Shown here: piece by piece, positions 1 through 64,000 of the stretch | How positions within the stretch are numbered: the stretch's first letter is position 1 | How the letters are laid out: every line of letters starts with the position of its first letter | NCBI GenBank assembly: GCA_965219455.1 | Contig: OZ244744.1 | Location: 2,976,001-3,040,000, forward strand | Source of the DNA: Candidatus Latescibacterota bacterium | GTDB taxonomy: Bacteria > Latescibacterota > UBA2968 > GCA-2709665 | Length of the DNA stretch: 64,000 nt | Direction: 5' to 3' | Translations under genes and position numbers: made by a program | Notes under the pieces: model-generated | The model's database searches: none | Seen by the model: only the letters and a program-made list of their open reading frames with translations | What the model was told of the DNA's origin: nothing

Positions 1-1939
1 CGTCTTGTATCCGTGGAACGACGAGCCCCGCTTCGAGCAGCTTCTTATCTGGGCGGACAAAAAGAGGTAGCTCATCGTACCCTTCTGTATCCACGCCCTC
101 CCGCTCCAGGTACTTTCTGAACTCGGCCATGTAGTTGGCACGCACCGCAAAGATATTGAGCGTCTCCAGCAGGCCGATACGTTCCGGATGCGATCCATCC
201 ACCGCCGCGCTCCGCTTGAGGCTTGCGTCCCTGCCTCGCAAGCGCACCCCGCGGCCAAAGAGTTGGATAATCTCCGAACCTTCGCTGCTACCGATGTTCA
301 GGAGTCCCATGTTCGACACGCGCCAGGAGTTCCATCCCTCCATAAATTTCTTTGCGCCAATGAGAACCTGAATCCCAGTCTGCGGATCATTGATACTCTC
401 GAATAGTGAGCCGGACAGAGCGTCTTCTTCCAGTGTAATTCCAGTCTCATCATTTTCTACCAGTTTCTTGAATGCGCTGACGTCCCCGATGTAGATAAGG
501 CCGAAATAGTCATCGGCGCCGCTCGCTTTGAGGCCCAATTCGCCGTCGACGCCTCGGATTGCACAGAGGTGCAACCCGCCACCGGCCGGAGCATGGAATA
601 CCTTTTTTAGTATGTCATCGTAAATTTCCCTGGCGAGGCGTTGAAACTCCCGGAGATATGTAAACTTGCCAGCGAATACGTCTCTTCCGTCCGGCGTTAC
701 CAGGTCGCTGTCGCCCTTAACGAGTCGATTAATCGCACCGATAGTCCATTCGCGCCGGCTTAAGACGCGATGCAGGAACCGCGCCACGGTCAGCACGTCA
801 CTGCGTTTCTTCCTGTTCTTGCTGTACACAGCATTTACCGTGCTGCCGACGAAGACCCATAGGGGCTTTTCCAGATTGTATAGACGTAATTCTTCGGCCG
901 ACTGAGTGAAGACACATTGCTGCTCGTAGAAGGACAGCAAGTTGCCGAGCAGTAACGTATCCGTCTTTTCCTCGGTAGTCTCGTCGACGAGATTGAGTAC
1001 GCGGAAGTCCTTGCCGTAACCATCGCCGTGGAAATATCTATACGAATAATCGAATGCAATGGCCTTTCCGTATTCCATTGTAAGCGTGTCATTGGAAACC
1101 GCTCTCAATGCCTGGCCAAAAGTGGCGCTGTATTCAAACGTAAAGCCACTCTTGCCGAGGTCGTCGCGGTAACGTCGCCATACGTCGCCGCCAGAACCCT
1201 TATGCCCTTCATCGACGAAGATCAGGTTGTTGCCTTCGAATGCCTCAACGGGTACGCTAACGCCTCCGCCTTGCTTCTGCTCGACCAGCTTGGTGATTTC
1301 AATGACCCTCACATCGTCTTTTTTGCCGCCCTCGTTCATGTCGAACGGACCGCAGCGGATGTTCGAGGCCACCATTTCGCTCATGTGCTGTTCACTCAGT
1401 CCCTCGTTGGGCGTAATCAGCAAGACGTTGTCCAGGGTCTGGTTGTTGTAGTGCAGGAATTGACGATAGTTGAGGTGCATAATGAGGGTCTTGCCGCTTC
1501 CGGTCGCCATCCAGAAGGCCAGCTTCTTCAAGTCGGATTCGCAGAACTCTTCACCCCTATTGCGCTCGGCGGAAAACGCATTCAGGGAGCTAAGCATCCG
1601 GCCCCGTTGGTTGAAGTACCGATGCAGGAACAATTCCGCGTATATTGCCGCGAGGTATTGGAAGTATCGGAGATGGATCGGTTTAGATCGATCGGCATTC
1701 ATAGCCTTCAGGTGGTTTTGTACGTTGTCGTCGTATTGCACAAGAACTTCCTGTGCGATATTCACCGCGTCGCCGCGTCCTATCAGTCGATTATAGACAT
1801 GACTGTGACTCTCAGTGAACCCCTCCGCATCCTTCATGTCGGCCAGTAATTCGCGGTTGCTTCGGTAGCCGAACTGCATGTTTAGCCACGCCAACAACAC
1901 GAGGTGCTGGTCCAGACCGGTGTTTTCTACGGGTGGCAT
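1..1939 (-). CDS. res: Type III restriction enzyme Res subunit (SF2 helicase), partial, runs off window start
   Basis: Manual translation from ATG at 1939: MPPVENTGLDQHLVLLAWLN... with Walker A KLAFWMATGSGKT, DExH LIFVDEGHKG and FEYSATF. Absent from the ORF track, consistent with no stop in the window. Confidence 0.9.
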   Translation of the reverse strand, partial: MPPVENTGLDQHLVLLAWLNMQFGYRSNRELLADMKDAEGFTESHSHVYNRLIGRGDAVNIAQEVLVQYDDNVQNHLKAMNADRSKPIHLRYFQYLAAIYAELFLHRYFNQRGRMLSSLNAFSAERNRGEEFCESDLKKLAFWMATGSGKTLIMHLNYRQFLHYNNQTLDNVLLITPNEGLSEQHMSEMVASNIRCGPFDMNEGGKKDDVRVIEITKLVEQKQGGGVSVPVEAFEGNNLIFVDEGHKGSGGDVWRRYRDDLGKSGFTFEYSATFGQALRAVSNDTLTMEYGKAIAFDYSYRYFHGDGYGKDFRVLNLVDETTEEKTDTLLLGNLLSFYEQQCVFTQSAEELRLYNLEKPLWVFVGSTVNAVYSKNRKKRSDVLTVARFLHRVLSRREWTIGAINRLVKGDSDLVTPDGRDVFAGKFTYLREFQRLAREIYDDILKKVFHAPAGGGLHLCAIRGVDGELGLKASGADDYFGLIYIGDVSAFKKLVENDETGITLEEDALSGSLFESINDPQTGIQVLIGAKKFMEGWNSWRVSNMGLLNIGSSEGSEIIQLFGRGVRLRGRDASLKRSAAVDGSHPERIGLLETLNIFAVRANYMAEFRKYLEREGVDTEGYDELPLFVRPDKKLLEAGLVVPRIQD

Positions 1940-1941
1940 TT

Positions 1942-2286
1942 CTATCGCTCGTCCTTGACGATTAATTCGAGTTTTTCTATCAGCGGCGGCAGGTCGTTGT
2001 CTATTTTGTCCCACAACCCTTCGAGGCTCAATTCTTCGCATTTCGGAACGAGCCGACTGCGCATCCCAACAGTTTGTTGCCAGGGAATTTCCGTGTACCG
2101 GTGTCGGGTTGAAAATGAGACACGGCTGGCCGCCTCACCGACAATCTCGACCAATTTCAGGAGCGCGAGTTCCAGGAGCCGATTGTCCGCTAACTCGTTA
2201 AGACTTGTACCGCGGAGCAATACAACAGCTTCCCTTGCGTGGTTCCGCATATCTACGAGGCTTGCTCGGTCATCATATCTGCCCAT
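1942..2286 (-). CDS. HepT-like/DUF86 HEPN-domain protein with degenerate active site
   Basis: LVEIVGEAASRVS...EIPWQQTVGMRSRLVP...LWDKIDNDLP follows the DUF86 pattern. The R-x4-H motif reads RSRLVP, so the His is lost. Confidence 0.75.
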   Translation of the reverse strand: MGRYDDRASLVDMRNHAREAVVLLRGTSLNELADNRLLELALLKLVEIVGEAASRVSFSTRHRYTEIPWQQTVGMRSRLVPKCEELSLEGLWDKIDNDLPPLIEKLELIVKDER

Positions 2287-2438
2287 ACACGTGCTCCGCT
2301 GGGCCGGAATTCTCCTCAATATACCGCGCGCTGTGCCCGCTGGTTACTCCTTGAGGGTGCGAATACACTCATCACTCCCGTGGATGTGTCCAGCTTCATC
2401 TCCAATCTTAACAACCCTTGTCGCGCTCAATGCTACCG

Positions 2439-3608
2439 CTATGTTGCCCTGGTCGGTACCCTAAACGGCCGGAGATTCAGCATTGTTTCCTTATTGGCGA
2501 AGTAGCTATTCCCTTCCCTTGAAATCCAACCATTATCTGTGAGCCACTGGAGATCCTTCGTGATGATGAATGGATTCTTCTTGTACGACGGTCCTAAACT
2601 TTCAATTGTCATAATAAGCGCTAATTCGTCTACTGCTCGATCGCTGCTTGATATTTTCAGCAGCAGATCGCGGCGCCTTTTGCCAGCGACTGTATCCTGT
2701 CTCGGGAAATGTTGATAAACATGGTGCTGCCAGACAATGTCCAGATGCTGTCTCCAGATCATCTGCAATTGACCTTGAAGCCCGTCGAGGAATCCCTGCA
2801 CGGCATAATAGAGAAAGGGTACGATCTCTCCTCCGGATTGGCTGGTCCGCGCGAGTTGGCGCGCGTATTCGGCACGCGTCGCACTATAATGGCTACTCAA
2901 CAGGTGACAGGCCGGTACCGGTATACCTGAGCGCAACAAAATAGCGAGTTCCAGGAGTCTCGCTGTGCGACCGTTTCCGTCGCCGAACGGATGGATCCAG
3001 GCGACGTAGAGATGAGCTAATACTGCTTTAATGATTGCGAATGTAATCTCCTCGCCTTTTGGTACGTCAACTCCGTCTCTTAACCACTGACATAGCCTCT
3101 CCAGCAGGTATTCGCAATCCACTGCGGGTGCTCCTCGATACCTCCCGCCCACGCCCACGGAGTGGGTGCGAATCGTACCCGGTATGGAACCCTCTTGTTG
3201 ACTGAGCTTGTCGAGAACGGCCCCATTCATCTCCCTGATCCACTCAATATCCAGGGGTTCGACCGACCCTTCGCGCATTCCGTCGATAGTGGCGTTGATG
3301 GCCTTAATAATGTTGTCGACCTCCTGCGCCAGATACTCACGGGAGGGAGGCAGTTCCAGTTCGCCCTCTATATGCCGCAAAACGTCCTCTTCGGAGAGTG
3401 TATTACCTTCGATTGCGGTGGTGGCATGGACGCCCTTGGCCAAATAAATCTTATAGAGGTCCTCAGCCGAGTCATGAACCAATGGTACCCTGGAGATGTG
3501 CTCGATTTTGGAAGCGCATTCTCCGAGCTTCATCCATAGCAAATAGGGCACTTCCCGGAGATCGACTTGAAAGGTGATCCAGGGGTGGGTCTTCTCGTAT
3601 TTCCTCAT
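2439..3608 (-). CDS. Fic family protein (AMPylase)
   Basis: Fic motif HPFGDGNGRTAR; N-terminal inhibitory motif TTAIEGN. Confidence 0.92.
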   Translation of the reverse strand: MRKYEKTHPWITFQVDLREVPYLLWMKLGECASKIEHISRVPLVHDSAEDLYKIYLAKGVHATTAIEGNTLSEEDVLRHIEGELELPPSREYLAQEVDNIIKAINATIDGMREGSVEPLDIEWIREMNGAVLDKLSQQEGSIPGTIRTHSVGVGGRYRGAPAVDCEYLLERLCQWLRDGVDVPKGEEITFAIIKAVLAHLYVAWIHPFGDGNGRTARLLELAILLRSGIPVPACHLLSSHYSATRAEYARQLARTSQSGGEIVPFLYYAVQGFLDGLQGQLQMIWRQHLDIVWQHHVYQHFPRQDTVAGKRRRDLLLKISSSDRAVDELALIMTIESLGPSYKKNPFIITKDLQWLTDNGWISREGNSYFANKETMLNLRPFRVPTRAT

Positions 3609-3654
3609 GGTTGGCCAATGCCTAAATTTCGCGCGTTATAGTCCATTCTTTTCG

Positions 3655-4980
3655 TTATCCCTCATCCTTCTGGTCGTCAGGAATCTCTGAGAGCCTTGTC
3701 ATAAGTTGTCTAATCATTTCGTTAACCATTCTCTTTAGCACTTCCAGGTCTTGTCCCGCATATTCTTTTTCGTAATCCAGTTTATAGGACGTAAACTGCC
3801 AGATGGAGCCCATTGATTTCAATTCATTCTCAATTCGGAAATTATAATTCGCATCTTGCTTCGCCTGAAATTGATCGAAGTCGATTCCGATGTTAGTAGA
3901 GACAAAGATCGCTTTATCCGGCCAGGCTCTTGCCTTATCCTCTCCGAGATCAAGACTTGATACTGTACCGTCAACATTTCGCACAGAACAAACACCATAA
4001 TCTGCATCAACACTCTCGAACACGTCAGAAAATGGCTCGCACTTTGCATTGCAATAGCAAAAAAGCGGATACAGCACTCTCTCGGCATATTCTCTCGCTT
4101 GAATTAACTCACCTGTGCCGGATTGTATTGATCTTTTGAAAAGCGCGATTTCTTTGTCTATGTCCTCTACGTCTTCGATATCCTCTCCACGAGCGGCTCG
4201 CAGATGGAGACCGAGGGTGTATTCACAGCAGCCGGTAACGTAAGAGATAAAGTCGGCAAGGTCTTCTGACTTGTCGGCCTTCTCCAGCGAGTCGATATAT
4301 CGGTTTCTTTCCTGAATTGGAAAAATAGCCACCGTGTAGCCGTGCTTGATGAGAATCATATTCATCAATAGCCGCGCCATGCGACCGTTCCCGTCGTCAA
4401 ACGGATGGATACGGACAAAGCGATAATGAAACGTCGCTGCGATGAAGATCGGATGCTCGCTCGCATTCTCGGCGCGCCTATACCAGTCGATAAGATCAGT
4501 CATCTCCGGCTTTACCTGATCGGGTGGGGTGTAGTAATATGTCTCGCCGGTCGAGGTCTCGACGTTATTTGGTTGGGTTTTATATTGTCCAATGGTAATG
4601 AGTCGCTTCGTGGGTTGTCCATCCGGTGTAATTGCGTCAATTTCATAGGGTTCTTTCAACAATACCCTGTGGAGATTTCGGATAAAGACTTGGTTGAGAG
4701 ATTCGTTTCGTTTTATTGCATCCTCGATCGCCTTTACTGCTTCGTCGTGACCCTCAATGTCCAGATGATCGCGCATTGGTTTACCGTGCGCGGTGAGTCC
4801 GTGCAGAATAAGGCTTCTCGTTTCTCCAAGAGTCAGGCTGTTGCCTTCTATGGCGTTGGAGTGGTAGTTCGACTCGATTCTTAGCTTCTGTTCAATCCGT
4901 CCCACTACGTCCGATGGCAATGGCCGCAGTGCGTCCAATTCAGCTTTAAGCAGATCGATTTCATCAATGATATTTGACAT
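3655..4980 (-). CDS. Fic family protein (AMPylase) with C-terminal extension
   Basis: Fic motif HPFDDGNGRMAR; inhibitory motif SNAIEGN. Start set at MSNIIDEID; the ORF is open to 5097. Confidence 0.9.
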   Translation of the reverse strand: MSNIIDEIDLLKAELDALRPLPSDVVGRIEQKLRIESNYHSNAIEGNSLTLGETRSLILHGLTAHGKPMRDHLDIEGHDEAVKAIEDAIKRNESLNQVFIRNLHRVLLKEPYEIDAITPDGQPTKRLITIGQYKTQPNNVETSTGETYYYTPPDQVKPEMTDLIDWYRRAENASEHPIFIAATFHYRFVRIHPFDDGNGRMARLLMNMILIKHGYTVAIFPIQERNRYIDSLEKADKSEDLADFISYVTGCCEYTLGLHLRAARGEDIEDVEDIDKEIALFKRSIQSGTGELIQAREYAERVLYPLFCYCNAKCEPFSDVFESVDADYGVCSVRNVDGTVSSLDLGEDKARAWPDKAIFVSTNIGIDFDQFQAKQDANYNFRIENELKSMGSIWQFTSYKLDYEKEYAGQDLEVLKRMVNEMIRQLMTRLSEIPDDQKDEG

Positions 4981-5238
4981 GCTTGGATTGTCTACCTGAT
5001 CAAGAGTCTGTTGGTTTGTTTCCTGATGGCTTATCTGTTCCGTGTTTTCCGTGGGTATGACTGGATGCATAGATTCCCCGCGCGGTGCATCCACCACGCC
5101 ATCCGGGGCTGAGCGTTCGCCACCCAGCCATTTCTTTAAAATACCCAGACCTTTGCAAATGTTCCCTCGTTTGCCATTTATCGCACCGTTTCAGCTGACA
5201 GGAGCGGCTTGAACTCGTTGTTCTCACAGAAGTGTTGA

Positions 5239-5991
5239 CTACCGTCTTTCCACAGTTGGCACATCTGAAGACACCGTATGTCCCAAGACAAGGCTTCGAA
5301 AGGACGCCATGTGCTCAGTTGCATTTTTCACCATGCTGCGGTGTTCCGTCAACTCTTCTTCTGGCAATAAACGAGCCAAATTCCCACTTTTGCCATCCTC
5401 CAAGATCGCAATACTAATCGGTTCATTTATTCCCCCAGGATTGACTTCACAGGCATGGATCAAAGCCCAAAGCGCGGTGAATATCGCGCCGCGGAGGTTT
5501 GGGGGTTCTTCTTTCCAAAAAATAGAACGAAAAAAAGCCAACAGGGGATCGAGAATTGGCTGACCACTTCCAGCGGCTACCCACCAATTATTCTCTAGCA
5601 TCTTGATTTCGGGCTGAAATCCGGTAATTGACGGCAGTTCACATAAGGACATTCCATCGGTGGCGGAATAGGCCACCAAAGCTGAAAAATCAAGATTGCT
5701 AACCTTAGTTTCTTGAAAGTCCGCGATCCCAGATTGAGAAAGCATCTTGCCTATTTCAATGGAGTCTTTGCCTCTAAATGCTCGGCCTCTCCACAGCTTC
5801 CGAACAACATGGCAGAATCTTTGAGCGTGGCCAACATAGCCGGATCCCGCAACGATCAGATGACTATCGATGATTTCTATCTTCTTGGTCGGCTGCTCGA
5901 TTGTGTGATGCTGCCCGTGGACAAATGTTGCAGAACCGTCGGCACCTATCACCACGCCGTCCTTGCATCGAATACCTATTAATGCAGTCAT
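5239..5991 (-). CDS. Proteasome beta-subunit-like Ntn hydrolase (Thr1 protease)
   Basis: Begins M-T-ALIGIRCKDGVVIGAD (Thr1, Asp17); KKI (Lys33 equivalent), VAGSG and AAGSG motifs. Confidence 0.8.
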   Translation of the reverse strand: MTALIGIRCKDGVVIGADGSATFVHGQHHTIEQPTKKIEIIDSHLIVAGSGYVGHAQRFCHVVRKLWRGRAFRGKDSIEIGKMLSQSGIADFQETKVSNLDFSALVAYSATDGMSLCELPSITGFQPEIKMLENNWWVAAGSGQPILDPLLAFFRSIFWKEEPPNLRGAIFTALWALIHACEVNPGGINEPISIAILEDGKSGNLARLLPEEELTEHRSMVKNATEHMASFRSLVLGHTVSSDVPTVERR

Positions 5992-5999
5992 GCCTATTC

Positions 6000-6452
6000 C
6001 TAAAAAATGCTGTTTTCGCGCATATTCGGATACGCTCTATAAATGGCGCCTACGAGTTCCGCAAAAGACAAACTCCGAACCCACTCTGACAGTTGTTTCA
6101 GATAATTCTGCACGTAAGTGGGCAGATTAGCGATCGCCCTTTCGCCCTGTCCCTGACCTGCATAGGTTAGCGAGTAGGACCGACCGGTAATGCTCGTGCT
6201 CGATCCCTGTGCCGTGATTTGTACGAGTCCCCGTTCCTGAAGCGCCTCAAGTTCCGCATATACCGCCTTATCAAATGGACCGTAGTCATATGGTTCAAAA
6301 GCAAACTGCTTACCATGCATTTCATCAGCGATCTTCTCATCCATGAGGAAGAGCAACTTCTGGACCTGAACAGGTTCAAACGAGGAATCAGGCACAGCGG
6401 AAAGACCTGCTAGGACCATCTTCTGACGGTGCGAAAGCTCGTTTGGCATCAC
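6000..6452 (-). CDS. Panacea (DUF4065/SocA)-like winged-helix antitoxin/adaptor protein
   Basis: VQKLLFL ... FEPYDYGPFDKAVY ... YSLT resembles the Panacea/SocA and DarG C-terminal signature. Confidence 0.65.
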   Translation of the reverse strand: MMPNELSHRQKMVLAGLSAVPDSSFEPVQVQKLLFLMDEKIADEMHGKQFAFEPYDYGPFDKAVYAELEALQERGLVQITAQGSSTSITGRSYSLTYAGQGQGERAIANLPTYVQNYLKQLSEWVRSLSFAELVGAIYRAYPNMRENSIF

Positions 6453-6522
6453 AATCTCCTTTTCTTCGACAAACGCGATGGTATTGTCTCAGCCGAAAAG
6501 CAAATGGCCTTCGGTGAATTAC

Positions 6523-6553
6523 TGAACATATGTTCATCATTCGTCCATGTCAA
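6523..6553 (-). promoter_or_regulatory. Sigma70-type promoter overlapped by the 14-bp palindrome TGAACATATGTTCA
   Basis: Minus strand TTGACA (6553-6548)-N17-TATGTT (6530-6525); perfect palindrome at 6523-6536. Confidence 0.65.
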
Positions 6554-6665
6554 GAAAATATGTGGATGCGTTCACGGGTTTATTTAGTTGCACGTGAGTC
6601 CGCACTGGTACGGTCGGTATCTCGTAGGAGGCCATTCGGCTCGCCGCTAGCGCGTGCGATTGCCT

Positions 6666-9600
6666 TCATTCTCCTACTCCCGCGAACATCCGCCGCTTGA
6701 ACAATGGTTCCAGAGCTTTCGCCTCGTGTATCAGCGAGTCGCCGTTAACGTATACATTGTCTACGCCTTCAGTCAACTTCTGTTCGACAACAAAGTCTCT
6801 ATCGAGTACAAAGTCCGGCTTCTGCCAATCCTCCGTTTCTCGCCAGATCACTGCAACCCGCGCCTGGTCGATCTGGCCACGATAGACAAGGTATCGCCGG
6901 TCGTCGTCGTAATGAACTCGCCTCGTCTGCACGTTAAGGCCGATCAGGTAGTTGAAGGTCTCAGGGATGTCGGCCATGTTCTGCCGCGTCTCTCCGTCGG
7001 AGTGGATGTTCAGTTGGTAGGAGAACGGCTTCGAGAGCTTTTCTACGTTCAGCAACGTATGGCTACGTTTTGTTTCCCATTGTAACATGTAATTGATAAG
7101 GTAGTCTTGGAATGCCAATGTCTGCTGTGCGGAGCCCTCGTCGAAGTCGATGTTATTCAGAGCGTCCTCATAACTCTCAAGACGCATATACTGGACTATA
7201 CGTGGGCTACGCTGGACGTCTTGTGGTGTGGTGTTCTTGGGTTTACCTCCATTCCATTCAGGCGCAAATGTAACTTTCTTGATCCGTGGAAGTAGTACAG
7301 TGTCGAAATAATCCCCCATCTCTACGAGGATGAACTTGCGCTTTCCATCGTCTTCACGGTTGAGGTTGATGACGGCATGGCCGGTTGTACCCGAGCCGGC
7401 AAAGAAATCAAGCACGACCGATTGCGAATCACAACGGGACGCACGTAGGCAATCCTCTACCAAGGCAATCGACTTGGCGAAGTCGAATTCCTTCTCTCCC
7501 AAAATGTCTTTTAGGGCCTTTGCACCAAGATTGGCTGAAGCGTATTTGCTATTGTCCCACCATGTCTTAGGCATTGAACTCATGTCGATTCGTATCTTAA
7601 AATCGATGTTAATTCCGTTGTTGTTATCGCGAGCGTTTCCGGTCCTCCGAACTCTGTACTCGGATGGATCGCTTTTTACAAGGCTAAAACCTCGGTGCCA
7701 GTTTTTTTCTATTACCGTCCCACCCTGAATTCTGATCGGCCAAACGGCAATCTCATTTTCACCTACCTCCTCTAATACGTCATATTCACTCTTATCCGAA
7801 TTCCATCTAATTTCAGGAACACGGATTTCATCGTCATCACCAACGTAAATCGGATAATGCATCTTCGGACGATCCTGTCGCCGATCATTTGACCCGTGCC
7901 TTATGAGATTATTCCATGCAAATCTGCCTTTTTTATCGACATGCGGATATCGTGCGAGTTCGTTCTGCGTTTTATGGATAGTTCCGGGAACTGAGGTTGT
8001 GTTACCGAAAAAAAGTGCATATTCATGAGTGGGAGAAAACTGCCCCTTTGATTTGCGTCCGGCAGGATTTGACCTAACTGCAACAATACCTAAAGTCCTT
8101 TCAAAGAGTCCTGCCATTATTGTGCGGAGTTGGCATACTTCCTCGTCGTCAATCGCGCAGCACAAGATTCCCTCATTCGATTGTAGATTCAAGCAAAGTG
8201 ACAGCCTATTTTCCATTAGCGACAGCCACGAGGAATCCTTGTAGTTATTCTTATATACAATCGCTGAAGCGTCTGTGTTGTATGGCGGATCTATGTACGT
8301 GCACTGAACCTGACCACGAAAGCGGGCTTGTAGTAAATTTAGCGCTTGCCAATTTTCGCTATGAATTAGCACACCATCAGTCATTCCATGTAGATCGTCA
8401 ATACTGCCCAGCAGCCGGTCCACGAAGTCTTGGTCGAAGTGTCTCGTATCGAGGACCAGCGTGGGATGTGTTTTCAGGAACGCAACGCGCTTGTTTGTCT
8501 TATTCGTGCCCGAGTTGAACAGGTTGGTTTGATCTTCGTCAATGCCGAACAATTCTCGCCACTCGACCCACTGCGCGTCGCACAGGGCGATCTCCCTAAA
8601 GAAATCTTCATCTATGCATCTTACCGAAATACAATACTGTGTCTCAGTTACGAACTTACGCTTCTCCCAGAGCATCTCTTGAAAGTTTTCTATCTGCTCG
8701 AGGAAGTAAATGATCTCGCCACCGATTGAGCGGATTGTCCGCATTGTCTGGAACCAGGTCTCGGACTTTTCCTCGCCTGACGCTTCCATCTCGTCAAGAT
8801 TCAACACTTCGTTCTTCAGGTAGAAATCGAGTTCACGAGTCAGGAAGCCCTTCAGGTCTTTGTGGATGAAGAAATCCGAAGTATTGCGCCGCGTGTACTG
8901 CACAAGGTGATGTTCGAAGAAAGAGACCGACTTACCATCACTATTTTTTCGCCTTTCGGCCATTAGTGCGGCGGTCGCCTCGCTGGAGTGGTTCAGGCGA
9001 CCTGGAATTTCGGACACCGCTTTATTGATGATGTTTTCCTGATGATTGGTTTTGCCGTAAGTGATTTTTTCCTGAGAAGTCAGCGGACGGTATTCAAGCG
9101 ATATTGCTAACCGCCCGGACGGTTCGTCCCAAATTGGCGCCTCGTTGCACGGCACAAAATAACGTTTGTCACTCTTGACGTTATCCTGTTTGACGTCAGC
9201 AGCCTTCAGCCTGAATTCCACCGTGACTCTTCGCGACTTGAAGGCATAGTTCTGGAAGTGCTCGCCAGTCTTCACGTAGTATTGGTCGCTGTTCGCCCAA
9301 TGGAGGTGTACTTCTTCGCCGTTGTACGGAATGGCGTAACGATGACGTTTCGAATAACGGCGTTTCGAGATGAAATCACCGTCCTGGTAATACCGGCTAA
9401 AGAAAGCGTAAAGATGATTGAAGATCACCGCTTCGAGCGCATCACGTCCCTGTGCGCCTGAGGCTTTCGCTTGGTGTTCTAGGTATTCTTTGCCGAGCGG
9501 GATACAATGATGTACCTCCAACAGATTTCCGTCAGCGTCGATGGCATTGGAACCAAGGGCTTGAACGACTCGCTGCCGACATTCGTTCAATTCGTCGATT

Positions 9601-9794
9601 GCGCGTGATTGCGTGGCCAGAGCATCCCGTTCCAACTCTGAAGCTACGGATTTTGGTAAGTCCGCAGCAATAAATCGCTCGATAACGTCCCGCTTGTGAT
9701 TCATAATGCGGTAGATACCAAAGTCCAGCTCTGCGCAGTCGAATTGGAATAACTCTCGCAGAAGATTCTGGAATTTTTCGAGCGATGTGCTCAT
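6666..9794 (-). CDS. mod: Type III RM Mod subunit (DNA methyltransferase)
   Basis: YIDPPYN and LDFFAGSGTTGHA motifs; N-terminal ELDFGIYRIMN; co-oriented upstream of res. Confidence 0.92.
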   Translation of the reverse strand: MSTSLEKFQNLLRELFQFDCAELDFGIYRIMNHKRDVIERFIAADLPKSVASELERDALATQSRAIDELNECRQRVVQALGSNAIDADGNLLEVHHCIPLGKEYLEHQAKASGAQGRDALEAVIFNHLYAFFSRYYQDGDFISKRRYSKRHRYAIPYNGEEVHLHWANSDQYYVKTGEHFQNYAFKSRRVTVEFRLKAADVKQDNVKSDKRYFVPCNEAPIWDEPSGRLAISLEYRPLTSQEKITYGKTNHQENIINKAVSEIPGRLNHSSEATAALMAERRKNSDGKSVSFFEHHLVQYTRRNTSDFFIHKDLKGFLTRELDFYLKNEVLNLDEMEASGEEKSETWFQTMRTIRSIGGEIIYFLEQIENFQEMLWEKRKFVTETQYCISVRCIDEDFFREIALCDAQWVEWRELFGIDEDQTNLFNSGTNKTNKRVAFLKTHPTLVLDTRHFDQDFVDRLLGSIDDLHGMTDGVLIHSENWQALNLLQARFRGQVQCTYIDPPYNTDASAIVYKNNYKDSSWLSLMENRLSLCLNLQSNEGILCCAIDDEEVCQLRTIMAGLFERTLGIVAVRSNPAGRKSKGQFSPTHEYALFFGNTTSVPGTIHKTQNELARYPHVDKKGRFAWNNLIRHGSNDRRQDRPKMHYPIYVGDDDEIRVPEIRWNSDKSEYDVLEEVGENEIAVWPIRIQGGTVIEKNWHRGFSLVKSDPSEYRVRRTGNARDNNNGINIDFKIRIDMSSMPKTWWDNSKYASANLGAKALKDILGEKEFDFAKSIALVEDCLRASRCDSQSVVLDFFAGSGTTGHAVINLNREDDGKRKFILVEMGDYFDTVLLPRIKKVTFAPEWNGGKPKNTTPQDVQRSPRIVQYMRLESYEDALNNIDFDEGSAQQTLAFQDYLINYMLQWETKRSHTLLNVEKLSKPFSYQLNIHSDGETRQNMADIPETFNYLIGLNVQTRRVHYDDDRRYLVYRGQIDQARVAVIWRETEDWQKPDFVLDRDFVVEQKLTEGVDNVYVNGDSLIHEAKALEPLFKRRMFAGVGE

Positions 9795-9882
9795 GGATGA
9801 CGTCCCTCGCGGTAAGTAGGGTTTCCCAATGTATACACAATGACGTGGAGGTCGTCAAGGGGAAGGCGGATCGGACGGGGTC

Positions 9883-10635
9883 TCAGCGACGGACCTGGAA
9901 ACCCTGGGCCGTAAGGAATTCATCCAGTTCGGCTCGGGCGTGAAACTGCCCTGTGCGGTCCGCCATGACCGTTGTCCATCGCTGGTCTCCCTCGTGCATC
10001 CCCTGCGAGGTATAGAAGTCGACCATGGATCTGTCGTATTCCTCCATGGCCAATCGATGCGTCTCGTCGCAGAGATACCGTTCGCGATGCAAGACCGCAT
10101 CCAGGGGCAAACGCGGTTTGACTTCCGGGGCCTGCGCCGGATACCCAATGCAAAAGCCGGCCACGGCAACGACATACGGGGGCAGGTCCAGCAATTTGCC
10201 CACCGATTTCGGGTTGTTCCGCATCGCGCCGATCATGCAGACTCCCAATCCCAGAGACTCCGCGGCGATGGCCGCGTTCTGCATCATCAGCGCCACGTCC
10301 ACGGTCGCGATCATCAACGCCTCCGCATAGTTCCCGTCGAACCGCTCGGCCCCGTGCATCCGGTTGGCCATCCTGTCCCGGTGCAAATCCGCGCAAAAGG
10401 CCAGAAACGCCGCGCTCTGGTGTATCTGCACCTGATCGGCGCACAGTTCGGCCAGTCTCTTTTTCCGCTGTGGATCCGCCACGTGGATGACGGTGTAAGC
10501 CTGCAGATTGCTGGACGTGCTCGCCTGCTGCCCACACCGGATCAGTGTTTCGAGGACGCCATCGGGAAGCGGCCGATTCTCGAAACTTCGGATACTCCTG
10601 TGCGATAGCAGGAGATCAATTGTGGAATTGGACAT
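9883..10635 (-). CDS. nfsA: NADPH-dependent nitroreductase, NfsA/Frp family
   Basis: HRSIRSF, QASTSSNLQ, IGAMRN, KPRLP motifs. Confidence 0.85.
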   Translation of the reverse strand: MSNSTIDLLLSHRSIRSFENRPLPDGVLETLIRCGQQASTSSNLQAYTVIHVADPQRKKRLAELCADQVQIHQSAAFLAFCADLHRDRMANRMHGAERFDGNYAEALMIATVDVALMMQNAAIAAESLGLGVCMIGAMRNNPKSVGKLLDLPPYVVAVAGFCIGYPAQAPEVKPRLPLDAVLHRERYLCDETHRLAMEEYDRSMVDFYTSQGMHEGDQRWTTVMADRTGQFHARAELDEFLTAQGFQVRR

Positions 10636-10669
10636 ATTGAACCTCTTAAAAGCGGTGAGAATAAGAACA

Positions 10670-10700
10670 GCTATCAGCTGTCAGCCGTCAGCAGTCAGCT
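10670..10700 (+). repeat. Degenerate heptamer tandem repeat (NNTCAGC)n
   Basis: gctatcagctgtcagccgtcagcagtcagc. Confidence 0.7.
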
Positions 10701-10814
10701 TGAAACAAGAGCGAAGACCCAAACAACCGAAAATCAAAACCTGAGACGGGAGACAACGCGAAACCGGGGTGGGGCGGACCACATACCTCTCGCCGCCCGT
10801 CGTGTTTCGTATTC

Positions 10815-10895
10815 GTAGGGGCAACCCTTGTGGTTGCCCGCCTGAACGCCGATTGCTTAAAGCTAAAAAAATAGGGCGGGTTTCAGAACCCACCC
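10815..10895 (+). repeat. REP-like palindromes
   Basis: GTAGGGGCAACCCTTGTGGTTGCCC (10815-10839) and TAGGGCGGGTTTCAGAACCCACCC (10872-10895), downstream of atpC. Confidence 0.6.
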
Positions 10896-10934
10896 ATGCG
10901 GTAACGACACTGACGCCTTGTTTTCCGGGGCGTT

Positions 10935-11339
10935 CTATTGGTCCCCGATCCGAAGCCGGTTGATCGCCCGCGTCAGGGCCAGCCTCGCCCGTGTCTCGTC
11001 GACCTGTTGATCCCGCTTTCGCGCCAGCCTTTGCCGCGCGCGGTCTCTCGCGGCTTCAGCGCGAGTCACGTCAATTTCCTGCACGAATTCCGCCGTCTCG
11101 GCCAGCACGGTCACGCGGTCTCGCTGGACTTCCGCGAATCCGCCACTGATCGCCACAGTTTTTGATCCCTGCTGCTGTTCGGAAAAGACTATCTGTCCGA
11201 CGCCCAGGGCGGCCAGCATCGGATGGTGCCCCGCCAGCACGCCGAAACCGCCTTCGGTTCCCGGCGCCTGCAGGCTCTGCACTTCGCCCGAATAAACCGT
11301 CTTTTCCGGTGTTACAATATCAAGCTGATACGTCGGCAT
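10935..11339 (-). CDS. atpC: F1Fo ATP synthase epsilon subunit
   Basis: LDIVTPEK, GVLAGH, ISGGFAEV, VLAETAE. Confidence 0.95.
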   Translation of the reverse strand: MPTYQLDIVTPEKTVYSGEVQSLQAPGTEGGFGVLAGHHPMLAALGVGQIVFSEQQQGSKTVAISGGFAEVQRDRVTVLAETAEFVQEIDVTRAEAARDRARQRLARKRDQQVDETRARLALTRAINRLRIGDQ

Positions 11340-11397
11340 CGTATTCCCGCACGAAGTTGGGACCCTGACAGCCCGTTGAAGAAGTCCATCCGGGCTG

Positions 11398-12860
<1,463 letters not shown>

Positions 12861-12885
12861 TTGAACCGGTTGGCGTGACGGACTG

Positions 12886-13737
12886 CTACGCCACCGCCTC
12901 TGCACCACCGATGATGTCCATCAACTCCAGCGTAATTGAAGACTGGCGCTCTTTGTTCATTTCGCGCGTCAATTCTTCAATCAGGTCACCAGCATTCTTC
13001 GTCGCGTTATCCATAGCCGTCATACGGGCAGCCTGCTCCCCTGCATTGGACTCCAGCAGAGCACGCCAGACCTGGAAGTTCACATGCCGGGGCACCAGCG
13101 AATCCAGCAACTGCTCGGGTTCAGGTTCAAAAATATACTCACCGGCAGGGGTCTCTTCGTCGGCATCCTGGGGTACAATCGGCAAGAGCCGGTTAATCAC
13201 GGGCTCCTGCCGTCCCAGCGAGACGAACTCGTTGTTGGCAATCCACACCTGATCCACGTCGCCGGACATAAAACGACCTGTCAGGTCACGCGCGATGTGG
13301 ACGGCCCGGCCTAGATTCAGGTCGCCGAACACGTCGAGATATTCCCGGCTGATCGTATATTCGCGTTTGCGAAAAAAATCCCGCCCCTTCCTGCCGATAG
13401 CGACCAATTCGACCTCGTCATGGTTATCCAGTTCCGAGAGCACCTTCCGGCAGATTCCGGCGTTAAAGCCTCCGCACAGACCGCGGTCTGACGTCACCAC
13501 AGCGACCGTGATCCGCCCGGATTCCCCCTGGCGGAACAGGGGATGCCGATCCGCGTCGATGCTCGCGGTAAGCCGTTGAAGAATGCGGTCCAGTTGTTCG
13601 GCATAGGGCCGGGCAGCCAGAATGGCGTCCTGGGCTTTGCGCACCCTGGCCGCGGCCACCAGCTGCATGGCGTGGGTCACCTTCTGTATATTCGTGACGC
13701 CGGTCACACGGTTTCTGAGCTGACGCAATGTTGCCAC
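12886..13737 (-). CDS. atpG: F1Fo ATP synthase gamma subunit
   Basis: SDRGLCGGFN, EQAARMTAMDNAT, RQSSITLE. Confidence 0.97.
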   Translation of the reverse strand: MATLRQLRNRVTGVTNIQKVTHAMQLVAAARVRKAQDAILAARPYAEQLDRILQRLTASIDADRHPLFRQGESGRITVAVVTSDRGLCGGFNAGICRKVLSELDNHDEVELVAIGRKGRDFFRKREYTISREYLDVFGDLNLGRAVHIARDLTGRFMSGDVDQVWIANNEFVSLGRQEPVINRLLPIVPQDADEETPAGEYIFEPEPEQLLDSLVPRHVNFQVWRALLESNAGEQAARMTAMDNATKNAGDLIEELTREMNKERQSSITLELMDIIGGAEAVA

Positions 13738-13756
13738 CGGCTACTCCCCCATGCTC

Positions 13757-15277
13757 CTACGCGGAAACCTGAAAGCCGCGTTTCACGCTTTCAATGGCGG
13801 CGTCGATGACGCCCCGCGCCTCGTCGCTTAACGCTTCGCTGCTCGTAATCGCATCCACCACATCCTTGTGGTGGTCGCGCATATACGCAAGCACCTCGGC
13901 TTCAAATCGTCTTACGTCCTCCGTGGGCAGCTCGTCGATGCCCGCACCAACGGTAAGAGACACCACCTGTTCACCGAGCGACATCGGCGCGTACTGGTCC
14001 TGTTTGAGGATCTCGATAAGTTTCTCGCCGCGGTTCAGCAGGTTGCGGGTTGCCGTGTCCAGGTCCGAGGCCCCGAATTGCGCAAAGGCCTGAACCTCGT
14101 TGTAGCGCGCGATATCGCCGCTCAAGGTGCCGGAAACCGCCCTCATCGCCCGCGTTTTGGCCGAACTGACCCTGGAAACGGAAGCGCCGACGTCCATGGC
14201 CGGGCGGATGCCGGAATAGAACAATTCCGGTTTCAGCAGAATCTGCCCGTCCGTTATCGAAATCACGTTGGTCGGCACGAACGTGGATACGTCCCCCTCC
14301 AGAATCTCGATGATGGGCAGTGCCGTGAGAGAGCCCGCGCCCTTGTCGTCGCTCAATTTGCAGGCGCGTTCAAGAAGACGCGAGTGCAGGTAGAACACGT
14401 CGCCGGGATAGGCTTCCCGCCCAGGGGGCCGGCGAAGGACCAGGGCCATTTCCCTGTACGCCCATGCCTGCTTGGAGAGATCGTCGTACACAATCAGTGC
14501 GTGTTCGCCCTTGTCGCGGAAGTACTCGCCCATTGAACATCCGGCATAGGGGGCCAGGAACTGAAGCGGCGCCGGATCGCTGGCCGTTGCCGAAACCACA
14601 ATTGTATACGCCAGGGCGCCGTTTGCCTCGAGTTCGGCAACGACCTTGGCCACCGACGACGCCTTCTGACCAATGCCCACATAGATACATTTGACGCCGC
14701 TGTCTTTCTGGTTGATGATTGCATCCAGTGCGATGGCCGTCTTCCCGGTCTGCCGGTCGCCGATAATCAACTCCCGTTGCCCGCGCCCGATCGGCGTTGC
14801 GGCATCCACCACCTTGACTCCCGTCTGTAACGCTTCATCCACCGGCTGGCGCTGGATCACCCCCGGTGCAATCCGTTCTACGGGCAACGTCATCGAGGTG
14901 TGAATCGGCCCCTTTCCATCCAGCGGCTCACCCAGGGGCGTAACCACCCGGCCCAGCAATTCGTCTCCCACGGGCACTTCGACGACGCGTCCGGTCCGCC
15001 GGACCTGGTCGCCTTCCTTGATTGCCGTGTCGTCCCCGAAGAGGACGCAACCCACGTTGTCCTCTTCCAGGTTGAACGCCATGCCCATGATGTTATTGGG
15101 GAACGCCACCAGTTCACTGGCCTGCGCGTTGCCCAGCCCGTGAACGCGCGCCACGCCATCGCCCACCTGCAGCACGGTCCCGGTTTCGTAAACGTCGATA
15201 TCCCGTTCGGCCTCCAGAATCTGCTGTTTGAGAATATCGGAGACTTCATCGGGGCGAATCTGTAAGTTCATCGCCAT
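13757..15277 (-). CDS. atpA: F1Fo ATP synthase alpha subunit
   Basis: [30 protein letters not shown]. Confidence 0.97.
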
Positions 15278-15294
15278 AAGTGTCTACACCTCGG

Positions 15295-15840
15295 TTATGG
15301 TAACCCCAAGACCAGCCTCCGGCGCATCCGGTTCAACTGTGCTTCAAGGGTTGCGTCGAACACGTGGTCGCCCATCCGGGTCACAAAGCCCGCTCTGAGT
15401 CCCTCGTCGACTTCCACGTCGAGACGGACCTGCTTCCCCGAATAGGCCGACAGCCGCTGTGAAAGCCGCGCGCGTTGATCCTTCGAGAGTTCCTGCGCCG
15501 AACGCACATATGCGGTAATCAGGCCCCGGCGCTCGTCCAGGAGCATCAGGAACGCTCGAATGATGCCGTCGAGCCCCCGCTCCCGTCTTTTGTCGCACAA
15601 GAGCAGCAGGAAGTTCAGCGTGAGATCCCCGATCCGACCCGAAAAAAGCCTCCGGACGGCCGTCCGCTTCTGTTCAGGAAAAATCAGTGGATTGCTCAAA
15701 AAGGCGCGCAGGTCTTCCGATTCCCGGATCAGGTTCAGAAGTCCTTCCAGATCCTCATGGACTCGATCCAGCGCGTCTCGCTCTTCGGCCGCCTGGATAA
15801 GCGCCCTGGCATAACGCATTGCAACGGGAGTTTCGTTCAA
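15295..15840 (-). CDS. atpH: F1Fo ATP synthase delta subunit
   Basis: VAMRYARAL, NFLLLL..KRR; operon position. Confidence 0.93.
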   Translation of the reverse strand: MNETPVAMRYARALIQAAEERDALDRVHEDLEGLLNLIRESEDLRAFLSNPLIFPEQKRTAVRRLFSGRIGDLTLNFLLLLCDKRRERGLDGIIRAFLMLLDERRGLITAYVRSAQELSKDQRARLSQRLSAYSGKQVRLDVEVDEGLRAGFVTRMGDHVFDATLEAQLNRMRRRLVLGLP

Positions 15841-15855
15841 GCTCCGCTCCGGAAA

Positions 15856-16353
15856 TCAATTTTGGTTCGTATCAGGAATGCTGTCTATAAACTCGTCGAC
15901 CAGCTTCCGGTTTCTGGCATTGTCCAGGTTTTCGTCCAACACTTTACCGGCGGCTTCGATGGCCAGACCCGCGGCGTGGGTTCTCAACTCCTGGATCGCC
16001 TGCTCCTTCTCCTGCCGAATCGTTCGCCGGGCCTGTTGCAGCATCTGCTGGGCTTCGTCCGCCGCGCGCGCACGTACTTCCGCCGCCGCGCGCTCGGCCG
16101 CCTCCCGTCCTTCCGAAACCGCCTGCCGGGCCTCGGCCTGGGCATGCGCCATAGTGCGCCGGTTTTCGTCGGCCGCATTCTGAGCCTCCTCCCGGGCCTT
16201 TTCGGCCTGGTTCAAAGACTCCCGAATACGCCTTTCACGCTCGTCCAGCATGGCCAGCAGCGGCTTCCAGGCAACCGCCTTGAGAACAAGCAGCAGTAAG
16301 ATGAAGGTAATAATGGTCCAGATTATCAAACCTTCATCAATATTTAACAACAT
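15856..16353 (-). CDS. atpF: F1Fo ATP synthase b subunit
   Basis: N-terminal TM, AWKPLL..LDERE, coiled coil. Confidence 0.93.
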   Translation of the reverse strand: MLLNIDEGLIIWTIITFILLLLVLKAVAWKPLLAMLDERERRIRESLNQAEKAREEAQNAADENRRTMAHAQAEARQAVSEGREAAERAAAEVRARAADEAQQMLQQARRTIRQEKEQAIQELRTHAAGLAIEAAGKVLDENLDNARNRKLVDEFIDSIPDTNQN

Positions 16354-16399
16354 ATGATACCCTTTTCTCCAGTATTAACGTGCGGACGTTATTGCAGCC

Positions 16400-16651
16400 T
16401 CATCCCCCCTGTGTTGCCAGAAGAAAACAGATCACCTGGCCGAACAGGGCCACACCCTCTATAAAGGCCGCCGTAATGAGCATAGAGGTACGGATATCGC
16501 CGGCCGCTTCCGGCTGGCGTGCTGTACCCTCCATCGCCATTCCGGCCAACCGTCCGATCCCGAGACCCGCCCCGATCGTCACCAACCCGGCGCCAATGCC
16601 GGCGGACAAATAACCGTATGCTTCAGCTGCCACGGATGTTACGTCTGCCAC
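16400..16651 (-). CDS. atpE: F1Fo ATP synthase c subunit
   Basis: GAGLGIG, ARQPE loop, AFIEGVALF. Confidence 0.95.
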   Translation of the reverse strand: MADVTSVAAEAYGYLSAGIGAGLVTIGAGLGIGRLAGMAMEGTARQPEAAGDIRTSMLITAAFIEGVALFGQVICFLLATQGG

Positions 16652-16713
16652 AACACACCTCCTCGGCTAAAAAGTTAAGGTATAACAATGGAAAATTGAA
16701 CACACATTCCGCA

Positions 16714-17514
16714 TCAATGATCCTGATGCACGGCCATACCGATAAAAACGGCCGTTAGCAAAGTAAATATATAAGCCTGCACCAATGAAACGAAAATTTC
16801 CAGCAAATAGATCGCCAGCGCAAAAAGCACGGACACAGGTGCAACAGCATACGACTTGAACAAAAAGATCAAACCGAGCAACGCAAGGATAATCACATGT
16901 CCGGCGGTCATATTCGCGAAGAGACGGATGCAGAGCGCGAACGGTTTTGCAAGGAGACCGATGAGCTCAACCGGGATCATCAGGATCGTGATTGGCAGTG
17001 GCAGTCCGTGCGGCACCAGTCCCTTGAAGTAACCCAGCAAGCCGTTGTGAAGAATTCCACCCATCTGTATAACCAGAAAGGCGGAGAGCGCCAGCCCGGC
17101 GGTTACGCTCACATTGCCGGTGGCGGTAGCGCCATAGGGTACCAGGCCCAACAGATTGCAGGTCAGAATGAAGAAAAAAACGGTAAACAAAAAGGGCAAA
17201 AACCGTCCGGCTTCTTTTACCCCGATGTTGGGAACTGCAACATCATCCCGGATAAATACAACGACCGACTCAAGCAGGTTTGCCAGTCCGGACGGAACGA
17301 GTCCCCGCCGCCGGGTTGTCAAGAAAAAGACAACCAGGAGAAACAGTGCGGCAACCCACATCATGACGACATGCCGCGTGATAGATAAGTCAATTCCAAA
17401 CAACTCAAAATGAGGCAGTTCGACATGCCCCCAGGGCAGATGGAGTTCCGAAGAATCGAGCAGGTGTTCCATAATGTAGTCGTTTTTTTCTTCAGCGGCC
17501 CCTTCTGAAGCCAT
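16714..17514 (-). CDS. atpB: F1Fo ATP synthase a subunit
   Basis: IRLFANMTAGH, LVQAYIF; start set at MASEG. Confidence 0.95.
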   Translation of the reverse strand: MASEGAAEEKNDYIMEHLLDSSELHLPWGHVELPHFELFGIDLSITRHVVMMWVAALFLLVVFFLTTRRRGLVPSGLANLLESVVVFIRDDVAVPNIGVKEAGRFLPFLFTVFFFILTCNLLGLVPYGATATGNVSVTAGLALSAFLVIQMGGILHNGLLGYFKGLVPHGLPLPITILMIPVELIGLLAKPFALCIRLFANMTAGHVIILALLGLIFLFKSYAVAPVSVLFALAIYLLEIFVSLVQAYIFTLLTAVFIGMAVHQDH

Positions 17515-17518
17515 CGTC

Positions 17519-17923
17519 TCAAACCCCCTCGCTTGACCTCCGCCGCGCCTCAATGCGCCTTACGAAGAGTCGAACCTCTAAAATCTGAAAAAGCACGTAG
17601 AAAAGAAAAAGAGAAAAAACCAATCCGTAAACCGAAAGCGTTGTCAATTTAATCAACAGGACCAGAATGATACAGATAACGACCATCCGAATGGCCATCC
17701 CACCCAGCAACGTCTTTAAAAACACCGCCTGAGGCTTGTCGAACGACCATATTGCCGATAGCGCTCCAATCAGCACGTTCACAGTGCTGATGCCGCACCC
17801 TATGGCTGCCGCCCAGGCAATTTCAACGCCATAGTAGACGAAAAGCGGGTACCCTCCCAGAACTGTTGCGAGGACCAGGACCCATCCGACCTGTTTAAGA
17901 AATCGGGCAAACTCCGTCTTCAC
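17519..17923 (-). CDS. atpI: ATP synthase protein I (AtpI-like membrane protein)
   Basis: Hydrophobic protein of about 4 TM segments directly upstream of atpB. Confidence 0.7.
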   Translation of the reverse strand: MKTEFARFLKQVGWVLVLATVLGGYPLFVYYGVEIAWAAAIGCGISTVNVLIGALSAIWSFDKPQAVFLKTLLGGMAIRMVVICIILVLLIKLTTLSVYGLVFSLFLFYVLFQILEVRLFVRRIEARRRSSEGV

Positions 17924-18195
17924 GCTCCACCTCCGGACCGCCCTTCCCTCTTCTTCTGCTCTTCCTGGTCCTGGAGCCGCATCACCGTACGGTACAGGTT
18001 TAAAAAACCGACCGTCATGCCCAGAAACAACCCACCCAGCATCAGAAAAGGATTTGTACCAAGTTTATCGTCCAACCACCGCCCGGCAAACAGACAGAGC
18101 AAGATAGAAGCCGCAAACTCAATACCCAGGTTCAGATAGGGGCCCGCTTTCCGATAGGCTGCCGCCAGGCCCGGTTGTGTTTTTTCGTCCGCCAT
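17920..18195 (-). CDS. atpZ: AtpZ/AtpI family small membrane protein
   Basis: GRWLDDKLGTNP...GLFLG motif; start set at MADEK. Confidence 0.8.
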   Translation of the reverse strand: MADEKTQPGLAAAYRKAGPYLNLGIEFAASILLCLFAGRWLDDKLGTNPFLMLGGLFLGMTVGFLNLYRTVMRLQDQEEQKKREGRSGGGA

Positions 18196-18270
18196 CGATC
18201 CGTGTGATGCGTTAAGGATGGAAGGGCGTCGGGGCCGGAGTTTCCCCGGACATTGCAAGCCGCGGCATGC

Positions 18271-19719
18271 TTAACTCCCTATGAGGTTAACCACCGTCTG
18301 CCTGGCCAACTCGAGAAACCGTGCGGGGGCGAGGCCTAAATAGAGGGTCGCCAGGGACGTCACCAGCAGCGCGGTTCGTGCAAACGCGGGAAAAGATACC
18401 ACCGGCTCTTTATGCGCGGGTTGTCTCATATACATGCTGACAACGACACCAAGGTAGAAGTAGACCGACACCAGGCTGTTGAGCACGCCGATAACGGTCA
18501 GTGAGATTAAACCGGCGTCGACAGCCGCGCTGAATATGTAGAATTTCCCGAAGAAACCCGCTGTGGGCGGCAGTCCGGCCAGGGAGAGCATGAATAACGT
18601 CATGGACAGCCCCAGAACCGGATGTTTGAAACCCAAACCCGCATAGTCGGAAATATCCAGGTTCTCTTCGCCTTTCCGCGCAACGAGAATCAGTACCGCA
18701 AAGGCGCCAATATTCATAAACGTATAGGCAAACAGATAAAACAACGCCGCGGAAATGCCCTTTGCGCTGGCCGAGGTCAGCGCGATCAACACGTAGCCGG
18801 CATGGGCGACGCTGGAATAGGCCAGCATCCGTTTGAGGCTTCTCTGGGACAGCGCGCTCAGGTTTCCTACCGTCATCGTCAACACGGCCAGAACCCATAG
18901 AATCGCGGTCCACTCCGTTTTCAGCGATCCCAGCGAAACCATCAATACGCGCAAAAAAGCCACAAACGCGGCCGCCTTGGGGCCTGCGGAGAGAAACGCT
19001 GTAATCGCTGCGGGCGCGCCTTCGTAGACGTCGGGAGCCCACATGTGAAACGGAACCGCCGCTACCTTGAAGGCAAAGCCCACAACCAGCAACACCATGC
19101 CGGCGTATAACATCAGGCCGCCGCTTTCCACACGTCGGGAAAGCATCCCGCCGACCTGCTCGAGGTTTGTTGTACCGGTCGATCCGTAGATCAGGGCAAT
19201 CCCATAAAGCAGAAACCCGGTTGCGAACGCCCCCAGCAGCAGATATTTCAGCGAGGCCTCGTTGGATTCGGAACGTGACTTGAGGAATCCTACCAGGATG
19301 TAGAGCGATAGAGACATCAGTTCCAGACCCAGGAAGATCACAATCAGGTCCGTCCCCGCGGCCATGAGCATCATGCCCAGCGTCGCCGTCAGCAGCAGCA
19401 GATAGTACTCGCTGCTGCTGCTGTGTTCCCGCTTCAGATAACCGGTGGAAACGAAAATGGTCAGCCCCGTGCCAACCGTAAATATGATGTTGGAAAAGAG
19501 CGCGAAATTGTCCAGCGCGAGCATGCCGCCAAAGGCCTGTTCGGATCGGCCCCACAGACAGGCTGAGGCCACCGCCGCCAGTCCCGTTCCGACGAGGGCC
19601 GCATATGCCGCTCCGACGCCACGATTTCCGGGCCTGACGATGTCGAAACACAGAATCAACAGCGCACTCGCCGTGACAATCAGAGAGGGAAGGAGAACAG
19701 TCCAGCTCAGGTCGGGCAA
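18271..19719 (-). CDS. nuoN: NADH-quinone oxidoreductase subunit N
   Basis: LELMSL, EASLKY, FKVAAVPFHMWAPDVYEGAP, GLPPTAGFFGK. Confidence 0.93.
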   Translation of the reverse strand: MPDLSWTVLLPSLIVTASALLILCFDIVRPGNRGVGAAYAALVGTGLAAVASACLWGRSEQAFGGMLALDNFALFSNIIFTVGTGLTIFVSTGYLKREHSSSSEYYLLLLTATLGMMLMAAGTDLIVIFLGLELMSLSLYILVGFLKSRSESNEASLKYLLLGAFATGFLLYGIALIYGSTGTTNLEQVGGMLSRRVESGGLMLYAGMVLLVVGFAFKVAAVPFHMWAPDVYEGAPAAITAFLSAGPKAAAFVAFLRVLMVSLGSLKTEWTAILWVLAVLTMTVGNLSALSQRSLKRMLAYSSVAHAGYVLIALTSASAKGISAALFYLFAYTFMNIGAFAVLILVARKGEENLDISDYAGLGFKHPVLGLSMTLFMLSLAGLPPTAGFFGKFYIFSAAVDAGLISLTVIGVLNSLVSVYFYLGVVVSMYMRQPAHKEPVVSFPAFARTALLVTSLATLYLGLAPARFLELARQTVVNLIGS

Positions 19720-19754
19720 GGCAGAAATCCCCCGTGAAAATTATTAGCAACATT

Positions 19755-19783
19755 AATTAACAGGGATGCGATAAAAAAGTCAA
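19755..19783 (-). promoter_or_regulatory. Putative sigma70 promoter for nuoN-atp
   Basis: Minus strand TTGACT-N17-TTAATT in an AT-rich 190-bp gap. Confidence 0.45.
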
Positions 19784-19909
19784 GCCTAAAGTTCGGCAAT
19801 CGCACGCAGGCATTCAAACAGGTGAACGACCCAATGGTTTCTGTACGCAAAATGTATACTTAACTAATTATTTTTCGGATTCTTAAGCAAATTAGCTCCG
19901 TCGCGAATA

Positions 19910-21598
19910 TCAGAAGCAAACGAACAAAAACACGGCAAGGAAGATTGTCACCAGCAGCACGGCATTGCCGGTAAGCCAGGTTCGACCAAGAACGCCGTGG
20001 GGGCCGAGGTAATGACGGAAGCCTGAAATGATTGTCGTAAGAAGAGCCTGGCCACCGAGCAGCACCGAATCCCGTACCGGCCCGCCCGCCCGCGCGCCAA
20101 TCCGGACCATACCCGGCAGCAGCCTGCGATATGCCCAGTCGGTATCCAGATTTACGGACCTGAGTTCGGGCGGGTATATCCCGGTAAGCTTCAGAAAGGT
20201 GAAGGCCAGAGCGGAGAAAAACAATAGCTGGTACTGGGAAATTATATGGGCCGCGGTATACGGCTCGTAATTCACGGCATAGGGCAGAATATCGTACAGC
20301 GGCCTGGGAAAGACGCCTATCAGGACGCACAGGGCGGCGGCGCCTCCCATCGCAACGAGCATATTCAGCGGCGCCTCCCTGCAGCGGATCCCTGAATCAT
20401 GGGCAAAGAAGGCGAAAAAGGGGATCTTGATGCCCGAATGGTGAAATACACCGGCTGATGCGAACAGCAACACCAGCCACGTCAGGGTGTAGTGTCCGTC
20501 GGTGGTTGCAAAAATCACCAGCGATTTACTGATGAAGCCACTGAAGAATGGAAAGGCCGAAATCGACGCCGCTCCAATGATGCAGAAAACCGTTGTCAGA
20601 GGCATGGATTTGTACAACCCGCCCAGTTCCGAACCATTGGCGGTACCGGTTCGGTACAACACCGCACCCATCGACATGAACAACAGGGCCTTATAGAGAA
20701 TATGCGTGAAAGCGTGGGCGGCGGTTCCATTCAGGGACATCTCCGTTCCGATCCCTATGCCGACCACCATAAATCCCAACTGGTTATTCAGACTATAGGC
20801 CAGCACGCGCCGGAGGTCATTTTCGATGACCGCATAGAAAATTGGAAACGCGGCCATCGCCGCCCCGATCGGGATCAGGATCTCCGTGCCGGGAAAGCCC
20901 CGTGCCAGGGCATATACCGCCAGCTTGGTCGTGAAAGCGCTCAGGAACACGGCGCCGGTCACCGTTGCCTCGGGATAGGCGTCCTGCAGCCAGTTGTGGA
21001 GCAGCGGGAAGGCGCATTTGATCCCGAACGCGACAAAGATAAGGGTCGTTCCCAGGCCATTCAGCCCCATTCCGGTAAAGGCAATCGAGCCGGTCTCTCG
21101 CAGATGGATCAGAATACCGGCAAGCAGAATCACGCCCGATCCGACCTGTACGATCAGGTAGCGCATCCCGGCGGCATAGGCGCGTTCGGTCCGACGGCTC
21201 CAGATCAGAAATACGGAGGAAATCGCGGTCAGTTCCCAGTAGACGAACAGGGTAATCAGATCGCCCGCGAAGACGGCGCCTATGGCGCTGCCCACGTAGA
21301 TCAGGCCCGCGACGTGCTGCGTGTTGTCCTTCACATGGAGCGCATAGATGACGTTCAGAAAGGCAGCGATATGGAAAATATAGCCGAAGACCAGGCTGAG
21401 CTTGTCGATTCGAACCAGCGTAAGACTATAATCGAAGATCGGAATCTGCCAGTATTCGCCCTGGGAAAGGCCGAGCAGTTGGACGAATCCGACAACCGGA
21501 AGCAACAGCATATAGACCGCCTGGAATCGGCCGCGGAGAAACGGTATCAGCAACGAACCGAGAATCAGGATCAATGCAGGCGGAAACTGATCAATCAT
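19910..21598 (-). CDS. mrpD: Mrp Na+/H+ antiporter subunit D-like (third copy)
   Basis: YWEL, LHNWLQDAYPEA, LAYSLNNQLG, HAFTHILYKALLFM. Confidence 0.85.
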   Translation of the reverse strand: MIDQFPPALILILGSLLIPFLRGRFQAVYMLLLPVVGFVQLLGLSQGEYWQIPIFDYSLTLVRIDKLSLVFGYIFHIAAFLNVIYALHVKDNTQHVAGLIYVGSAIGAVFAGDLITLFVYWELTAISSVFLIWSRRTERAYAAGMRYLIVQVGSGVILLAGILIHLRETGSIAFTGMGLNGLGTTLIFVAFGIKCAFPLLHNWLQDAYPEATVTGAVFLSAFTTKLAVYALARGFPGTEILIPIGAAMAAFPIFYAVIENDLRRVLAYSLNNQLGFMVVGIGIGTEMSLNGTAAHAFTHILYKALLFMSMGAVLYRTGTANGSELGGLYKSMPLTTVFCIIGAASISAFPFFSGFISKSLVIFATTDGHYTLTWLVLLFASAGVFHHSGIKIPFFAFFAHDSGIRCREAPLNMLVAMGGAAALCVLIGVFPRPLYDILPYAVNYEPYTAAHIISQYQLLFFSALAFTFLKLTGIYPPELRSVNLDTDWAYRRLLPGMVRIGARAGGPVRDSVLLGGQALLTTIISGFRHYLGPHGVLGRTWLTGNAVLLVTIFLAVFLFVCF

Positions 21599-21845
21599 AA
21601 TAGTCTTCCCTGCGTCCCAGAATGACGCGCAACCCTTTGGCGGCCAGCACCAGCAGGACGCATGCTACAAATCCGTAAAACCCATGAAAGCCAAACCATT
21701 TCTCCACAGGATAATGTGCCTGCTCATGGTAGAACAGATCCATCGATACCAGCAGTGCACAGATCACGTACAGCGCCCAGCGAATCTTCCTTACATTTCC
21801 GGGCTCGTCCAGCCAGTATTTCCTTTTGTCTTCCATGGACTCCAT
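21591..21845 (-). CDS. Small 2-TM membrane protein within the Mrp module
   Basis: WLD..., GFYGFVACV, RREDYYD; overlaps the downstream mrpD. Confidence 0.75.
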   Translation of the reverse strand: MESMEDKRKYWLDEPGNVRKIRWALYVICALLVSMDLFYHEQAHYPVEKWFGFHGFYGFVACVLLVLAAKGLRVILGRREDYYD

Positions 21846-21848
21846 CCC

Positions 21849-23315
21849 TCAGAGTCGGGCAATTGGCGCCAGCAACCGGTAAATCTCATCGGCATAGAAG
21901 AAGAGCACCAGGCACCCGAGGGCGGTCAGACACAGGGGAACCACGCAGAACGCCGGCGCTTCCTTAATCGGAGTCGCATTGGAGGACGCCGAGGCGGGCG
22001 TCACAAAAAATGCGCGGGCGACGATCGGCATCAGGTACGCGACGCTCAAGAGCGAACTGATCATCAACACGGCCACGAGAATGAACCGGTCCGTCTCCGC
22101 CGCGCCGAGCACCAGGTACCACTTGCTCCACGAACCGCCAAGCGGTGGCAGGCCGATCACACTCAGCGATCCGATAAAAAAGGCGAACATGGTAATTGGC
22201 ATTGTCTTGCCGATGCCGGCCATGTCGCTGATTTCCGTCTTGTGCGCGGCTACCATGATCGCGCCGGCACAGAAGAACAGCGTGATCTTGCCGAAAGCGT
22301 GCATCGCAATATGCATGGCGCCGCCAATGATCCCCCAGTTGTTGGCAAGGGCCGCGCCGAGTACCACGTAGGACAACTGGCTGATTGTGGAATAGGCGAG
22401 ACGCGCCTTGAGATTATCTTTGGTTAATGCCACCAGGGACGCAAACAGCAGGGTTGCGGCGGCCACGTAGGCCAACCACACGCTCATGCCGCTGATGCTG
22501 AGCAGATCGATGCCAAAGATGTAAACCACAATCTTCATCACTGTAAACACGCCTGCTTTTACAACGGCCACCGCGTGCAGCAGGGCACTCACCGGCGTGG
22601 GCGCCACCATTGCCGACGGCAGCCAGCGGTGGAACGGCATCAGCGCGGCCTTGCCGGTTCCAAACGCGTAGAGCGCCAGCAATATGCCCACCACGGCCGG
22701 ACTCGCTTTGCCCTCGAGGATCCCGCCGGGTACGAATTCCAGCGTGCCCGTCAGATTCCAGGTCCACACCACTGCCAGCAGCATCAACCCGATCGACGTG
22801 CCGAGCAGTATGCCCATGTAGATCCTGCCGGACCGGAGCGCCTCTTGCGTCCGATGGTGGGTGACCAGCGGATAGGTCGACAGGGTCAGAACCTCGTAGA
22901 AGATAAACAGCGTGAACAAATTGCGGGCGAATGCGACGCCTAAGGCGCCCGTAATAGCCACGGCAAAGAAAACGTAAAACCTGGTCTGGTTCGGTTCGTG
23001 GTGACCGCGCATGTACCCGATTGAATACAGAGACGTCAGGATCCATAGCCCCGAGGCGATCAACCCGAAGAGCATGCCCAGGGGTTCAACTTCAAAGGCC
23101 AGCGCCAGGCCTGGCATCACCTCGAGAATTTCTATACCCGGCCTCGCCCCTGAAAGAACTTCCGGAACCAGGGAGAGCACCACGAAAAACAGCACGCCTC
23201 CCGTGGCCAGTGTCGCCGCCTCGCGCAGATTGGGCCTTTGTCGAAGAAGACCGATCAGCGGGGCGCCGAGCAGGGGCAGCAAAACGGCGAGCAGCGTGGC
23301 ATGCGATGCGGTCAT
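21849..23315 (-). CDS. mrpD: Mrp antiporter subunit D family (second copy)
   Basis: FYE, HRWLPSAMVAPTPVSALLH, LAYSTISQL; ATGA overlap at 23312-23315. Confidence 0.88.
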   Translation of the reverse strand: MTASHATLLAVLLPLLGAPLIGLLRQRPNLREAATLATGGVLFFVVLSLVPEVLSGARPGIEILEVMPGLALAFEVEPLGMLFGLIASGLWILTSLYSIGYMRGHHEPNQTRFYVFFAVAITGALGVAFARNLFTLFIFYEVLTLSTYPLVTHHRTQEALRSGRIYMGILLGTSIGLMLLAVVWTWNLTGTLEFVPGGILEGKASPAVVGILLALYAFGTGKAALMPFHRWLPSAMVAPTPVSALLHAVAVVKAGVFTVMKIVVYIFGIDLLSISGMSVWLAYVAAATLLFASLVALTKDNLKARLAYSTISQLSYVVLGAALANNWGIIGGAMHIAMHAFGKITLFFCAGAIMVAAHKTEISDMAGIGKTMPITMFAFFIGSLSVIGLPPLGGSWSKWYLVLGAAETDRFILVAVLMISSLLSVAYLMPIVARAFFVTPASASSNATPIKEAPAFCVVPLCLTALGCLVLFFYADEIYRLLAPIARL

Positions 23316-24829
23316 GGCGCGATTCCCATCAGCCATCCGGCGGCCTGGCGTGCAATGCCCAGGGTGAGGGAGGTCGAAACCCCGAAATAGAGGGCGGCTG
23401 CGATCAGAATCCACATCGGAATGTGCATCAGCAGCGGCGCCTCGGTCACACCTGAAGACTTGGCGGGCTCCCGGAAATAGGCCACCTCAACCACCCGCCA
23501 AATATAGATTACCGCGAGCAGCGAACCCAGCAGGACCAGGACCGCGACCGGCCACCAGCCCTTTTCCAGGGCCGCCAGGACCAGGTACCACTTGCTGATG
23601 AAGCCCACCGTGAGAGGGACGCCGATCAGGCTGAGTCCGCCAAGCACAACGGCGGCCATCGTCACCGGCATTCGACGTCCGAGACCGTGCATATCGTCAA
23701 GTTGCACTGAGCCCACGCGGAGGGCGATACAACCCATACCCAGGAACAGTGCGCCTTTCATAACGGCGTGATTGAAAAGGTGAACGATTCCCGCGGTGAG
23801 ACCATTCAACGACCCCGGTCCGTACCGGACGTCCGGTCCGGCGCCGCTCACCGACACCAGGCCGACCCCCAGCATGATGTAGCCGACCTGGGCAACGCTG
23901 GAATAGGCGAGCATGCGCTTGATGTTCTTCTGGAATATGGCGACCGTTGAGGCCGCGAAAATTCCGAGGAGAGAAAGTGGCAACAGCACGACTTGCAACC
24001 CGACCGTATCAAATGCGAATCGGGGCCCGAAAATGGTGAAGACGAACCGCAGGAAGACATAGATGGAGACCTTGGTCGCCGTTGCCGCAAGTAAGGCCGT
24101 CACCATCGATGGCGCGTAACAATACGCGTTGGGCAGCCACATGTGGAGCGGAAACAGTGCCAGTTTCAAACACAGGCCGACGCCCAGGAACGCGAAGGCC
24201 GACAGCACTGTCCTGGTTTCCAGGACCGGACCCAGACGAACCGCGAGGTCCGCCATGTTCAGGGTCCCCGTTGCCATATAAAGGAGCCCCACGCCGATGA
24301 GAATGAACGTCGCCCCAATGGTACCCATGACCAGGTACTGATAGGAGGCCGTCAGGGCGCGGCGGTCTCTTCCAAGGCTGATCAGCGCATACGTAGAAAG
24401 GGAGGAAATCTCGAGAAAGACAAACAGGTTGAACGCGTCTCCGGTGATGGCGATGCCGAGGAGGCCCGTCAGGCACAGGAGATATGCCGCGTAGAACAGA
24501 TAGTGGCGGTCGTGTGAGATCTCACGGGCCGCGCTGGGAGGCGCGTACAAAAGCACGACGGCGCCGATGAACGCCACCAGGACCAATATGTATGCATTGA
24601 CCGTATCGATCCGATACTCGATCCCCCACGGGGCGCTCCAGCTCCCGAGCGCGTACGAGATCGTACCGGCATCCAGGACCCTTATCAGCAGCAGTACGGC
24701 GATCCCCAGCACGGTCCACCCGACCGCCGTGGCAAAGGCCCAGGCCAGCATCCTTCGTCGAAGCAGCAGGCAGATCGGCGCGGATATGAGGGGTACCACG
24801 ATTTGCAGAATGGGCAAATGGACGGCCAT
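23312..24829 (-). CDS. mrpD: Mrp antiporter subunit D
   Basis: DAFNLFVFLE, LKLALFPLHMWLPNAY, GFISKW. Confidence 0.9.
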   Translation of the reverse strand: MAVHLPILQIVVPLISAPICLLLRRRMLAWAFATAVGWTVLGIAVLLLIRVLDAGTISYALGSWSAPWGIEYRIDTVNAYILVLVAFIGAVVLLYAPPSAAREISHDRHYLFYAAYLLCLTGLLGIAITGDAFNLFVFLEISSLSTYALISLGRDRRALTASYQYLVMGTIGATFILIGVGLLYMATGTLNMADLAVRLGPVLETRTVLSAFAFLGVGLCLKLALFPLHMWLPNAYCYAPSMVTALLAATATKVSIYVFLRFVFTIFGPRFAFDTVGLQVVLLPLSLLGIFAASTVAIFQKNIKRMLAYSSVAQVGYIMLGVGLVSVSGAGPDVRYGPGSLNGLTAGIVHLFNHAVMKGALFLGMGCIALRVGSVQLDDMHGLGRRMPVTMAAVVLGGLSLIGVPLTVGFISKWYLVLAALEKGWWPVAVLVLLGSLLAVIYIWRVVEVAYFREPAKSSGVTEAPLLMHIPMWILIAAALYFGVSTSLTLGIARQAAGWLMGIAP

Positions 24830-25188
24830 CAGGGCGACTCCTCACCCTGGCCGTAGATTTCCTCTTCCTCTATTGTGCCATAGGCTTCCTGAATCCGCAC
24901 CACCAGCGCCAACCCGAGAGACGTCGTAGCGATACCAACGACGATTGCCGTCAGAATGAGCACATGCGGCAGCGGGTTCGAATAGCTCTGCACCCCCTCT
25001 GCGACAATCGGCGCGCTCCCGCCGGAGACCCTGCCCATGCTGATGTAGAACAGGAAGACCGAAGTCTGAAAGATATTCAGGCCGATCAGTTTCTTTACCA
25101 GGTTGCCGCTGGTGATTACCGCATAGAACCCGATCATCATCAGGCCAATTGCGATCCAATAGTTGTATAAACCCGGGAATGCCGTCAT
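24829..25188 (-). CDS. mrpC: Mrp antiporter subunit C
   Basis: NLVKKLIGL, NPLPHVLILTAIVV. Confidence 0.92.
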   Translation of the reverse strand: MTAFPGLYNYWIAIGLMMIGFYAVITSGNLVKKLIGLNIFQTSVFLFYISMGRVSGGSAPIVAEGVQSYSNPLPHVLILTAIVVGIATTSLGLALVVRIQEAYGTIEEEEIYGQGEESP

Positions 25189-25604
25189 GGTCGTTTCCTG
25201 CCGACAAAGGCGAAGAAGACCCCGATAATCACCGAAGCCACGGTGATCCCCACTCCGAGTTCGATTAAAAGAATACCCAAATGCTGACCGTGCACCGGAT
25301 CGGCTCCCAGCACGCCGTAGTCCAGAAAGCGGCCACCCTTTATCATCCCCACGACCCCGGTGCCGGCATACAAGAGCAGACCGAGGGCAATGACAATTTC
25401 TACGACGTCGGGCCTGGCCACCCGCTTCGCCTCATCCAGGCCGTATATCAGCGTGTATAGCACGAATCCCGCGGCAAAAATCACACCGGCCTGGAACCCG
25501 CCCCCCGGCCCGAAATCGCCGTGAAACTGGACGTAGAGCGCAAACAGAAGGATAAGCGGGATGAATAGCTTGGCAATGACACGCGGAATGATCTGATTCT
25601 TCAC
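25185..25604 (-). CDS. mrpB: Mrp antiporter subunit B (MnhB domain)
   Basis: HGDFGPGGGFQAG; GTG start overlapping the upstream stop. Confidence 0.9.
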   Translation of the reverse strand: MKNQIIPRVIAKLFIPLILLFALYVQFHGDFGPGGGFQAGVIFAAGFVLYTLIYGLDEAKRVARPDVVEIVIALGLLLYAGTGVVGMIKGGRFLDYGVLGADPVHGQHLGILLIELGVGITVASVIIGVFFAFVGRKRP

Positions 25605-26170
25605 CGCCCGTCCTCCCGGTCGCGGCCCGGCCTGGATCCCTTCAGCAACAGCAACACGCCGATGCCCGCGCAAAGGATCACCGTGGTTTCGCCAAGCGTA
25701 TCGTATCCTCTGTAGCTGGCAAGCACCGAAGTCACAATATTCTCAACGCCGACTCCCTTCGCTGAGCCGCTGACGTGCGGCACGGTATCTTTGAGATATT
25801 CCGGGGCGATATGGGTGTGAACCGGCGCCCCGGCGTCGCCGAAGAGCGGCATGTCCAACGTGCCGTAGATCAGGACCGCCCCGGTCGCCAGAACCACCAG
25901 AAGGGGCAGCGGAGACGGACGGGACGGCTTCTTTTCCTCGCTGGTGGTCAGCATCAGGGTCCCGATCAGCAGCACGGTTGAGATGCCCGCGCCCACGGCG
26001 GCCTCGGTAAAGGCCACGTCGACGGCGTCCATCACGGTAAACATCCCGGCGGAAAGCAAGCTGAAAATCCCGGCCAGGATCACGGAGGCGAGCAGATTGC
26101 GGATCAGGACGACGGCGATGGCGGTGGCCGCCATGAAAGCCAGCAAAACAACGTCTATCAGTTCGATCAT
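25601..26170 (-). CDS. DUF4040/MrpA C-terminal-like Mrp subunit
   Basis: DVAFTEAAVGAG and NIVTSVLASYRGYDTLGE. Confidence 0.88.
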   Translation of the reverse strand: MIELIDVVLLAFMAATAIAVVLIRNLLASVILAGIFSLLSAGMFTVMDAVDVAFTEAAVGAGISTVLLIGTLMLTTSEEKKPSRPSPLPLLVVLATGAVLIYGTLDMPLFGDAGAPVHTHIAPEYLKDTVPHVSGSAKGVGVENIVTSVLASYRGYDTLGETTVILCAGIGVLLLLKGSRPGRDREDGR

Positions 26171-26484
26171 TGCCGGTGATTGTCCTCCTGAAGCAGTGGC
26201 TTCAACCCGGAGGTGAAAGCGGCCTTTGCGACCGCGTGGGTCGATGCCGGACTGGTCAGAAAGAGAAGCAGGAGGATCAGAAACAGTTTGACGGTTACCA
26301 TGCTGAGTCCGCCCTGTACCATCAGCCCCACAAGCACAAGCCCGGCGCCGAACGTATCCGAAATTCCGGCGCCGTGCATCCGGCTGTAAAAATCGGGAAA
26401 TCTGATCAGCCCGACGCCGCCCACGATACATAAGAACGACCCCAGGAGCAAACAAGCCCAACTCACGACATCGTGAACCATCAT
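26167..26484 (-). CDS. mrpG: Mrp antiporter subunit G
   Basis: GLIRFPDFYSRMH, SPASTHA. Confidence 0.9.
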   Translation of the reverse strand: MMVHDVVSWACLLLGSFLCIVGGVGLIRFPDFYSRMHGAGISDTFGAGLVLVGLMVQGGLSMVTVKLFLILLLLFLTSPASTHAVAKAAFTSGLKPLLQEDNHRQ

Positions 26485-26768
26485 TTGGGGGTTTCTCCGC
26501 TCTCGCCGTCCGCCGAACCAAAACTGCCGTATTGAACGTACTTGAGTACAGCAAATGTCCCGATGAAGTTCAACAGGACGTAGATTAACGCCAGGTCGAG
26601 AAAATCTGGCCGACCGGTCAGAAAACCCAGCACCGCAATCAGGAGTATCATCTTGGTGCCAATCATATTTGCGGCCAGGATGCGGTCGTAAACCGTTGGA
26701 CCCGCGAATGCTCGAATCAGAGCCAGAACCATTGTAACCAGGATGGCCGCCATTGCCGTCGCGAACAT
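26481..26768 (-). CDS. mrpF: Mrp antiporter subunit F
   Basis: GPTVYDRILA, LDLALIY..LNFIG. Confidence 0.9.
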   Translation of the reverse strand: MFATAMAAILVTMVLALIRAFAGPTVYDRILAANMIGTKMILLIAVLGFLTGRPDFLDLALIYVLLNFIGTFAVLKYVQYGSFGSADGESGETPK

Positions 26769-27253
26769 CAGGAAGCTCCTTCGATTGCAGTGACGCGGCG
26801 ATCCATCTCGCCTTCCTGGAGTTCCCCGGCGCTTTTCCGCGAGAGCGCGTGAACAAGAATCAGGTCGTCTTCCACCTCCACCGAAACCGTACCGGGAGTC
26901 AGTGTAATGGAGTTGGCGTAAATAACCTTCCCCAGTGCATGTTTCTGGCTTGCCCTGGTACGAATCAGGGTGGGGCTGATGGGCAGTCGTGGATTCAATA
27001 TTCGTAAAGCCACATCTATATTGGACCGGAAAATGGCAAGCAGCAACCACGGTACGTATCCGAGTGCGCGGCCGGCCAGGTGAATCGGATGTCCCTCGGA
27101 ATCGACGATACCCATACGCCGGACGATGGCGACCACCGCCAGGCAGGAGACGATTCCAAGCACGAGAACCAGCCTGTGGTCGATGGAATAGTGCCCCGAC
27201 CAGAGCAGCCATACGCCTAACAACACAACGCCCAGACTCAGGAGAATTCTCAT
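26768..27253 (-). CDS. mrpE: Mrp antiporter subunit E
   Basis: SNIDVA, ANSITLTPGT, VHAL. Confidence 0.9.
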   Translation of the reverse strand: MRILLSLGVVLLGVWLLWSGHYSIDHRLVLVLGIVSCLAVVAIVRRMGIVDSEGHPIHLAGRALGYVPWLLLAIFRSNIDVALRILNPRLPISPTLIRTRASQKHALGKVIYANSITLTPGTVSVEVEDDLILVHALSRKSAGELQEGEMDRRVTAIEGAS

Positions 27254-27313
27254 ACACCGTCTCCTTCGTTCCGTGCCGGGCAATGGCCGAACACATCCGA
27301 TGTTCGAATCGAT

Positions 27314-28834
27314 TTACTTGAATTGCCCATGTGACCGAACCGTCGCGAAGGTATCTTTCAAGCTTTCAATTTGCCGGATGCGCACCTGTTCTATCACCAC
27401 TTTCGCCGACAATTCGGTTTTCTTCAAGAACGCGCCCGGGTACACGCCAATCCAGAACATAAGGACCACCAGCGGCGTCAGGATGAACCATTCCCGTATG
27501 GACAGGTCCGGCAGCTTTCGATTCCGTTCATCTTTCACCTCGCCCCACACCACACGCTGGAACATCCACAACATATACACTGCCGCCAGGACGACACCCG
27601 AAGCGGCAATGATGCCGAATACCTTGCTCGCCTTGAACGCTCCCAGAAGGATCAGAAATTCACCCACAAACCCGTTCAGCCCAGGAAGTCCAATGGAAGA
27701 AAGCGTCGTAATCAAAAAGAACGTGGCGAATACCGGAATGGTTTTGGCCAATCCGCCAAAATCGGAAATCAGCCGCGTATGCCGGCGCTCATATATCATC
27801 CCCACAATCAAAAACAGCGCCCCCGTTGACAGCCCGTGGTTCACCATCTGAATAATGCCACCCTGCATTCCCTGGATGTTCATCGAAAAAATACCCAGAA
27901 CCACAAAACCCAGGTGGCTCACGCTCGAGTAAGCCACCAGTTTCTTGATATCGGTCTGTACCATAGCCACCAGGGCGCCGTATACGATGCCGATCACGGA
28001 CAGTACCATGATATAAGGGGTGAAATCCAACGCGGCCATGGGGAACAATGGCAGGCAGAACCGAATCAACCCGTAGGTACCCATCTTCAGCAGAACACCC
28101 GCAAGGATCACGCTGCCCGCCGTTGGGGCCTCTACATGCGCGTCCGGCAACCAGGTATGAAACGGAAACAGCGGCACCTTGATGGCGAAACTCAGGAAAA
28201 ACGCCAGGAAGAGCCAGTGCTGTTCCGGGTGGAGATAGGTCACCTTCTGAAGAACCATGAGGTCGAAGGTGCCAAACTGCAGGCCCAGATAGACAATCGC
28301 CACGAGCATCAACAGACTGCCGGCCAGGGTAAACAGCACGAATTTCACGGCAGCATAGATCCGGCGTTCACCGCCCCAGACACCGATCAACAGATACATC
28401 GGAATCAGCATGGCCTCCCAGAACACGTAGAAGAGGAACAGATCGAGGGCGCAGAACACCCCTACCATCCCGGTTTCCAGCAGTAGCATCGAGGCCATAA
28501 ACTCCCGCACCCGGGATGTTATTGACGTCCAGGAAGCGAGAATCGCCAGAAACGTGAGCAGGGTGGTCACCATTACCAGCAACAGACTGATCCCGTCGAT
28601 TCCCACGAAATAGGAGATGCCGAACGACCCCACCCACTCCGTCCTTTCTACAAACTGCATCTCCGGGGCGCCCGCTTTGAAATTGGCATATAACAAAATG
28701 GACAGCAGCAAATTCACCAATGCCACCGCCAGAGCGAACACCCGGCTGAACCCGTCTCTGCCGCGACCGAAAAGCAGAACCAATACGCCGCCAATCAGCG
28801 GTATAAAGATCAGGCCTGTAAGGAGTCCGGGCAT
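27314..28834 (-). CDS. nuoM: NADH-quinone oxidoreductase subunit M
   Basis: FYVFWE, IKVPLFPFHTWLPDAHVEAP, LLKMG, FVGEF. Confidence 0.95.
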   Translation of the reverse strand: MPGLLTGLIFIPLIGGVLVLLFGRGRDGFSRVFALAVALVNLLLSILLYANFKAGAPEMQFVERTEWVGSFGISYFVGIDGISLLLVMVTTLLTFLAILASWTSITSRVREFMASMLLLETGMVGVFCALDLFLFYVFWEAMLIPMYLLIGVWGGERRIYAAVKFVLFTLAGSLLMLVAIVYLGLQFGTFDLMVLQKVTYLHPEQHWLFLAFFLSFAIKVPLFPFHTWLPDAHVEAPTAGSVILAGVLLKMGTYGLIRFCLPLFPMAALDFTPYIMVLSVIGIVYGALVAMVQTDIKKLVAYSSVSHLGFVVLGIFSMNIQGMQGGIIQMVNHGLSTGALFLIVGMIYERRHTRLISDFGGLAKTIPVFATFFLITTLSSIGLPGLNGFVGEFLILLGAFKASKVFGIIAASGVVLAAVYMLWMFQRVVWGEVKDERNRKLPDLSIREWFILTPLVVLMFWIGVYPGAFLKKTELSAKVVIEQVRIRQIESLKDTFATVRSHGQFK

Positions 28835-28925
28835 AGTTTCCGTTCCTTATGTCGCCCCATTGAAAAGTTGTATTCAGGGTTTCGCGGGGACCGCGACGTA
28901 GAACCCGTTCTCGCGATTCCGAATC

Positions 28926-30800
28926 TCAATTCCCTGACACATAATACAGTACCGCAACCACGCCAATCACCATCCAAAGCGCATATGTAGGCGCATTGCC
29001 CGACTGAAAGCGGGTAACGACCCAGCCCGCGCCTTTCACCAGCAGCCCGAGCCCGTTCGCGAGACCGTCCACTACAATCGCATCGAGAACACGCGACAAT
29101 GCAAGCGAAAGCAAATGAATCGGACGCACGACAAGGGCGTTGTAAATCTCGTCGACGTACCACTTGCGGGTCAGCAACCCATGAAGGGGATTCGAGGACT
29201 CCGCTCCCAGCCGACCCGCTCTGTGCATCCGGTACGCGAATCCGATTCCCAACAGGCCCGCGATGGTGGAAATACCCACCAACATGCCCCCGGACAATCC
29301 GCCGGATACCGTAGGGTGGCCCCCTCCAGCCGTATCGCTCAGGAACGCATCTATCCAACCGTGCCCCGGCGGAACGCCCACGAAACCCACCACGGCCGAA
29401 CCCAGCGCCAGTACTACAAGCGGTGCGGTCATGTTCGACGGTGACTCGTGGGCATGGTCGTACAGATGCTGATTCCGGGGTCGTCCATGGAAGGTCATAA
29501 AGATCAGCCGGAACATATAAAAAGCCGTGAGGACCGCCCCCGCAACGCCCAAAGCCCAGATTGCCACATTCCCGGAACGGTACGCACTCACCAGGATTTC
29601 ATCCTTACTCCAGAATCCGGCCAGCGGCGGAATTCCCGCGATGGCCAGCGCGCCGACCCAGAATGTGACGCCGGTCACCCGCATCTTGCCCAGCAGCCCG
29701 CCCATCTTCCGCATATCCAGTTCATCCTGCATCGCGTGCATCACACTGCCCGCGGCCAGAAACATCAATCCCTTGAAAAATGCGTGTGTGAACAGGTGGA
29801 AAATACCAGCCGTATATGCGCCAACCCCCACGCCAATGAACATGTACCCCAGCTGGCTGACCGTTGAATAGGCCAGTATCCGTTTGATGTCGGTATTCAC
29901 CAGCGCGATGGTCGCGGCCAGTAACGCCGTGACAACGCCCACCCAGGCCACCACGGCCCCAGCGGTGGGCGCGAGCGTATAGAGCACATTCGAGCGCGCC
30001 ACCATATAGACCCCCGCCGTCACCATCGTAGCCGCATGAATCAATGAACTCACGGGCGTTGGGCCTTCCATTGCATCGGGTAGCCAGACATAAAGCGGAA
30101 ACTGCGCCGACTTGCCGCAGGCTCCCACAAAAAGCAGAAGCGCAATCACGGTTGCGACCCCCGCGGGCAACATCAGGGGCGCCTTCTCGAATACTTCGGT
30201 GTACTGCACCGTGCCCAGGTAACTTACCATCAGAAAAATGCCAAGCAGGAAACCGAAATCCCCGATCCGGTTCACAATAAACGCCTTCTTGCCGGCATCG
30301 GAAGCGGACTTCCGCTCGTACCAAAAGCCGATGAGGAGATATGAACATAACCCCACGCCTTCCCACCCCACAAACATCAGCAGATAATTGTTCGCGAGCA
30401 CCAGCACCAGCATCGAAAACACAAACAGGTTGAGATAGGCAAAAAATCTGGCAAAACCCGGGTCGTTGCGCATATATCCGATCGAATACACATGGATCAG
30501 GAATGAGATTGTCGTAACCGTGACAATCATGATTGTCGACAGCTCATCGACCTGGAACCCGACAGCGGCCTTGAACGACCCCGCCGCAATCCACGCGTAC
30601 ACGTCTTCGTTCAATTCTCCGCCGCCTATAACCCAAAACAGAACCCGCAGCGACAGCACCCACGAAAGCCCCACCGCCGCGGAGCCGATATATCCTGACG
30701 CCTCTCGCAGCCTATACCCCAACAGTCCGTTAACGGCCGCACCGGCGAGCGGAAAGAGAATGATCAGAATCACTACGGTCAACATTGTAAGCCCACTCAA
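28926..30800 (-). CDS. nuoL: NADH-quinone oxidoreductase subunit L
   Basis: GWEGVG, GKSAQFPL..WLPDAMEGPTPVS, GFWSKD. Confidence 0.95.
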   Translation of the reverse strand: MSGLTMLTVVILIILFPLAGAAVNGLLGYRLREASGYIGSAAVGLSWVLSLRVLFWVIGGGELNEDVYAWIAAGSFKAAVGFQVDELSTIMIVTVTTISFLIHVYSIGYMRNDPGFARFFAYLNLFVFSMLVLVLANNYLLMFVGWEGVGLCSYLLIGFWYERKSASDAGKKAFIVNRIGDFGFLLGIFLMVSYLGTVQYTEVFEKAPLMLPAGVATVIALLLFVGACGKSAQFPLYVWLPDAMEGPTPVSSLIHAATMVTAGVYMVARSNVLYTLAPTAGAVVAWVGVVTALLAATIALVNTDIKRILAYSTVSQLGYMFIGVGVGAYTAGIFHLFTHAFFKGLMFLAAGSVMHAMQDELDMRKMGGLLGKMRVTGVTFWVGALAIAGIPPLAGFWSKDEILVSAYRSGNVAIWALGVAGAVLTAFYMFRLIFMTFHGRPRNQHLYDHAHESPSNMTAPLVVLALGSAVVGFVGVPPGHGWIDAFLSDTAGGGHPTVSGGLSGGMLVGISTIAGLLGIGFAYRMHRAGRLGAESSNPLHGLLTRKWYVDEIYNALVVRPIHLLSLALSRVLDAIVVDGLANGLGLLVKGAGWVVTRFQSGNAPTYALWMVIGVVAVLYYVSGN

Positions 30801-30845
30801 TTCAAACAGATAGAAGGGGATTGCAGTAAAGAGATCACCCGGCGC

Positions 30846-31151
30846 CTACCATTTCAGCAGATTCACTTCGCCCACGTCCAATGTCTGTCTGTTCCTGTAT
30901 AGCGCGATTATAATCGCCAGCCCGACCGCCACTTCAGCAGCGGACACAGCCATCACGAAAAACACGAATACCTGGCCGGAACCCGAACCCATATACCGCG
31001 CCATTGTTACGAACAACAGATTAACCGCGTTCAGCATTAATTCGATACACATGAAGATCACGATTGCATTGCGCCGAATCAGCACGCCTGTCACGCCGAT
31101 GGCGAACAGCATCGCGCTCAGTATCAGGTAATATGAAACCGGAACGGCCAT
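30846..31151 (-). CDS. nuoK: NADH-quinone oxidoreductase subunit K
   Basis: RRN..., [16 protein letters not shown]. Confidence 0.95.
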
Positions 31152-31400
31152 CTCGATCTCACTGTTAAGAAGCTACTTAGAAAATAACATTGGAAACTAC
31201 GAAACACGCGAAAAAAACGAAAAATCCGTGGCTGAAATCAATTGCCACAAGAGGCGCAAAACCACAATGTTGCAGGTCGGCCTGGCAATGCAACGGTTTT
31301 CATCATTATGGGTGCCCCAAAAGGGGCATGACAACTGTTTTAGAATTCGACATCCGGACGAAACCCGGACGGGAACCTGCGCCCAGAATGACTATAGAGA

Positions 31401-31928
31401 CTAACGGGATTGGTTTTCTTCGCCTTCACGATCCCGTTTCACCATTGCCATCACGCCGATCAGCGCCACCAGCAGAATCATGGAAACCACCTCGAACGGA
31501 AACAGAAACCGGGTATATAACAGTTTGCCGATGGCATTGATGTTGTCTGTAAACAGCGGGGCCTCTCCGGATACCGGTGTGCCGACCCAACGCCGTCCTG
31601 CCATGAAGCCCAGTTGCGCAACCAGTACCGCCGCCAGTAACACCACGGCGGCCCGCCTGTATTTTCCCGCGACGCGCTCGAGCGCGTCGGAATGGCCCAG
31701 GTTCAGAAGCATAATCACAAACAGGAAGAGTACCATAATTGCGCCGGCATACACAATAATCTGAACCGCCGCCAGGAAATAGGCATTCAATAAAACAAAA
31801 AGCCCTGCCAGGGCAAAGAACGTAGCCACAAGAGACAGGGCGCTGTAAACCGGATTTCGAAACGCAACGAGGAGCACCGCCGCAACCAGGGCGATTGCGG
31901 CAAAAATAAAAAAGAAGGTCTGCTCCAT
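31401..31928 (-). CDS. nuoJ: NADH-quinone oxidoreductase subunit J
   Basis: NPVYSAL, QIIVYAGAIMVLFLFVIMLL, FPFE. Confidence 0.95.
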   Translation of the reverse strand: MEQTFFFIFAAIALVAAVLLVAFRNPVYSALSLVATFFALAGLFVLLNAYFLAAVQIIVYAGAIMVLFLFVIMLLNLGHSDALERVAGKYRRAAVVLLAAVLVAQLGFMAGRRWVGTPVSGEAPLFTDNINAIGKLLYTRFLFPFEVVSMILLVALIGVMAMVKRDREGEENQSR

Positions 31929-31947
31929 TCTACCTCCGGCAGAACAC

Positions 31948-32988
31948 TCAGCTCGCAAGCGTCAAAAACAGCCCGGTTAAGAAGACGTTCAGAAGCGACA
32001 GCGGCAGCAGCACCTTCCACCCCAACCACATCACCTGATCGTATCGAAAACGCGGAAGGGTCCAGCGCACCCACAAGAACAAGAACATGAAGAATCCGGT
32101 CTTAACCAGAAATGCGAACACTTTGAGCAGACTGGCGCCGGTCGAGGAACTCTCGGGATCCACGAGCCAGGGCATATGCCAGCCGCCGAAGAACAATGTG
32201 GCTATAACGGCAGACGCCGTTATCATGTGCGCGTACTCCGCCATGAAGAACATGGCGAACTTCATACTGCTGTACTCGGCGTGATATCCGGCCACCAGTT
32301 CCTGTTCCGATTCCGGAAGATCAAACGGAAGGCGGTTGGTCTCGGCGAACGCAGCCACGGTAAACAACATGAACCCGAGCGGTTGCGTAAATACATTCCA
32401 TCCCGGCAAAAAACCGAACAGGGTCTGCTCCGACTGCTGTCTGACGATTTCATCCAGTTGCAGCGTACCCGCGGCCATCAGTACGCCAACCAGCGACAGC
32501 CCCAACGCCAACTCGTAGCTGATCATCTGGGCGGACGCACGCAACCCGCCCAGCAGGGCATACTTGTTGTTGGACGCCCAGCCACCCAGCACCACGCCAT
32601 AGACACCCAGAGACGACAGCGCGAGAAGGTAAAGAATGCCAATGTTCAGATCCGCGATCTGCAGGCGGACCTCCCGGCCCCAAAGCGTCATGGTATCGCC
32701 GAACGGTACGATGGCAAAACCCATCAGCGCGGGGACGAGAATCGCGGGTGGCGCGGCCAGATAGACGAAGCGGTTCACATGCCGGGGAATCACATCTTCT
32801 TTGAACAGGAACTTGAGGCCGTCGGCGAGCGGCTGAAGCAACCCCCACGGTCCCACCCGGTTTGGACCCAGACGGTTCTGGATATACGCGCTGATCTTTC
32901 GCTCGGCCAGTACGAGATACGCAACCCCGCCCAGAATCCCGGCGAACACCACCGCTATTTTGATGGCACTCTCAATCGCATGATCCAT
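31948..32988 (-). CDS. nuoH: NADH-quinone oxidoreductase subunit H
   Basis: ERKI...RLGPNRVG, AETNRLPFDLPE, LPRFRYDQ. Confidence 0.96.
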   Translation of the reverse strand: MDHAIESAIKIAVVFAGILGGVAYLVLAERKISAYIQNRLGPNRVGPWGLLQPLADGLKFLFKEDVIPRHVNRFVYLAAPPAILVPALMGFAIVPFGDTMTLWGREVRLQIADLNIGILYLLALSSLGVYGVVLGGWASNNKYALLGGLRASAQMISYELALGLSLVGVLMAAGTLQLDEIVRQQSEQTLFGFLPGWNVFTQPLGFMLFTVAAFAETNRLPFDLPESEQELVAGYHAEYSSMKFAMFFMAEYAHMITASAVIATLFFGGWHMPWLVDPESSSTGASLLKVFAFLVKTGFFMFLFLWVRWTLPRFRYDQVMWLGWKVLLPLSLLNVFLTGLFLTLAS

Positions 32989-32996
32989 AAGTGCGC

Positions 32997-34613
32997 CTAC
33001 GCCTCGGCCGCCTGGATTCCAAGGAGCGGTCTGCTCCGATCGCCCTCGTCATCATCGTTTATCCCCTCGAAAGCCGCAACGGTGCCCGCCATGTCGGCCA
33101 TGATCTCTTCAACCCGCGTCTGCGCGGCGTCGCCGCCCATGGCCTGAATGACGTCTCGCAGGATCTCCCAATCCGCACGGGCATCCCCTACAGGCGCCAG
33201 CCCCCGGCGGACACGCTGCACCCGTCCGTCGACGTTGGTAAACGTGCCGTCCTTTTCTATAAATGCCGCGCCAGGCAGGATCACGTCCGCCATCTCCATA
33301 CAACGGTGCGTCAGGACATCCTGAACGACCAGAAAATCCAGGGCTCCGAGGGCCTTGAGTTCCGCGTCCGATAACGACTCCAGAGGATCGCCGCCCAGGA
33401 GATAGAGACCCTTGATCCGTCCCTCCGCGACGCCACGCCAGATTTCCGACGTTTCCGTCAGAGACAACCCCAAACCCTCGAGTACGGTCCGCGCGCCGCG
33501 CGCATTCGGAGACTTATCCGCGTGAATGGTGAAGCCGCTCTTGAACACCACGTCGCCCTCGTCGCTGACTCTGGTACGAACCGCAACGGGACCGCCCGAC
33601 AGCCCACTACTGAAGAGGCTCCCGAATAGATAATGCTCTTCGTTGGTCAGATGAGCCGACGCAATCCCCGCCACGGCGCCATCGCCGTATTCCGCCCTAA
33701 CGCGTTCGAATCCCTCCCTCGTCGCCTCGAGCGCAACCTCCCACAATGCCAGTTCCTGCTCCCCGCCACGTCCCAGCATGGGAAACAGCAGGCGGTCGTC
33801 GCCGTGTACATAACCCCACCCATGGCGACCGTCGTCGCACATCCAGTACTCGTTCACGTCCGGATTCTGACGCGGCACCAGACGGTAGATCCGTTCATTG
33901 TTGTAATCGGCCCTGATGTTGCACCCCGTGCTGCAACCCGGGCAGATCGTGTCGACCGACTTCAGGAACCATACCCGCTGCTTGAAAAGAAACGACTTAT
34001 CCAGCAATGCGCCTACCGGGCAGATATCCACGGTATTGCCCGACAGGCGATTGTCCATCCGGGCCCCGGGAAACACGTCGATTTCGTTATAGACCCCCCG
34101 GTTGAAATACCCCAGTTCGCCGGTGCCCGAAATTTCGTCGCAGAACCGGATACAGCGCGTACATCGGATGCACCGGTCCGAATACAACAACACGTGGTTG
34201 CCGATGTCTTTTTTGGGCTGCACCAGCTTCTTCTCGTGGAATCGGCTTCTATCGGATCCATACGTATAGCTGTAGTCCTGCAGCTCGCACTCACCGGACT
34301 GATCACATACCGGACAGTCCAGCGGATGATTTACCAGCAGGAATTCCATCACGGCACGCTGGTTATCCTTTACGACGTCGGACCGCGTATCCACAACCAT
34401 ACCTTCCGCCGGCATAGCCGAACAGGAGGGTCCCAGGCTGCGCCGCCCACCTACGTCCATCTCTACAAGGCACATCCGGCAGTTTGCCGGCGCACTCAGC
34501 CCAGGGTGGTAGCAATAGTGGGGGACGTATACTCCGTTGTCGATCGCCGTTTGGAGCACGTTCTTTCCAGGAACGATCTCCATTTCACTGCCATCGATAG
34601 TAAATGTCGGCAT
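32997..34613 (-). CDS. nuoG: NADH-quinone oxidoreductase subunit G
   Basis: HYCYH, CRMC, HPLDCPVCDQSGEC, CIRCTRC, CPGCSTGC. Confidence 0.93.
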   Translation of the reverse strand: MPTFTIDGSEMEIVPGKNVLQTAIDNGVYVPHYCYHPGLSAPANCRMCLVEMDVGGRRSLGPSCSAMPAEGMVVDTRSDVVKDNQRAVMEFLLVNHPLDCPVCDQSGECELQDYSYTYGSDRSRFHEKKLVQPKKDIGNHVLLYSDRCIRCTRCIRFCDEISGTGELGYFNRGVYNEIDVFPGARMDNRLSGNTVDICPVGALLDKSFLFKQRVWFLKSVDTICPGCSTGCNIRADYNNERIYRLVPRQNPDVNEYWMCDDGRHGWGYVHGDDRLLFPMLGRGGEQELALWEVALEATREGFERVRAEYGDGAVAGIASAHLTNEEHYLFGSLFSSGLSGGPVAVRTRVSDEGDVVFKSGFTIHADKSPNARGARTVLEGLGLSLTETSEIWRGVAEGRIKGLYLLGGDPLESLSDAELKALGALDFLVVQDVLTHRCMEMADVILPGAAFIEKDGTFTNVDGRVQRVRRGLAPVGDARADWEILRDVIQAMGGDAAQTRVEEIMADMAGTVAAFEGINDDDEGDRSRPLLGIQAAEA

Positions 34614-34619
34614 CTTTAA

Positions 34620-35957
34620 TTACCCCGGAACCCGTATGGATTTATCCTGGTGAATGGGGCATCGTCCCTCTTCGACGTGGGCCTCGAACTCGCTGCGGAA
34701 CGTTTGTACAAATCCGTGGATCGGATTTGCAAAGGCTCCGCCGAAGCCGCATATGGTTGTCAGCCTTGAAGGCGGGCACAAAAACGGCCCGACGTTGTGG
34801 GCGACGTCAAGCAAAGTATCCAGGTCGTCCGGTTTCGCCAGACCATTCTCAATACGCGACACAATATCCCGCGCCCAGGGGCATCCCTCACGGCACGGCG
34901 TGCATTGACCGCAGGACTCGTGAGCGAAAAAGACCATAAAATTCAACAACGCATCTACCATGCACGTTGTTTCGTCCATCACGATGATCCCGCCCGTGCC
35001 GAACATCCCCTGGAAGTCGCCCCCGCCCGGCGCCAGGAAATTAGACGGATCCATCACGATATCGATCTGGTCGGGTGTCATCGGCGGCGTTGACGCCCCG
35101 CCCGGAATCACCGCTTTCAACTGATGCCCGTCGCGCACCCCGCCCGCGAGATCCTCCACAATCTGGCGCATGGTGACGGAACCGGTTTCCAGTTCGAACA
35201 TCCCCGGATTATTCACATGCCCGCTGACACAGAAAATGAACGTACCCGGAAACCGTTCGCTGCCGATTGCTTTGAACCAGTCTGCCCCCCGGTTCACGAT
35301 ATGGGGCACATAAGACAGCGTCTGCACGTTGTTCACTGTGGTGGGCCGTTCGAAAACACCCTGCTGGGCGGGAAACGGCGGTTTTGCGCGTGGCTCGGCG
35401 CGGTTGCCGTTAAGGGACTGGATCAGGCCCATTTCCTCACCGCAGATATATGCCCCGGCGCCCGGATGGATATAGACCTCCAGATCGTAGCCCGATCCCA
35501 GAATGTCCCGGCCGATGTATCCTGCCGCCCGCGCCTCGGCAATCGCCCGTTCCATGATCGTTCTGGCCTCGAACATTTCGCCACGGATATAGACGTATGC
35601 CACGCTCACCCGCATCGCGTACGACGCGATGATGGTACCCTCGAGAAGCTGATGCGGATTCTGCTCCATCAGATGCCGGTCCTTGAACGTGCCCGGCTCG
35701 CTCTCGTCGGCATTCACACAAAGATAACTGGGCACCCTGGGTTCTTTCGGCATGAACCCCCATTTCACTCCGGCCGGGAACCAGGCGCCTCCCCGGCCGG
35801 CCAGCGACGCCTCCCTCACTTCGTCAATTACCTCGTCCTGCGACGTCCCAAAGGCCTTCTCAATGGCTGTATATCCGCCATGGGCCCTGTAGACGTCGAT
35901 ATTCCGGAGGCCTTCGACGCCGAAGCGTTCGGTAATGATTTTATATTCTTCAGGCAT
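34620..35957 (-). CDS. nuoF: NADH-quinone oxidoreductase subunit F
   Basis: GRGGA, NADESEPGTFKD, GAGAYICGEE, ESCGQCTPCREG. Confidence 0.95.
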   Translation of the reverse strand: MPEEYKIITERFGVEGLRNIDVYRAHGGYTAIEKAFGTSQDEVIDEVREASLAGRGGAWFPAGVKWGFMPKEPRVPSYLCVNADESEPGTFKDRHLMEQNPHQLLEGTIIASYAMRVSVAYVYIRGEMFEARTIMERAIAEARAAGYIGRDILGSGYDLEVYIHPGAGAYICGEEMGLIQSLNGNRAEPRAKPPFPAQQGVFERPTTVNNVQTLSYVPHIVNRGADWFKAIGSERFPGTFIFCVSGHVNNPGMFELETGSVTMRQIVEDLAGGVRDGHQLKAVIPGGASTPPMTPDQIDIVMDPSNFLAPGGGDFQGMFGTGGIIVMDETTCMVDALLNFMVFFAHESCGQCTPCREGCPWARDIVSRIENGLAKPDDLDTLLDVAHNVGPFLCPPSRLTTICGFGGAFANPIHGFVQTFRSEFEAHVEEGRCPIHQDKSIRVPG

Positions 35958-35977
35958 ACCCGATCAATTGGTTTATT

Positions 35978-36457
35978 TCAGGCGGACCGGTCCAGCAACC
36001 GGTCCAGCTTCTCACGCGTCACGCAACGGTGTAGTTCCTCGTTGATCAGAACTGCCGGCGCGCCCTCGCAGGCGGCGATGCACTCCACCTTGGCCAGTGT
36101 GAACCGTCCGTCCTCGGTGGTTTCGCCCACGTCGATATTCAATTTCTCCTTCAGGTATTTCGTGATTTCCCCGGCGCCGCAAAGCGCGCAGGAAAGCGTA
36201 CCACATACATGGATGACATACTTGCCCACGGGCGCTTTGTGGAACATCGGATAGAAACTCACCACACCCGCGGCATGGGCGGGCGGAATATCCAGCATGT
36301 CCGCGACGTACCTCAATCCTTCGAGCGAGATGTACCCCCACTCTTTTTGAGCCAGATGCAGAACCGGAAGGATTGCCGCCTTGCGCCATTCCGGTGGGTA
36401 GTGCGTGAGAATCTCCTCGCACTTCTTTCGCGTCTGTTCAGAAAGCGCGGTCGCCAT
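35978..36457 (-). CDS. nuoE: NADH-quinone oxidoreductase subunit E
   Basis: CGTLSC...VECIAAC 2Fe-2S motif; start set at MATAL. Confidence 0.93.
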   Translation of the reverse strand: MATALSEQTRKKCEEILTHYPPEWRKAAILPVLHLAQKEWGYISLEGLRYVADMLDIPPAHAAGVVSFYPMFHKAPVGKYVIHVCGTLSCALCGAGEITKYLKEKLNIDVGETTEDGRFTLAKVECIAACEGAPAVLINEELHRCVTREKLDRLLDRSA

Positions 36458-36517
36458 ATTTTCGGGTTTCCTGGTACGTGAGACTGCAAATGGCCGACGG
36501 CCGTGCGATGACGACAC

Positions 36518-38290
36518 CTATCGATCCAACTCGCCCGCAATTACATTTATGCTTCCCAGAATGGACACCACGTCGGCCAACATATGTCCGTGCGCCAATT
36601 GCGGAAAACACTGATAATTCATAAACGACGGGGGCCGTACCCTCAGCCGGTAAGCCGACCCGCTCCCGTCGCTGACTATATAAAAGCCCAATTCCCCGTT
36701 GGGACCCTCCGTAGCCAGGTAGATTTCTCCGGGGGGCGGCGCAATACCATGGTGGTCCATCGTTACTTTGAAGTGGTGGATCAACTCTTCCATGCCGGTG
36801 TCTACGTCGTCCTTCTCCGGCAGTATAACCTTGGCGTCATCGACCTTTACGGTGCCCTGGGGCAGATTGTTCACCGCCTGTTCGATAATCCGGATGCTCT
36901 GACTCAGCTCCTCCATCCGGACCAGGTACCGGTCATAGACATCGCCCTTTTCACCCACGGGAATCTCAAACTCAAAATTCTCGTAACCCATATAGGGTTC
37001 GGCCTTCCGCAAATCGTAGTTCACGCCGGACCCGCGCGCCATCGGACCCGTCAAATTCCACGCAATCGCGTCTTCGGCCGAAATCACGCCGATTCCCTTG
37101 GTGCGGTCAATCCAGATCCTGTTTCGGGTCAGCAGCCTGTCCACCTCCCAGACCGCCCTGGGGAATTGCGCGGTGAAATCCGTTACCAGTTCGTGAAAGT
37201 TGTCCGGCACATCCCACCCCAACCCGCCGACCCGCGTATAACTCGTGGTGAGCCGGGTGCCGGTGATGGCCTCGAAAATATTGTACAGGCGTTCACGTTG
37301 TTCAAAGGTGTACAGGAACACCGTCATCGCGCCGATATCCAGTGCGTGCGTGCCCAGCCATACCATATGGTCCGCAATGCGTGAAAGTTCTGACAGAATG
37401 ACGCGTATAACTGTGGCGCGAGGGGGGATCTCCAGGCCCATCAGTTTTTCCACCGTCATCGAATAACCGATGTTGTTGCACAACGGCGACAGATAGTTCA
37501 TCCGGTCGGTCACCGTGACCCACTGGTTATACGTGTGGTGTTCCCCCAGTTTTTCAAAGCCGGTGTGCAGGTATCCTATGTCCGGAAGACACCTGGAGAC
37601 GCGCTCGCCATCCAGTTCGAGGGTGAGCCGCAGGGTTCCATGGGTTGCCGGATGCTGAGGCCCCAGATTCAGGATCATCCGCTCCGAAGCCAGCGGATCG
37701 TCGTCCCGGACATCGTCGTCCTCGAAAGGATTGCCCACGAACCCGGGATCTTCCGGCGCGATGACATCCCGCTCTCCTCGTCCGTTCAGCGGGTAATCCT
37801 TCCTCAACGGGTAATACTTGAAATTCACCGGCATCAATATGCGCCGCAAATCCGGATGTCCCTCGAACCGGATGCCGAACATATCGTAGACTTCCCGCTC
37901 CGGCCATTCGGCACCTTTCCACAACCCGCACGCGGATGGGATGCCGCCCCTTTCTTCGTCCACCTTCGCCCGGATCCGGAAGCGGTGGTTGTGCGGGTGG
38001 GAGTACAGGTGGTAGACCACGTTGTACCGGGCTCCCGGCTGCCGTCCCGGGTACTCGGAATAGTCGACCGCCGTTACATCCGACAGCCGGTCGTAGGCCA
38101 GTTCCGGCTCGTCCCGCAAGAACGCCAGAATATCCGAAACCCGGTCTGCCTCGCAAACGGCCGTCCAGTCGCCGCAGAATTCAGAAACCTCGAGGACGTC
38201 TTCCCCGAACCGTTCCTCCAACTTTCTGGACGTCAGATTCCCAACCGCCACGTCAGCCACCGGTGTCCCGTTTTTCTTTTCTGGGGGCAT
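36518..38290 (-). CDS. nuoCD: Fused NADH-quinone oxidoreductase subunit C/D
   Basis: EREVYDMFGIRFEGHPDLRRIL (C) then NLGPQHPATHG, GYLH, GELDR (D). Confidence 0.95.
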   Translation of the reverse strand: MPPEKKNGTPVADVAVGNLTSRKLEERFGEDVLEVSEFCGDWTAVCEADRVSDILAFLRDEPELAYDRLSDVTAVDYSEYPGRQPGARYNVVYHLYSHPHNHRFRIRAKVDEERGGIPSACGLWKGAEWPEREVYDMFGIRFEGHPDLRRILMPVNFKYYPLRKDYPLNGRGERDVIAPEDPGFVGNPFEDDDVRDDDPLASERMILNLGPQHPATHGTLRLTLELDGERVSRCLPDIGYLHTGFEKLGEHHTYNQWVTVTDRMNYLSPLCNNIGYSMTVEKLMGLEIPPRATVIRVILSELSRIADHMVWLGTHALDIGAMTVFLYTFEQRERLYNIFEAITGTRLTTSYTRVGGLGWDVPDNFHELVTDFTAQFPRAVWEVDRLLTRNRIWIDRTKGIGVISAEDAIAWNLTGPMARGSGVNYDLRKAEPYMGYENFEFEIPVGEKGDVYDRYLVRMEELSQSIRIIEQAVNNLPQGTVKVDDAKVILPEKDDVDTGMEELIHHFKVTMDHHGIAPPPGEIYLATEGPNGELGFYIVSDGSGSAYRLRVRPPSFMNYQCFPQLAHGHMLADVVSILGSINVIAGELDR

Positions 38291-38372
38291 GCGTTCGCCC
38301 GATCGTTAGTCGTTAAAAGTCAAATCTTCGGACGCGCCGCCCGTCCGACCGAGAGTATCGTGGCGTCGGTCC

Positions 38373-38738
38373 TCAGTCCCAATCCAGCCCGCCCTTCCGC
38401 CAGACGTACGCAAGCCCGAGAACCAGAACACCAAGGAACACCACCATTTCCGTAAAAATAAAGCTCCCCTGGGCCAGCAAATCCTTAAAGACAACGGCCC
38501 AGGGGAATAAGAACACAACTTCGATATCGAAGACAATGAACAGCATCGCCACAACGTAAAACTTGACGGAAAAGCGCAGCCTGGCATCGCCAACGGGAGG
38601 CACACCCGATTCGTATGGCGATAATTTGACCGGATTGGGACGGTGGGGTCCGAACAGATGCGTTAAAATTAAACTGACGGCTGCAAACCCAACGGCTAAC
38701 GCCATCAGAATAACGATCGGAAGATAGTCGACCAGCAT
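38373..38738 (-). CDS. nuoA: NADH-quinone oxidoreductase subunit A
   Basis: PYESG, FIVFDIE, KGGLDW. Confidence 0.95.
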   Translation of the reverse strand: MLVDYLPIVILMALAVGFAAVSLILTHLFGPHRPNPVKLSPYESGVPPVGDARLRFSVKFYVVAMLFIVFDIEVVFLFPWAVVFKDLLAQGSFIFTEMVVFLGVLVLGLAYVWRKGGLDWD

Positions 38739-38822
38739 CTGACCCTGAACCTCCCCACGGGCATAAAAAGCAGCTCCGGAACGGCACTCCTTCCGACGGA
38801 CGACCCGCTTTTCGACGGTGAT

Positions 38823-38851
38823 AGTATATCACAAGGAATATCAAAAGTCAA
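38823..38851 (-). promoter_or_regulatory. Putative sigma70 promoter of the nuo operon
   Basis: Minus strand TTGACT-N17-TATACT with TG extended -10. Confidence 0.6.
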
Positions 38852-39200
38852 GCCATTACCGAAGAATTGATATGCCTCGTTCAGCGTGCGATTTTATGGT
38901 CCGGTCCGGAGCGATATTCAATCCCGCATGGCGCGAAATCGGGCCGGTATTTCACGACTCGAACGGGCGATTATCCGTTGACACTGACTCCGATGTCGCT
39001 CATATTGTCGATCAATGCGCGTCATAATCGGACCGGGATTTCTCAGTCGCGTATTCGTCAGCGATGACCCACGGGTGTCGCCCATCGACAAAGCGAGGAA
39101 ATTCAGGGTGTCGGGAGAGATTCAACACATTCGCAGCCAGGCCGCGAAAAGGGGACAATCCCGCCGGCGCCTGTCTCGAGATACGAACGAGAAATAAGCC

Positions 39201-39779
39201 ATGCTTCGCCGACTTCTGTCGAAATTGAACGCCAAATCACCTTCACCGCCCATGCCTCAACTGGAAATGCTGAGGGACACGCTGAAAAACCTGCCCGCAA
39301 TTCGCATCCCCGACGGGTATGGACTGCGTACTTATCGCTCAGGCGACGAAGCCGCGTGGTGCGCCATCATGGAGGGCAACGTGGGGCGGGATTGGACTCC
39401 CGAAACATGCCGTGAAAAGCTCGTTAACGATCCCCGCTTCCTCCCGGAAAGCCTCTTTTTCGCCACCATTGATTCCCGACCGGTCGGGTCCGCATGCGCC
39501 TGGAGCCGGGATCTGACCGAACGCGTCGTGGGGGAAGTGCACATGGTCGCCGTGCTTGAAAGCCACAGAGGAAAAGGACTGGGGCACCTGGTCAACGCGG
39601 CCGCACTCAACCGACTCAAGGACCTGGGCTATCGCCAGGCGCACCTTCTCACCGACGATTGGCGACTCGCGGCCGTCAGGAGCTATCTCACCGCCGGTTT
39701 CCGGCCGCTTCATACCCACGACAGTCACGCGAAACGATGGTCGGACATCTTCATCCGACTCGGCATCGAGCATGGGTGA
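39201..39779 (+). CDS. GNAT family N-acetyltransferase
   Basis: VAVLESHRGKGLG motif A; YLTAGF. Confidence 0.85.
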   Translation: MLRRLLSKLNAKSPSPPMPQLEMLRDTLKNLPAIRIPDGYGLRTYRSGDEAAWCAIMEGNVGRDWTPETCREKLVNDPRFLPESLFFATIDSRPVGSACAWSRDLTERVVGEVHMVAVLESHRGKGLGHLVNAAALNRLKDLGYRQAHLLTDDWRLAAVRSYLTAGFRPLHTHDSHAKRWSDIFIRLGIEHG

Positions 39780-39887
39780 GAGAACAAAACCGGCGGAGCG
39801 TGACAGGGATCGCTCGTCCCATCGGCGCAACTGTCAAGGCACGTGCGTGCCCTCCATACCGACGCGCCTTGACGACAGGAGGCAGAA

Positions 39888-40955
39888 ATGAAAGCAGCCA
39901 TTCTCCACAAACCGCTGACCCGTGTCTCCGTTGAAGACGTCGACATCGCATCTCCTCGCGCGGGAGAAGTGCTTCTGGATATCGTGGGAGCGGGCGTTTG
40001 TCACAGCGACTATCACTACGTGGACGGACACGTTGTGCCTCGCGCGCTCCCCTGGGTCATGGGACACGAGGGCGCGGGGATTGTCCGTGAAGTCGGCCCC
40101 GGCGTGAGCAGTGTTCGCGAAGGTGACAAGATTATTCTCTCTCTCGACGCGATGTGCGGCCATTGCCGGAATTGCAGCCAGGGCAGCCCGGCGCTGTGCG
40201 AAACCCATCAGGGGGGGTTACCGAGCCGAATTTCCAGGAACGGGACGGTCTATTTTCACAACAGGCCTACCTATACTGAGCAGTCCATTGTATTGGCGGA
40301 TGCGTGTGTTAAGGTTCCGGATGACACGGATCTTCGCAAAGCGTGTCTTATCAGTTGCGCCGTGATTACCGGCATCGGCGCCGTGGTGAATCGCGCAAAG
40401 GTGGAAGCAGGCGCCACAATGGCCGTTTTCGGATGCGGCGGGGTCGGCCTCAATGTCATCCAGGGGGGTGTACTCGCATCCGCAGGGAAGATAATCGCCG
40501 TGGACAAGGTGCCGTATAAATTGGAGTTGGCGGAACAGTTCGGCGCCACGCACGTTGTCAATGCGGATAGCGAAGATCCCGTTCGGCGAATTGTGGAGAT
40601 TACAGGGGGCGGCGCGGACTATGCCTTTGAGGTCGTTGGATTTCCAGCGCTGGTCCGGCAGGCGTTTGAATCGGTCCGCACCAGTGGAACCGCAGTCGTG
40701 GTGGGGGTACAGCCGACCGGCCAGGATATATCCGTTGACGGCGACAGCCTGTTAATGGACCGCGCCGTCATGGGGTCGTGGCACGGGGCTGCCCGAGCCC
40801 GCGTGGATTTCCTCTGGATTCTGGATCTTTATCGGCAGGGAAAGGTCAAGTTGGACGAGTTGATTTCCCGCTATCGCCCGCTGGAAGAGATCAACGAGGC
40901 ATTCGAAGATATGGTCCAGGGTAGAGTCGCGCGAACGGTACTGGTTTTTGACTGA
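39888..40955 (+). CDS. Zn-dependent alcohol dehydrogenase
   Basis: CHSD, GHEGAG, CGHCRNC, GCGGVG. Confidence 0.92.
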   Translation: MKAAILHKPLTRVSVEDVDIASPRAGEVLLDIVGAGVCHSDYHYVDGHVVPRALPWVMGHEGAGIVREVGPGVSSVREGDKIILSLDAMCGHCRNCSQGSPALCETHQGGLPSRISRNGTVYFHNRPTYTEQSIVLADACVKVPDDTDLRKACLISCAVITGIGAVVNRAKVEAGATMAVFGCGGVGLNVIQGGVLASAGKIIAVDKVPYKLELAEQFGATHVVNADSEDPVRRIVEITGGGADYAFEVVGFPALVRQAFESVRTSGTAVVVGVQPTGQDISVDGDSLLMDRAVMGSWHGAARARVDFLWILDLYRQGKVKLDELISRYRPLEEINEAFEDMVQGRVARTVLVFD

Positions 40956-41259
40956 GAGGATCGCCGGATAATGCGTCCCTTATACGGTTCGGACTGAGAA
41001 CCGGGTCGTATGGGGATTCGTTCGGATTCCGCAACGAAGACGGCTTTGCAGTGTGTATGGTGTGTATCTAAAGGTGTCTATATATGGGTCCCGAATTGAT
41101 GAGTCGCCCATCGCCCTCGGTAAGGACTGAAAAATGGCTTTGAAGAAATCCCAACTCTATTCATCGCTCTGGCAAAGCTGTGATGAATACAGCGCCAGGG
41201 TTGAGAGCCACCTGAAGAAGATGGGGCTATCGTTGTAAGCAGGAAATAGGAGAGACAAC

Positions 41260-42105
41260 ATGTCCGCATTAAATGCGACAAGTGTTCCGACCGTTCCGTT
41301 CGGGCAATATCAGATCAGCCGGCTCATCATGGGCGACAATCCAATCTATGGATATTCACATTTTAACCAGTTACTCTCGGGACATCAGAAGGAAGCCAAC
41401 ACATCCGATCAGGTTATCGCGACCCTGCGCCGCGCAGAAGAAGTGGGTATAAACGCCTGGCAAAATTCCCTTACCGAACGATCGGCCGCCGATCTTCAGC
41501 GATACCGCGACGAGGGAGGTACGATTCATTACTTTTGTCTCAGCGGAGGTGGATACTGGTATGACGATCCCTCGCTGATCGACGAAGCCGCCAAACACAA
41601 TCCCATCGGTATGGCGCCCCACGGAAGTGGTGTTGCCGGGCGGTGTTTTCAGGAAAACCGCCTCGGACATCTTCGAGATATTCTCAAGCGCATTCGTAAC
41701 ACCGGTGTTATGGTGGGGTTGTCGGTTCACAATCCCCGTATCATCGATATTGCCGAAGAAGAAGACTGGGATATCGACTATTACATGACCGCGCTGTATT
41801 ATTTGCAGGGCGCACGGGAGGAATTCGAGCGAAAATTCGGCTATCCGCCACTTGGTGAAATCTATCTCCGCGAACATCGCGACCGTATGTGCCGGATTAT
41901 TCGCAGTACTGATAAGCCGTGTATTGCCTTCAAAGTTCTCGCGGCCGGACGCACTATTGGTTCCAAGAATCAAATTCGCGAAGAATTCGCCTTTACTCTC
42001 GCAAATATCAAAACCAACGATATTCTTCTGGTGGGGATGTATCAGAAATTCAGCGATCAACTTGGGGAAAATGCGGCGATGATAGCTGAATTGTGCCAGG
42101 AATAG
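41260..42105 (+). CDS. Aldo/keto reductase-like TIM-barrel protein
   Basis: ISRLIMGDNP, GLSVH, FKVLAAGR. Confidence 0.6.
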   Translation: MSALNATSVPTVPFGQYQISRLIMGDNPIYGYSHFNQLLSGHQKEANTSDQVIATLRRAEEVGINAWQNSLTERSAADLQRYRDEGGTIHYFCLSGGGYWYDDPSLIDEAAKHNPIGMAPHGSGVAGRCFQENRLGHLRDILKRIRNTGVMVGLSVHNPRIIDIAEEEDWDIDYYMTALYYLQGAREEFERKFGYPPLGEIYLREHRDRMCRIIRSTDKPCIAFKVLAAGRTIGSKNQIREEFAFTLANIKTNDILLVGMYQKFSDQLGENAAMIAELCQE

Positions 42106-42124
42106 TCGAGTTTGAATTGGCGGC

Positions 42125-42318
42125 AGGCTACCTGCGGGTGATGTTACGCAAAGGTTGACTGCGACCTGCATCTCGGACCGCACAACGCGAAAAGAAACTC
42201 GCTCAGGGCGCCGATCGTCGCCGCTTATATTGGCAAACACAATCCGAAATCACAACCTCGCAAACCTCGCACTTCTAAAACCACACCGATTGTCTCACTT
42301 TGAAATAGGCGAAACGCA
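42125..42318 (+). mobile_element. IS3-family remnant: orfB C-terminus plus right IR
   Basis: Reads AQREKKLAQGADRRRLYW; ends TTGTCTCACTTTGAAATAGGCGAAACGCA. Confidence 0.5.
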
Positions 42319-42354
42319 ATCCCCATTTCCATAACGCTTCAACGGTGATTTCCA

Positions 42355-43152
42355 ATGAACGTGCTTTACAAATACGTTTCCGCAGAACGTATTCTCACCT
42401 GTTTGCCTGATATAGGAAACGGGACATTGCGGGCAACACAGCCATCGTCTTTAAACGATCCGTTTGAATGCGCTGTAACGAGAAGATTCGTGGAAAAAAA
42501 CGAGAGCGATGGTAACAAAAAGCTATGCAGAGTACTCACTTGCATCAACGGCACCAGTCCGGTGAGCGAGTGCGATGTCATTGAAGCGAGAGACAGGTAC
42601 GGTAGCCTGTATCTCTGCGAGTTACTTTCAAGACAATTGTCTCAACGATTTGGCGTCGTTTCTCTTGCCACTAATCCTCGTCACCCTCTAATGTGGTCTC
42701 ACTATACTACTGACGGATCTGGATTTGCCATAGGGTATGATGTGGAACAGCTTAGGACGCTTGGAAGCAGAGAGGGATGTCTGCAACCTGTCCGATATGG
42801 TCGCAAGCCGATACCTATTTTGGATTATCCTGTGTTGAATGAAGAGAACATGAACTCCCTATTGTCATACAAGAGCGAACACTGGAGCTATGAAAAGGAG
42901 TGGCGACTGATCGTAGAGCTAGACGAAACAATCGGGACCGGACGTAAGGATCAACTCAATCAGCCAATAAACCTACTCCGCGTACCGAATACGGCAGTAA
43001 CGAGTGTGTACTACACGGAACGAACTCCGAACGAGACTGTAATTGAGATACGACGACGACTCGAAGACACGAATAATAGATATCAGACAGAACACTGCAC
43101 AAAGTTAGTTTTGTCAGAGAAGACGTTTGGGTACGAAGACGCTAAAGCTTAG
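42355..43152 (+). CDS. DUF2971 domain protein
   Basis: LNDPFE, LMWSHY...GFAIGYD, KSEHWSYEKEWR. Confidence 0.8.
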   Translation: MNVLYKYVSAERILTCLPDIGNGTLRATQPSSLNDPFECAVTRRFVEKNESDGNKKLCRVLTCINGTSPVSECDVIEARDRYGSLYLCELLSRQLSQRFGVVSLATNPRHPLMWSHYTTDGSGFAIGYDVEQLRTLGSREGCLQPVRYGRKPIPILDYPVLNEENMNSLLSYKSEHWSYEKEWRLIVELDETIGTGRKDQLNQPINLLRVPNTAVTSVYYTERTPNETVIEIRRRLEDTNNRYQTEHCTKLVLSEKTFGYEDAKA

Positions 43153-43289
43153 CCACCCGCGTACATTTGGAAGAGGAAGCTGTATAGCGTACAATAACCA
43201 CGAGGAGTCCGTAGCAGATTCGCTGCCACCGGATCGGATTAATTGTCTTCTTGGTGATCCTAAAGGACACTCTCTCTTCATCGTCAATT

Positions 43290-43603
43290 TTCGAAATTGA
43301 CTCTATGACCAGAGCCGATTTTTTGCTTCAAATTCTCCATCTTCAACTCGGCTAACGCACGCCGTGATTTCTACAGTTCCGCACGAAGCAAGGCATCTGG
43401 ATCCGCCTTCCTCTTGCGGGACTTGGCGCTCAACGCGTCCAGGGCACCCCTCTTCGCCTGCGCCTCCCAGACACAAAACAGACTGGAATCGATCTGATAA
43501 CGACGACACACTTCGCTGGCCGTTAGATAGGCGTGTTGGGCTTTTTCCAGGATGCGTAGCTTGTCTTCCGCTATTTGTCTCATTTTCATTTGTGCGAAAT
43601 ATC
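43290..43603 (-). pseudogene. IS3-family orfA (HTH) transposase pseudogene with left IR
   Basis: AEDKLRILEKA...SEVCRRYQI...W; in-frame TAG then KSRRALAELKMENL; IR-like 43575-43603. Confidence 0.65.
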
Positions 43604-43836
43604 GTTTTTGATACGATTTACGATAGATCTCTAGTTGCAGCGTAGTACTGTCAATTTGGCCAGGAAATACACAAAATTGCACATCGTATTGAATGTCAAG
43701 CCCATTGTGACTATAATAGAGAAGGAGTCATCACAATGGGATTTGCATTGCTGCGTGGATGCGTAGATGATCGGCGGGTCTGTCCGAAATTCTTGATGCA
43801 ACCGGCTATCTGGAGAATCGTGAAGCGGCTCATAGT

Positions 43837-44190
43837 GTGTATCTGGTACAAGATGCCCGTTTAATGTCTATGTCCGAGAGTTTGCCCCGGACGCTCGACT
43901 TCTCAGTTATTCTGGCTGTTAGAGTTCCGGGATCAAGCCAACTCTTTCGCCTCCGGCGCTACAACGGCAAAAGCCAGGAACATTCGAACCGCATCGAAGG
44001 CGTGAAGTTCTATGATTTTCATATTCACGTTGCGACGGAGCGGTATCAGGAATTCGGAACCAGGGAGGATGCCTACGCCGAGCCTACAGACCGTTACGGA
44101 GACTTTCATGGCGCCCTTCGCTGTCTGATTGACGATGCGAATCTTGAGATACCGCCGGAGCCGCAGGGGGATCTATTTGAGGAGGGATAA
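43837..44190 (+). CDS. Hypothetical protein (DUF6978-like partner of DUF1828), probably N-terminally truncated
   Basis: LDFSVIL...LRRYNGKS.EH.N...FHIH.ATERYQ; 3 nt upstream of the DUF1828 gene. Confidence 0.5.
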   Translation: MYLVQDARLMSMSESLPRTLDFSVILAVRVPGSSQLFRLRRYNGKSQEHSNRIEGVKFYDFHIHVATERYQEFGTREDAYAEPTDRYGDFHGALRCLIDDANLEIPPEPQGDLFEEG

Positions 44191-44193
44191 ACA

Positions 44194-44970
44194 ATGTCCG
44201 TCCAGGCCATTGAGAGAGATTTTCACAAGAAAGTTTCGTCGAAAATTCGGCTTGCAGCCGAGGGCATGGAACGGTTCCGCGTGTTCACTCCATTTCAGTT
44301 CGACGATGGTGATCACCTGGGCATCGTTCTAAGGAAGGACGGAGCGCGTTGGGTGCTTTCCGATGAGGCGCATACGTACATGCATCTGACTTACGATATC
44401 GATGAGAAGGATCTTCATGGCGGCACGCGTCAGAAGATCATCTCCAATGCATTGTCCATGTTTCAGATCGAGGACCGCGATGGAGAGTTAGTACTCGACG
44501 TGCCAGAGGAACGTTACGGTGATGCACTGTATTCGTTCGTTCAGGGGTTACTTAAAATATCAGACGTATCGTATCTGTCGCGGGAGCGCGTACGGTCCAC
44601 CTTCATGGATGATTTTCGTACGGTGATGAGTGAGGCAGTTCCGGAAGAGCGCAGGAGATTTGACTGGAGCGATCCCGAACATGATCCTCAAGGGATGTAC
44701 ACCGTGGATTGTCGAGTAAACGGTTTGCACCGGCCCTTGTTCGTTCATGCACTTTCTAGTGACGGCAGGACCCGCGACGCTACAATCGCGCTTCTCCAAT
44801 TCGAACGGTGGGAGATCCCGTTTCGTTCACTTGCCGTTTTCGAAGACCAGGAGTCGATCAATCGGAAGGTGTTGGCCCGCTTCAGCGACGTCTGCGAGAA
44901 GCAATTCTCCAGTCTTACTGCAAACCAGGAGAGGATAATGCGCTTTCTGAAAGAGAGCGTCCCTGGATAA
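44194..44970 (+). CDS. DUF1828/DUF1829 domain protein
   Basis: [11 protein letters not shown]...WVLSDEAHT; [10 protein letters not shown]; YTVDCRVN. Confidence 0.7.
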
Positions 44971-44990
44971 ACCATAACTTCGGAAAAACT

Positions 44991-45113
44991 GACGACATCG
45001 CCGTGCTGGAGCTGTGCCGGGACAAGACCAGTGCCGTCAAGCAAGGCATGATGCAGCAGCTTCTCACCGGCCGGGTAAGGCTGGTCGAGCCAGAAAGTAT
45101 CGAAGATGCCTAA
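44991..45113 (+). pseudogene. hsdS: Type I RM specificity subunit, C-terminal remnant
   Basis: DDIAVLELCRDKTSAVKQGMMQQLLTGRVRLV matches the conserved HsdS C-terminal helix. Confidence 0.75.
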
Positions 45114-46314
45114 CATAGAGCAGGATATCCGTAGCTGGCTTCACCAGCAACAGGATTGGATACAGGAAGCGGTGGAGAAACTGCTCGCGTCGGGTAGCTT
45201 GGCGGATAGTGATATCCAGGCCATCGCCGAGCGTCTCAAGACCCCAGATGGGCAGCAGTTAACCACCCATCGCACTTTCGACGGAATTGGAAATACATCC
45301 GCATCCTCCGCCGAGGTTCACCTCCTGTCAATCGGCGATATCTGTGGCATTGAGAATCTATGTCCGCACAGTCCCCTTACCTTCGGAACCGGAAATCTTG
45401 CCGTGATCTATGGACCCAACGGTTCGGGAAAATCCGGTTACACCCGCATCCTCAAGCGAGCGTGCGGAAAGCCCCGCGCGTCGGATCTTAAGCCCAACGT
45501 ATTTCAAGCTCCGCCAGCGACACGGCAGTGCAGGATCAAGTACACACTGGCAGAAAAGGCCCAGACGGTTACATGGCATCCGGACGGCGCACCGGTCGAC
45601 GACATCAGAGCTGTTGACATTTTTGACGTGGATGCCGCCTCCTTCTATCTCAGCAAAGAGTCTGAAGTCTCCTACACACCTCCGGCGGTCATCTTGTTCA
45701 AGGCGTTGGCGGACGCATGCGACCGGGTCAAAAAGACACTTCAAGAAGAGAAGGATCGTCTGGTCAGTACACTGCCCACTCTGCCGCCAGGATATGACGG
45801 CACCGAGGCTGGAAACGTCTATACCACGTTGAACCCCGATCTCAGCGAGCAAGATATCCAGCGCCTAGCGGACTGGGGGAAGGATAACGAAGAGGAACTC
45901 GAGAAATTGACAGAACGCCTCAGTGCGGACGACCCGGCAAAGCTGGCGGATTTGAAGCGCAACACAAAGTGGCAACTCGACCAACTCGGAGTGCAGATGA
46001 GAAACGCCGCGATCGTCGCTGGCACGCAACAGGTGGAAGCCCTCCGGAATGCTTGTTTAAAGGCACATCAGAAACGAAAGATTGCTACTGAGGCCGCCCA
46101 ATTAGATAGCGCCAAGCTCAACGGTATCGGGACGGAAACATGGAACGCACTATGGAAGGCGGCACGCGATTATTCGCAAACAGCCTACCCAGGACGAGAC
46201 TATCCCGTTACGGAGGGCGGCGCACGGTGCGTTTTGTGTCATCAAGAATTGGCTCAAGAGGCACAGAAACCCTCTGTGCCTATATTAGTGAGACAGTTTC
46301 CCTTTATAAATTAA
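45106..46314 (+). pseudogene. SMC/Rad50-like AAA ATPase, C-terminally truncated
   Basis: YGPNGSGKSG Walker A, coiled coil, zinc-hook-like CVLC. No Walker B half; broken at an IS-like end near 46275. Confidence 0.7.
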
Positions 46315-46344
46315 GCAACCATGAAGAGGGCGAAGGAGCGCCGA

Positions 46345-47198
46345 ACGATGAGGGAGCGACGCTATTCCCCCTCTTTATCGATTACGGACAACTCGGAGCG
46401 AACAAGGAATGGGTCGCCTGTCAGAGACTTCACGAACAATTCCGATCGCCACCGGTGACATACATGGATTTGTCCGGTTTCGGGAAGACTATCCCAAGTG
46501 GACTTACCGACAGTAATCTGCGAGTCAACGAGGACGCCTTCTTACCGGGCCGTAATTTGCTTTTTGTACTGGCAGGAGCTGCACACGCCGTCACGGTTCG
46601 CGCAAATAGTGTCGCGATTGGTTTACTCAATCCCGCTGACCACTTATTCCCGGACCAGACCGAAGAATTCGTTGCAGAATGTGAGAGAATGATCGAGATG
46701 GCGATGGGCAGACGGATTGTTGTTCTGATGCCGTTAATTGAGTTCTCGAAGCGAGACGTAATGGTAATGGCGCGCGTTCGAGGAATCGAACATCCATATT
46801 CTTGCCATTCCGGAGGTGACGAGCCGTGCGGTGTGTGTATAGCATGCGATGAGATTTCTAATGCCAAGAACGAAAACAGCAACATTGAGTTCAACGACTG
46901 GTCACTGAAAAAGCCGTTCAATAGTGAAGAAGCCAATTACATTAAACGGGGTATCCGGGAGCGTATTCGTCAATCTTCCACTACCATCGTGTATTTGTCA
47001 AACAACACCGCCGGTAGCGAATGGGTGAACTGGGAAATACAAGAAAGCGTTGCCATGGGAAAGGGTGTTGTCGGCATGCACAAAGGCAACTCACCGCCAC
47101 GACGGCTTCCGAAAGCCATAGCGGACAACAAGATTCCGGTTGTACCATGGAACCAGGAGCAGTTGGCAAGAGCAATCGAGAATGAGCAAAGTCGATAA
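46345..47198 (+). pseudogene. In-frame QueC-like / ThsB-like TIR chimera lacking the QueC N-terminus
   Basis: PLFIDYGQ, FLPGRN, FPDQ, YSCH...CGVCIAC (QueC) continue in frame into NDWSLK...IRQSSTTIV...SEWVNWEI (TIR, DUF1863-like). SGGxDS motif absent. Confidence 0.7.
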
Positions 47199-47287
47199 GA
47201 CGCGCTAACAAGCGGATGTAAACAGAGGGGTGTAGGTGTCACAGTCGAACCGAGTTGCGCATTTGCTACGAACTGGAGGTAAGGAAA

Positions 47288-47530
47288 ATGGGTAATGTGA
47301 TGATACGTGACATCAGTAATGACATAGAGCAGCGTCTGCGCATCCGGGCGGCAAAGCACGGCCACACCATTGAGGAGGAAGTGCGGGCGATCTTGCGTAC
47401 AGCGCTTACCGAGTACCCGCTACCCACCGATCTCGCTAGCGCTATACATAACCGATTCTCGCCAATGGGTGGCGTGGAATTGAACATTCCTTCTCGTGAA
47501 CCGATGCGCGATCCACCCCCATTCGATTGA
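47288..47530 (+). CDS. FitA/StbC-like ribbon-helix-helix antitoxin
   Basis: IRDI...LRIRAAKHG.TIEEEVRAIL; upstream of the PIN toxin. Confidence 0.85.
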   Translation: MGNVMIRDISNDIEQRLRIRAAKHGHTIEEEVRAILRTALTEYPLPTDLASAIHNRFSPMGGVELNIPSREPMRDPPPFD

Positions 47531-47540
47531 GCTAAACTTG

Positions 47541-47993
47541 ATGATCTTACTCGACACGAATGTTGTATCGGAGTTGATGCGTCACAAGCCTGATCCCGGT
47601 GTAACTACGTGGCTCGCGAATCAAGCCAGTGCGGATGTTTTCATCTCGGTGATCACCGAGGCGGAGTTGAGGTACGGCGTCGCTATCCTGCCGGCGGGGC
47701 GGCGCCAGTATGAGATCGCCGCCGAAGTCGAAAATATGCTTCAGGAAGACTTCGCGCAACGTATCCTGCCCTTTGATAGTGAGGCGGCGCGCACCTACGC
47801 AGAAATTGGAGCACGTCGCCGTGACGCTGGTCTGCCAATCAGCCACGCGGACTGCCAAATTGCAGCTATTGCCCGTTGTTGCGGGGCAGCCATTGCGACT
47901 CGAAATGTCGGTCACTTCGAGCAATGCGGAATTGAGGTAATCAACCCCTGGAACGCAGTTGTGGATCTGAAACCAGGTAGTACGGAGACATGA
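47541..47993 (+). CDS. vapC: VapC/FitB PIN-domain toxin
   Basis: LLDTNVVSE, EL..G, DCQIAAIA, ATRN..HF. Confidence 0.92.
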   Translation: MILLDTNVVSELMRHKPDPGVTTWLANQASADVFISVITEAELRYGVAILPAGRRQYEIAAEVENMLQEDFAQRILPFDSEAARTYAEIGARRRDAGLPISHADCQIAAIARCCGAAIATRNVGHFEQCGIEVINPWNAVVDLKPGSTET

Positions 47994-48257
47994 ACAGAGT
48001 CGGCCAAAAGGAAATCCTTACACAGCGACGGGTGATCGCCTTTTTCCGGGATTCGCTTGGGTACTCCTCTCGGCAACTGTCATGATCGTGCGGAAAACGT
48101 AAATATCGAGGAAGGGCTGCTCACCGACTGGCTGAAGCGCAATGGGCAGGGCGACAGGGTTAAAGACAAGGTATTACGCGAACTGGACGAGGCAGCGTCG
48201 CTCGGCGGCAGCAAGATGCTTACGCCGCTGACTGAATGCCTCTGCTATTTCAACTAA
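47990..48257 (+). pseudogene. hsdR: Type I RM restriction subunit N-terminal remnant (frameshifted, truncated)
   Basis: MNRVGQKEILTQRRVIAFFRDSLGY / LGNCHDRAENVNIEEGLLTDWLKR...LGGSK. Confidence 0.7.
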
Positions 48258-48335
48258 AAACAGTACTTGCTCATCACGCCATCCGAAGTGTCAGGAAAGC
48301 GGACTGGCGTGATAACAGAATTGTAAAGGCGCAGA

Positions 48336-49067
48336 GTGAATAATGGGCGGGAAAATTACAGCATTGAGGTACGAGGCACTGCGGTAGACGTGGTGCGCAA
48401 GAACATTAAAAACCTCTACATAAGGGTTTACCCGCCGAACGGTCGGGTACGGGTGGCCGCTCCGCTCCGTCTTGATAATGACGCGGTGCGAATGGCTGTC
48501 ATTTCCCGCCTCGGCTGGATTCGACGCCAGAGGGCGAAATTCCAGCAACAGGAACGGCAGTCGCGGCGGGAATTCGTGACAGGTGAAAGCCACTTTTTCG
48601 AGGGCGGGCGCTACCGGCTCGACGTGACGGAACGGGACGGTCCACCTGCGGTCCGTCTCCTCAATAATTCTACCCTGGCGATGTGCGTTCGACCGGGCGC
48701 CGACCGGAATATCAGAGAGGCCGTACTGGACCGATGGTACCGACGTCATCTCCGTGATCGGCTGCCGGTGCTTGTTGCGAAATGGGAGCCCGAAATGGGT
48801 GTGCGGGTCAATGAAGTTCGCATCAGAAAGATGAAGACCCGCTGGGGAACGTGCAACCCGGTTGCCCGCCGAATCTGGCTGAATCTCGAACTGGCGAAAA
48901 AGCCGTCATCGTGTCTTGAATACGTCGTTGTACATGAAATGGCCCACTTGATCGAGCGCCGTCACAACGATCGCTTCTGGAAGCTCATGGACAGGTTCAT
49001 GCCATTGTGGCGCTATTATCGGGATGAACTCAACCGTGCGCCGCTGGCACACGCAGACTGGCGGTAA
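48336..49067 (+). CDS. ygjP: YgjP/SprT-like (DUF45, M48) zinc metallopeptidase
   Basis: MKTRWGTC, YVVVHEMAH...HNDRFW; family typically follows hsdR. Confidence 0.88.
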   Translation: MNNGRENYSIEVRGTAVDVVRKNIKNLYIRVYPPNGRVRVAAPLRLDNDAVRMAVISRLGWIRRQRAKFQQQERQSRREFVTGESHFFEGGRYRLDVTERDGPPAVRLLNNSTLAMCVRPGADRNIREAVLDRWYRRHLRDRLPVLVAKWEPEMGVRVNEVRIRKMKTRWGTCNPVARRIWLNLELAKKPSSCLEYVVVHEMAHLIERRHNDRFWKLMDRFMPLWRYYRDELNRAPLAHADWR

Positions 49068-49397
49068 TGAAAGTGGCTGCTCGGTTGAGACAGCGTATCC
49101 TCCGGGCGCCGTCGCTTCGAACACGGTTTTAATGTATGCGGGGTTGTTCTTACCCAAAATTCCTTTATAAGAGTCAATACGGAGTTATGGGTATCGTCAC
49201 GTGCGTCATTGTTTCGCATTTGTCAACCGGAGAGCGAAAACGCGGCATCGATTCAGCCTGGCCGAAGACGCGCTCAGTGAGGTTGTCGATAGGGCGGCGG
49301 GCCGAAAGGGAACGACTGCCGGTACTCAGCTGTCCCGTCTCCGTGGAACGAGTCTGGTTTCTTAAGGTCCCGGCCGGTCTCAGCCAGGGGCGGTTTC

Positions 49398-50243
49398 CTA
49401 TCCTCGCGAATCCAGATTTCTCTTGTAGTCCTCCAACAGAGCCGCGGCTCCCGCCCGGATGATCCCCAATTCCGATTCGGCTTCGAAGAAGGTGGCTCCC
49501 TTCCGGGCCCACGCGCCCGCGGCGGCGCCACTCGAGGGCATGGTGCCGAAGGCCACGCCGTACTTTTCGCAGAGATTCAAAGCCGCATCCATCGGACCCC
49601 GTACCTCAGGGTGATCAGGGTCGCCGGGGTGTCCGAACTCAATAGAGGTGTCGCCGGGTCCCACGAAGCACATGTCGACCCCGGGCAGGCTCAGAATCTC
49701 CTCAGCGTTCCGGTAGCCCCTCACCGTTTCCAGGTGTACCACCAGCGTGGTCTCCTGGTCCTGTTCGTCCATCCAGCCCTTCCAGTTCGTGACTGCCCTG
49801 TAGTCGCTGTTTCCCCAACCCGGCGCCACGGCCCGGGATCCCGCCGGGGGAAATTTCAGGTAGCTCAGCAGGCGCTGAACCTGCTCCCGGGTTTCCGTTC
49901 TGGGAAGCTGAATTCCCACCACTCCTGCTTCCAGCAACTTCGAGACCTCCTGGCGTTCCAGTTGGGGCGTCTTGGCGATGACGGGCAAACCGTTGTCGCG
50001 GGCGGAGAGGATAGTGTCGGCCAGGTCCTGCAGGTCGAAGAAGCTGTGCTCGTACTCGATGTAGACGAAGTCGAAACCGGCGTGCTGGAACAACTTGATG
50101 AGGGAAGGATGGGCATACGCTTCCAGCGTCGCGCCGATCAACACGTCCCGTCGCTTGAGCCGGGCTTTGAGATGCCGGCCTGGACCTCCCTCCGGGTACC
50201 AGGGATTCTCGATTCCAATACTGTTTTTGGGAAGTTGGGGCAT
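49398..50243 (-). CDS. HpcH/HpaI aldolase family protein
   Basis: GFDFVYIEYEH, LEAG..GIQLP, VHLET, FVGPGD; start MPQLP. Confidence 0.85.
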   Translation of the reverse strand: MPQLPKNSIGIENPWYPEGGPGRHLKARLKRRDVLIGATLEAYAHPSLIKLFQHAGFDFVYIEYEHSFFDLQDLADTILSARDNGLPVIAKTPQLERQEVSKLLEAGVVGIQLPRTETREQVQRLLSYLKFPPAGSRAVAPGWGNSDYRAVTNWKGWMDEQDQETTLVVHLETVRGYRNAEEILSLPGVDMCFVGPGDTSIEFGHPGDPDHPEVRGPMDAALNLCEKYGVAFGTMPSSGAAAGAWARKGATFFEAESELGIIRAGAAALLEDYKRNLDSRG

Positions 50244-50355
50244 AGGGCCTCCTTGTGTTCTGTCCCGGAAATAGATTGCCGAATTGGGTTCGGTGGAGGA
50301 CGCATTCACGGTCAGGTCGGTTTCCGGGCAGACCCGGGCTGACGGCGCCATCGAT

Positions 50356-51042
50356 TCAAATGGGGATCCTGGAAAGCGAAATATGGCCATTGAAACAGGC
50401 GTCAATGTCGCTTCCGGGTTGTCGCGGACGCTCCTGGTAGATGCCAGTGTATAGAAAATCGTCGCCGGTTTGCGTGAACGTGTTCAGGTGAGGACTCGTG
50501 TCCACGGGAGTTTGTCTTGTTTCCAGGCGAACCCTGTCGTGTTCAGGATGGGGCAGATTCACGTTGAGAAAACAGCCCACTTCAAGCGTCTCGCCCAGTA
50601 CTCTGTCCAGGACCGGTTGGAGCCGTTCGGCCGCAAGGCGCCAGTCGATCGACCGGTCCTTCACTGTATAGTGTGACATGGCGATGGCCTTACACCCGTG
50701 AATGGCCGCCTCCCGGGCTGCGGCTACGGTCCCGGATTCGTAGATATCCACCCCAAGATTGCCTCCGTCATTGATCCCGGAGAGTACCCAGTCGCCGTCG
50801 GATGCCAGACGACTCAGGGCCAGACGCGTACAGTCGGCAGGCGTACCCCAGACCCTGAACCGTTCTGCCTTCAGTTTATCCACCCGAAGGGGCTCATCGG
50901 TTGTCAATCTATGTCCGACACCCGACTGAGGCTCCGCGGGTGCGACAACCACGACATCACCCCACTGTGACGCCAGTCGAACCAGCGTATTTATGCCATC
51001 TGCTTCTATGCCGTCGTCGTTCGAGACGATCAGTTTCACCAT
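50356..51042 (-). CDS. surE: 5'/3'-nucleotidase SurE
   Basis: SNDDG, QSGVGH, GTPADC, SGINDGGNLG..SGTVAAA. Confidence 0.93.
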   Translation of the reverse strand: MVKLIVSNDDGIEADGINTLVRLASQWGDVVVVAPAEPQSGVGHRLTTDEPLRVDKLKAERFRVWGTPADCTRLALSRLASDGDWVLSGINDGGNLGVDIYESGTVAAAREAAIHGCKAIAMSHYTVKDRSIDWRLAAERLQPVLDRVLGETLEVGCFLNVNLPHPEHDRVRLETRQTPVDTSPHLNTFTQTGDDFLYTGIYQERPRQPGSDIDACFNGHISLSRIPI

Positions 51043-51060
51043 GCACTCTCGGTCAGAAAC

Positions 51061-51678
51061 TCATTGCGAAGTCGCCTGAGGCACACGGGAATCGTCCTGA
51101 TCCACGAGGCGTAGCGATTTTTTCAACAGGCGGCCCCAGTTATTGTCATACGGATGGACGACCCGCACCCGTTCCTTTCCCCGGTAGACAGGCCGCTCTT
51201 CGTTAGCCCATGCGAATATCGAACCCTCCAGGTTGTAGACCTTCGTAAAGCCTCGCTTCATCAGAAACCCGGCAAGGTCCGACGAGCGGTACCCCACGGA
51301 ACAGTACAACACGATGCGCAGGTTCGGTGATACGTTCTGAAGCGCCTTCAGCGCCTCGTCTCTTGAAGGGACCGGCAGGGCGCCGGGCAGATGGCTGACC
51401 GCATATTCCTGGGGCTCTCGTACATCGAACAGCAGGAGGTTTTCACCTTTCGGAGATTCACTGAGCCATGACTGCAGCGTATCGGTCGAGATATGCGCGA
51501 CTGCCGGAAATCTGGCGCGAATCAATTTGAGCGTTTCGCGCCAGCGCCCGGTGATATCCTCGCCTTCTGCCTGCGCCTGGGCACAGGATGGCGCTAATGC
51601 GATGACGCCGAGACATATCGACAGTCCCACGGTTAATAAGAGAAAGGTCCGGAATCGGCAATGGTCGAGTCGGCGCAT
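51061..51678 (-). CDS. Exported rhodanese-like domain protein
   Basis: Signal-like N-terminus; DVRE..EY.VSHLPGA, YCSVGYRS. Confidence 0.85.
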   Translation of the reverse strand: MRRLDHCRFRTFLLLTVGLSICLGVIALAPSCAQAQAEGEDITGRWRETLKLIRARFPAVAHISTDTLQSWLSESPKGENLLLFDVREPQEYAVSHLPGALPVPSRDEALKALQNVSPNLRIVLYCSVGYRSSDLAGFLMKRGFTKVYNLEGSIFAWANEERPVYRGKERVRVVHPYDNNWGRLLKKSLRLVDQDDSRVPQATSQ

Positions 51679-52064
51679 GGGGATGATCCAATCCGATGGA
51701 TGAATCTTACGGCATACCGCTCGTGTTGTCGTACCTGATGTTTCTCCAGGACAGCACTTTGTACTCCGGGAGGAAAGATCCCGAACGGGACCGACGGGTA
51801 ACGCGAGGGAAGGGAAAACGAAGTGACGTCAGATTAGCGAATTGCTCTCGAGGAATCCGGGCACGGCCCGTTGAAAGATAGCGATCGTCTCGCGTCAAGT
51901 CAATCCGTTATTGTGAGCAAATCGGTGTTCCGACACGATCCCCACCGTTCCGCCCGGTCAGAATGCCGGGAAGAAAAACCGTCTCTTCGGACAGCCATTT
52001 GGCTATATTGGCCATTCAGACCACGCAATACATACGACGTAAACCAGGTCAAGAGGTACACGCT

Positions 52065-52817
52065 ATGCCTCATCTCTCCGACGCAGACAAGCGTTTCTTT
52101 AAGGAGAACGGCTGTCTGATCGTTCGTGGCGCGCTCACGTCCGCTCAGGTTCGCGCCATTCAGGACGCCCTCTGGAGCGGCATCGAGGCCGACCGCGACG
52201 ATCCTGAATCCTGGGTCGAAGCCGGACCGCGCACCCCGGTGCCCGCACACCATCCCGCCATCCGGGCCGCCGTTCACGGGTCGCCGCTCTTCGCGATGAT
52301 GGAGGAAATGGTGGGCAAGGGTCGCCTCAATCCCGGAAGCGCGGGTCCCGCGCTGGTTTACCCATCCGGAGACAAGACATGGTCGCTGCCGGAACGCGGC
52401 CATCTCGACGGGTACTACACCCCAACCAACGGCGTGCCCGAAGGGACGGTCGGATACATGACGATCAACGTCACGATCTACGTGGAGGACGTCGCCTCGC
52501 GGGGCGGGTGTTTCACCTATTGGCCCGGCAGCCACAATGTGTCCTACGAGTACTTCAGGACGCACTCGCTGCTGTCGGTCCGCGGCGGCGTTTTCAGCGA
52601 TGTTTATCCCGAGGGGACGTTTCCGGAAGGACACGAATTTACCGGCAGGGCCGGCGATGCCATCTTCTGGCACAGCCAACTCTTTCACACGGGATCCAAA
52701 AACGTCAATCGCAATATCCGCATGGCACTTATCGGTCGTTTCTCGCGCAAGGACGCCAACGATATCCGCTTTGAGACCTGCGAAGACCCATGGGCTCATT
52801 GGGAGGGGATCGGCTGA
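52065..52817 (+). CDS. Phytanoyl-CoA dioxygenase (PhyH) family protein
   Basis: FFKENG, HLD, PGSH, AGDAIFWH..FH. Confidence 0.85.
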   Translation: MPHLSDADKRFFKENGCLIVRGALTSAQVRAIQDALWSGIEADRDDPESWVEAGPRTPVPAHHPAIRAAVHGSPLFAMMEEMVGKGRLNPGSAGPALVYPSGDKTWSLPERGHLDGYYTPTNGVPEGTVGYMTINVTIYVEDVASRGGCFTYWPGSHNVSYEYFRTHSLLSVRGGVFSDVYPEGTFPEGHEFTGRAGDAIFWHSQLFHTGSKNVNRNIRMALIGRFSRKDANDIRFETCEDPWAHWEGIG

Positions 52818-53584
52818 TGCACCTTGTCTTCAGCCCGACGCTCTGTCCGGACCTGCACCTGCCCGACGTTCTGGATCTGGCCCGGGCGGCCGGATTCTCC
52901 CGCGTGGAACTCTTCCGCGCCTGCACACAGAGCACCCCCGTCCACCGCGACTGGTCCGTGCCGATGGTCCGTTCCGCCATCGCGGACGCCGGTATGCAGC
53001 TTGCCAGCTTGAATATTCGCAATCTCACAGGCCGGAAGGCAGACTCCGACGAGCGAAACCTCGCCTACAACCTGCGCCAACTCGAATGGGACATCCACCT
53101 GGGCCGCGCCCTCGGCGTGAAGACCCTGAATACGAGTGGCGGCAACCGCATATCAGAAGCGCTCGCCGATCTCATCGACGGCGTCAATACGCTCCTGGCA
53201 AACATTCCCGATATTGTCCTCAACCTGGGCAATCAGGCGGGGAACCGCCTCCAGGGGTTGGCCGACTACCAGACGGTGATGCCCGAGTTGCCGGAACGGG
53301 CGCGCGTTCTCGTAGACACCGGCCATCTGCTTTCGGCGGGCGAATCGATCATGCCCTTTGCCGAGGCCCTCGCCGGGCGCATCGGTCTCGTCCATCTGCG
53401 CGACCAGCGGGGCGACAAGCCCGTGCCCTTCGGCGAGGGAGAACTGCCGTTTACGGAGTTGCTGAAACTGTTGGCGGACTGCCGTTACGATGGCCCGCTC
53501 GTGGTTGAACTTGCGGGCGTCGACTGGGATGAGCCCTTGCCGGCCGCCATTTCCGCACGCCGATTCGTCGAAGCCCTTCTCTGA
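52817..53584 (+). CDS. Sugar phosphate isomerase/epimerase (TIM barrel)
   Basis: [27 protein letters not shown]. Confidence 0.8.
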
Positions 53585-53593
53585 GTTCTGTCG

Positions 53594-53794
53594 CGGCGCC
53601 AACATTCCCGCCTTCCCGCGCAGTTCCGACAACCGTCCCGACACGATCACGTGAACACCTCCGGCGAGTGCGAGATCCGCCTCGCCCCGATCCAGGCCCA
53701 ACGCCGCCTGGTGTATCGCAACCAGCGATGACGAGCAGGCGGTGTCCAACGCCATCGCCGGCCCCTCCAGACCCAGCGCGAAGGCGACCCGTCC
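53594..53794 (-). pseudogene. Type I PKS ketosynthase fragment
   Basis: [30 protein letters not shown]...ALAGGV...GMLAP, including the active-site DTACSSS. Confidence 0.85.
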
Positions 53795-53799
53795 GAAGT

Positions 53800-54591
53800 T
53801 CAGTTGCCAGGACTTCGTTCGAGTGTTTCCAACCAGCGGTAGCCGAAGGTCGGAACATCCGGTGACGACGCGGCGACTCCGCCGGTAAACATGCTGAATC
53901 GTACCACCCGCAAGCGGTAGCTGTAGTCGTGCGCGGGCTGGAAATTCACGATTTCACTTCGGAACGCGGCTCCATTGACGACGTTGCAGTATACAGGATA
54001 GTTATCGTCGCATCTGACCCGTTTCGGTCCCACGACGATGACTTCCTCGTCCGTACCCGTTGCCTCGGTCTTCGTGTCGACTTCGTTCAGCAGGTAGCGG
54101 CCATCGCTATATTTGTTTACATTTAATGTATAGTGATATCCTGCCTCGTATTCAAAGTTCGTGATGATATCGTCGTATGGCGCACCGTCAACCAGCAGAC
54201 AGAAGTCATCGGTATTTAAGCATTTCACCCGAGTCGGCCCCACGGACAACGTCGCCGGCGTGGATGGCGCACGGGTTTTTTCCAGTTGTTCCAACAGGCG
54301 ATAGGCGTATTGGCTGGCATCCTGGGGCGGTTCTTCTCCATTCCAGGGGTCGTATTTCCCGATGCGCAGGCGGTAGGTGTAGCCGGGTTCGAAGTTGAAG
54401 CCATCGATCCCATCGTAAAACAAATAGCCATCAACCACCATGCAGGTCCGTTCGCCAACACCGTAGCATCTGGCCAGGGTCGGACCCACCGTGACTTCAA
54501 TGATCTCAATATAACGCGGTCCGACCGCATCGTCACATGCGGCAAATGCCAGGGTCAGTATGATGAAAAACAACGGATTCTTCGTACACAT
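53800..54591 (-). CDS. Lipoprotein with three DUF4377-like repeats
   Basis: Lipobox FAAC; three VGP..C..C..I..F..Y.L repeats. Confidence 0.75.
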
Positions 54592-54595
54592 TGGT

Positions 54596-55132
54596 TCATA
54601 CCTCGAAAGGGAATCCGTTATATACCGATTCAGCAAGTGCATAGATATCGTCATAGTCACACTCTCGACCGATCTTTGGCGTCCAGTAACGGCCGTGTGC
54701 AAGCCATTGACGATATCTGAAGACACGCTCTAGGTCCGTAATGACGGATGGAGAAACATTCGAATGCAATTGCCACATAGAAAAAATATCCTCTAGCGGT
54801 ACACGTGCGCCCTTTTCCTGGTGTGCGTTACAAAAGGCCCTTGACAAGGGATCTCTTAGCCTCTTGTAGCACCGCTGCAGATAGTCAATTCGAAAAGCTG
54901 CTTCTAAAGCTGCCAAAATACTCATCGAAGTACTTCGTGCGTGTTCTTCAAGAGTTGAACCCATTTCCAGGTCCACTTCATATTTCGAATAACCGACGAA
55001 ACGCTCTCTTGAACGCATGTTTTCTGAAGAGAAGTAGCTTCGTACGGATGCTTCGATGTCACTGTAATATTGGGCGATCCGGGCAAGTTGGAGGTGTTCA
55101 CCAGAAAACCCGATTCTTCGAGACCTAGGCAT
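54596..55132 (-). CDS. HEPN-like protein
   Basis: Helical-looking sequence, ILAALEAAFR and RQWLAH (R-x4-H). Confidence 0.55.
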   Translation of the reverse strand: MPRSRRIGFSGEHLQLARIAQYYSDIEASVRSYFSSENMRSRERFVGYSKYEVDLEMGSTLEEHARSTSMSILAALEAAFRIDYLQRCYKRLRDPLSRAFCNAHQEKGARVPLEDIFSMWQLHSNVSPSVITDLERVFRYRQWLAHGRYWTPKIGRECDYDDIYALAESVYNGFPFEV

Positions 55133-55658
55133 TCGCGACTTCCATTATCGCGGAAAGAAAGGACTCTTCTGTAAGTTCGATAAATTTGATGTTGGGTGGC
55201 CGTGTAGATATTTTCCATGCCCACTCCTCCACGCCAGGTTCCGGTTCATCCTCTACTTCAATCGGTGCCTCTCTAACAATTACACTGATCATAGGAGGAG
55301 TAGAAGCTGCTTTTCGGACGAGAACAAACTTGACGGCGCCATGCGGCCCTCTCAGGTCCACGCGCCCTCGGACGCCGATTAAATTTGTACCGATTGGATC
55401 GAAACGAACTTCCACGGGGCCAATTTTGACCTCAAGCAATCTCACTTCATAGCTTCCAATATAATTCTCGTTGATTTCCTTTGTTGCCCACGTAATTTGG
55501 ACCTTTTGCTGATCAATGTATTTCCGAAGGAACCCTTCGGCTATTTGGTAAAATCCATCCAGATGCTTCATCCAGTCATCGCGTCTCAGGATCCAGTCAA
55601 TTGTCGGCGCGGACTTGGCAATCTGTTGGTTTACAAATTCGTCGAAATCACCCGTCAT
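55125..55658 (-). CDS. Hypothetical protein, overlapping the HEPN-like gene
   Basis: 177-aa ORF with RBS; overlaps the downstream gene by 8 nt. Confidence 0.7.
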   Translation of the reverse strand: MTGDFDEFVNQQIAKSAPTIDWILRRDDWMKHLDGFYQIAEGFLRKYIDQQKVQITWATKEINENYIGSYEVRLLEVKIGPVEVRFDPIGTNLIGVRGRVDLRGPHGAVKFVLVRKAASTPPMISVIVREAPIEVEDEPEPGVEEWAWKISTRPPNIKFIELTEESFLSAIMEVANA

Positions 55659-56370
55659 TGTGCGCTCCTTTTGCTTTTGCCAGACTGATCACGTTCAGAA
55701 AACTCACGACGTGCTCGTGTCAGCCAGCGATTGTGTCGTTACTTTCGACACCGTGAACCCTCATCGCTTGAGTACGGAAACCCGACGGTACAGGAGAGGA
55801 TTGACCTTGTCAGGGCGCTTCTGTTTTTTCTTGAGCCTATCCGATTCTCCTCTTACAAGAGCAGTAGATTGGTTTACAGAGGTCAATCCAAGAGGTACCC
55901 CCGCAACCCGACAGCGGCCAATTCCAACGCTTCTTACCGAGCCCACCAAAAGAGTCGCGCTGGGAGCGAGGCATATTTCCTTTCTGGGCGATAATAACGA
56001 TAGAAAAAAGTGACAAATGCGCTACAGATCGTTGCTTTGAGTAAATTGGCACATACCAACGGACCTCTGGTATGCCGACGGTAATTCAAAAGTTGACAAG
56101 ACCGGGTATTCCGACATAACTTTAAATATATAATAAAATATCGAAATTCGGACAATGGCCGGCGCAAGTTATCCGGATAATTCGATGCATCCGGTATTTC
56201 GGAAACCGGGCGGACTACGACATTTGAACACCGGATTTTCGACGGTAACGCCGCTGGGTGACGGCCAAAGTCGTCGTCAAGCCATCGGATAAATGACGCA
56301 TTTTAGAAGTGTTTGGTTCTCAAACCGCCTATTCAGGGCCCGGCCCTGGACGTTCGAGGGGGAAAACACG

Positions 56371-59328
56371 GTGCGCGCGTTGTTGATTTGCTGTTTGATG
56401 TTGGGGTGCGGGACTGTTTGGGCCCAACCCGGCGGCTATCTCGAAGGGACGGTTTCAGGAGAGAGCGGCGAGGCCCTGTCCCGCGCGAATATCGTCGTTC
56501 AGGGTACGGATTTTCCGGAGAGAACCGGGGCCGCGGCGGGTACCGACGGGCGGTTCCGTTTTGCCGTTCCGGCGGGGAATTACCGGATCGAGATCACATT
56601 TATAGGCTACAAGCCCGAAATTCGTGAAAACGTGTTTGTGCAGGCGGGCCGGTCCACCACGCTGAATGTGGTCCTCAAGGAGCAGGTCATTTTTCTGGAG
56701 CAGAGCGTGGTTTCCGCTTCACGACGGCAGGAAAAGGTCCTGGAGGCCCCGGCTTCGGTCGCGGTGGTTGAGGGCGCCGACATCCGCAGCAACCCGTCGA
56801 TGAACATTGCCGACCACGTTAAGAATCTGCCAGCGGTGGACTTTGCGAAGACTGGAATGGCCAACAGCAGCATTGTGGTGCGTGGCTTCAACAGTGTATT
56901 CACGGGCACGCTGCTCATGATGACGGACAACCGTTTCGCCCGGGTGCCCTCCGTGCGGGTCAACGCCCCGAATTTCATTCCCATTACCAGTGACGACGTG
57001 GAACGAATCGAGGTTGTTCTGGGACCGGGATCGGCCCTGTACGGACCCAACAGCGCGGATGGGGTCATGCACATCATCACCCATTCGCCCTTTACCTCGC
57101 AGGGTACGAGCGCGCATTTCGGATATGGAGAGCGCAGCCTGCGCCAGGCCTCGATTCGGCACGCAGGCGCGGTCGGGGACCGGGTGGGCTACAAGGTTTC
57201 GGCCCGGTACTACACGGGGAGGGAGTGGGAGTATACCGACCCGGAAGAGGTAAGAGCCAGGCAGCGACGAGAGAAGGAGATCGCCGCCGATTTGAACTTG
57301 TCGCCTCTTCCGACCCGCGATCCCGATACCAAGAATCTCGGCCTGGAGGCGCGTCTGGATTGGCGCGCCTCCGACAACTTCACCGCCATCCTGTCGGCGG
57401 GACACAACAAGGCGGACCTGGTCGGGCTGACTGGCGTGGGCGCCTCGCAGACAATCGACTGGCAGTACAACTACGCCCAGCTGCGGGTGCTGTACGGCGA
57501 CTGGTTTATCCAGGCCTTCCGCAACTGGACCGATGCGGGCGGCACCTTTCTGTTGCGTACCGGCACTCCCGTGGTCGACAGATCCGCCCTCACGGTATTC
57601 CAGACGCAACATACGTCGAATCTGGGCGCCCGCCAGCGATTCACGTACGGCCTGGACGCGCTGATGACGCGGCCGGTTACCGACGGAACCATCATGGGAA
57701 AGAACGAGGACGACGACGACCTGAACGAGTTCGGCCTTTATTTGCAGAGTGAGACCGCTCTGGGCAGGTTGCTGGACCTGGTACTGGCCCTGCGTTACGA
57801 CTACCATAGCCGCCTCGCGGATCCTGAATTTTCGCCCCGTGCCGCACTTGTGTTCAAGCCAAAGCCGACCCAGACGTGGCGTTTGACCTACAACAGGGCT
57901 TTCAGCACACCCACGTCGATCAATCTTTACCTCGATCTGCAGGCAACCAGAGACCCCTTCGGGTTCAGCGAGATTTTCACGCCGATGTTTTCAGCACGCG
58001 GCCTGGAGTTCGATTCAATGGACCTCCGGACACAGGGAAACTACCGGAACAACGTTTACGGCTTCACGTTCCGGCGGGAAGGTGGCCGGCCGCTTTTCCG
58101 CTCGCCCTTTGCCGCTATGGCCGGTCTGCCGGCCGATCAGTACCTGCGTTTGGACGACCCGGTCTTCACCAACGTGATGTGGGGTGTCGGCCGGGAGGCG
58201 GTGCTGGCGCAACTATTGCCCACGATAAAAGAAATGGCCGTCGACATCCTGATCGAACAGGGCCTGGGCGCCGAAGAAGCCCAGGCCATTGCGAACGGAC
58301 TGGCTGAGGCCTTTCCCGGTATCGTACCCGAGCGATTGACAGGTCTGCGCAATGTCATGGGCCGGTTGAACATCGCGGCGGAGCCGCTCGGTGAAGCGCC
58401 CGATGAAAATCGACAGCCGTTCTTCTTTGTTGAGTCGAACGGCGCCACGCCTGTTACGGCCTATGACGTTCCGCGCATCCAGTCCGCCATTACGAGGACA
58501 ATCGAATTCGGCTACAAGGGCGTCGTGGCCGACAAACTCGTCGTGGCCGCGGATCTGTATCAGTCCAGAATCGAAAATTACGTGGGCTCGGTTTCGGTGG
58601 AAACCCCCAACGTCTTTCTCGAACCGGAGAGTCTGGCCGCGGCTCTGAATCGGGGATTCGAACAGACGCTGTCCGATCCGGCCAATGCGCTAATCGCCGC
58701 CGGCTTGCAGGTAGTGGACGAGGTGCAGGTGCCAGGTCTCCTGGAGGGCAACAGGAACGGTTCACCGGTGGACGAACTTACTGCCATCTTTGTGGCCGGG
58801 GCGGCCGCGATTCCATACGGCACGGTGACGCCCGAGCAGGCGTCCGATCCCTACGCGATGGTGTTGACATACCGCAATTATGAAGATGTCTCCATCCACG
58901 GATTGGATCTGAGCCTGGCCTACTATCCGACATCGCAATGGAGGCTAACTGGCAACTACTCCTTTGTAAATGAAAATTTCTTTGAGAACCTGAAATACAC
59001 CCATGTCCCGGGGAGCGGCGATATCGCGCTGAATGCGCCCCGGCACAAGTTCAAATTCGGGTCGTCGTACGACTTCTCCCGGATGGGGCTGGGGGTCGGC
59101 GGCGCGTTGCGCTTCACTGGTTCCTTTCCCATGCAGTCGGGGGTGTACGTGGGCGACGTGGATGCCTATACGGTTCTTGACCTGACGCTGAACTATCGGT
59201 TGCCCGTCGAAAGAAATCTGGTTTTCCACGTCGACGGGAGCAACGTCCTGAATACGCCCTACCGATCGTTCATCGGCGCCCCGGAGGTGGGCCGCCTCGT
59301 CTTCAGCCAGGTCAGCCTGCGCTTCTGA
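56371..59328 (+). CDS. TonB-dependent receptor with N-terminal carboxypeptidase-regulatory-like domain
   Basis: Signal peptide, VVSASRR, ERIEVVLGPGSALYG, C-terminal Phe; GTG start at 56371. Confidence 0.92.
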   Translation: MRALLICCLMLGCGTVWAQPGGYLEGTVSGESGEALSRANIVVQGTDFPERTGAAAGTDGRFRFAVPAGNYRIEITFIGYKPEIRENVFVQAGRSTTLNVVLKEQVIFLEQSVVSASRRQEKVLEAPASVAVVEGADIRSNPSMNIADHVKNLPAVDFAKTGMANSSIVVRGFNSVFTGTLLMMTDNRFARVPSVRVNAPNFIPITSDDVERIEVVLGPGSALYGPNSADGVMHIITHSPFTSQGTSAHFGYGERSLRQASIRHAGAVGDRVGYKVSARYYTGREWEYTDPEEVRARQRREKEIAADLNLSPLPTRDPDTKNLGLEARLDWRASDNFTAILSAGHNKADLVGLTGVGASQTIDWQYNYAQLRVLYGDWFIQAFRNWTDAGGTFLLRTGTPVVDRSALTVFQTQHTSNLGARQRFTYGLDALMTRPVTDGTIMGKNEDDDDLNEFGLYLQSETALGRLLDLVLALRYDYHSRLADPEFSPRAALVFKPKPTQTWRLTYNRAFSTPTSINLYLDLQATRDPFGFSEIFTPMFSARGLEFDSMDLRTQGNYRNNVYGFTFRREGGRPLFRSPFAAMAGLPADQYLRLDDPVFTNVMWGVGREAVLAQLLPTIKEMAVDILIEQGLGAEEAQAIANGLAEAFPGIVPERLTGLRNVMGRLNIAAEPLGEAPDENRQPFFFVESNGATPVTAYDVPRIQSAITRTIEFGYKGVVADKLVVAADLYQSRIENYVGSVSVETPNVFLEPESLAAALNRGFEQTLSDPANALIAAGLQVVDEVQVPGLLEGNRNGSPVDELTAIFVAGAAAIPYGTVTPEQASDPYAMVLTYRNYEDVSIHGLDLSLAYYPTSQWRLTGNYSFVNENFFENLKYTHVPGSGDIALNAPRHKFKFGSSYDFSRMGLGVGGALRFTGSFPMQSGVYVGDVDAYTVLDLTLNYRLPVERNLVFHVDGSNVLNTPYRSFIGAPEVGRLVFSQVSLRF

Positions 59329-59341
59329 GCGCAGGCGGTAG

Positions 59342-59391
59342 CCTGCAACAGAGAGGGGTGCGGCACTTGCCGCACCCCTCTCTGTTGCAGG
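59342..59391. terminator. Long perfect inverted repeat after the TBDR (terminator-like)
   Basis: CCTGCAACAGAGAGGGGTGCGGCA-ct-TGCCGCACCCCTCTCTGTTGCAGG. Confidence 0.7.
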
Positions 59392-59863
59392 AAATAAAGA
59401 CGAAGCGATCCACTGCTCGGGGAGAAAGAGGCCGCGGGGCCACGAAGGAATTTAAGCCCGTAACAATCACCAATACATCTTTTAGGAACACATTTTAAAT
59501 GGCTATTACAAGTAGAAAGATCCGGCTCACCGATCTGGACCAACTGCCGCCGCCCGAGGATCACACGATGTTCACCATTCAAGGCGGCGCGGCAGCTAAA
59601 TTACCGATAAAGCAAAACCCGATCAGATTCGCAATTTTGTACCGCAACGGGTGTACATCAAACGCTTGGGGAGTGCAGGTCCGGCCCGCGGGAGACGCTT
59701 ATGTATATTGCCGGGACAACATGCAGGCCCAGCACGTCAGTCTTCACGCTTCTGGAAAGCAGCACATCACCATTGATCCCAATTCTCCAAGTGCGGGTGA
59801 CTTAAGTGAAAAGCAATTTATGAATCAATGGCACGAGCCAGACGAAGGAATTGCGACCTTTAG

Positions 59864-61569
59864 AGTCTTACAGTGTGACTTCTACGCAAAATGCGTAGAT
59901 AATTATTCATGCTGCTTGTTTAGTTGTAGGGTGTTGATGGTAAAGGGTCAAAGACAAGGCGAGTATTTTGTGCCCTTCGAGTGTGACGCGCCACCGTCTG
60001 GACCGTGGGATTTTTGCAATAAGGCCGCGGACGTGTAGGCGTTTGAGGCGGCGGCTGGTGGCATTGGCGTGCCGAGTGCGTTGCAGCAGGGATGCTGGAT
60101 GTTGGAAGAGGTGTGTTCGGATGTCCTGGTTGCGGAAGCCCATCAGGGCGTGTTCGCCTTTCAACACAGCGGTAAACAGGGCGAGGTCGGCAGGGTCGGC
60201 GGGGTTGAAGCCCCGATAGGTACGTCCCTTGTGCCTGCGTGGCCGCGCCAGTGTGGTGAGGCTTTGATGTCCGGTAGCGGCGTCAGGGGCTGCGGACAGC
60301 GCCTGAAAGTAGCGTTGGTTGGCCGTCAACGAGATTTCCCGATAGCGGTAGAGGTTGGCCACGCCTTTGGCCATGGGATACCAGCCCATCACGCGTTGTC
60401 CTCGCCGTATGCCCCAGCGGCGGACCTTGAACTGCCTTGGATGGTTGATCACTGTTTCGACGCGTAGTACGCACCCGTGTTTGTCGTACATTTTAATCCA
60501 GTTCTCGCACATCCGGTGTTTGACTCTTGCGCCTTTGTGGCGTTTGTTTTTGAAGTCCGTGAGGACTTCGCCCTGAAAATTGCCGTGGAGTTTGCGGCCC
60601 AGGAAGGTCAAGATGTCCTGGGGAGAGAAGCACAGCACCGTGTGTCTGAGCAGGTTTTCATACAGCACCTTCAGGGCGTGGGGGCTTTGGAACATCACGT
60701 CGGTGGCGAACTCGGCCTGGTCAACGACCCAGTAGTAGTCCTTGCCCGAAAGCAGGTCGTTGAGCAGGGGGTTGACCTTGCGGGCGAACGCCGAGAGAAT
60801 GCGCGGCCAATTCTTGCCCACAAAACGATCGGCAAAGCGTTGCGCCCGGTCCACATCGGCAATCCATAGAAAAGCGTTGTCTGATTTTTCATAGGCGATG
60901 CCGTGTTGCTCGAGCTTGCGCGCCAAGAACTCGTGGCCATTGAGACAGATCTGCACCACCAGCGGGAACCAGGACTGGATGCGGATATGCATCAACCCGA
61001 ACTCCCGGTCAATCCAGTAAAAGTAGTAGCATAGGCATTTCCGTTGTGCGTTGATCAGGCGAGGCCTTCCTTCCCCTGGAACCAGCTTGAAACTCTGGCA
61101 GCCTTCCAGGGCCCGAAACACACAGACCAGGCCTTGCGTGATCCCATCGTGTTTTGCCAACCGTCGCGCTTCGTCCTCTTTCCTGATGGTGTTGCGTTGC
61201 AGATAGATGAACGGGCGCTCGTGCTTGTTTGCCATCGCCTCCGCGTGGGCTTTGATCGTATCGGAATGCGTCATCACAAAACGCTTGAAGTCCTTCAACA
61301 ATAAACCCTGATTGCTGATGAACCGCTCCATCGCAGTTCCAAATCCCAGCGGCAGGTACCCTTTGAACAGAACCCGATCAAAACAGGATACCACTCCGGT
61401 GATTTATTCACTACATTGGTCCACGAAGTCTTTCACGGCGTTCCTCCTTCCATTGATGGCGGTGGGTACCACCATCATAGGGGATGAACGCCGTTTTGCA
61501 TACCCTAAAACTATCTGCTCTTGACTACCACCTATTTGGTTGCGGCTGAGCAAAGCGAAGCCGCGTTAG
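59864..61569 (-). mobile_element. 1706-bp insertion element, no terminal inverted repeats, TTAG at both junctions, hairpin ends
   Basis: TTAG at 59860-59863 and 61566-61569; removal restores the host ORF; hairpins at 59881-59899 and 61542-61564. Confidence 0.85.
59907..61436 (-). pseudogene. Unclassified transposase-like protein of about 509 codons with C-terminal wHTH; nonsense codon at position 11
   Basis: GGAGG RBS, GTG at 61436: MKDFVDQCSE*ITGVVSCFDRVLFKGYL; KMYDK...LRVET; C-terminal RRLKRLHVRGLIAKI..WRVT..G. Confidence 0.75.
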
Positions 61570-62249
61570 GCTAATCTTCCCTTGGTGGGGAATCCAGCTA
61601 AATGCGGACCAGCGAAATCGTTTCAAATCAAAATGGAAGAAAAATGACATATTTATCGAAGGACACCGTGAATATCTTACTATTGTCGCGTTCTGGATTG
61701 TCACGCAGAAGGTTAAGCTCCAGAAGAAGGGTAAATGCCCTGGCTTCGTGCTGGGGGAGCTTCCGCTGACGTCAGGAAAGAAGCTTGCCATTACAGCCGA
61801 ATGGGAACCCGAACGCGGCTTTCAATCCGTGATCAAAAAGGGACTGCAAAAAGTTGCCCTCAGGGAGGACTTTTCTGACGATGACCCAGGAGAGACTCTC
61901 GGTATGTGTATGACGGGGACCACTGGTTCCTCACATTCAGTCTATATGGTTAATTTCCCTGTAACCCATTCGAAACGCGAACATGAGCAGCTAGAAGAAT
62001 AGCGCGACGCGGCAGCGGACTTTCTCTGTTATTCTCCACCGTCCCTGCGCTCCGTATGAAAGGTAGCGAACCAAGCAAGGCTTATCTGCGACCGCATTCT
62101 TTCTTGGGATTCCACAGGAATCTGAAATCCATTGCGTTTTGGGCGAAATTGGCCGAAATTGGCGCTGAGATAATGGGAAGTTGCATGCAGGCTAACGCGC
62201 TGCAAAGTCGTTGTTAAAAAGACAGCAGTGCAGGGAAGACAGAAAGCCA

Positions 62250-64000
62250 ATGATCGCGGATCACCTCACCGGCATAGAGCAGTTCGAGGCGGACCTCTGG
62301 AAAGTCGCGGATAACCTGCGGGCGAATTCAAACCTCGCCTCGAATGAGTATTTCATGCCCATACTGGGCTTGATTTTTCTGCGGCACGCGACAAACCGTT
62401 ACTACGAGGCGATGGCTGCGATCGAACAGGACATAGCTGCAGACAGGATGCCGGAGCGCCCGCTGATCAAGGACGATTTTACACGGCGTCGTGCACTGAT
62501 GTTGCCCGAAGTGGCTCGCTATGACGTTTTGCTCGAGATGACAAAGGACGGCAGACTCGGTACCGCCGTGACCGCTGCCATGGAAGCCGTTGAAGACGAT
62601 TTCCCGCCGCTCGCGGGCCAACTTCCGAAGGACTACGAGCGCTTCGAGGACGATGTTCTGGAAGAGATGATGCGGACCTTCCATTCGGAGGCGCTGCGTA
62701 CTGCCTCGGGCGATGTGTTTGGCCGTATCTACGAATACTTCCTCGCGGAGTTCTCCAAGCAGGGCGCACACGACAACGGCGAGTTCTTTACCCCGCCATC
62801 GATCGTCCAGACCATCGTCAACGTCATCGAGCCCGATCATGGCGTCATCATCGACCCCGCCTGCGGATCGGCTGGGATGTTTGTGCAATCGAGCCATTTC
62901 ATCGAGGACGAGGGCGAGGACACGATGAAGCGGGTAACGTTTTACGGTCACGAGAAAAACGAGACCACCGCGAGATTAGCCCAGATCAACCTCGCCGTTC
63001 ATGGGCTGCAGGGCAGCATCCGGGCCGGAAACGAAGCCATCACCTACTACAAGGACCCACACGAACTCGCCGGCAAATGCGACTTCGTCATGGCCAATCC
63101 TCCCTTCAACGTGGACGAAGTGGACGCCGAGAAGGTCAAGGGCGACAAGCGCCTGCCCTTCGGCCTGCCCGGCGTCAACAAGGCGAAGAAGGTTTCCAAC
63201 GCCAATTACTTGTGGATCTCTTATTTCTACAGCTACCTGAACGAGACCGGCCGGGCCGGGGTCGTCATGTCGTCGCAGGCCTCCAGCGCCGGACGAGGCG
63301 AGGCCAAGGTGCGCCAGAAGCTGGTCGAGACCGGCGCCGTTGACGTGATGATCGATATCCGCGGTAACTTTTTCTACACCCGCACCGTGCCCTGTCAGCT
63401 CTGGTGTTTCGACCGCTCGAAGGAGCAAGACCCCGATCGGGCCGATCGCGTCCTGATGCTCGATGCGCGCAATATCTATCGGGAGGTCTCGCGTGCCATC
63501 TTCGACTTCTCGCCCGAGCAGCAGAAGAACATCGCCGCCATCGTCTGGCTCTATCGCGGCCATTCGGATCGCTTCCTCAAGCTCGTGGAGAGTTACCTCG
63601 CTCAAGCCATCGCGGAAGGAAAGGCTACCGACGAACCGCTCGCGGAATTTGAGGACGCTCTATGTAAGCTGATCCATCTGGCCGAACCATTTGCAAACGA
63701 GAAGCACGATGCCGACCCGCTGGTCGAGACCTGGGAGGAGCTCACCTCCGTACAGTCGAATCTGTCAGAACACATCAATGAGTTTGCGGCCGAAGTCACC
63801 AAGCGAGCCGCAAACTGGAACGAAGGCGGGAGCGGCGAGACGCGGGACAATGCCGCCATTCATACGGCGCGTGAAGGCCTGCGCGGGGTGTTCGAACGCT
63901 GCCGGGACCTGACCAAGCAGATCGATCTGGCGACGAAGTTGGCCGGTCGGGCGGTCGATGTCGCGATGAAGGAACTTGGGGCGCCGGAATCGGACCTATG
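62250..64000 (+). CDS. hsdM: Type I RM methyltransferase subunit, partial (runs off window end)
   Basis: MIADHLTGIEQFEADLWKVADNLRANS; GEFFTP, DPACGSAGMF, ANPPFN. Confidence 0.92.
   Translation, partial: MIADHLTGIEQFEADLWKVADNLRANSNLASNEYFMPILGLIFLRHATNRYYEAMAAIEQDIAADRMPERPLIKDDFTRRRALMLPEVARYDVLLEMTKDGRLGTAVTAAMEAVEDDFPPLAGQLPKDYERFEDDVLEEMMRTFHSEALRTASGDVFGRIYEYFLAEFSKQGAHDNGEFFTPPSIVQTIVNVIEPDHGVIIDPACGSAGMFVQSSHFIEDEGEDTMKRVTFYGHEKNETTARLAQINLAVHGLQGSIRAGNEAITYYKDPHELAGKCDFVMANPPFNVDEVDAEKVKGDKRLPFGLPGVNKAKKVSNANYLWISYFYSYLNETGRAGVVMSSQASSAGRGEAKVRQKLVETGAVDVMIDIRGNFFYTRTVPCQLWCFDRSKEQDPDRADRVLMLDARNIYREVSRAIFDFSPEQQKNIAAIVWLYRGHSDRFLKLVESYLAQAIAEGKATDEPLAEFEDALCKLIHLAEPFANEKHDADPLVETWEELTSVQSNLSEHINEFAAEVTKRAANWNEGGSGETRDNAAIHTAREGLRGVFERCRDLTKQIDLATKLAGRAVDVAMKELGAPESDL

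Follow-up and report, generated by a model that had tools for sequence, protein, structure and literature searches.

Is the 1706-nt segment that splits a gene in the window analyzed here, a 64,000-nt stretch of Latescibacterota DNA, a mobile element, and if so, what kind of enzyme moves it? The interrupted host gene encodes a protein for which 22 homologues were found. Removal of 59864-61569, or of any of four equivalent 1706-nt frames, rejoins the two gene parts into a single frame of 265 codons. Two homologues of this length, P0391 and P0392, are uninterrupted; P0391 is continuous over the insertion junction, and its C-terminal half is 100% identical to the host protein. A Pfam search of P0391 gave no match. 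The segment and its borders are as follows:

59499..59863, plus strand: 5' part of the host gene (3' part at 61570-62002)
59860..59863, plus strand: target TTAG, part of the flank and kept in the empty site; in the sense of the transposase gene, CTAA lying 3' of the element
59864..61569, minus strand: insertion sequence of 1706 bp carrying a single minus-strand gene, delimited by the shared block of 11 genomic copies, the empty-site contigs and the restored frame
61566..61569, minus strand: the element's own terminal tetranucleotide TTAG, fixed within the lineage
61570..61570, plus strand: flank base G at target position +1, also present in the empty-site contigs; in transposase sense, C before the element

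We found that contigs of runs X6 (1298 nt, no mismatches on either side) and X8 (545 nt) join position 59859 directly to 61566 and contain a single TTAG followed by G. These contigs skip exactly 1706 nt, with four letters ambiguous, which demonstrates that an empty site exists in nature and that G61570 belongs to the flank and A59864 to the element. The same locus is occupied in run X4. A search for the empty site with the window flanks gave no DNA match in 20 relatives, and the flanks of copies from Latescibacterota MAGs led to a single, diverged orthologous site here and nothing more. The genome contains 11 copies of the element, whose common block is 93-100% identical, and multi-copy sets were also detected in four other genomes; an Isosphaeraceae MAG has at least 10 copies. 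In addition, this genome and each of the 12 genus relatives searched contain non-autonomous derivatives of ~240 bp that keep both ends. These data show that the element is mobile, and we consider 59864-61569 to be, with good probability, one copy of a widespread and unannotated insertion-sequence family.

The tetranucleotides at the two junctions behave differently. The left TTAG is present in 11/11 genomic copies; on the right, five of them have TTAG and six CTAG, and this variation shows that the target is not duplicated. A wider tally in transposase sense covered 41 copies, with L028 excluded; for the RUP and Isosphaeraceae copies, 5' ends were read from the alignment. The flank tetranucleotide was CTAA in 38 copies, CTAT in two and CTAG in one, and the flank base before the element was C in 40 and T in the remaining one. 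The element's own tetranucleotide is CTAA or CTAG in this genome and TTAA or CCAA in other lineages, and the two tetranucleotides are unlike each other in 24 of the 41 copies. Four nick positions within the shared CTA(A) yield identical products.

The ends themselves carry no terminal inverted repeat. Among 72 short inverted pairs in the element none is terminal, and the pair nearest the termini, 12 nt long, lies ~60 nt inside each end. What the ends carry are the following subterminal features (all in transposase sense):

59864..59880, minus strand: 17-nt terminal segment, ending ...AAGACT against the target CTAA, defined from 28 3' ends
59881..59899, minus strand: hairpin or palindrome of the 3' end, TCTACGCA-loop3 (AAA)-TGCGTAGA, 17 nt from the left TTAG
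61536..61541, minus strand: conserved AACCAA box adjoining the 5' hairpin, defined from 17 diverse 5' ends
61542..61564, minus strand: hairpin or palindrome near the 5' end, GCGGCT-loop11-AGCCGC, with 1 nt between it and the right tetranucleotide

The 28 3' ends that align without gaps, drawn from diverse loci, all share A54, G55 and the C, T and A of the flanking CTAN, and the distance of the hairpin from the end is fixed in 28/28 sequences. Of its ten pairs, five show compensatory changes (27 cells), with 72% of cells paired overall. At the 5' end, two columns of the AACC core are invariant and two at least 90% conserved, and all 95 cells of the six hairpin pairs are paired across the 17 sequences, two pairs being compensatory (5 cells); the loop varies from 3 to 11 nt among relatives. 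For each hairpin the covariation score was reached by none of 500 shuffles. Taken singly, the window hairpins score weakly as DNA folds (z = -1.15 and -2.3).

Much of this outline had been drawn by the initial annotation, made from the window alone. Its boundaries are borne out by the 265-codon frame and by the contigs of X6 and X8, which also supply the empty site it had called for, at the window locus itself. It was right that inverted repeats do not delimit the element and that two hairpins lie 1 nt and 17 nt from the junctions, and the conservation it proposed to examine was found both for the hairpins, which covary across relatives, and for the left TTAG. Its description of TTAG at both junctions holds for the window copy (59860-59863 and 61566-61569) and needs refinement for the genome, given the six copies with CTAG on the right. 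Variable target duplications, which it had considered as a contrary outcome, were not seen among the 41 copies.

The only gene of the element encodes the candidate transposase:

59907..61478, minus strand: transposase reading frame of 523 codons, interrupted in the window copy by a TAA at 61404-61406

Position 61406 is A in the window copy and T in other copies. Due to this premature stop, the full transposase cannot be made from the window copy, in which the longest remaining ORF (59907-61394) encodes 495 aa from a GTG. The protein family comprises 7200 clusters at 50% identity and is present across many bacterial phyla, at least a dozen, under public-record labels of either hypothetical protein or ArsR regulator. 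Related loci were found with an 11-sequence alignment, and conservation was scored over 69 family members. A Pfam search of the transposase returned no family even at E<=10; NCBIfam, PHROGs and PDB sequences, queried with single sequences and profiles, gave nothing past weak winged-helix matches, and the ESM Atlas gave unnamed clusters only. The earlier statement that the protein has no DDE, HUH, serine- or tyrosine-recombinase motif thus agrees with the zero matches in Pfam, NCBIfam and PDB sequences.

Predicted models of the transposase (pLDDT 92.2 and 94.0) contain a confident two-repeat curved sheet, a crescent-shaped domain for which the TATA-binding protein (TBP) is the best structural match. 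Residues ~13-400 of the models appear to fold into a TBP-like double-repeat catalytic core resembling that of RepC, RepD and RepSTK1, with helical insertions at 42-115 and 181-247, and residues ~400-523 are predicted to form a winged-helix DNA-binding domain. Jointly with the explanation that we favor below, it is likely that the transposase is such a two-part protein and not a DDE, DEDD, HUH, serine- or tyrosine-recombinase enzyme. No RNase-H-like (DDE/DEDD) structure, the fold that the initial annotation had named as speaking against its reading, was among the matches listed by four structure searches, and no profile matched.

Invariant residues map to particular strands of the core: D34 (strand 26-41), E256 with D260 (249-263), K329-M-Y331-D-K333 (326-333) and R339-V-E341 (337-344). 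Y331 is invariant in 69/69 sequences, and conservation of K329 and K333 is 90% or higher. The KMYDK...LRVE pattern and the C-terminal winged helix read from the single window copy recur in the family alignment and the model, respectively. The acidic positions D34, E125, E256, D260 and E341 are invariant or nearly so, and Y152 and Y154 are further invariant tyrosines. In the RepC family the invariant residues are D46, D142 with D146, R189-x-Y191-x-K193 and R212-x-E214. Judged by sequence positions and model strands only, D34, E256 and E341 lie on three separate strands in the same order as the RepC-family carboxylates, and the local motifs are comparable (F-D-R against F-D-A or I-D-R, ExxxD against DxxxD, and R-V-E in both). 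According to PMC4797284, crystallography and mutagenesis identified D46, D142 and E214 as metal ligands, Y191 as the nucleophile, and R189 and K193 as residues acting in religation.

No sequence method makes the link between the core and Rep_trans. PF02486 matched none of the 69 family members at E<=1, a six-frame search of this genome with PF02486 found nothing, and no Rep_trans protein was found in 168 genomes of the phylum. In the profile comparison that the initial annotation had suggested, hhalign of the family alignment (A1) gave a probability of 0.16% against a Rep_trans alignment (A4) and of 0.24% against one that adds Enterococcus, Weissella and Lactobacillus Reps (A7), the Rep alignments being shallow (13 and 8 sequences); the non-significant top local alignment placed D34 on D46 in both runs. 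A search for RepC homologues listed only relatives at least 86% identical. The earlier idea of a transposon class mobilized by a Rep_trans-like enzyme is supported, by the TBP-like fold and the residue parallel, and tyrosine catalysis is the step that we infer.

In its ends and target use, the element resembles transposons that move as single strands. IS200/IS605 elements (IS608, ISDra2) have no inverted repeats, make no duplication and use an HUH Y1 TnpA of ~150 aa. Like them, the present element lacks terminal inverted repeats and target duplications, inserts 3' of a fixed tetranucleotide that is retained at one end only, bears its own cleavage tetranucleotide at the other end and has subterminal hairpins at both ends. 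However, its enzyme is of 523 aa and TBP-like fold, with no match to Y1_Tnp or another HUH family in Pfam or NCBIfam. The 11 copies are oriented 4:2 and 3:2 in the two replichores defined by GC skew, whose arms are very unequal; this small sample shows no strict bias and would not readily fit an obligatory lagging-strand, IS608-like mode. IS91/ISCR elements and Helitrons are HUH Y2 rolling-circle transposons, which share with the family a tetranucleotide target adjoining one end, hairpins near the ends, no duplication, and head-to-tail or one-ended products, with which a head-to-tail junction on contig L080 may be compared. In contrast to them, the family has no HUH/Y2 domain (no Pfam match) and no helicase, and its fold is unrelated.

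The nearest known enzymes are the Rep_trans initiators (PF02486: RepC of pT181, RepD/RepDE, RepSTK1; PDB 4CIJ, 4CWC, 4CWE) and the related MOBT relaxases. Compared to these, the core of the family is ~150 residues larger, its DNA-binding domain is a winged helix, and its genes sit in a multi-copy chromosomal insertion sequence rather than in a plasmid, phage or ICE. A further likeness is to Rep-Arvir (DUF7845, PF25227), described in PMC13107129 as archaeal rolling-circle initiators in which a winged helix comes after a TBP-like catalytic domain at the N terminus, whose link to Rep_trans is visible by structure only and which match the same BFVD entries (A0A345MNV4 and A0A2N9QVX7) as our transposase. 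Domain architecture is shared, as is the residue layout: one acidic residue near the N terminus, a second mid-way, then a tyrosine and, a short distance on, a glutamate. Unlike Rep-Arvir, which belongs to viral or plasmid replicons, the family is bacterial, has no Pfam match to DUF7845 and resides in an insertion sequence. PMC4797284 and PMC13107129 list enzymes of the Rep_trans fold from plasmids, filamentous phages and conjugative elements only, and the abstract of the 2022 Replitron study gives IS200/605, IS91/ISCR and Helitrons, all HUH, as the described groups of Rep-mobilized transposons. We found no paper on a Rep_trans- or TBP-fold transposase in the openly accessible literature.

On balance we lean towards a new chemical class of prokaryotic transposon, with a transposase in the TBP-fold (Rep_trans/Rep-Arvir) tyrosine-nuclease superfamily, which has no relation to the HUH enzymes and is to date known only from the replication of plasmids and phages and from ICE relaxases. 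The subterminal palindromes, folded as hairpins or extruded as cruciforms, might be recognized by the winged helix together with the core, and a divalent metal would be bound by D34, E256 (with D260) and E341. Y331, between K329 and K333, would then nick one strand at the TAG-like tetranucleotide of each end and of the target, leaving a 5'-phosphotyrosine link, and strand transfer would place one element strand into the TTAG^G site, possibly via a single-strand circle or rolling-circle copy-out. The metal ligands, the strand moved, the exact nick position and the oligomeric state are putative. Such one-strand nicking and transfer would explain why both inverted repeats and target duplications are missing, and the head-to-tail junction with a single CTAA on contig L080 agrees with this reading. 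Weighing against it are the failure of sequence methods to connect the core with Rep_trans, the two other invariant tyrosines, the orientations of the 11 copies, the absence of a circle junction among the contigs at this locus, and the premature stop of the window copy.

The same core could instead work hydrolytically, with D34, E125, E256, D260 and E341 as a metal site and no covalent tyrosine intermediate. The conservation of these five positions fits this, the profile homology to Rep_trans is non-significant, and TBP-fold matches by themselves imply no tyrosine chemistry. We nevertheless regard hydrolysis as unlikely, as staggered cut-and-paste does not usually leave ends without duplication or inverted repeats, and as the strands with basic-x-Y-x-K and R-x-E, including the fully invariant Y331, mirror the nucleophile and metal strands of Rep_trans. 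That the element belongs, after strong divergence, to a known family (DDE, DEDD/IS110, HUH IS200/605 or IS91) and was missed by our searches is extremely improbable: besides the empty Pfam, NCBIfam and PDB results and the two-repeat curved sheet of the model, no transposase was among the best 50 matches of four structure searches, and Rfam detected no bridge-RNA-like or other family in the element. These searches took in Pfam, NCBIfam, PDB sequences, Rfam and structures rather than ISfinder, and a fold search speaks only to the families that it lists.

The fold class, otherwise that of replication initiators, also invites the view that the element is a tiny plasmid-like rolling-circle replicon whose Rep-like protein integrates it at TTAG, the chromosomal copies being integrated replicons. 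Contig L080 contains a head-to-tail junction with one CTAA, as expected from a circle or a tandem dimer, and many family members are alone on contigs of 1.7-2.3 kb. Yet repeats in metagenome assemblies yield short contigs anyway, and the terminal overlap that marks a circular contig was found in none of 10 short contigs tested. No circle (go-back) junction was seen at the window locus in the assembled contigs. Copies in complete genomes are chromosomal with unrelated DNA on either side, and MITE-like derivatives are typical of transposons, which makes a replicon quite unlikely. Very unlikely, in our estimation, is that the ORF encodes only a DNA-binding protein, for example a regulator, and that an unlinked enzyme moves the element in trans. 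TBP, the best structural match, is a pure DNA binder, and PGAP annotates one homologue on a plasmid as an ArsR family transcriptional regulator; against this, the ORF is the sole one of the element and covaries with the ends across phyla, binding alone does not explain why Y, D, E, K and R are invariant at alternating strand positions, and searches of the element turned up no known transposase family.

Transposon classes, among them DDE, DEDD, HUH, serine recombinase, tyrosine recombinase and Cas1, are based on transposase chemistry. If a TBP-fold tyrosine transposase is confirmed, the family would add a class to this list and supply the Rep_trans counterpart that IS91 and IS200/605 have so far lacked, and both unrelated kinds of rolling-circle nickase would have been recruited for transposition. 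It would also provide a compact, one-protein, sequence-specific system of single-strand nicking and joining for study. Since these elements break genes, as here, and seed abundant MITEs, they matter for assembly and annotation. Overall, a very large family would gain an annotation: thousands of "hypothetical" proteins from at least 12 phyla would be the transposases of an unrecognized IS family inserting at TTAG^G.

The insertion lies in a host gene on the window and can be delimited by it. The relevant features are as follows.

59864-61569, minus strand: insertion sequence of 1706 bp with a single transposase gene of 523 codons
59499-59863 and 61570-62002: interrupted host gene, member of a small family (22 homologues, 255-320 aa)
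62211-63998: long ORF directly downstream of the host gene, on the strength of its NPPF-type motif a putative type I restriction-modification methylase

On the window + strand, the sequence runs ...ACCT TTAG, then AGTCTTAC through the element to GCCGCG TTAG, then G CTAATC. Removal of 1706 nt, in any frame permitted by the repeated TTAG, joins the ORF starting at 59499 to the frame ending at 62002 and yields 265 codons. This fused frame is not a chance product, since the 22 homologues exist and the uninterrupted P0391 (265 aa), which is 100% identical across the C-terminal 143 residues, reads ...GIATFRLIFPWW... unbroken over the junction. No Pfam domain was found in the host-gene family. Additionally, Logan contigs of two public runs contain the empty site (X6, 1298 nt without mismatch; X8, 545 nt) and link 59859 to 61566, skipping 1706 nt with four letters ambiguous, while both occupied junctions are present in contigs of run X4. 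The boundaries that the initial annotation had drawn from frame restoration are thus borne out by the restored frame, P0391 and the empty-site contigs: the element spans 59864-61569 within a 4-nt ambiguity, A59864 belonging to the element and G61570 to the flank. A second empty-site allele with one letter changed in the target tetranucleotide (window 59859-59863) was seen in X4 and X8; its contig sides are short (33 nt, depth about 4), and in X4 it stands beside the occupied allele.

The genome, a single contig of 5.84 Mb, contains 11 copies, nine uninterrupted and two split by other insertion sequences, with identities to the window copy of 99.65-99.9% (five copies), 97.25% (four) and 93.2% (one). 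All share a block of TTAG, 1702 nt, YTAG and G. TTAG had been reported at both junctions in the window, where we confirm it; across the copies this can be sharpened to TTAG on the left in 11/11 and either TTAG (5/11) or CTAG (6/11) on the right, followed by G in 11/11. The 523-aa frame is open in eight of the nine uninterrupted copies, and the window copy carries TAA at 61404-61406 in place of the lysine codon of the other copies. No further transposase paralogues were found in the genome. The two split copies (2449997-2451592 and 4795363-4796915) are interrupted near one end, one by an IS3-type element (HTH_Tnp_1 and rve), the other by an element with a DDE_Tnp_1_4 transposase, with overlaps of 3 and 4 bp at the insertion points.

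We also found degenerate derivatives of ~240 bp in which roughly 33 nt from one end and 40 nt from the other are retained, for example at 2727325-2727567 of the contig. End-only matches occur in 12/12 genus relatives searched, several of them paired ~240 bp apart. As these MITEs keep just the ends, the two ends suffice for movement. The genome holds 13 left-end and 10 right-end relics, and loose ends lie at window 59892/59893 and 61530/61531.

Multi-copy sets were aligned from four further genomes (a Latescibacterota MAG, two Planctomycetaceae MAGs and an Isosphaeraceae MAG; transposase on the + strand), whose proteins are 46-85% identical to the window family protein. Every set has the same plan: at the 5' end flank-C, the element's own tetranucleotide, C/G, GCGG-hairpin-CCGC and AACCAA ahead of the gene, and at the 3' end an imperfect hairpin, a stretch of some 13-15 nt with AAGA(C/A)T as its last letters, and then CTAA-flank. 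The element's own tetranucleotide is constant per lineage (CTAA or CTAG in this genome; of the other four sets, two have CTAA, one TTAA and one CCAA). Otherwise near-identical copies differ in the flank tetranucleotide (CTAA in 38/41, CTAT in 2/41, CTAG in 1/41), and the base preceding the element in the transposase sense is C in 40/41 and T in 1/41; no conservation was found at other flank positions of the 41 copies. In this tally, locus L028 was left out and the 5' ends of two groups (RUP, Isosphaeraceae) were read from the multi-copy alignment. From this flank conservation, the target is C^CTAA on the transposase-sense strand, that is TTAG^G on the window + strand. The two tetranucleotides are unequal in 24 of the 41 copies, which rules out a 4-bp target duplication, and variable duplications, named in the initial annotation as a finding that would speak against it, did not appear. 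A single tetranucleotide remains, on one side of the element only. The element is mobile and lands at TTAG^G without duplication.

As had been noted, the ends of the window element form no terminal inverted repeat that we could find. A 12-nt subterminal inverted pair (59921-59932/61502-61513, 92% complementary, ~60 nt inside each end) may be due to chance. Beside the 3' junction of a copy in a Latescibacterota MAG (L022:3116-3320), there is a different repeat of ~190 nt, with about 45 copies in the genome that contains the window. The matches of this repeat begin right at the CTAA of the junction, and a further small element with the same target may be involved.

The hairpins proposed for both ends hold up across lineages. 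The 17 diverse 5' ends compared keep pairing in all 95 cells (100%) of the 6-bp stem and have loops of 3-11 nt, two positions show both-sided changes (C:G to G:C; C:G to T:A), and pairing falls to 20-60% when the partner is slid. The final 60 nt of 28 diverse 3' ends can be aligned nearly without gaps at a fixed hairpin-to-end distance, and 72% of the cells of the 10 pairs are paired, with compensatory changes in five pairs (27 cells). Neither covariation score was reached in 500 shuffles (0/500 each). The window hairpins in isolation are unremarkable (fold z = -2.3 and -1.15), and the evidence for these putative structures is comparative. The conserved palindrome would be compatible with a hairpin in single-stranded DNA as well as with the binding of a dimeric protein to duplex or cruciform DNA.

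In agreement with the absence of a recognised transposase motif described earlier, searches of Pfam, NCBIfam and PDB sequences with the ORF found nothing. In PHROGs, the single hit was a weak one (E 0.059) of the C-terminal region to a transcriptional-regulator family, and 69 scanned family members gave sub-threshold, C-terminal winged-helix matches only. The family is very large: 4327 of 8000 candidates scored fall at E<=1e-3, and in a 50%-identity library the number of clusters is 7200 at E<=1e-3 and drops to 3384 at 1e-10 and to 759 at 1e-30. Among 120 relatives listed, none has a Pfam domain, and those named are hypothetical, with one CBS domain protein. As labelled, relatives occur in Latescibacterota, Planctomycetota, Hydrogenedentota, Armatimonadetes, Desulfobacterales, Acidobacteria, Verrucomicrobiota, Gemmatimonadota, actinobacterial and proteobacterial MAGs and in one bin labelled archaeon. 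Plasmid relatives (24-34% identity) in Burkholderia, Paraburkholderia, Rhodococcus and Mycobacterium are annotated as hypothetical or ArsR regulator.

AlphaFold2 models from the 69-sequence alignment (whole protein, pLDDT 92.2, pTM 0.87; residues 1-401, pLDDT 94.0, pTM 0.91) predict a core of two strand-helix-four strands-helix repeats forming one long curved sheet with helical insertions. The predicted core was searched against 48,161 PDB representatives, and TBP is its best structural match. In BFVD, its matches are viral TBPs and Inoviridae proteins of ~300 aa, including A0A345MNV4 (E 5.7e-4, probability 0.97), a PF02486 replication initiator according to PMC13107129. Invariant in the 69 members are D34, R35, G116, E125, Y152, Y154, G161, P172, N180, E256, Y331, R339 and E341, and K329, K333 and D260 are conserved in at least 90%; residues of the KMYDK...LRVE pattern singled out initially are among them. 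For RepDE/RepC, Carr et al. (PMC4797284) give Y191 as nucleophile, R189 and K193 on the same strand, and D46, D142 and E214 as metal ligands, one per strand. When RepC relatives and the initiators of Enterococcus, Weissella and Lactobacillus are aligned, D142, D146, R189, Y191, K193, R212 and E214 are all among the invariant positions; D46 does not vary within the closer RepC set, and the Enterococcus and Weissella initiators have it too.

Strands compared between the transposase and Rep_trans initiators
First strand: transposase C-F-D34-R-V-L-F-K-G-Y-L; RepC S-F-D46-A-M-T-I-V-G-N-L; Enterococcus S-I-D-R-I-T-I-V-G-K-L
Repeat 2, first strand: transposase E256-x-x-x-D260; RepC and relatives D142-x-x-x-D146
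Nucleophile strand: transposase K329-M-Y331-D-K333 (strand 326-333); RepC and relatives R189-I-Y191-N-K193
Next strand: transposase R339-V-E341 (strand 337-344); RepC and relatives R212-V-E214

Along the strands, conserved residues occupy alternating positions, which would be expected of residues lining a single face of the sheet. This active-site parallel, a matter of pattern, is the strongest argument for a Rep_trans-like chemistry. The initial reading of a Rep_trans-like tyrosine enzyme finds support in the residue pattern and in the Inoviridae and TBP structure matches, but not in profile comparison: hhalign against the two Rep_trans alignments gave probabilities of only 0.16% and 0.24%; in each case the top local alignment set the D34 strand against the D46 strand. 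The nucleophile could alternatively be Y152 or Y154.

A tyrosine nickase would cut the TAG-like tetranucleotide at both ends and in the target, followed by strand exchange, and two strand assignments fit equally well. If the window + strand moved, as TTAG^[element...YTAG]^G, the target tetranucleotide would be on the 5' side of the element, one hairpin would start 17 nt from its end and the other 1 nt from the opposite end, which is the geometry of IS608/IS91. If the transposase-sense strand moved, nicks would fall at Y^CTAR, with the GCGG palindrome of the 5' end following immediately 3' of each site; this would resemble pT181, for which PMC4797284 places the Rep binding repeat downstream of the nick. 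The 3' junction AAGACT/CTAA has 7 nt in common with the pT181 origin loop (L021:4365-4378). In a Gemmatimonadota MAG, a contig of 2073 nt (L080:1960-2073) has a full copy followed directly by a single CTAA and a second copy's 5' end. A circle junction would have this appearance, as would a tandem (dimer) product of rolling-circle transfer; the arrangement may also be due to faulty assembly or to another insertion into that CTAA. With respect to the GC-skew arms, the orientation of the 11 copies is not strictly biased (4:2 in the arm from about 3.52 to 5.45 Mb, 3:2 in the rest). Although the copies are few, these counts speak against an obligatory lagging-strand mode and somewhat favour nicking of duplex or cruciform DNA, as by Rep_trans enzymes. 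Cumulative GC skew has its minimum at ~3.52 Mb and its maximum at ~5.45 Mb, so the arms are very unequal (about 1.9 and 3.9 Mb).

In the openly accessible literature, we found no transposon described with a Rep_trans- or TBP-fold enzyme. PMC4797284 (2016) and PMC13107129 (April 2026) name plasmids, filamentous phages and conjugative elements as the carriers of Rep_trans enzymes, and the Replitron abstract names only HUH groups among Rep-mobilised transposons. An earlier description under another name, in ISfinder or a subscription journal, is possible; against it speaks that public annotation pipelines label the proteins hypothetical.

Overall, the initial observation is confirmed and sharpened and its interpretation supported. 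The element is almost certainly a true insertion sequence of wide distribution that lacks inverted repeats and makes no target duplication, and its transposase is probably a Rep_trans-like tyrosine nuclease.
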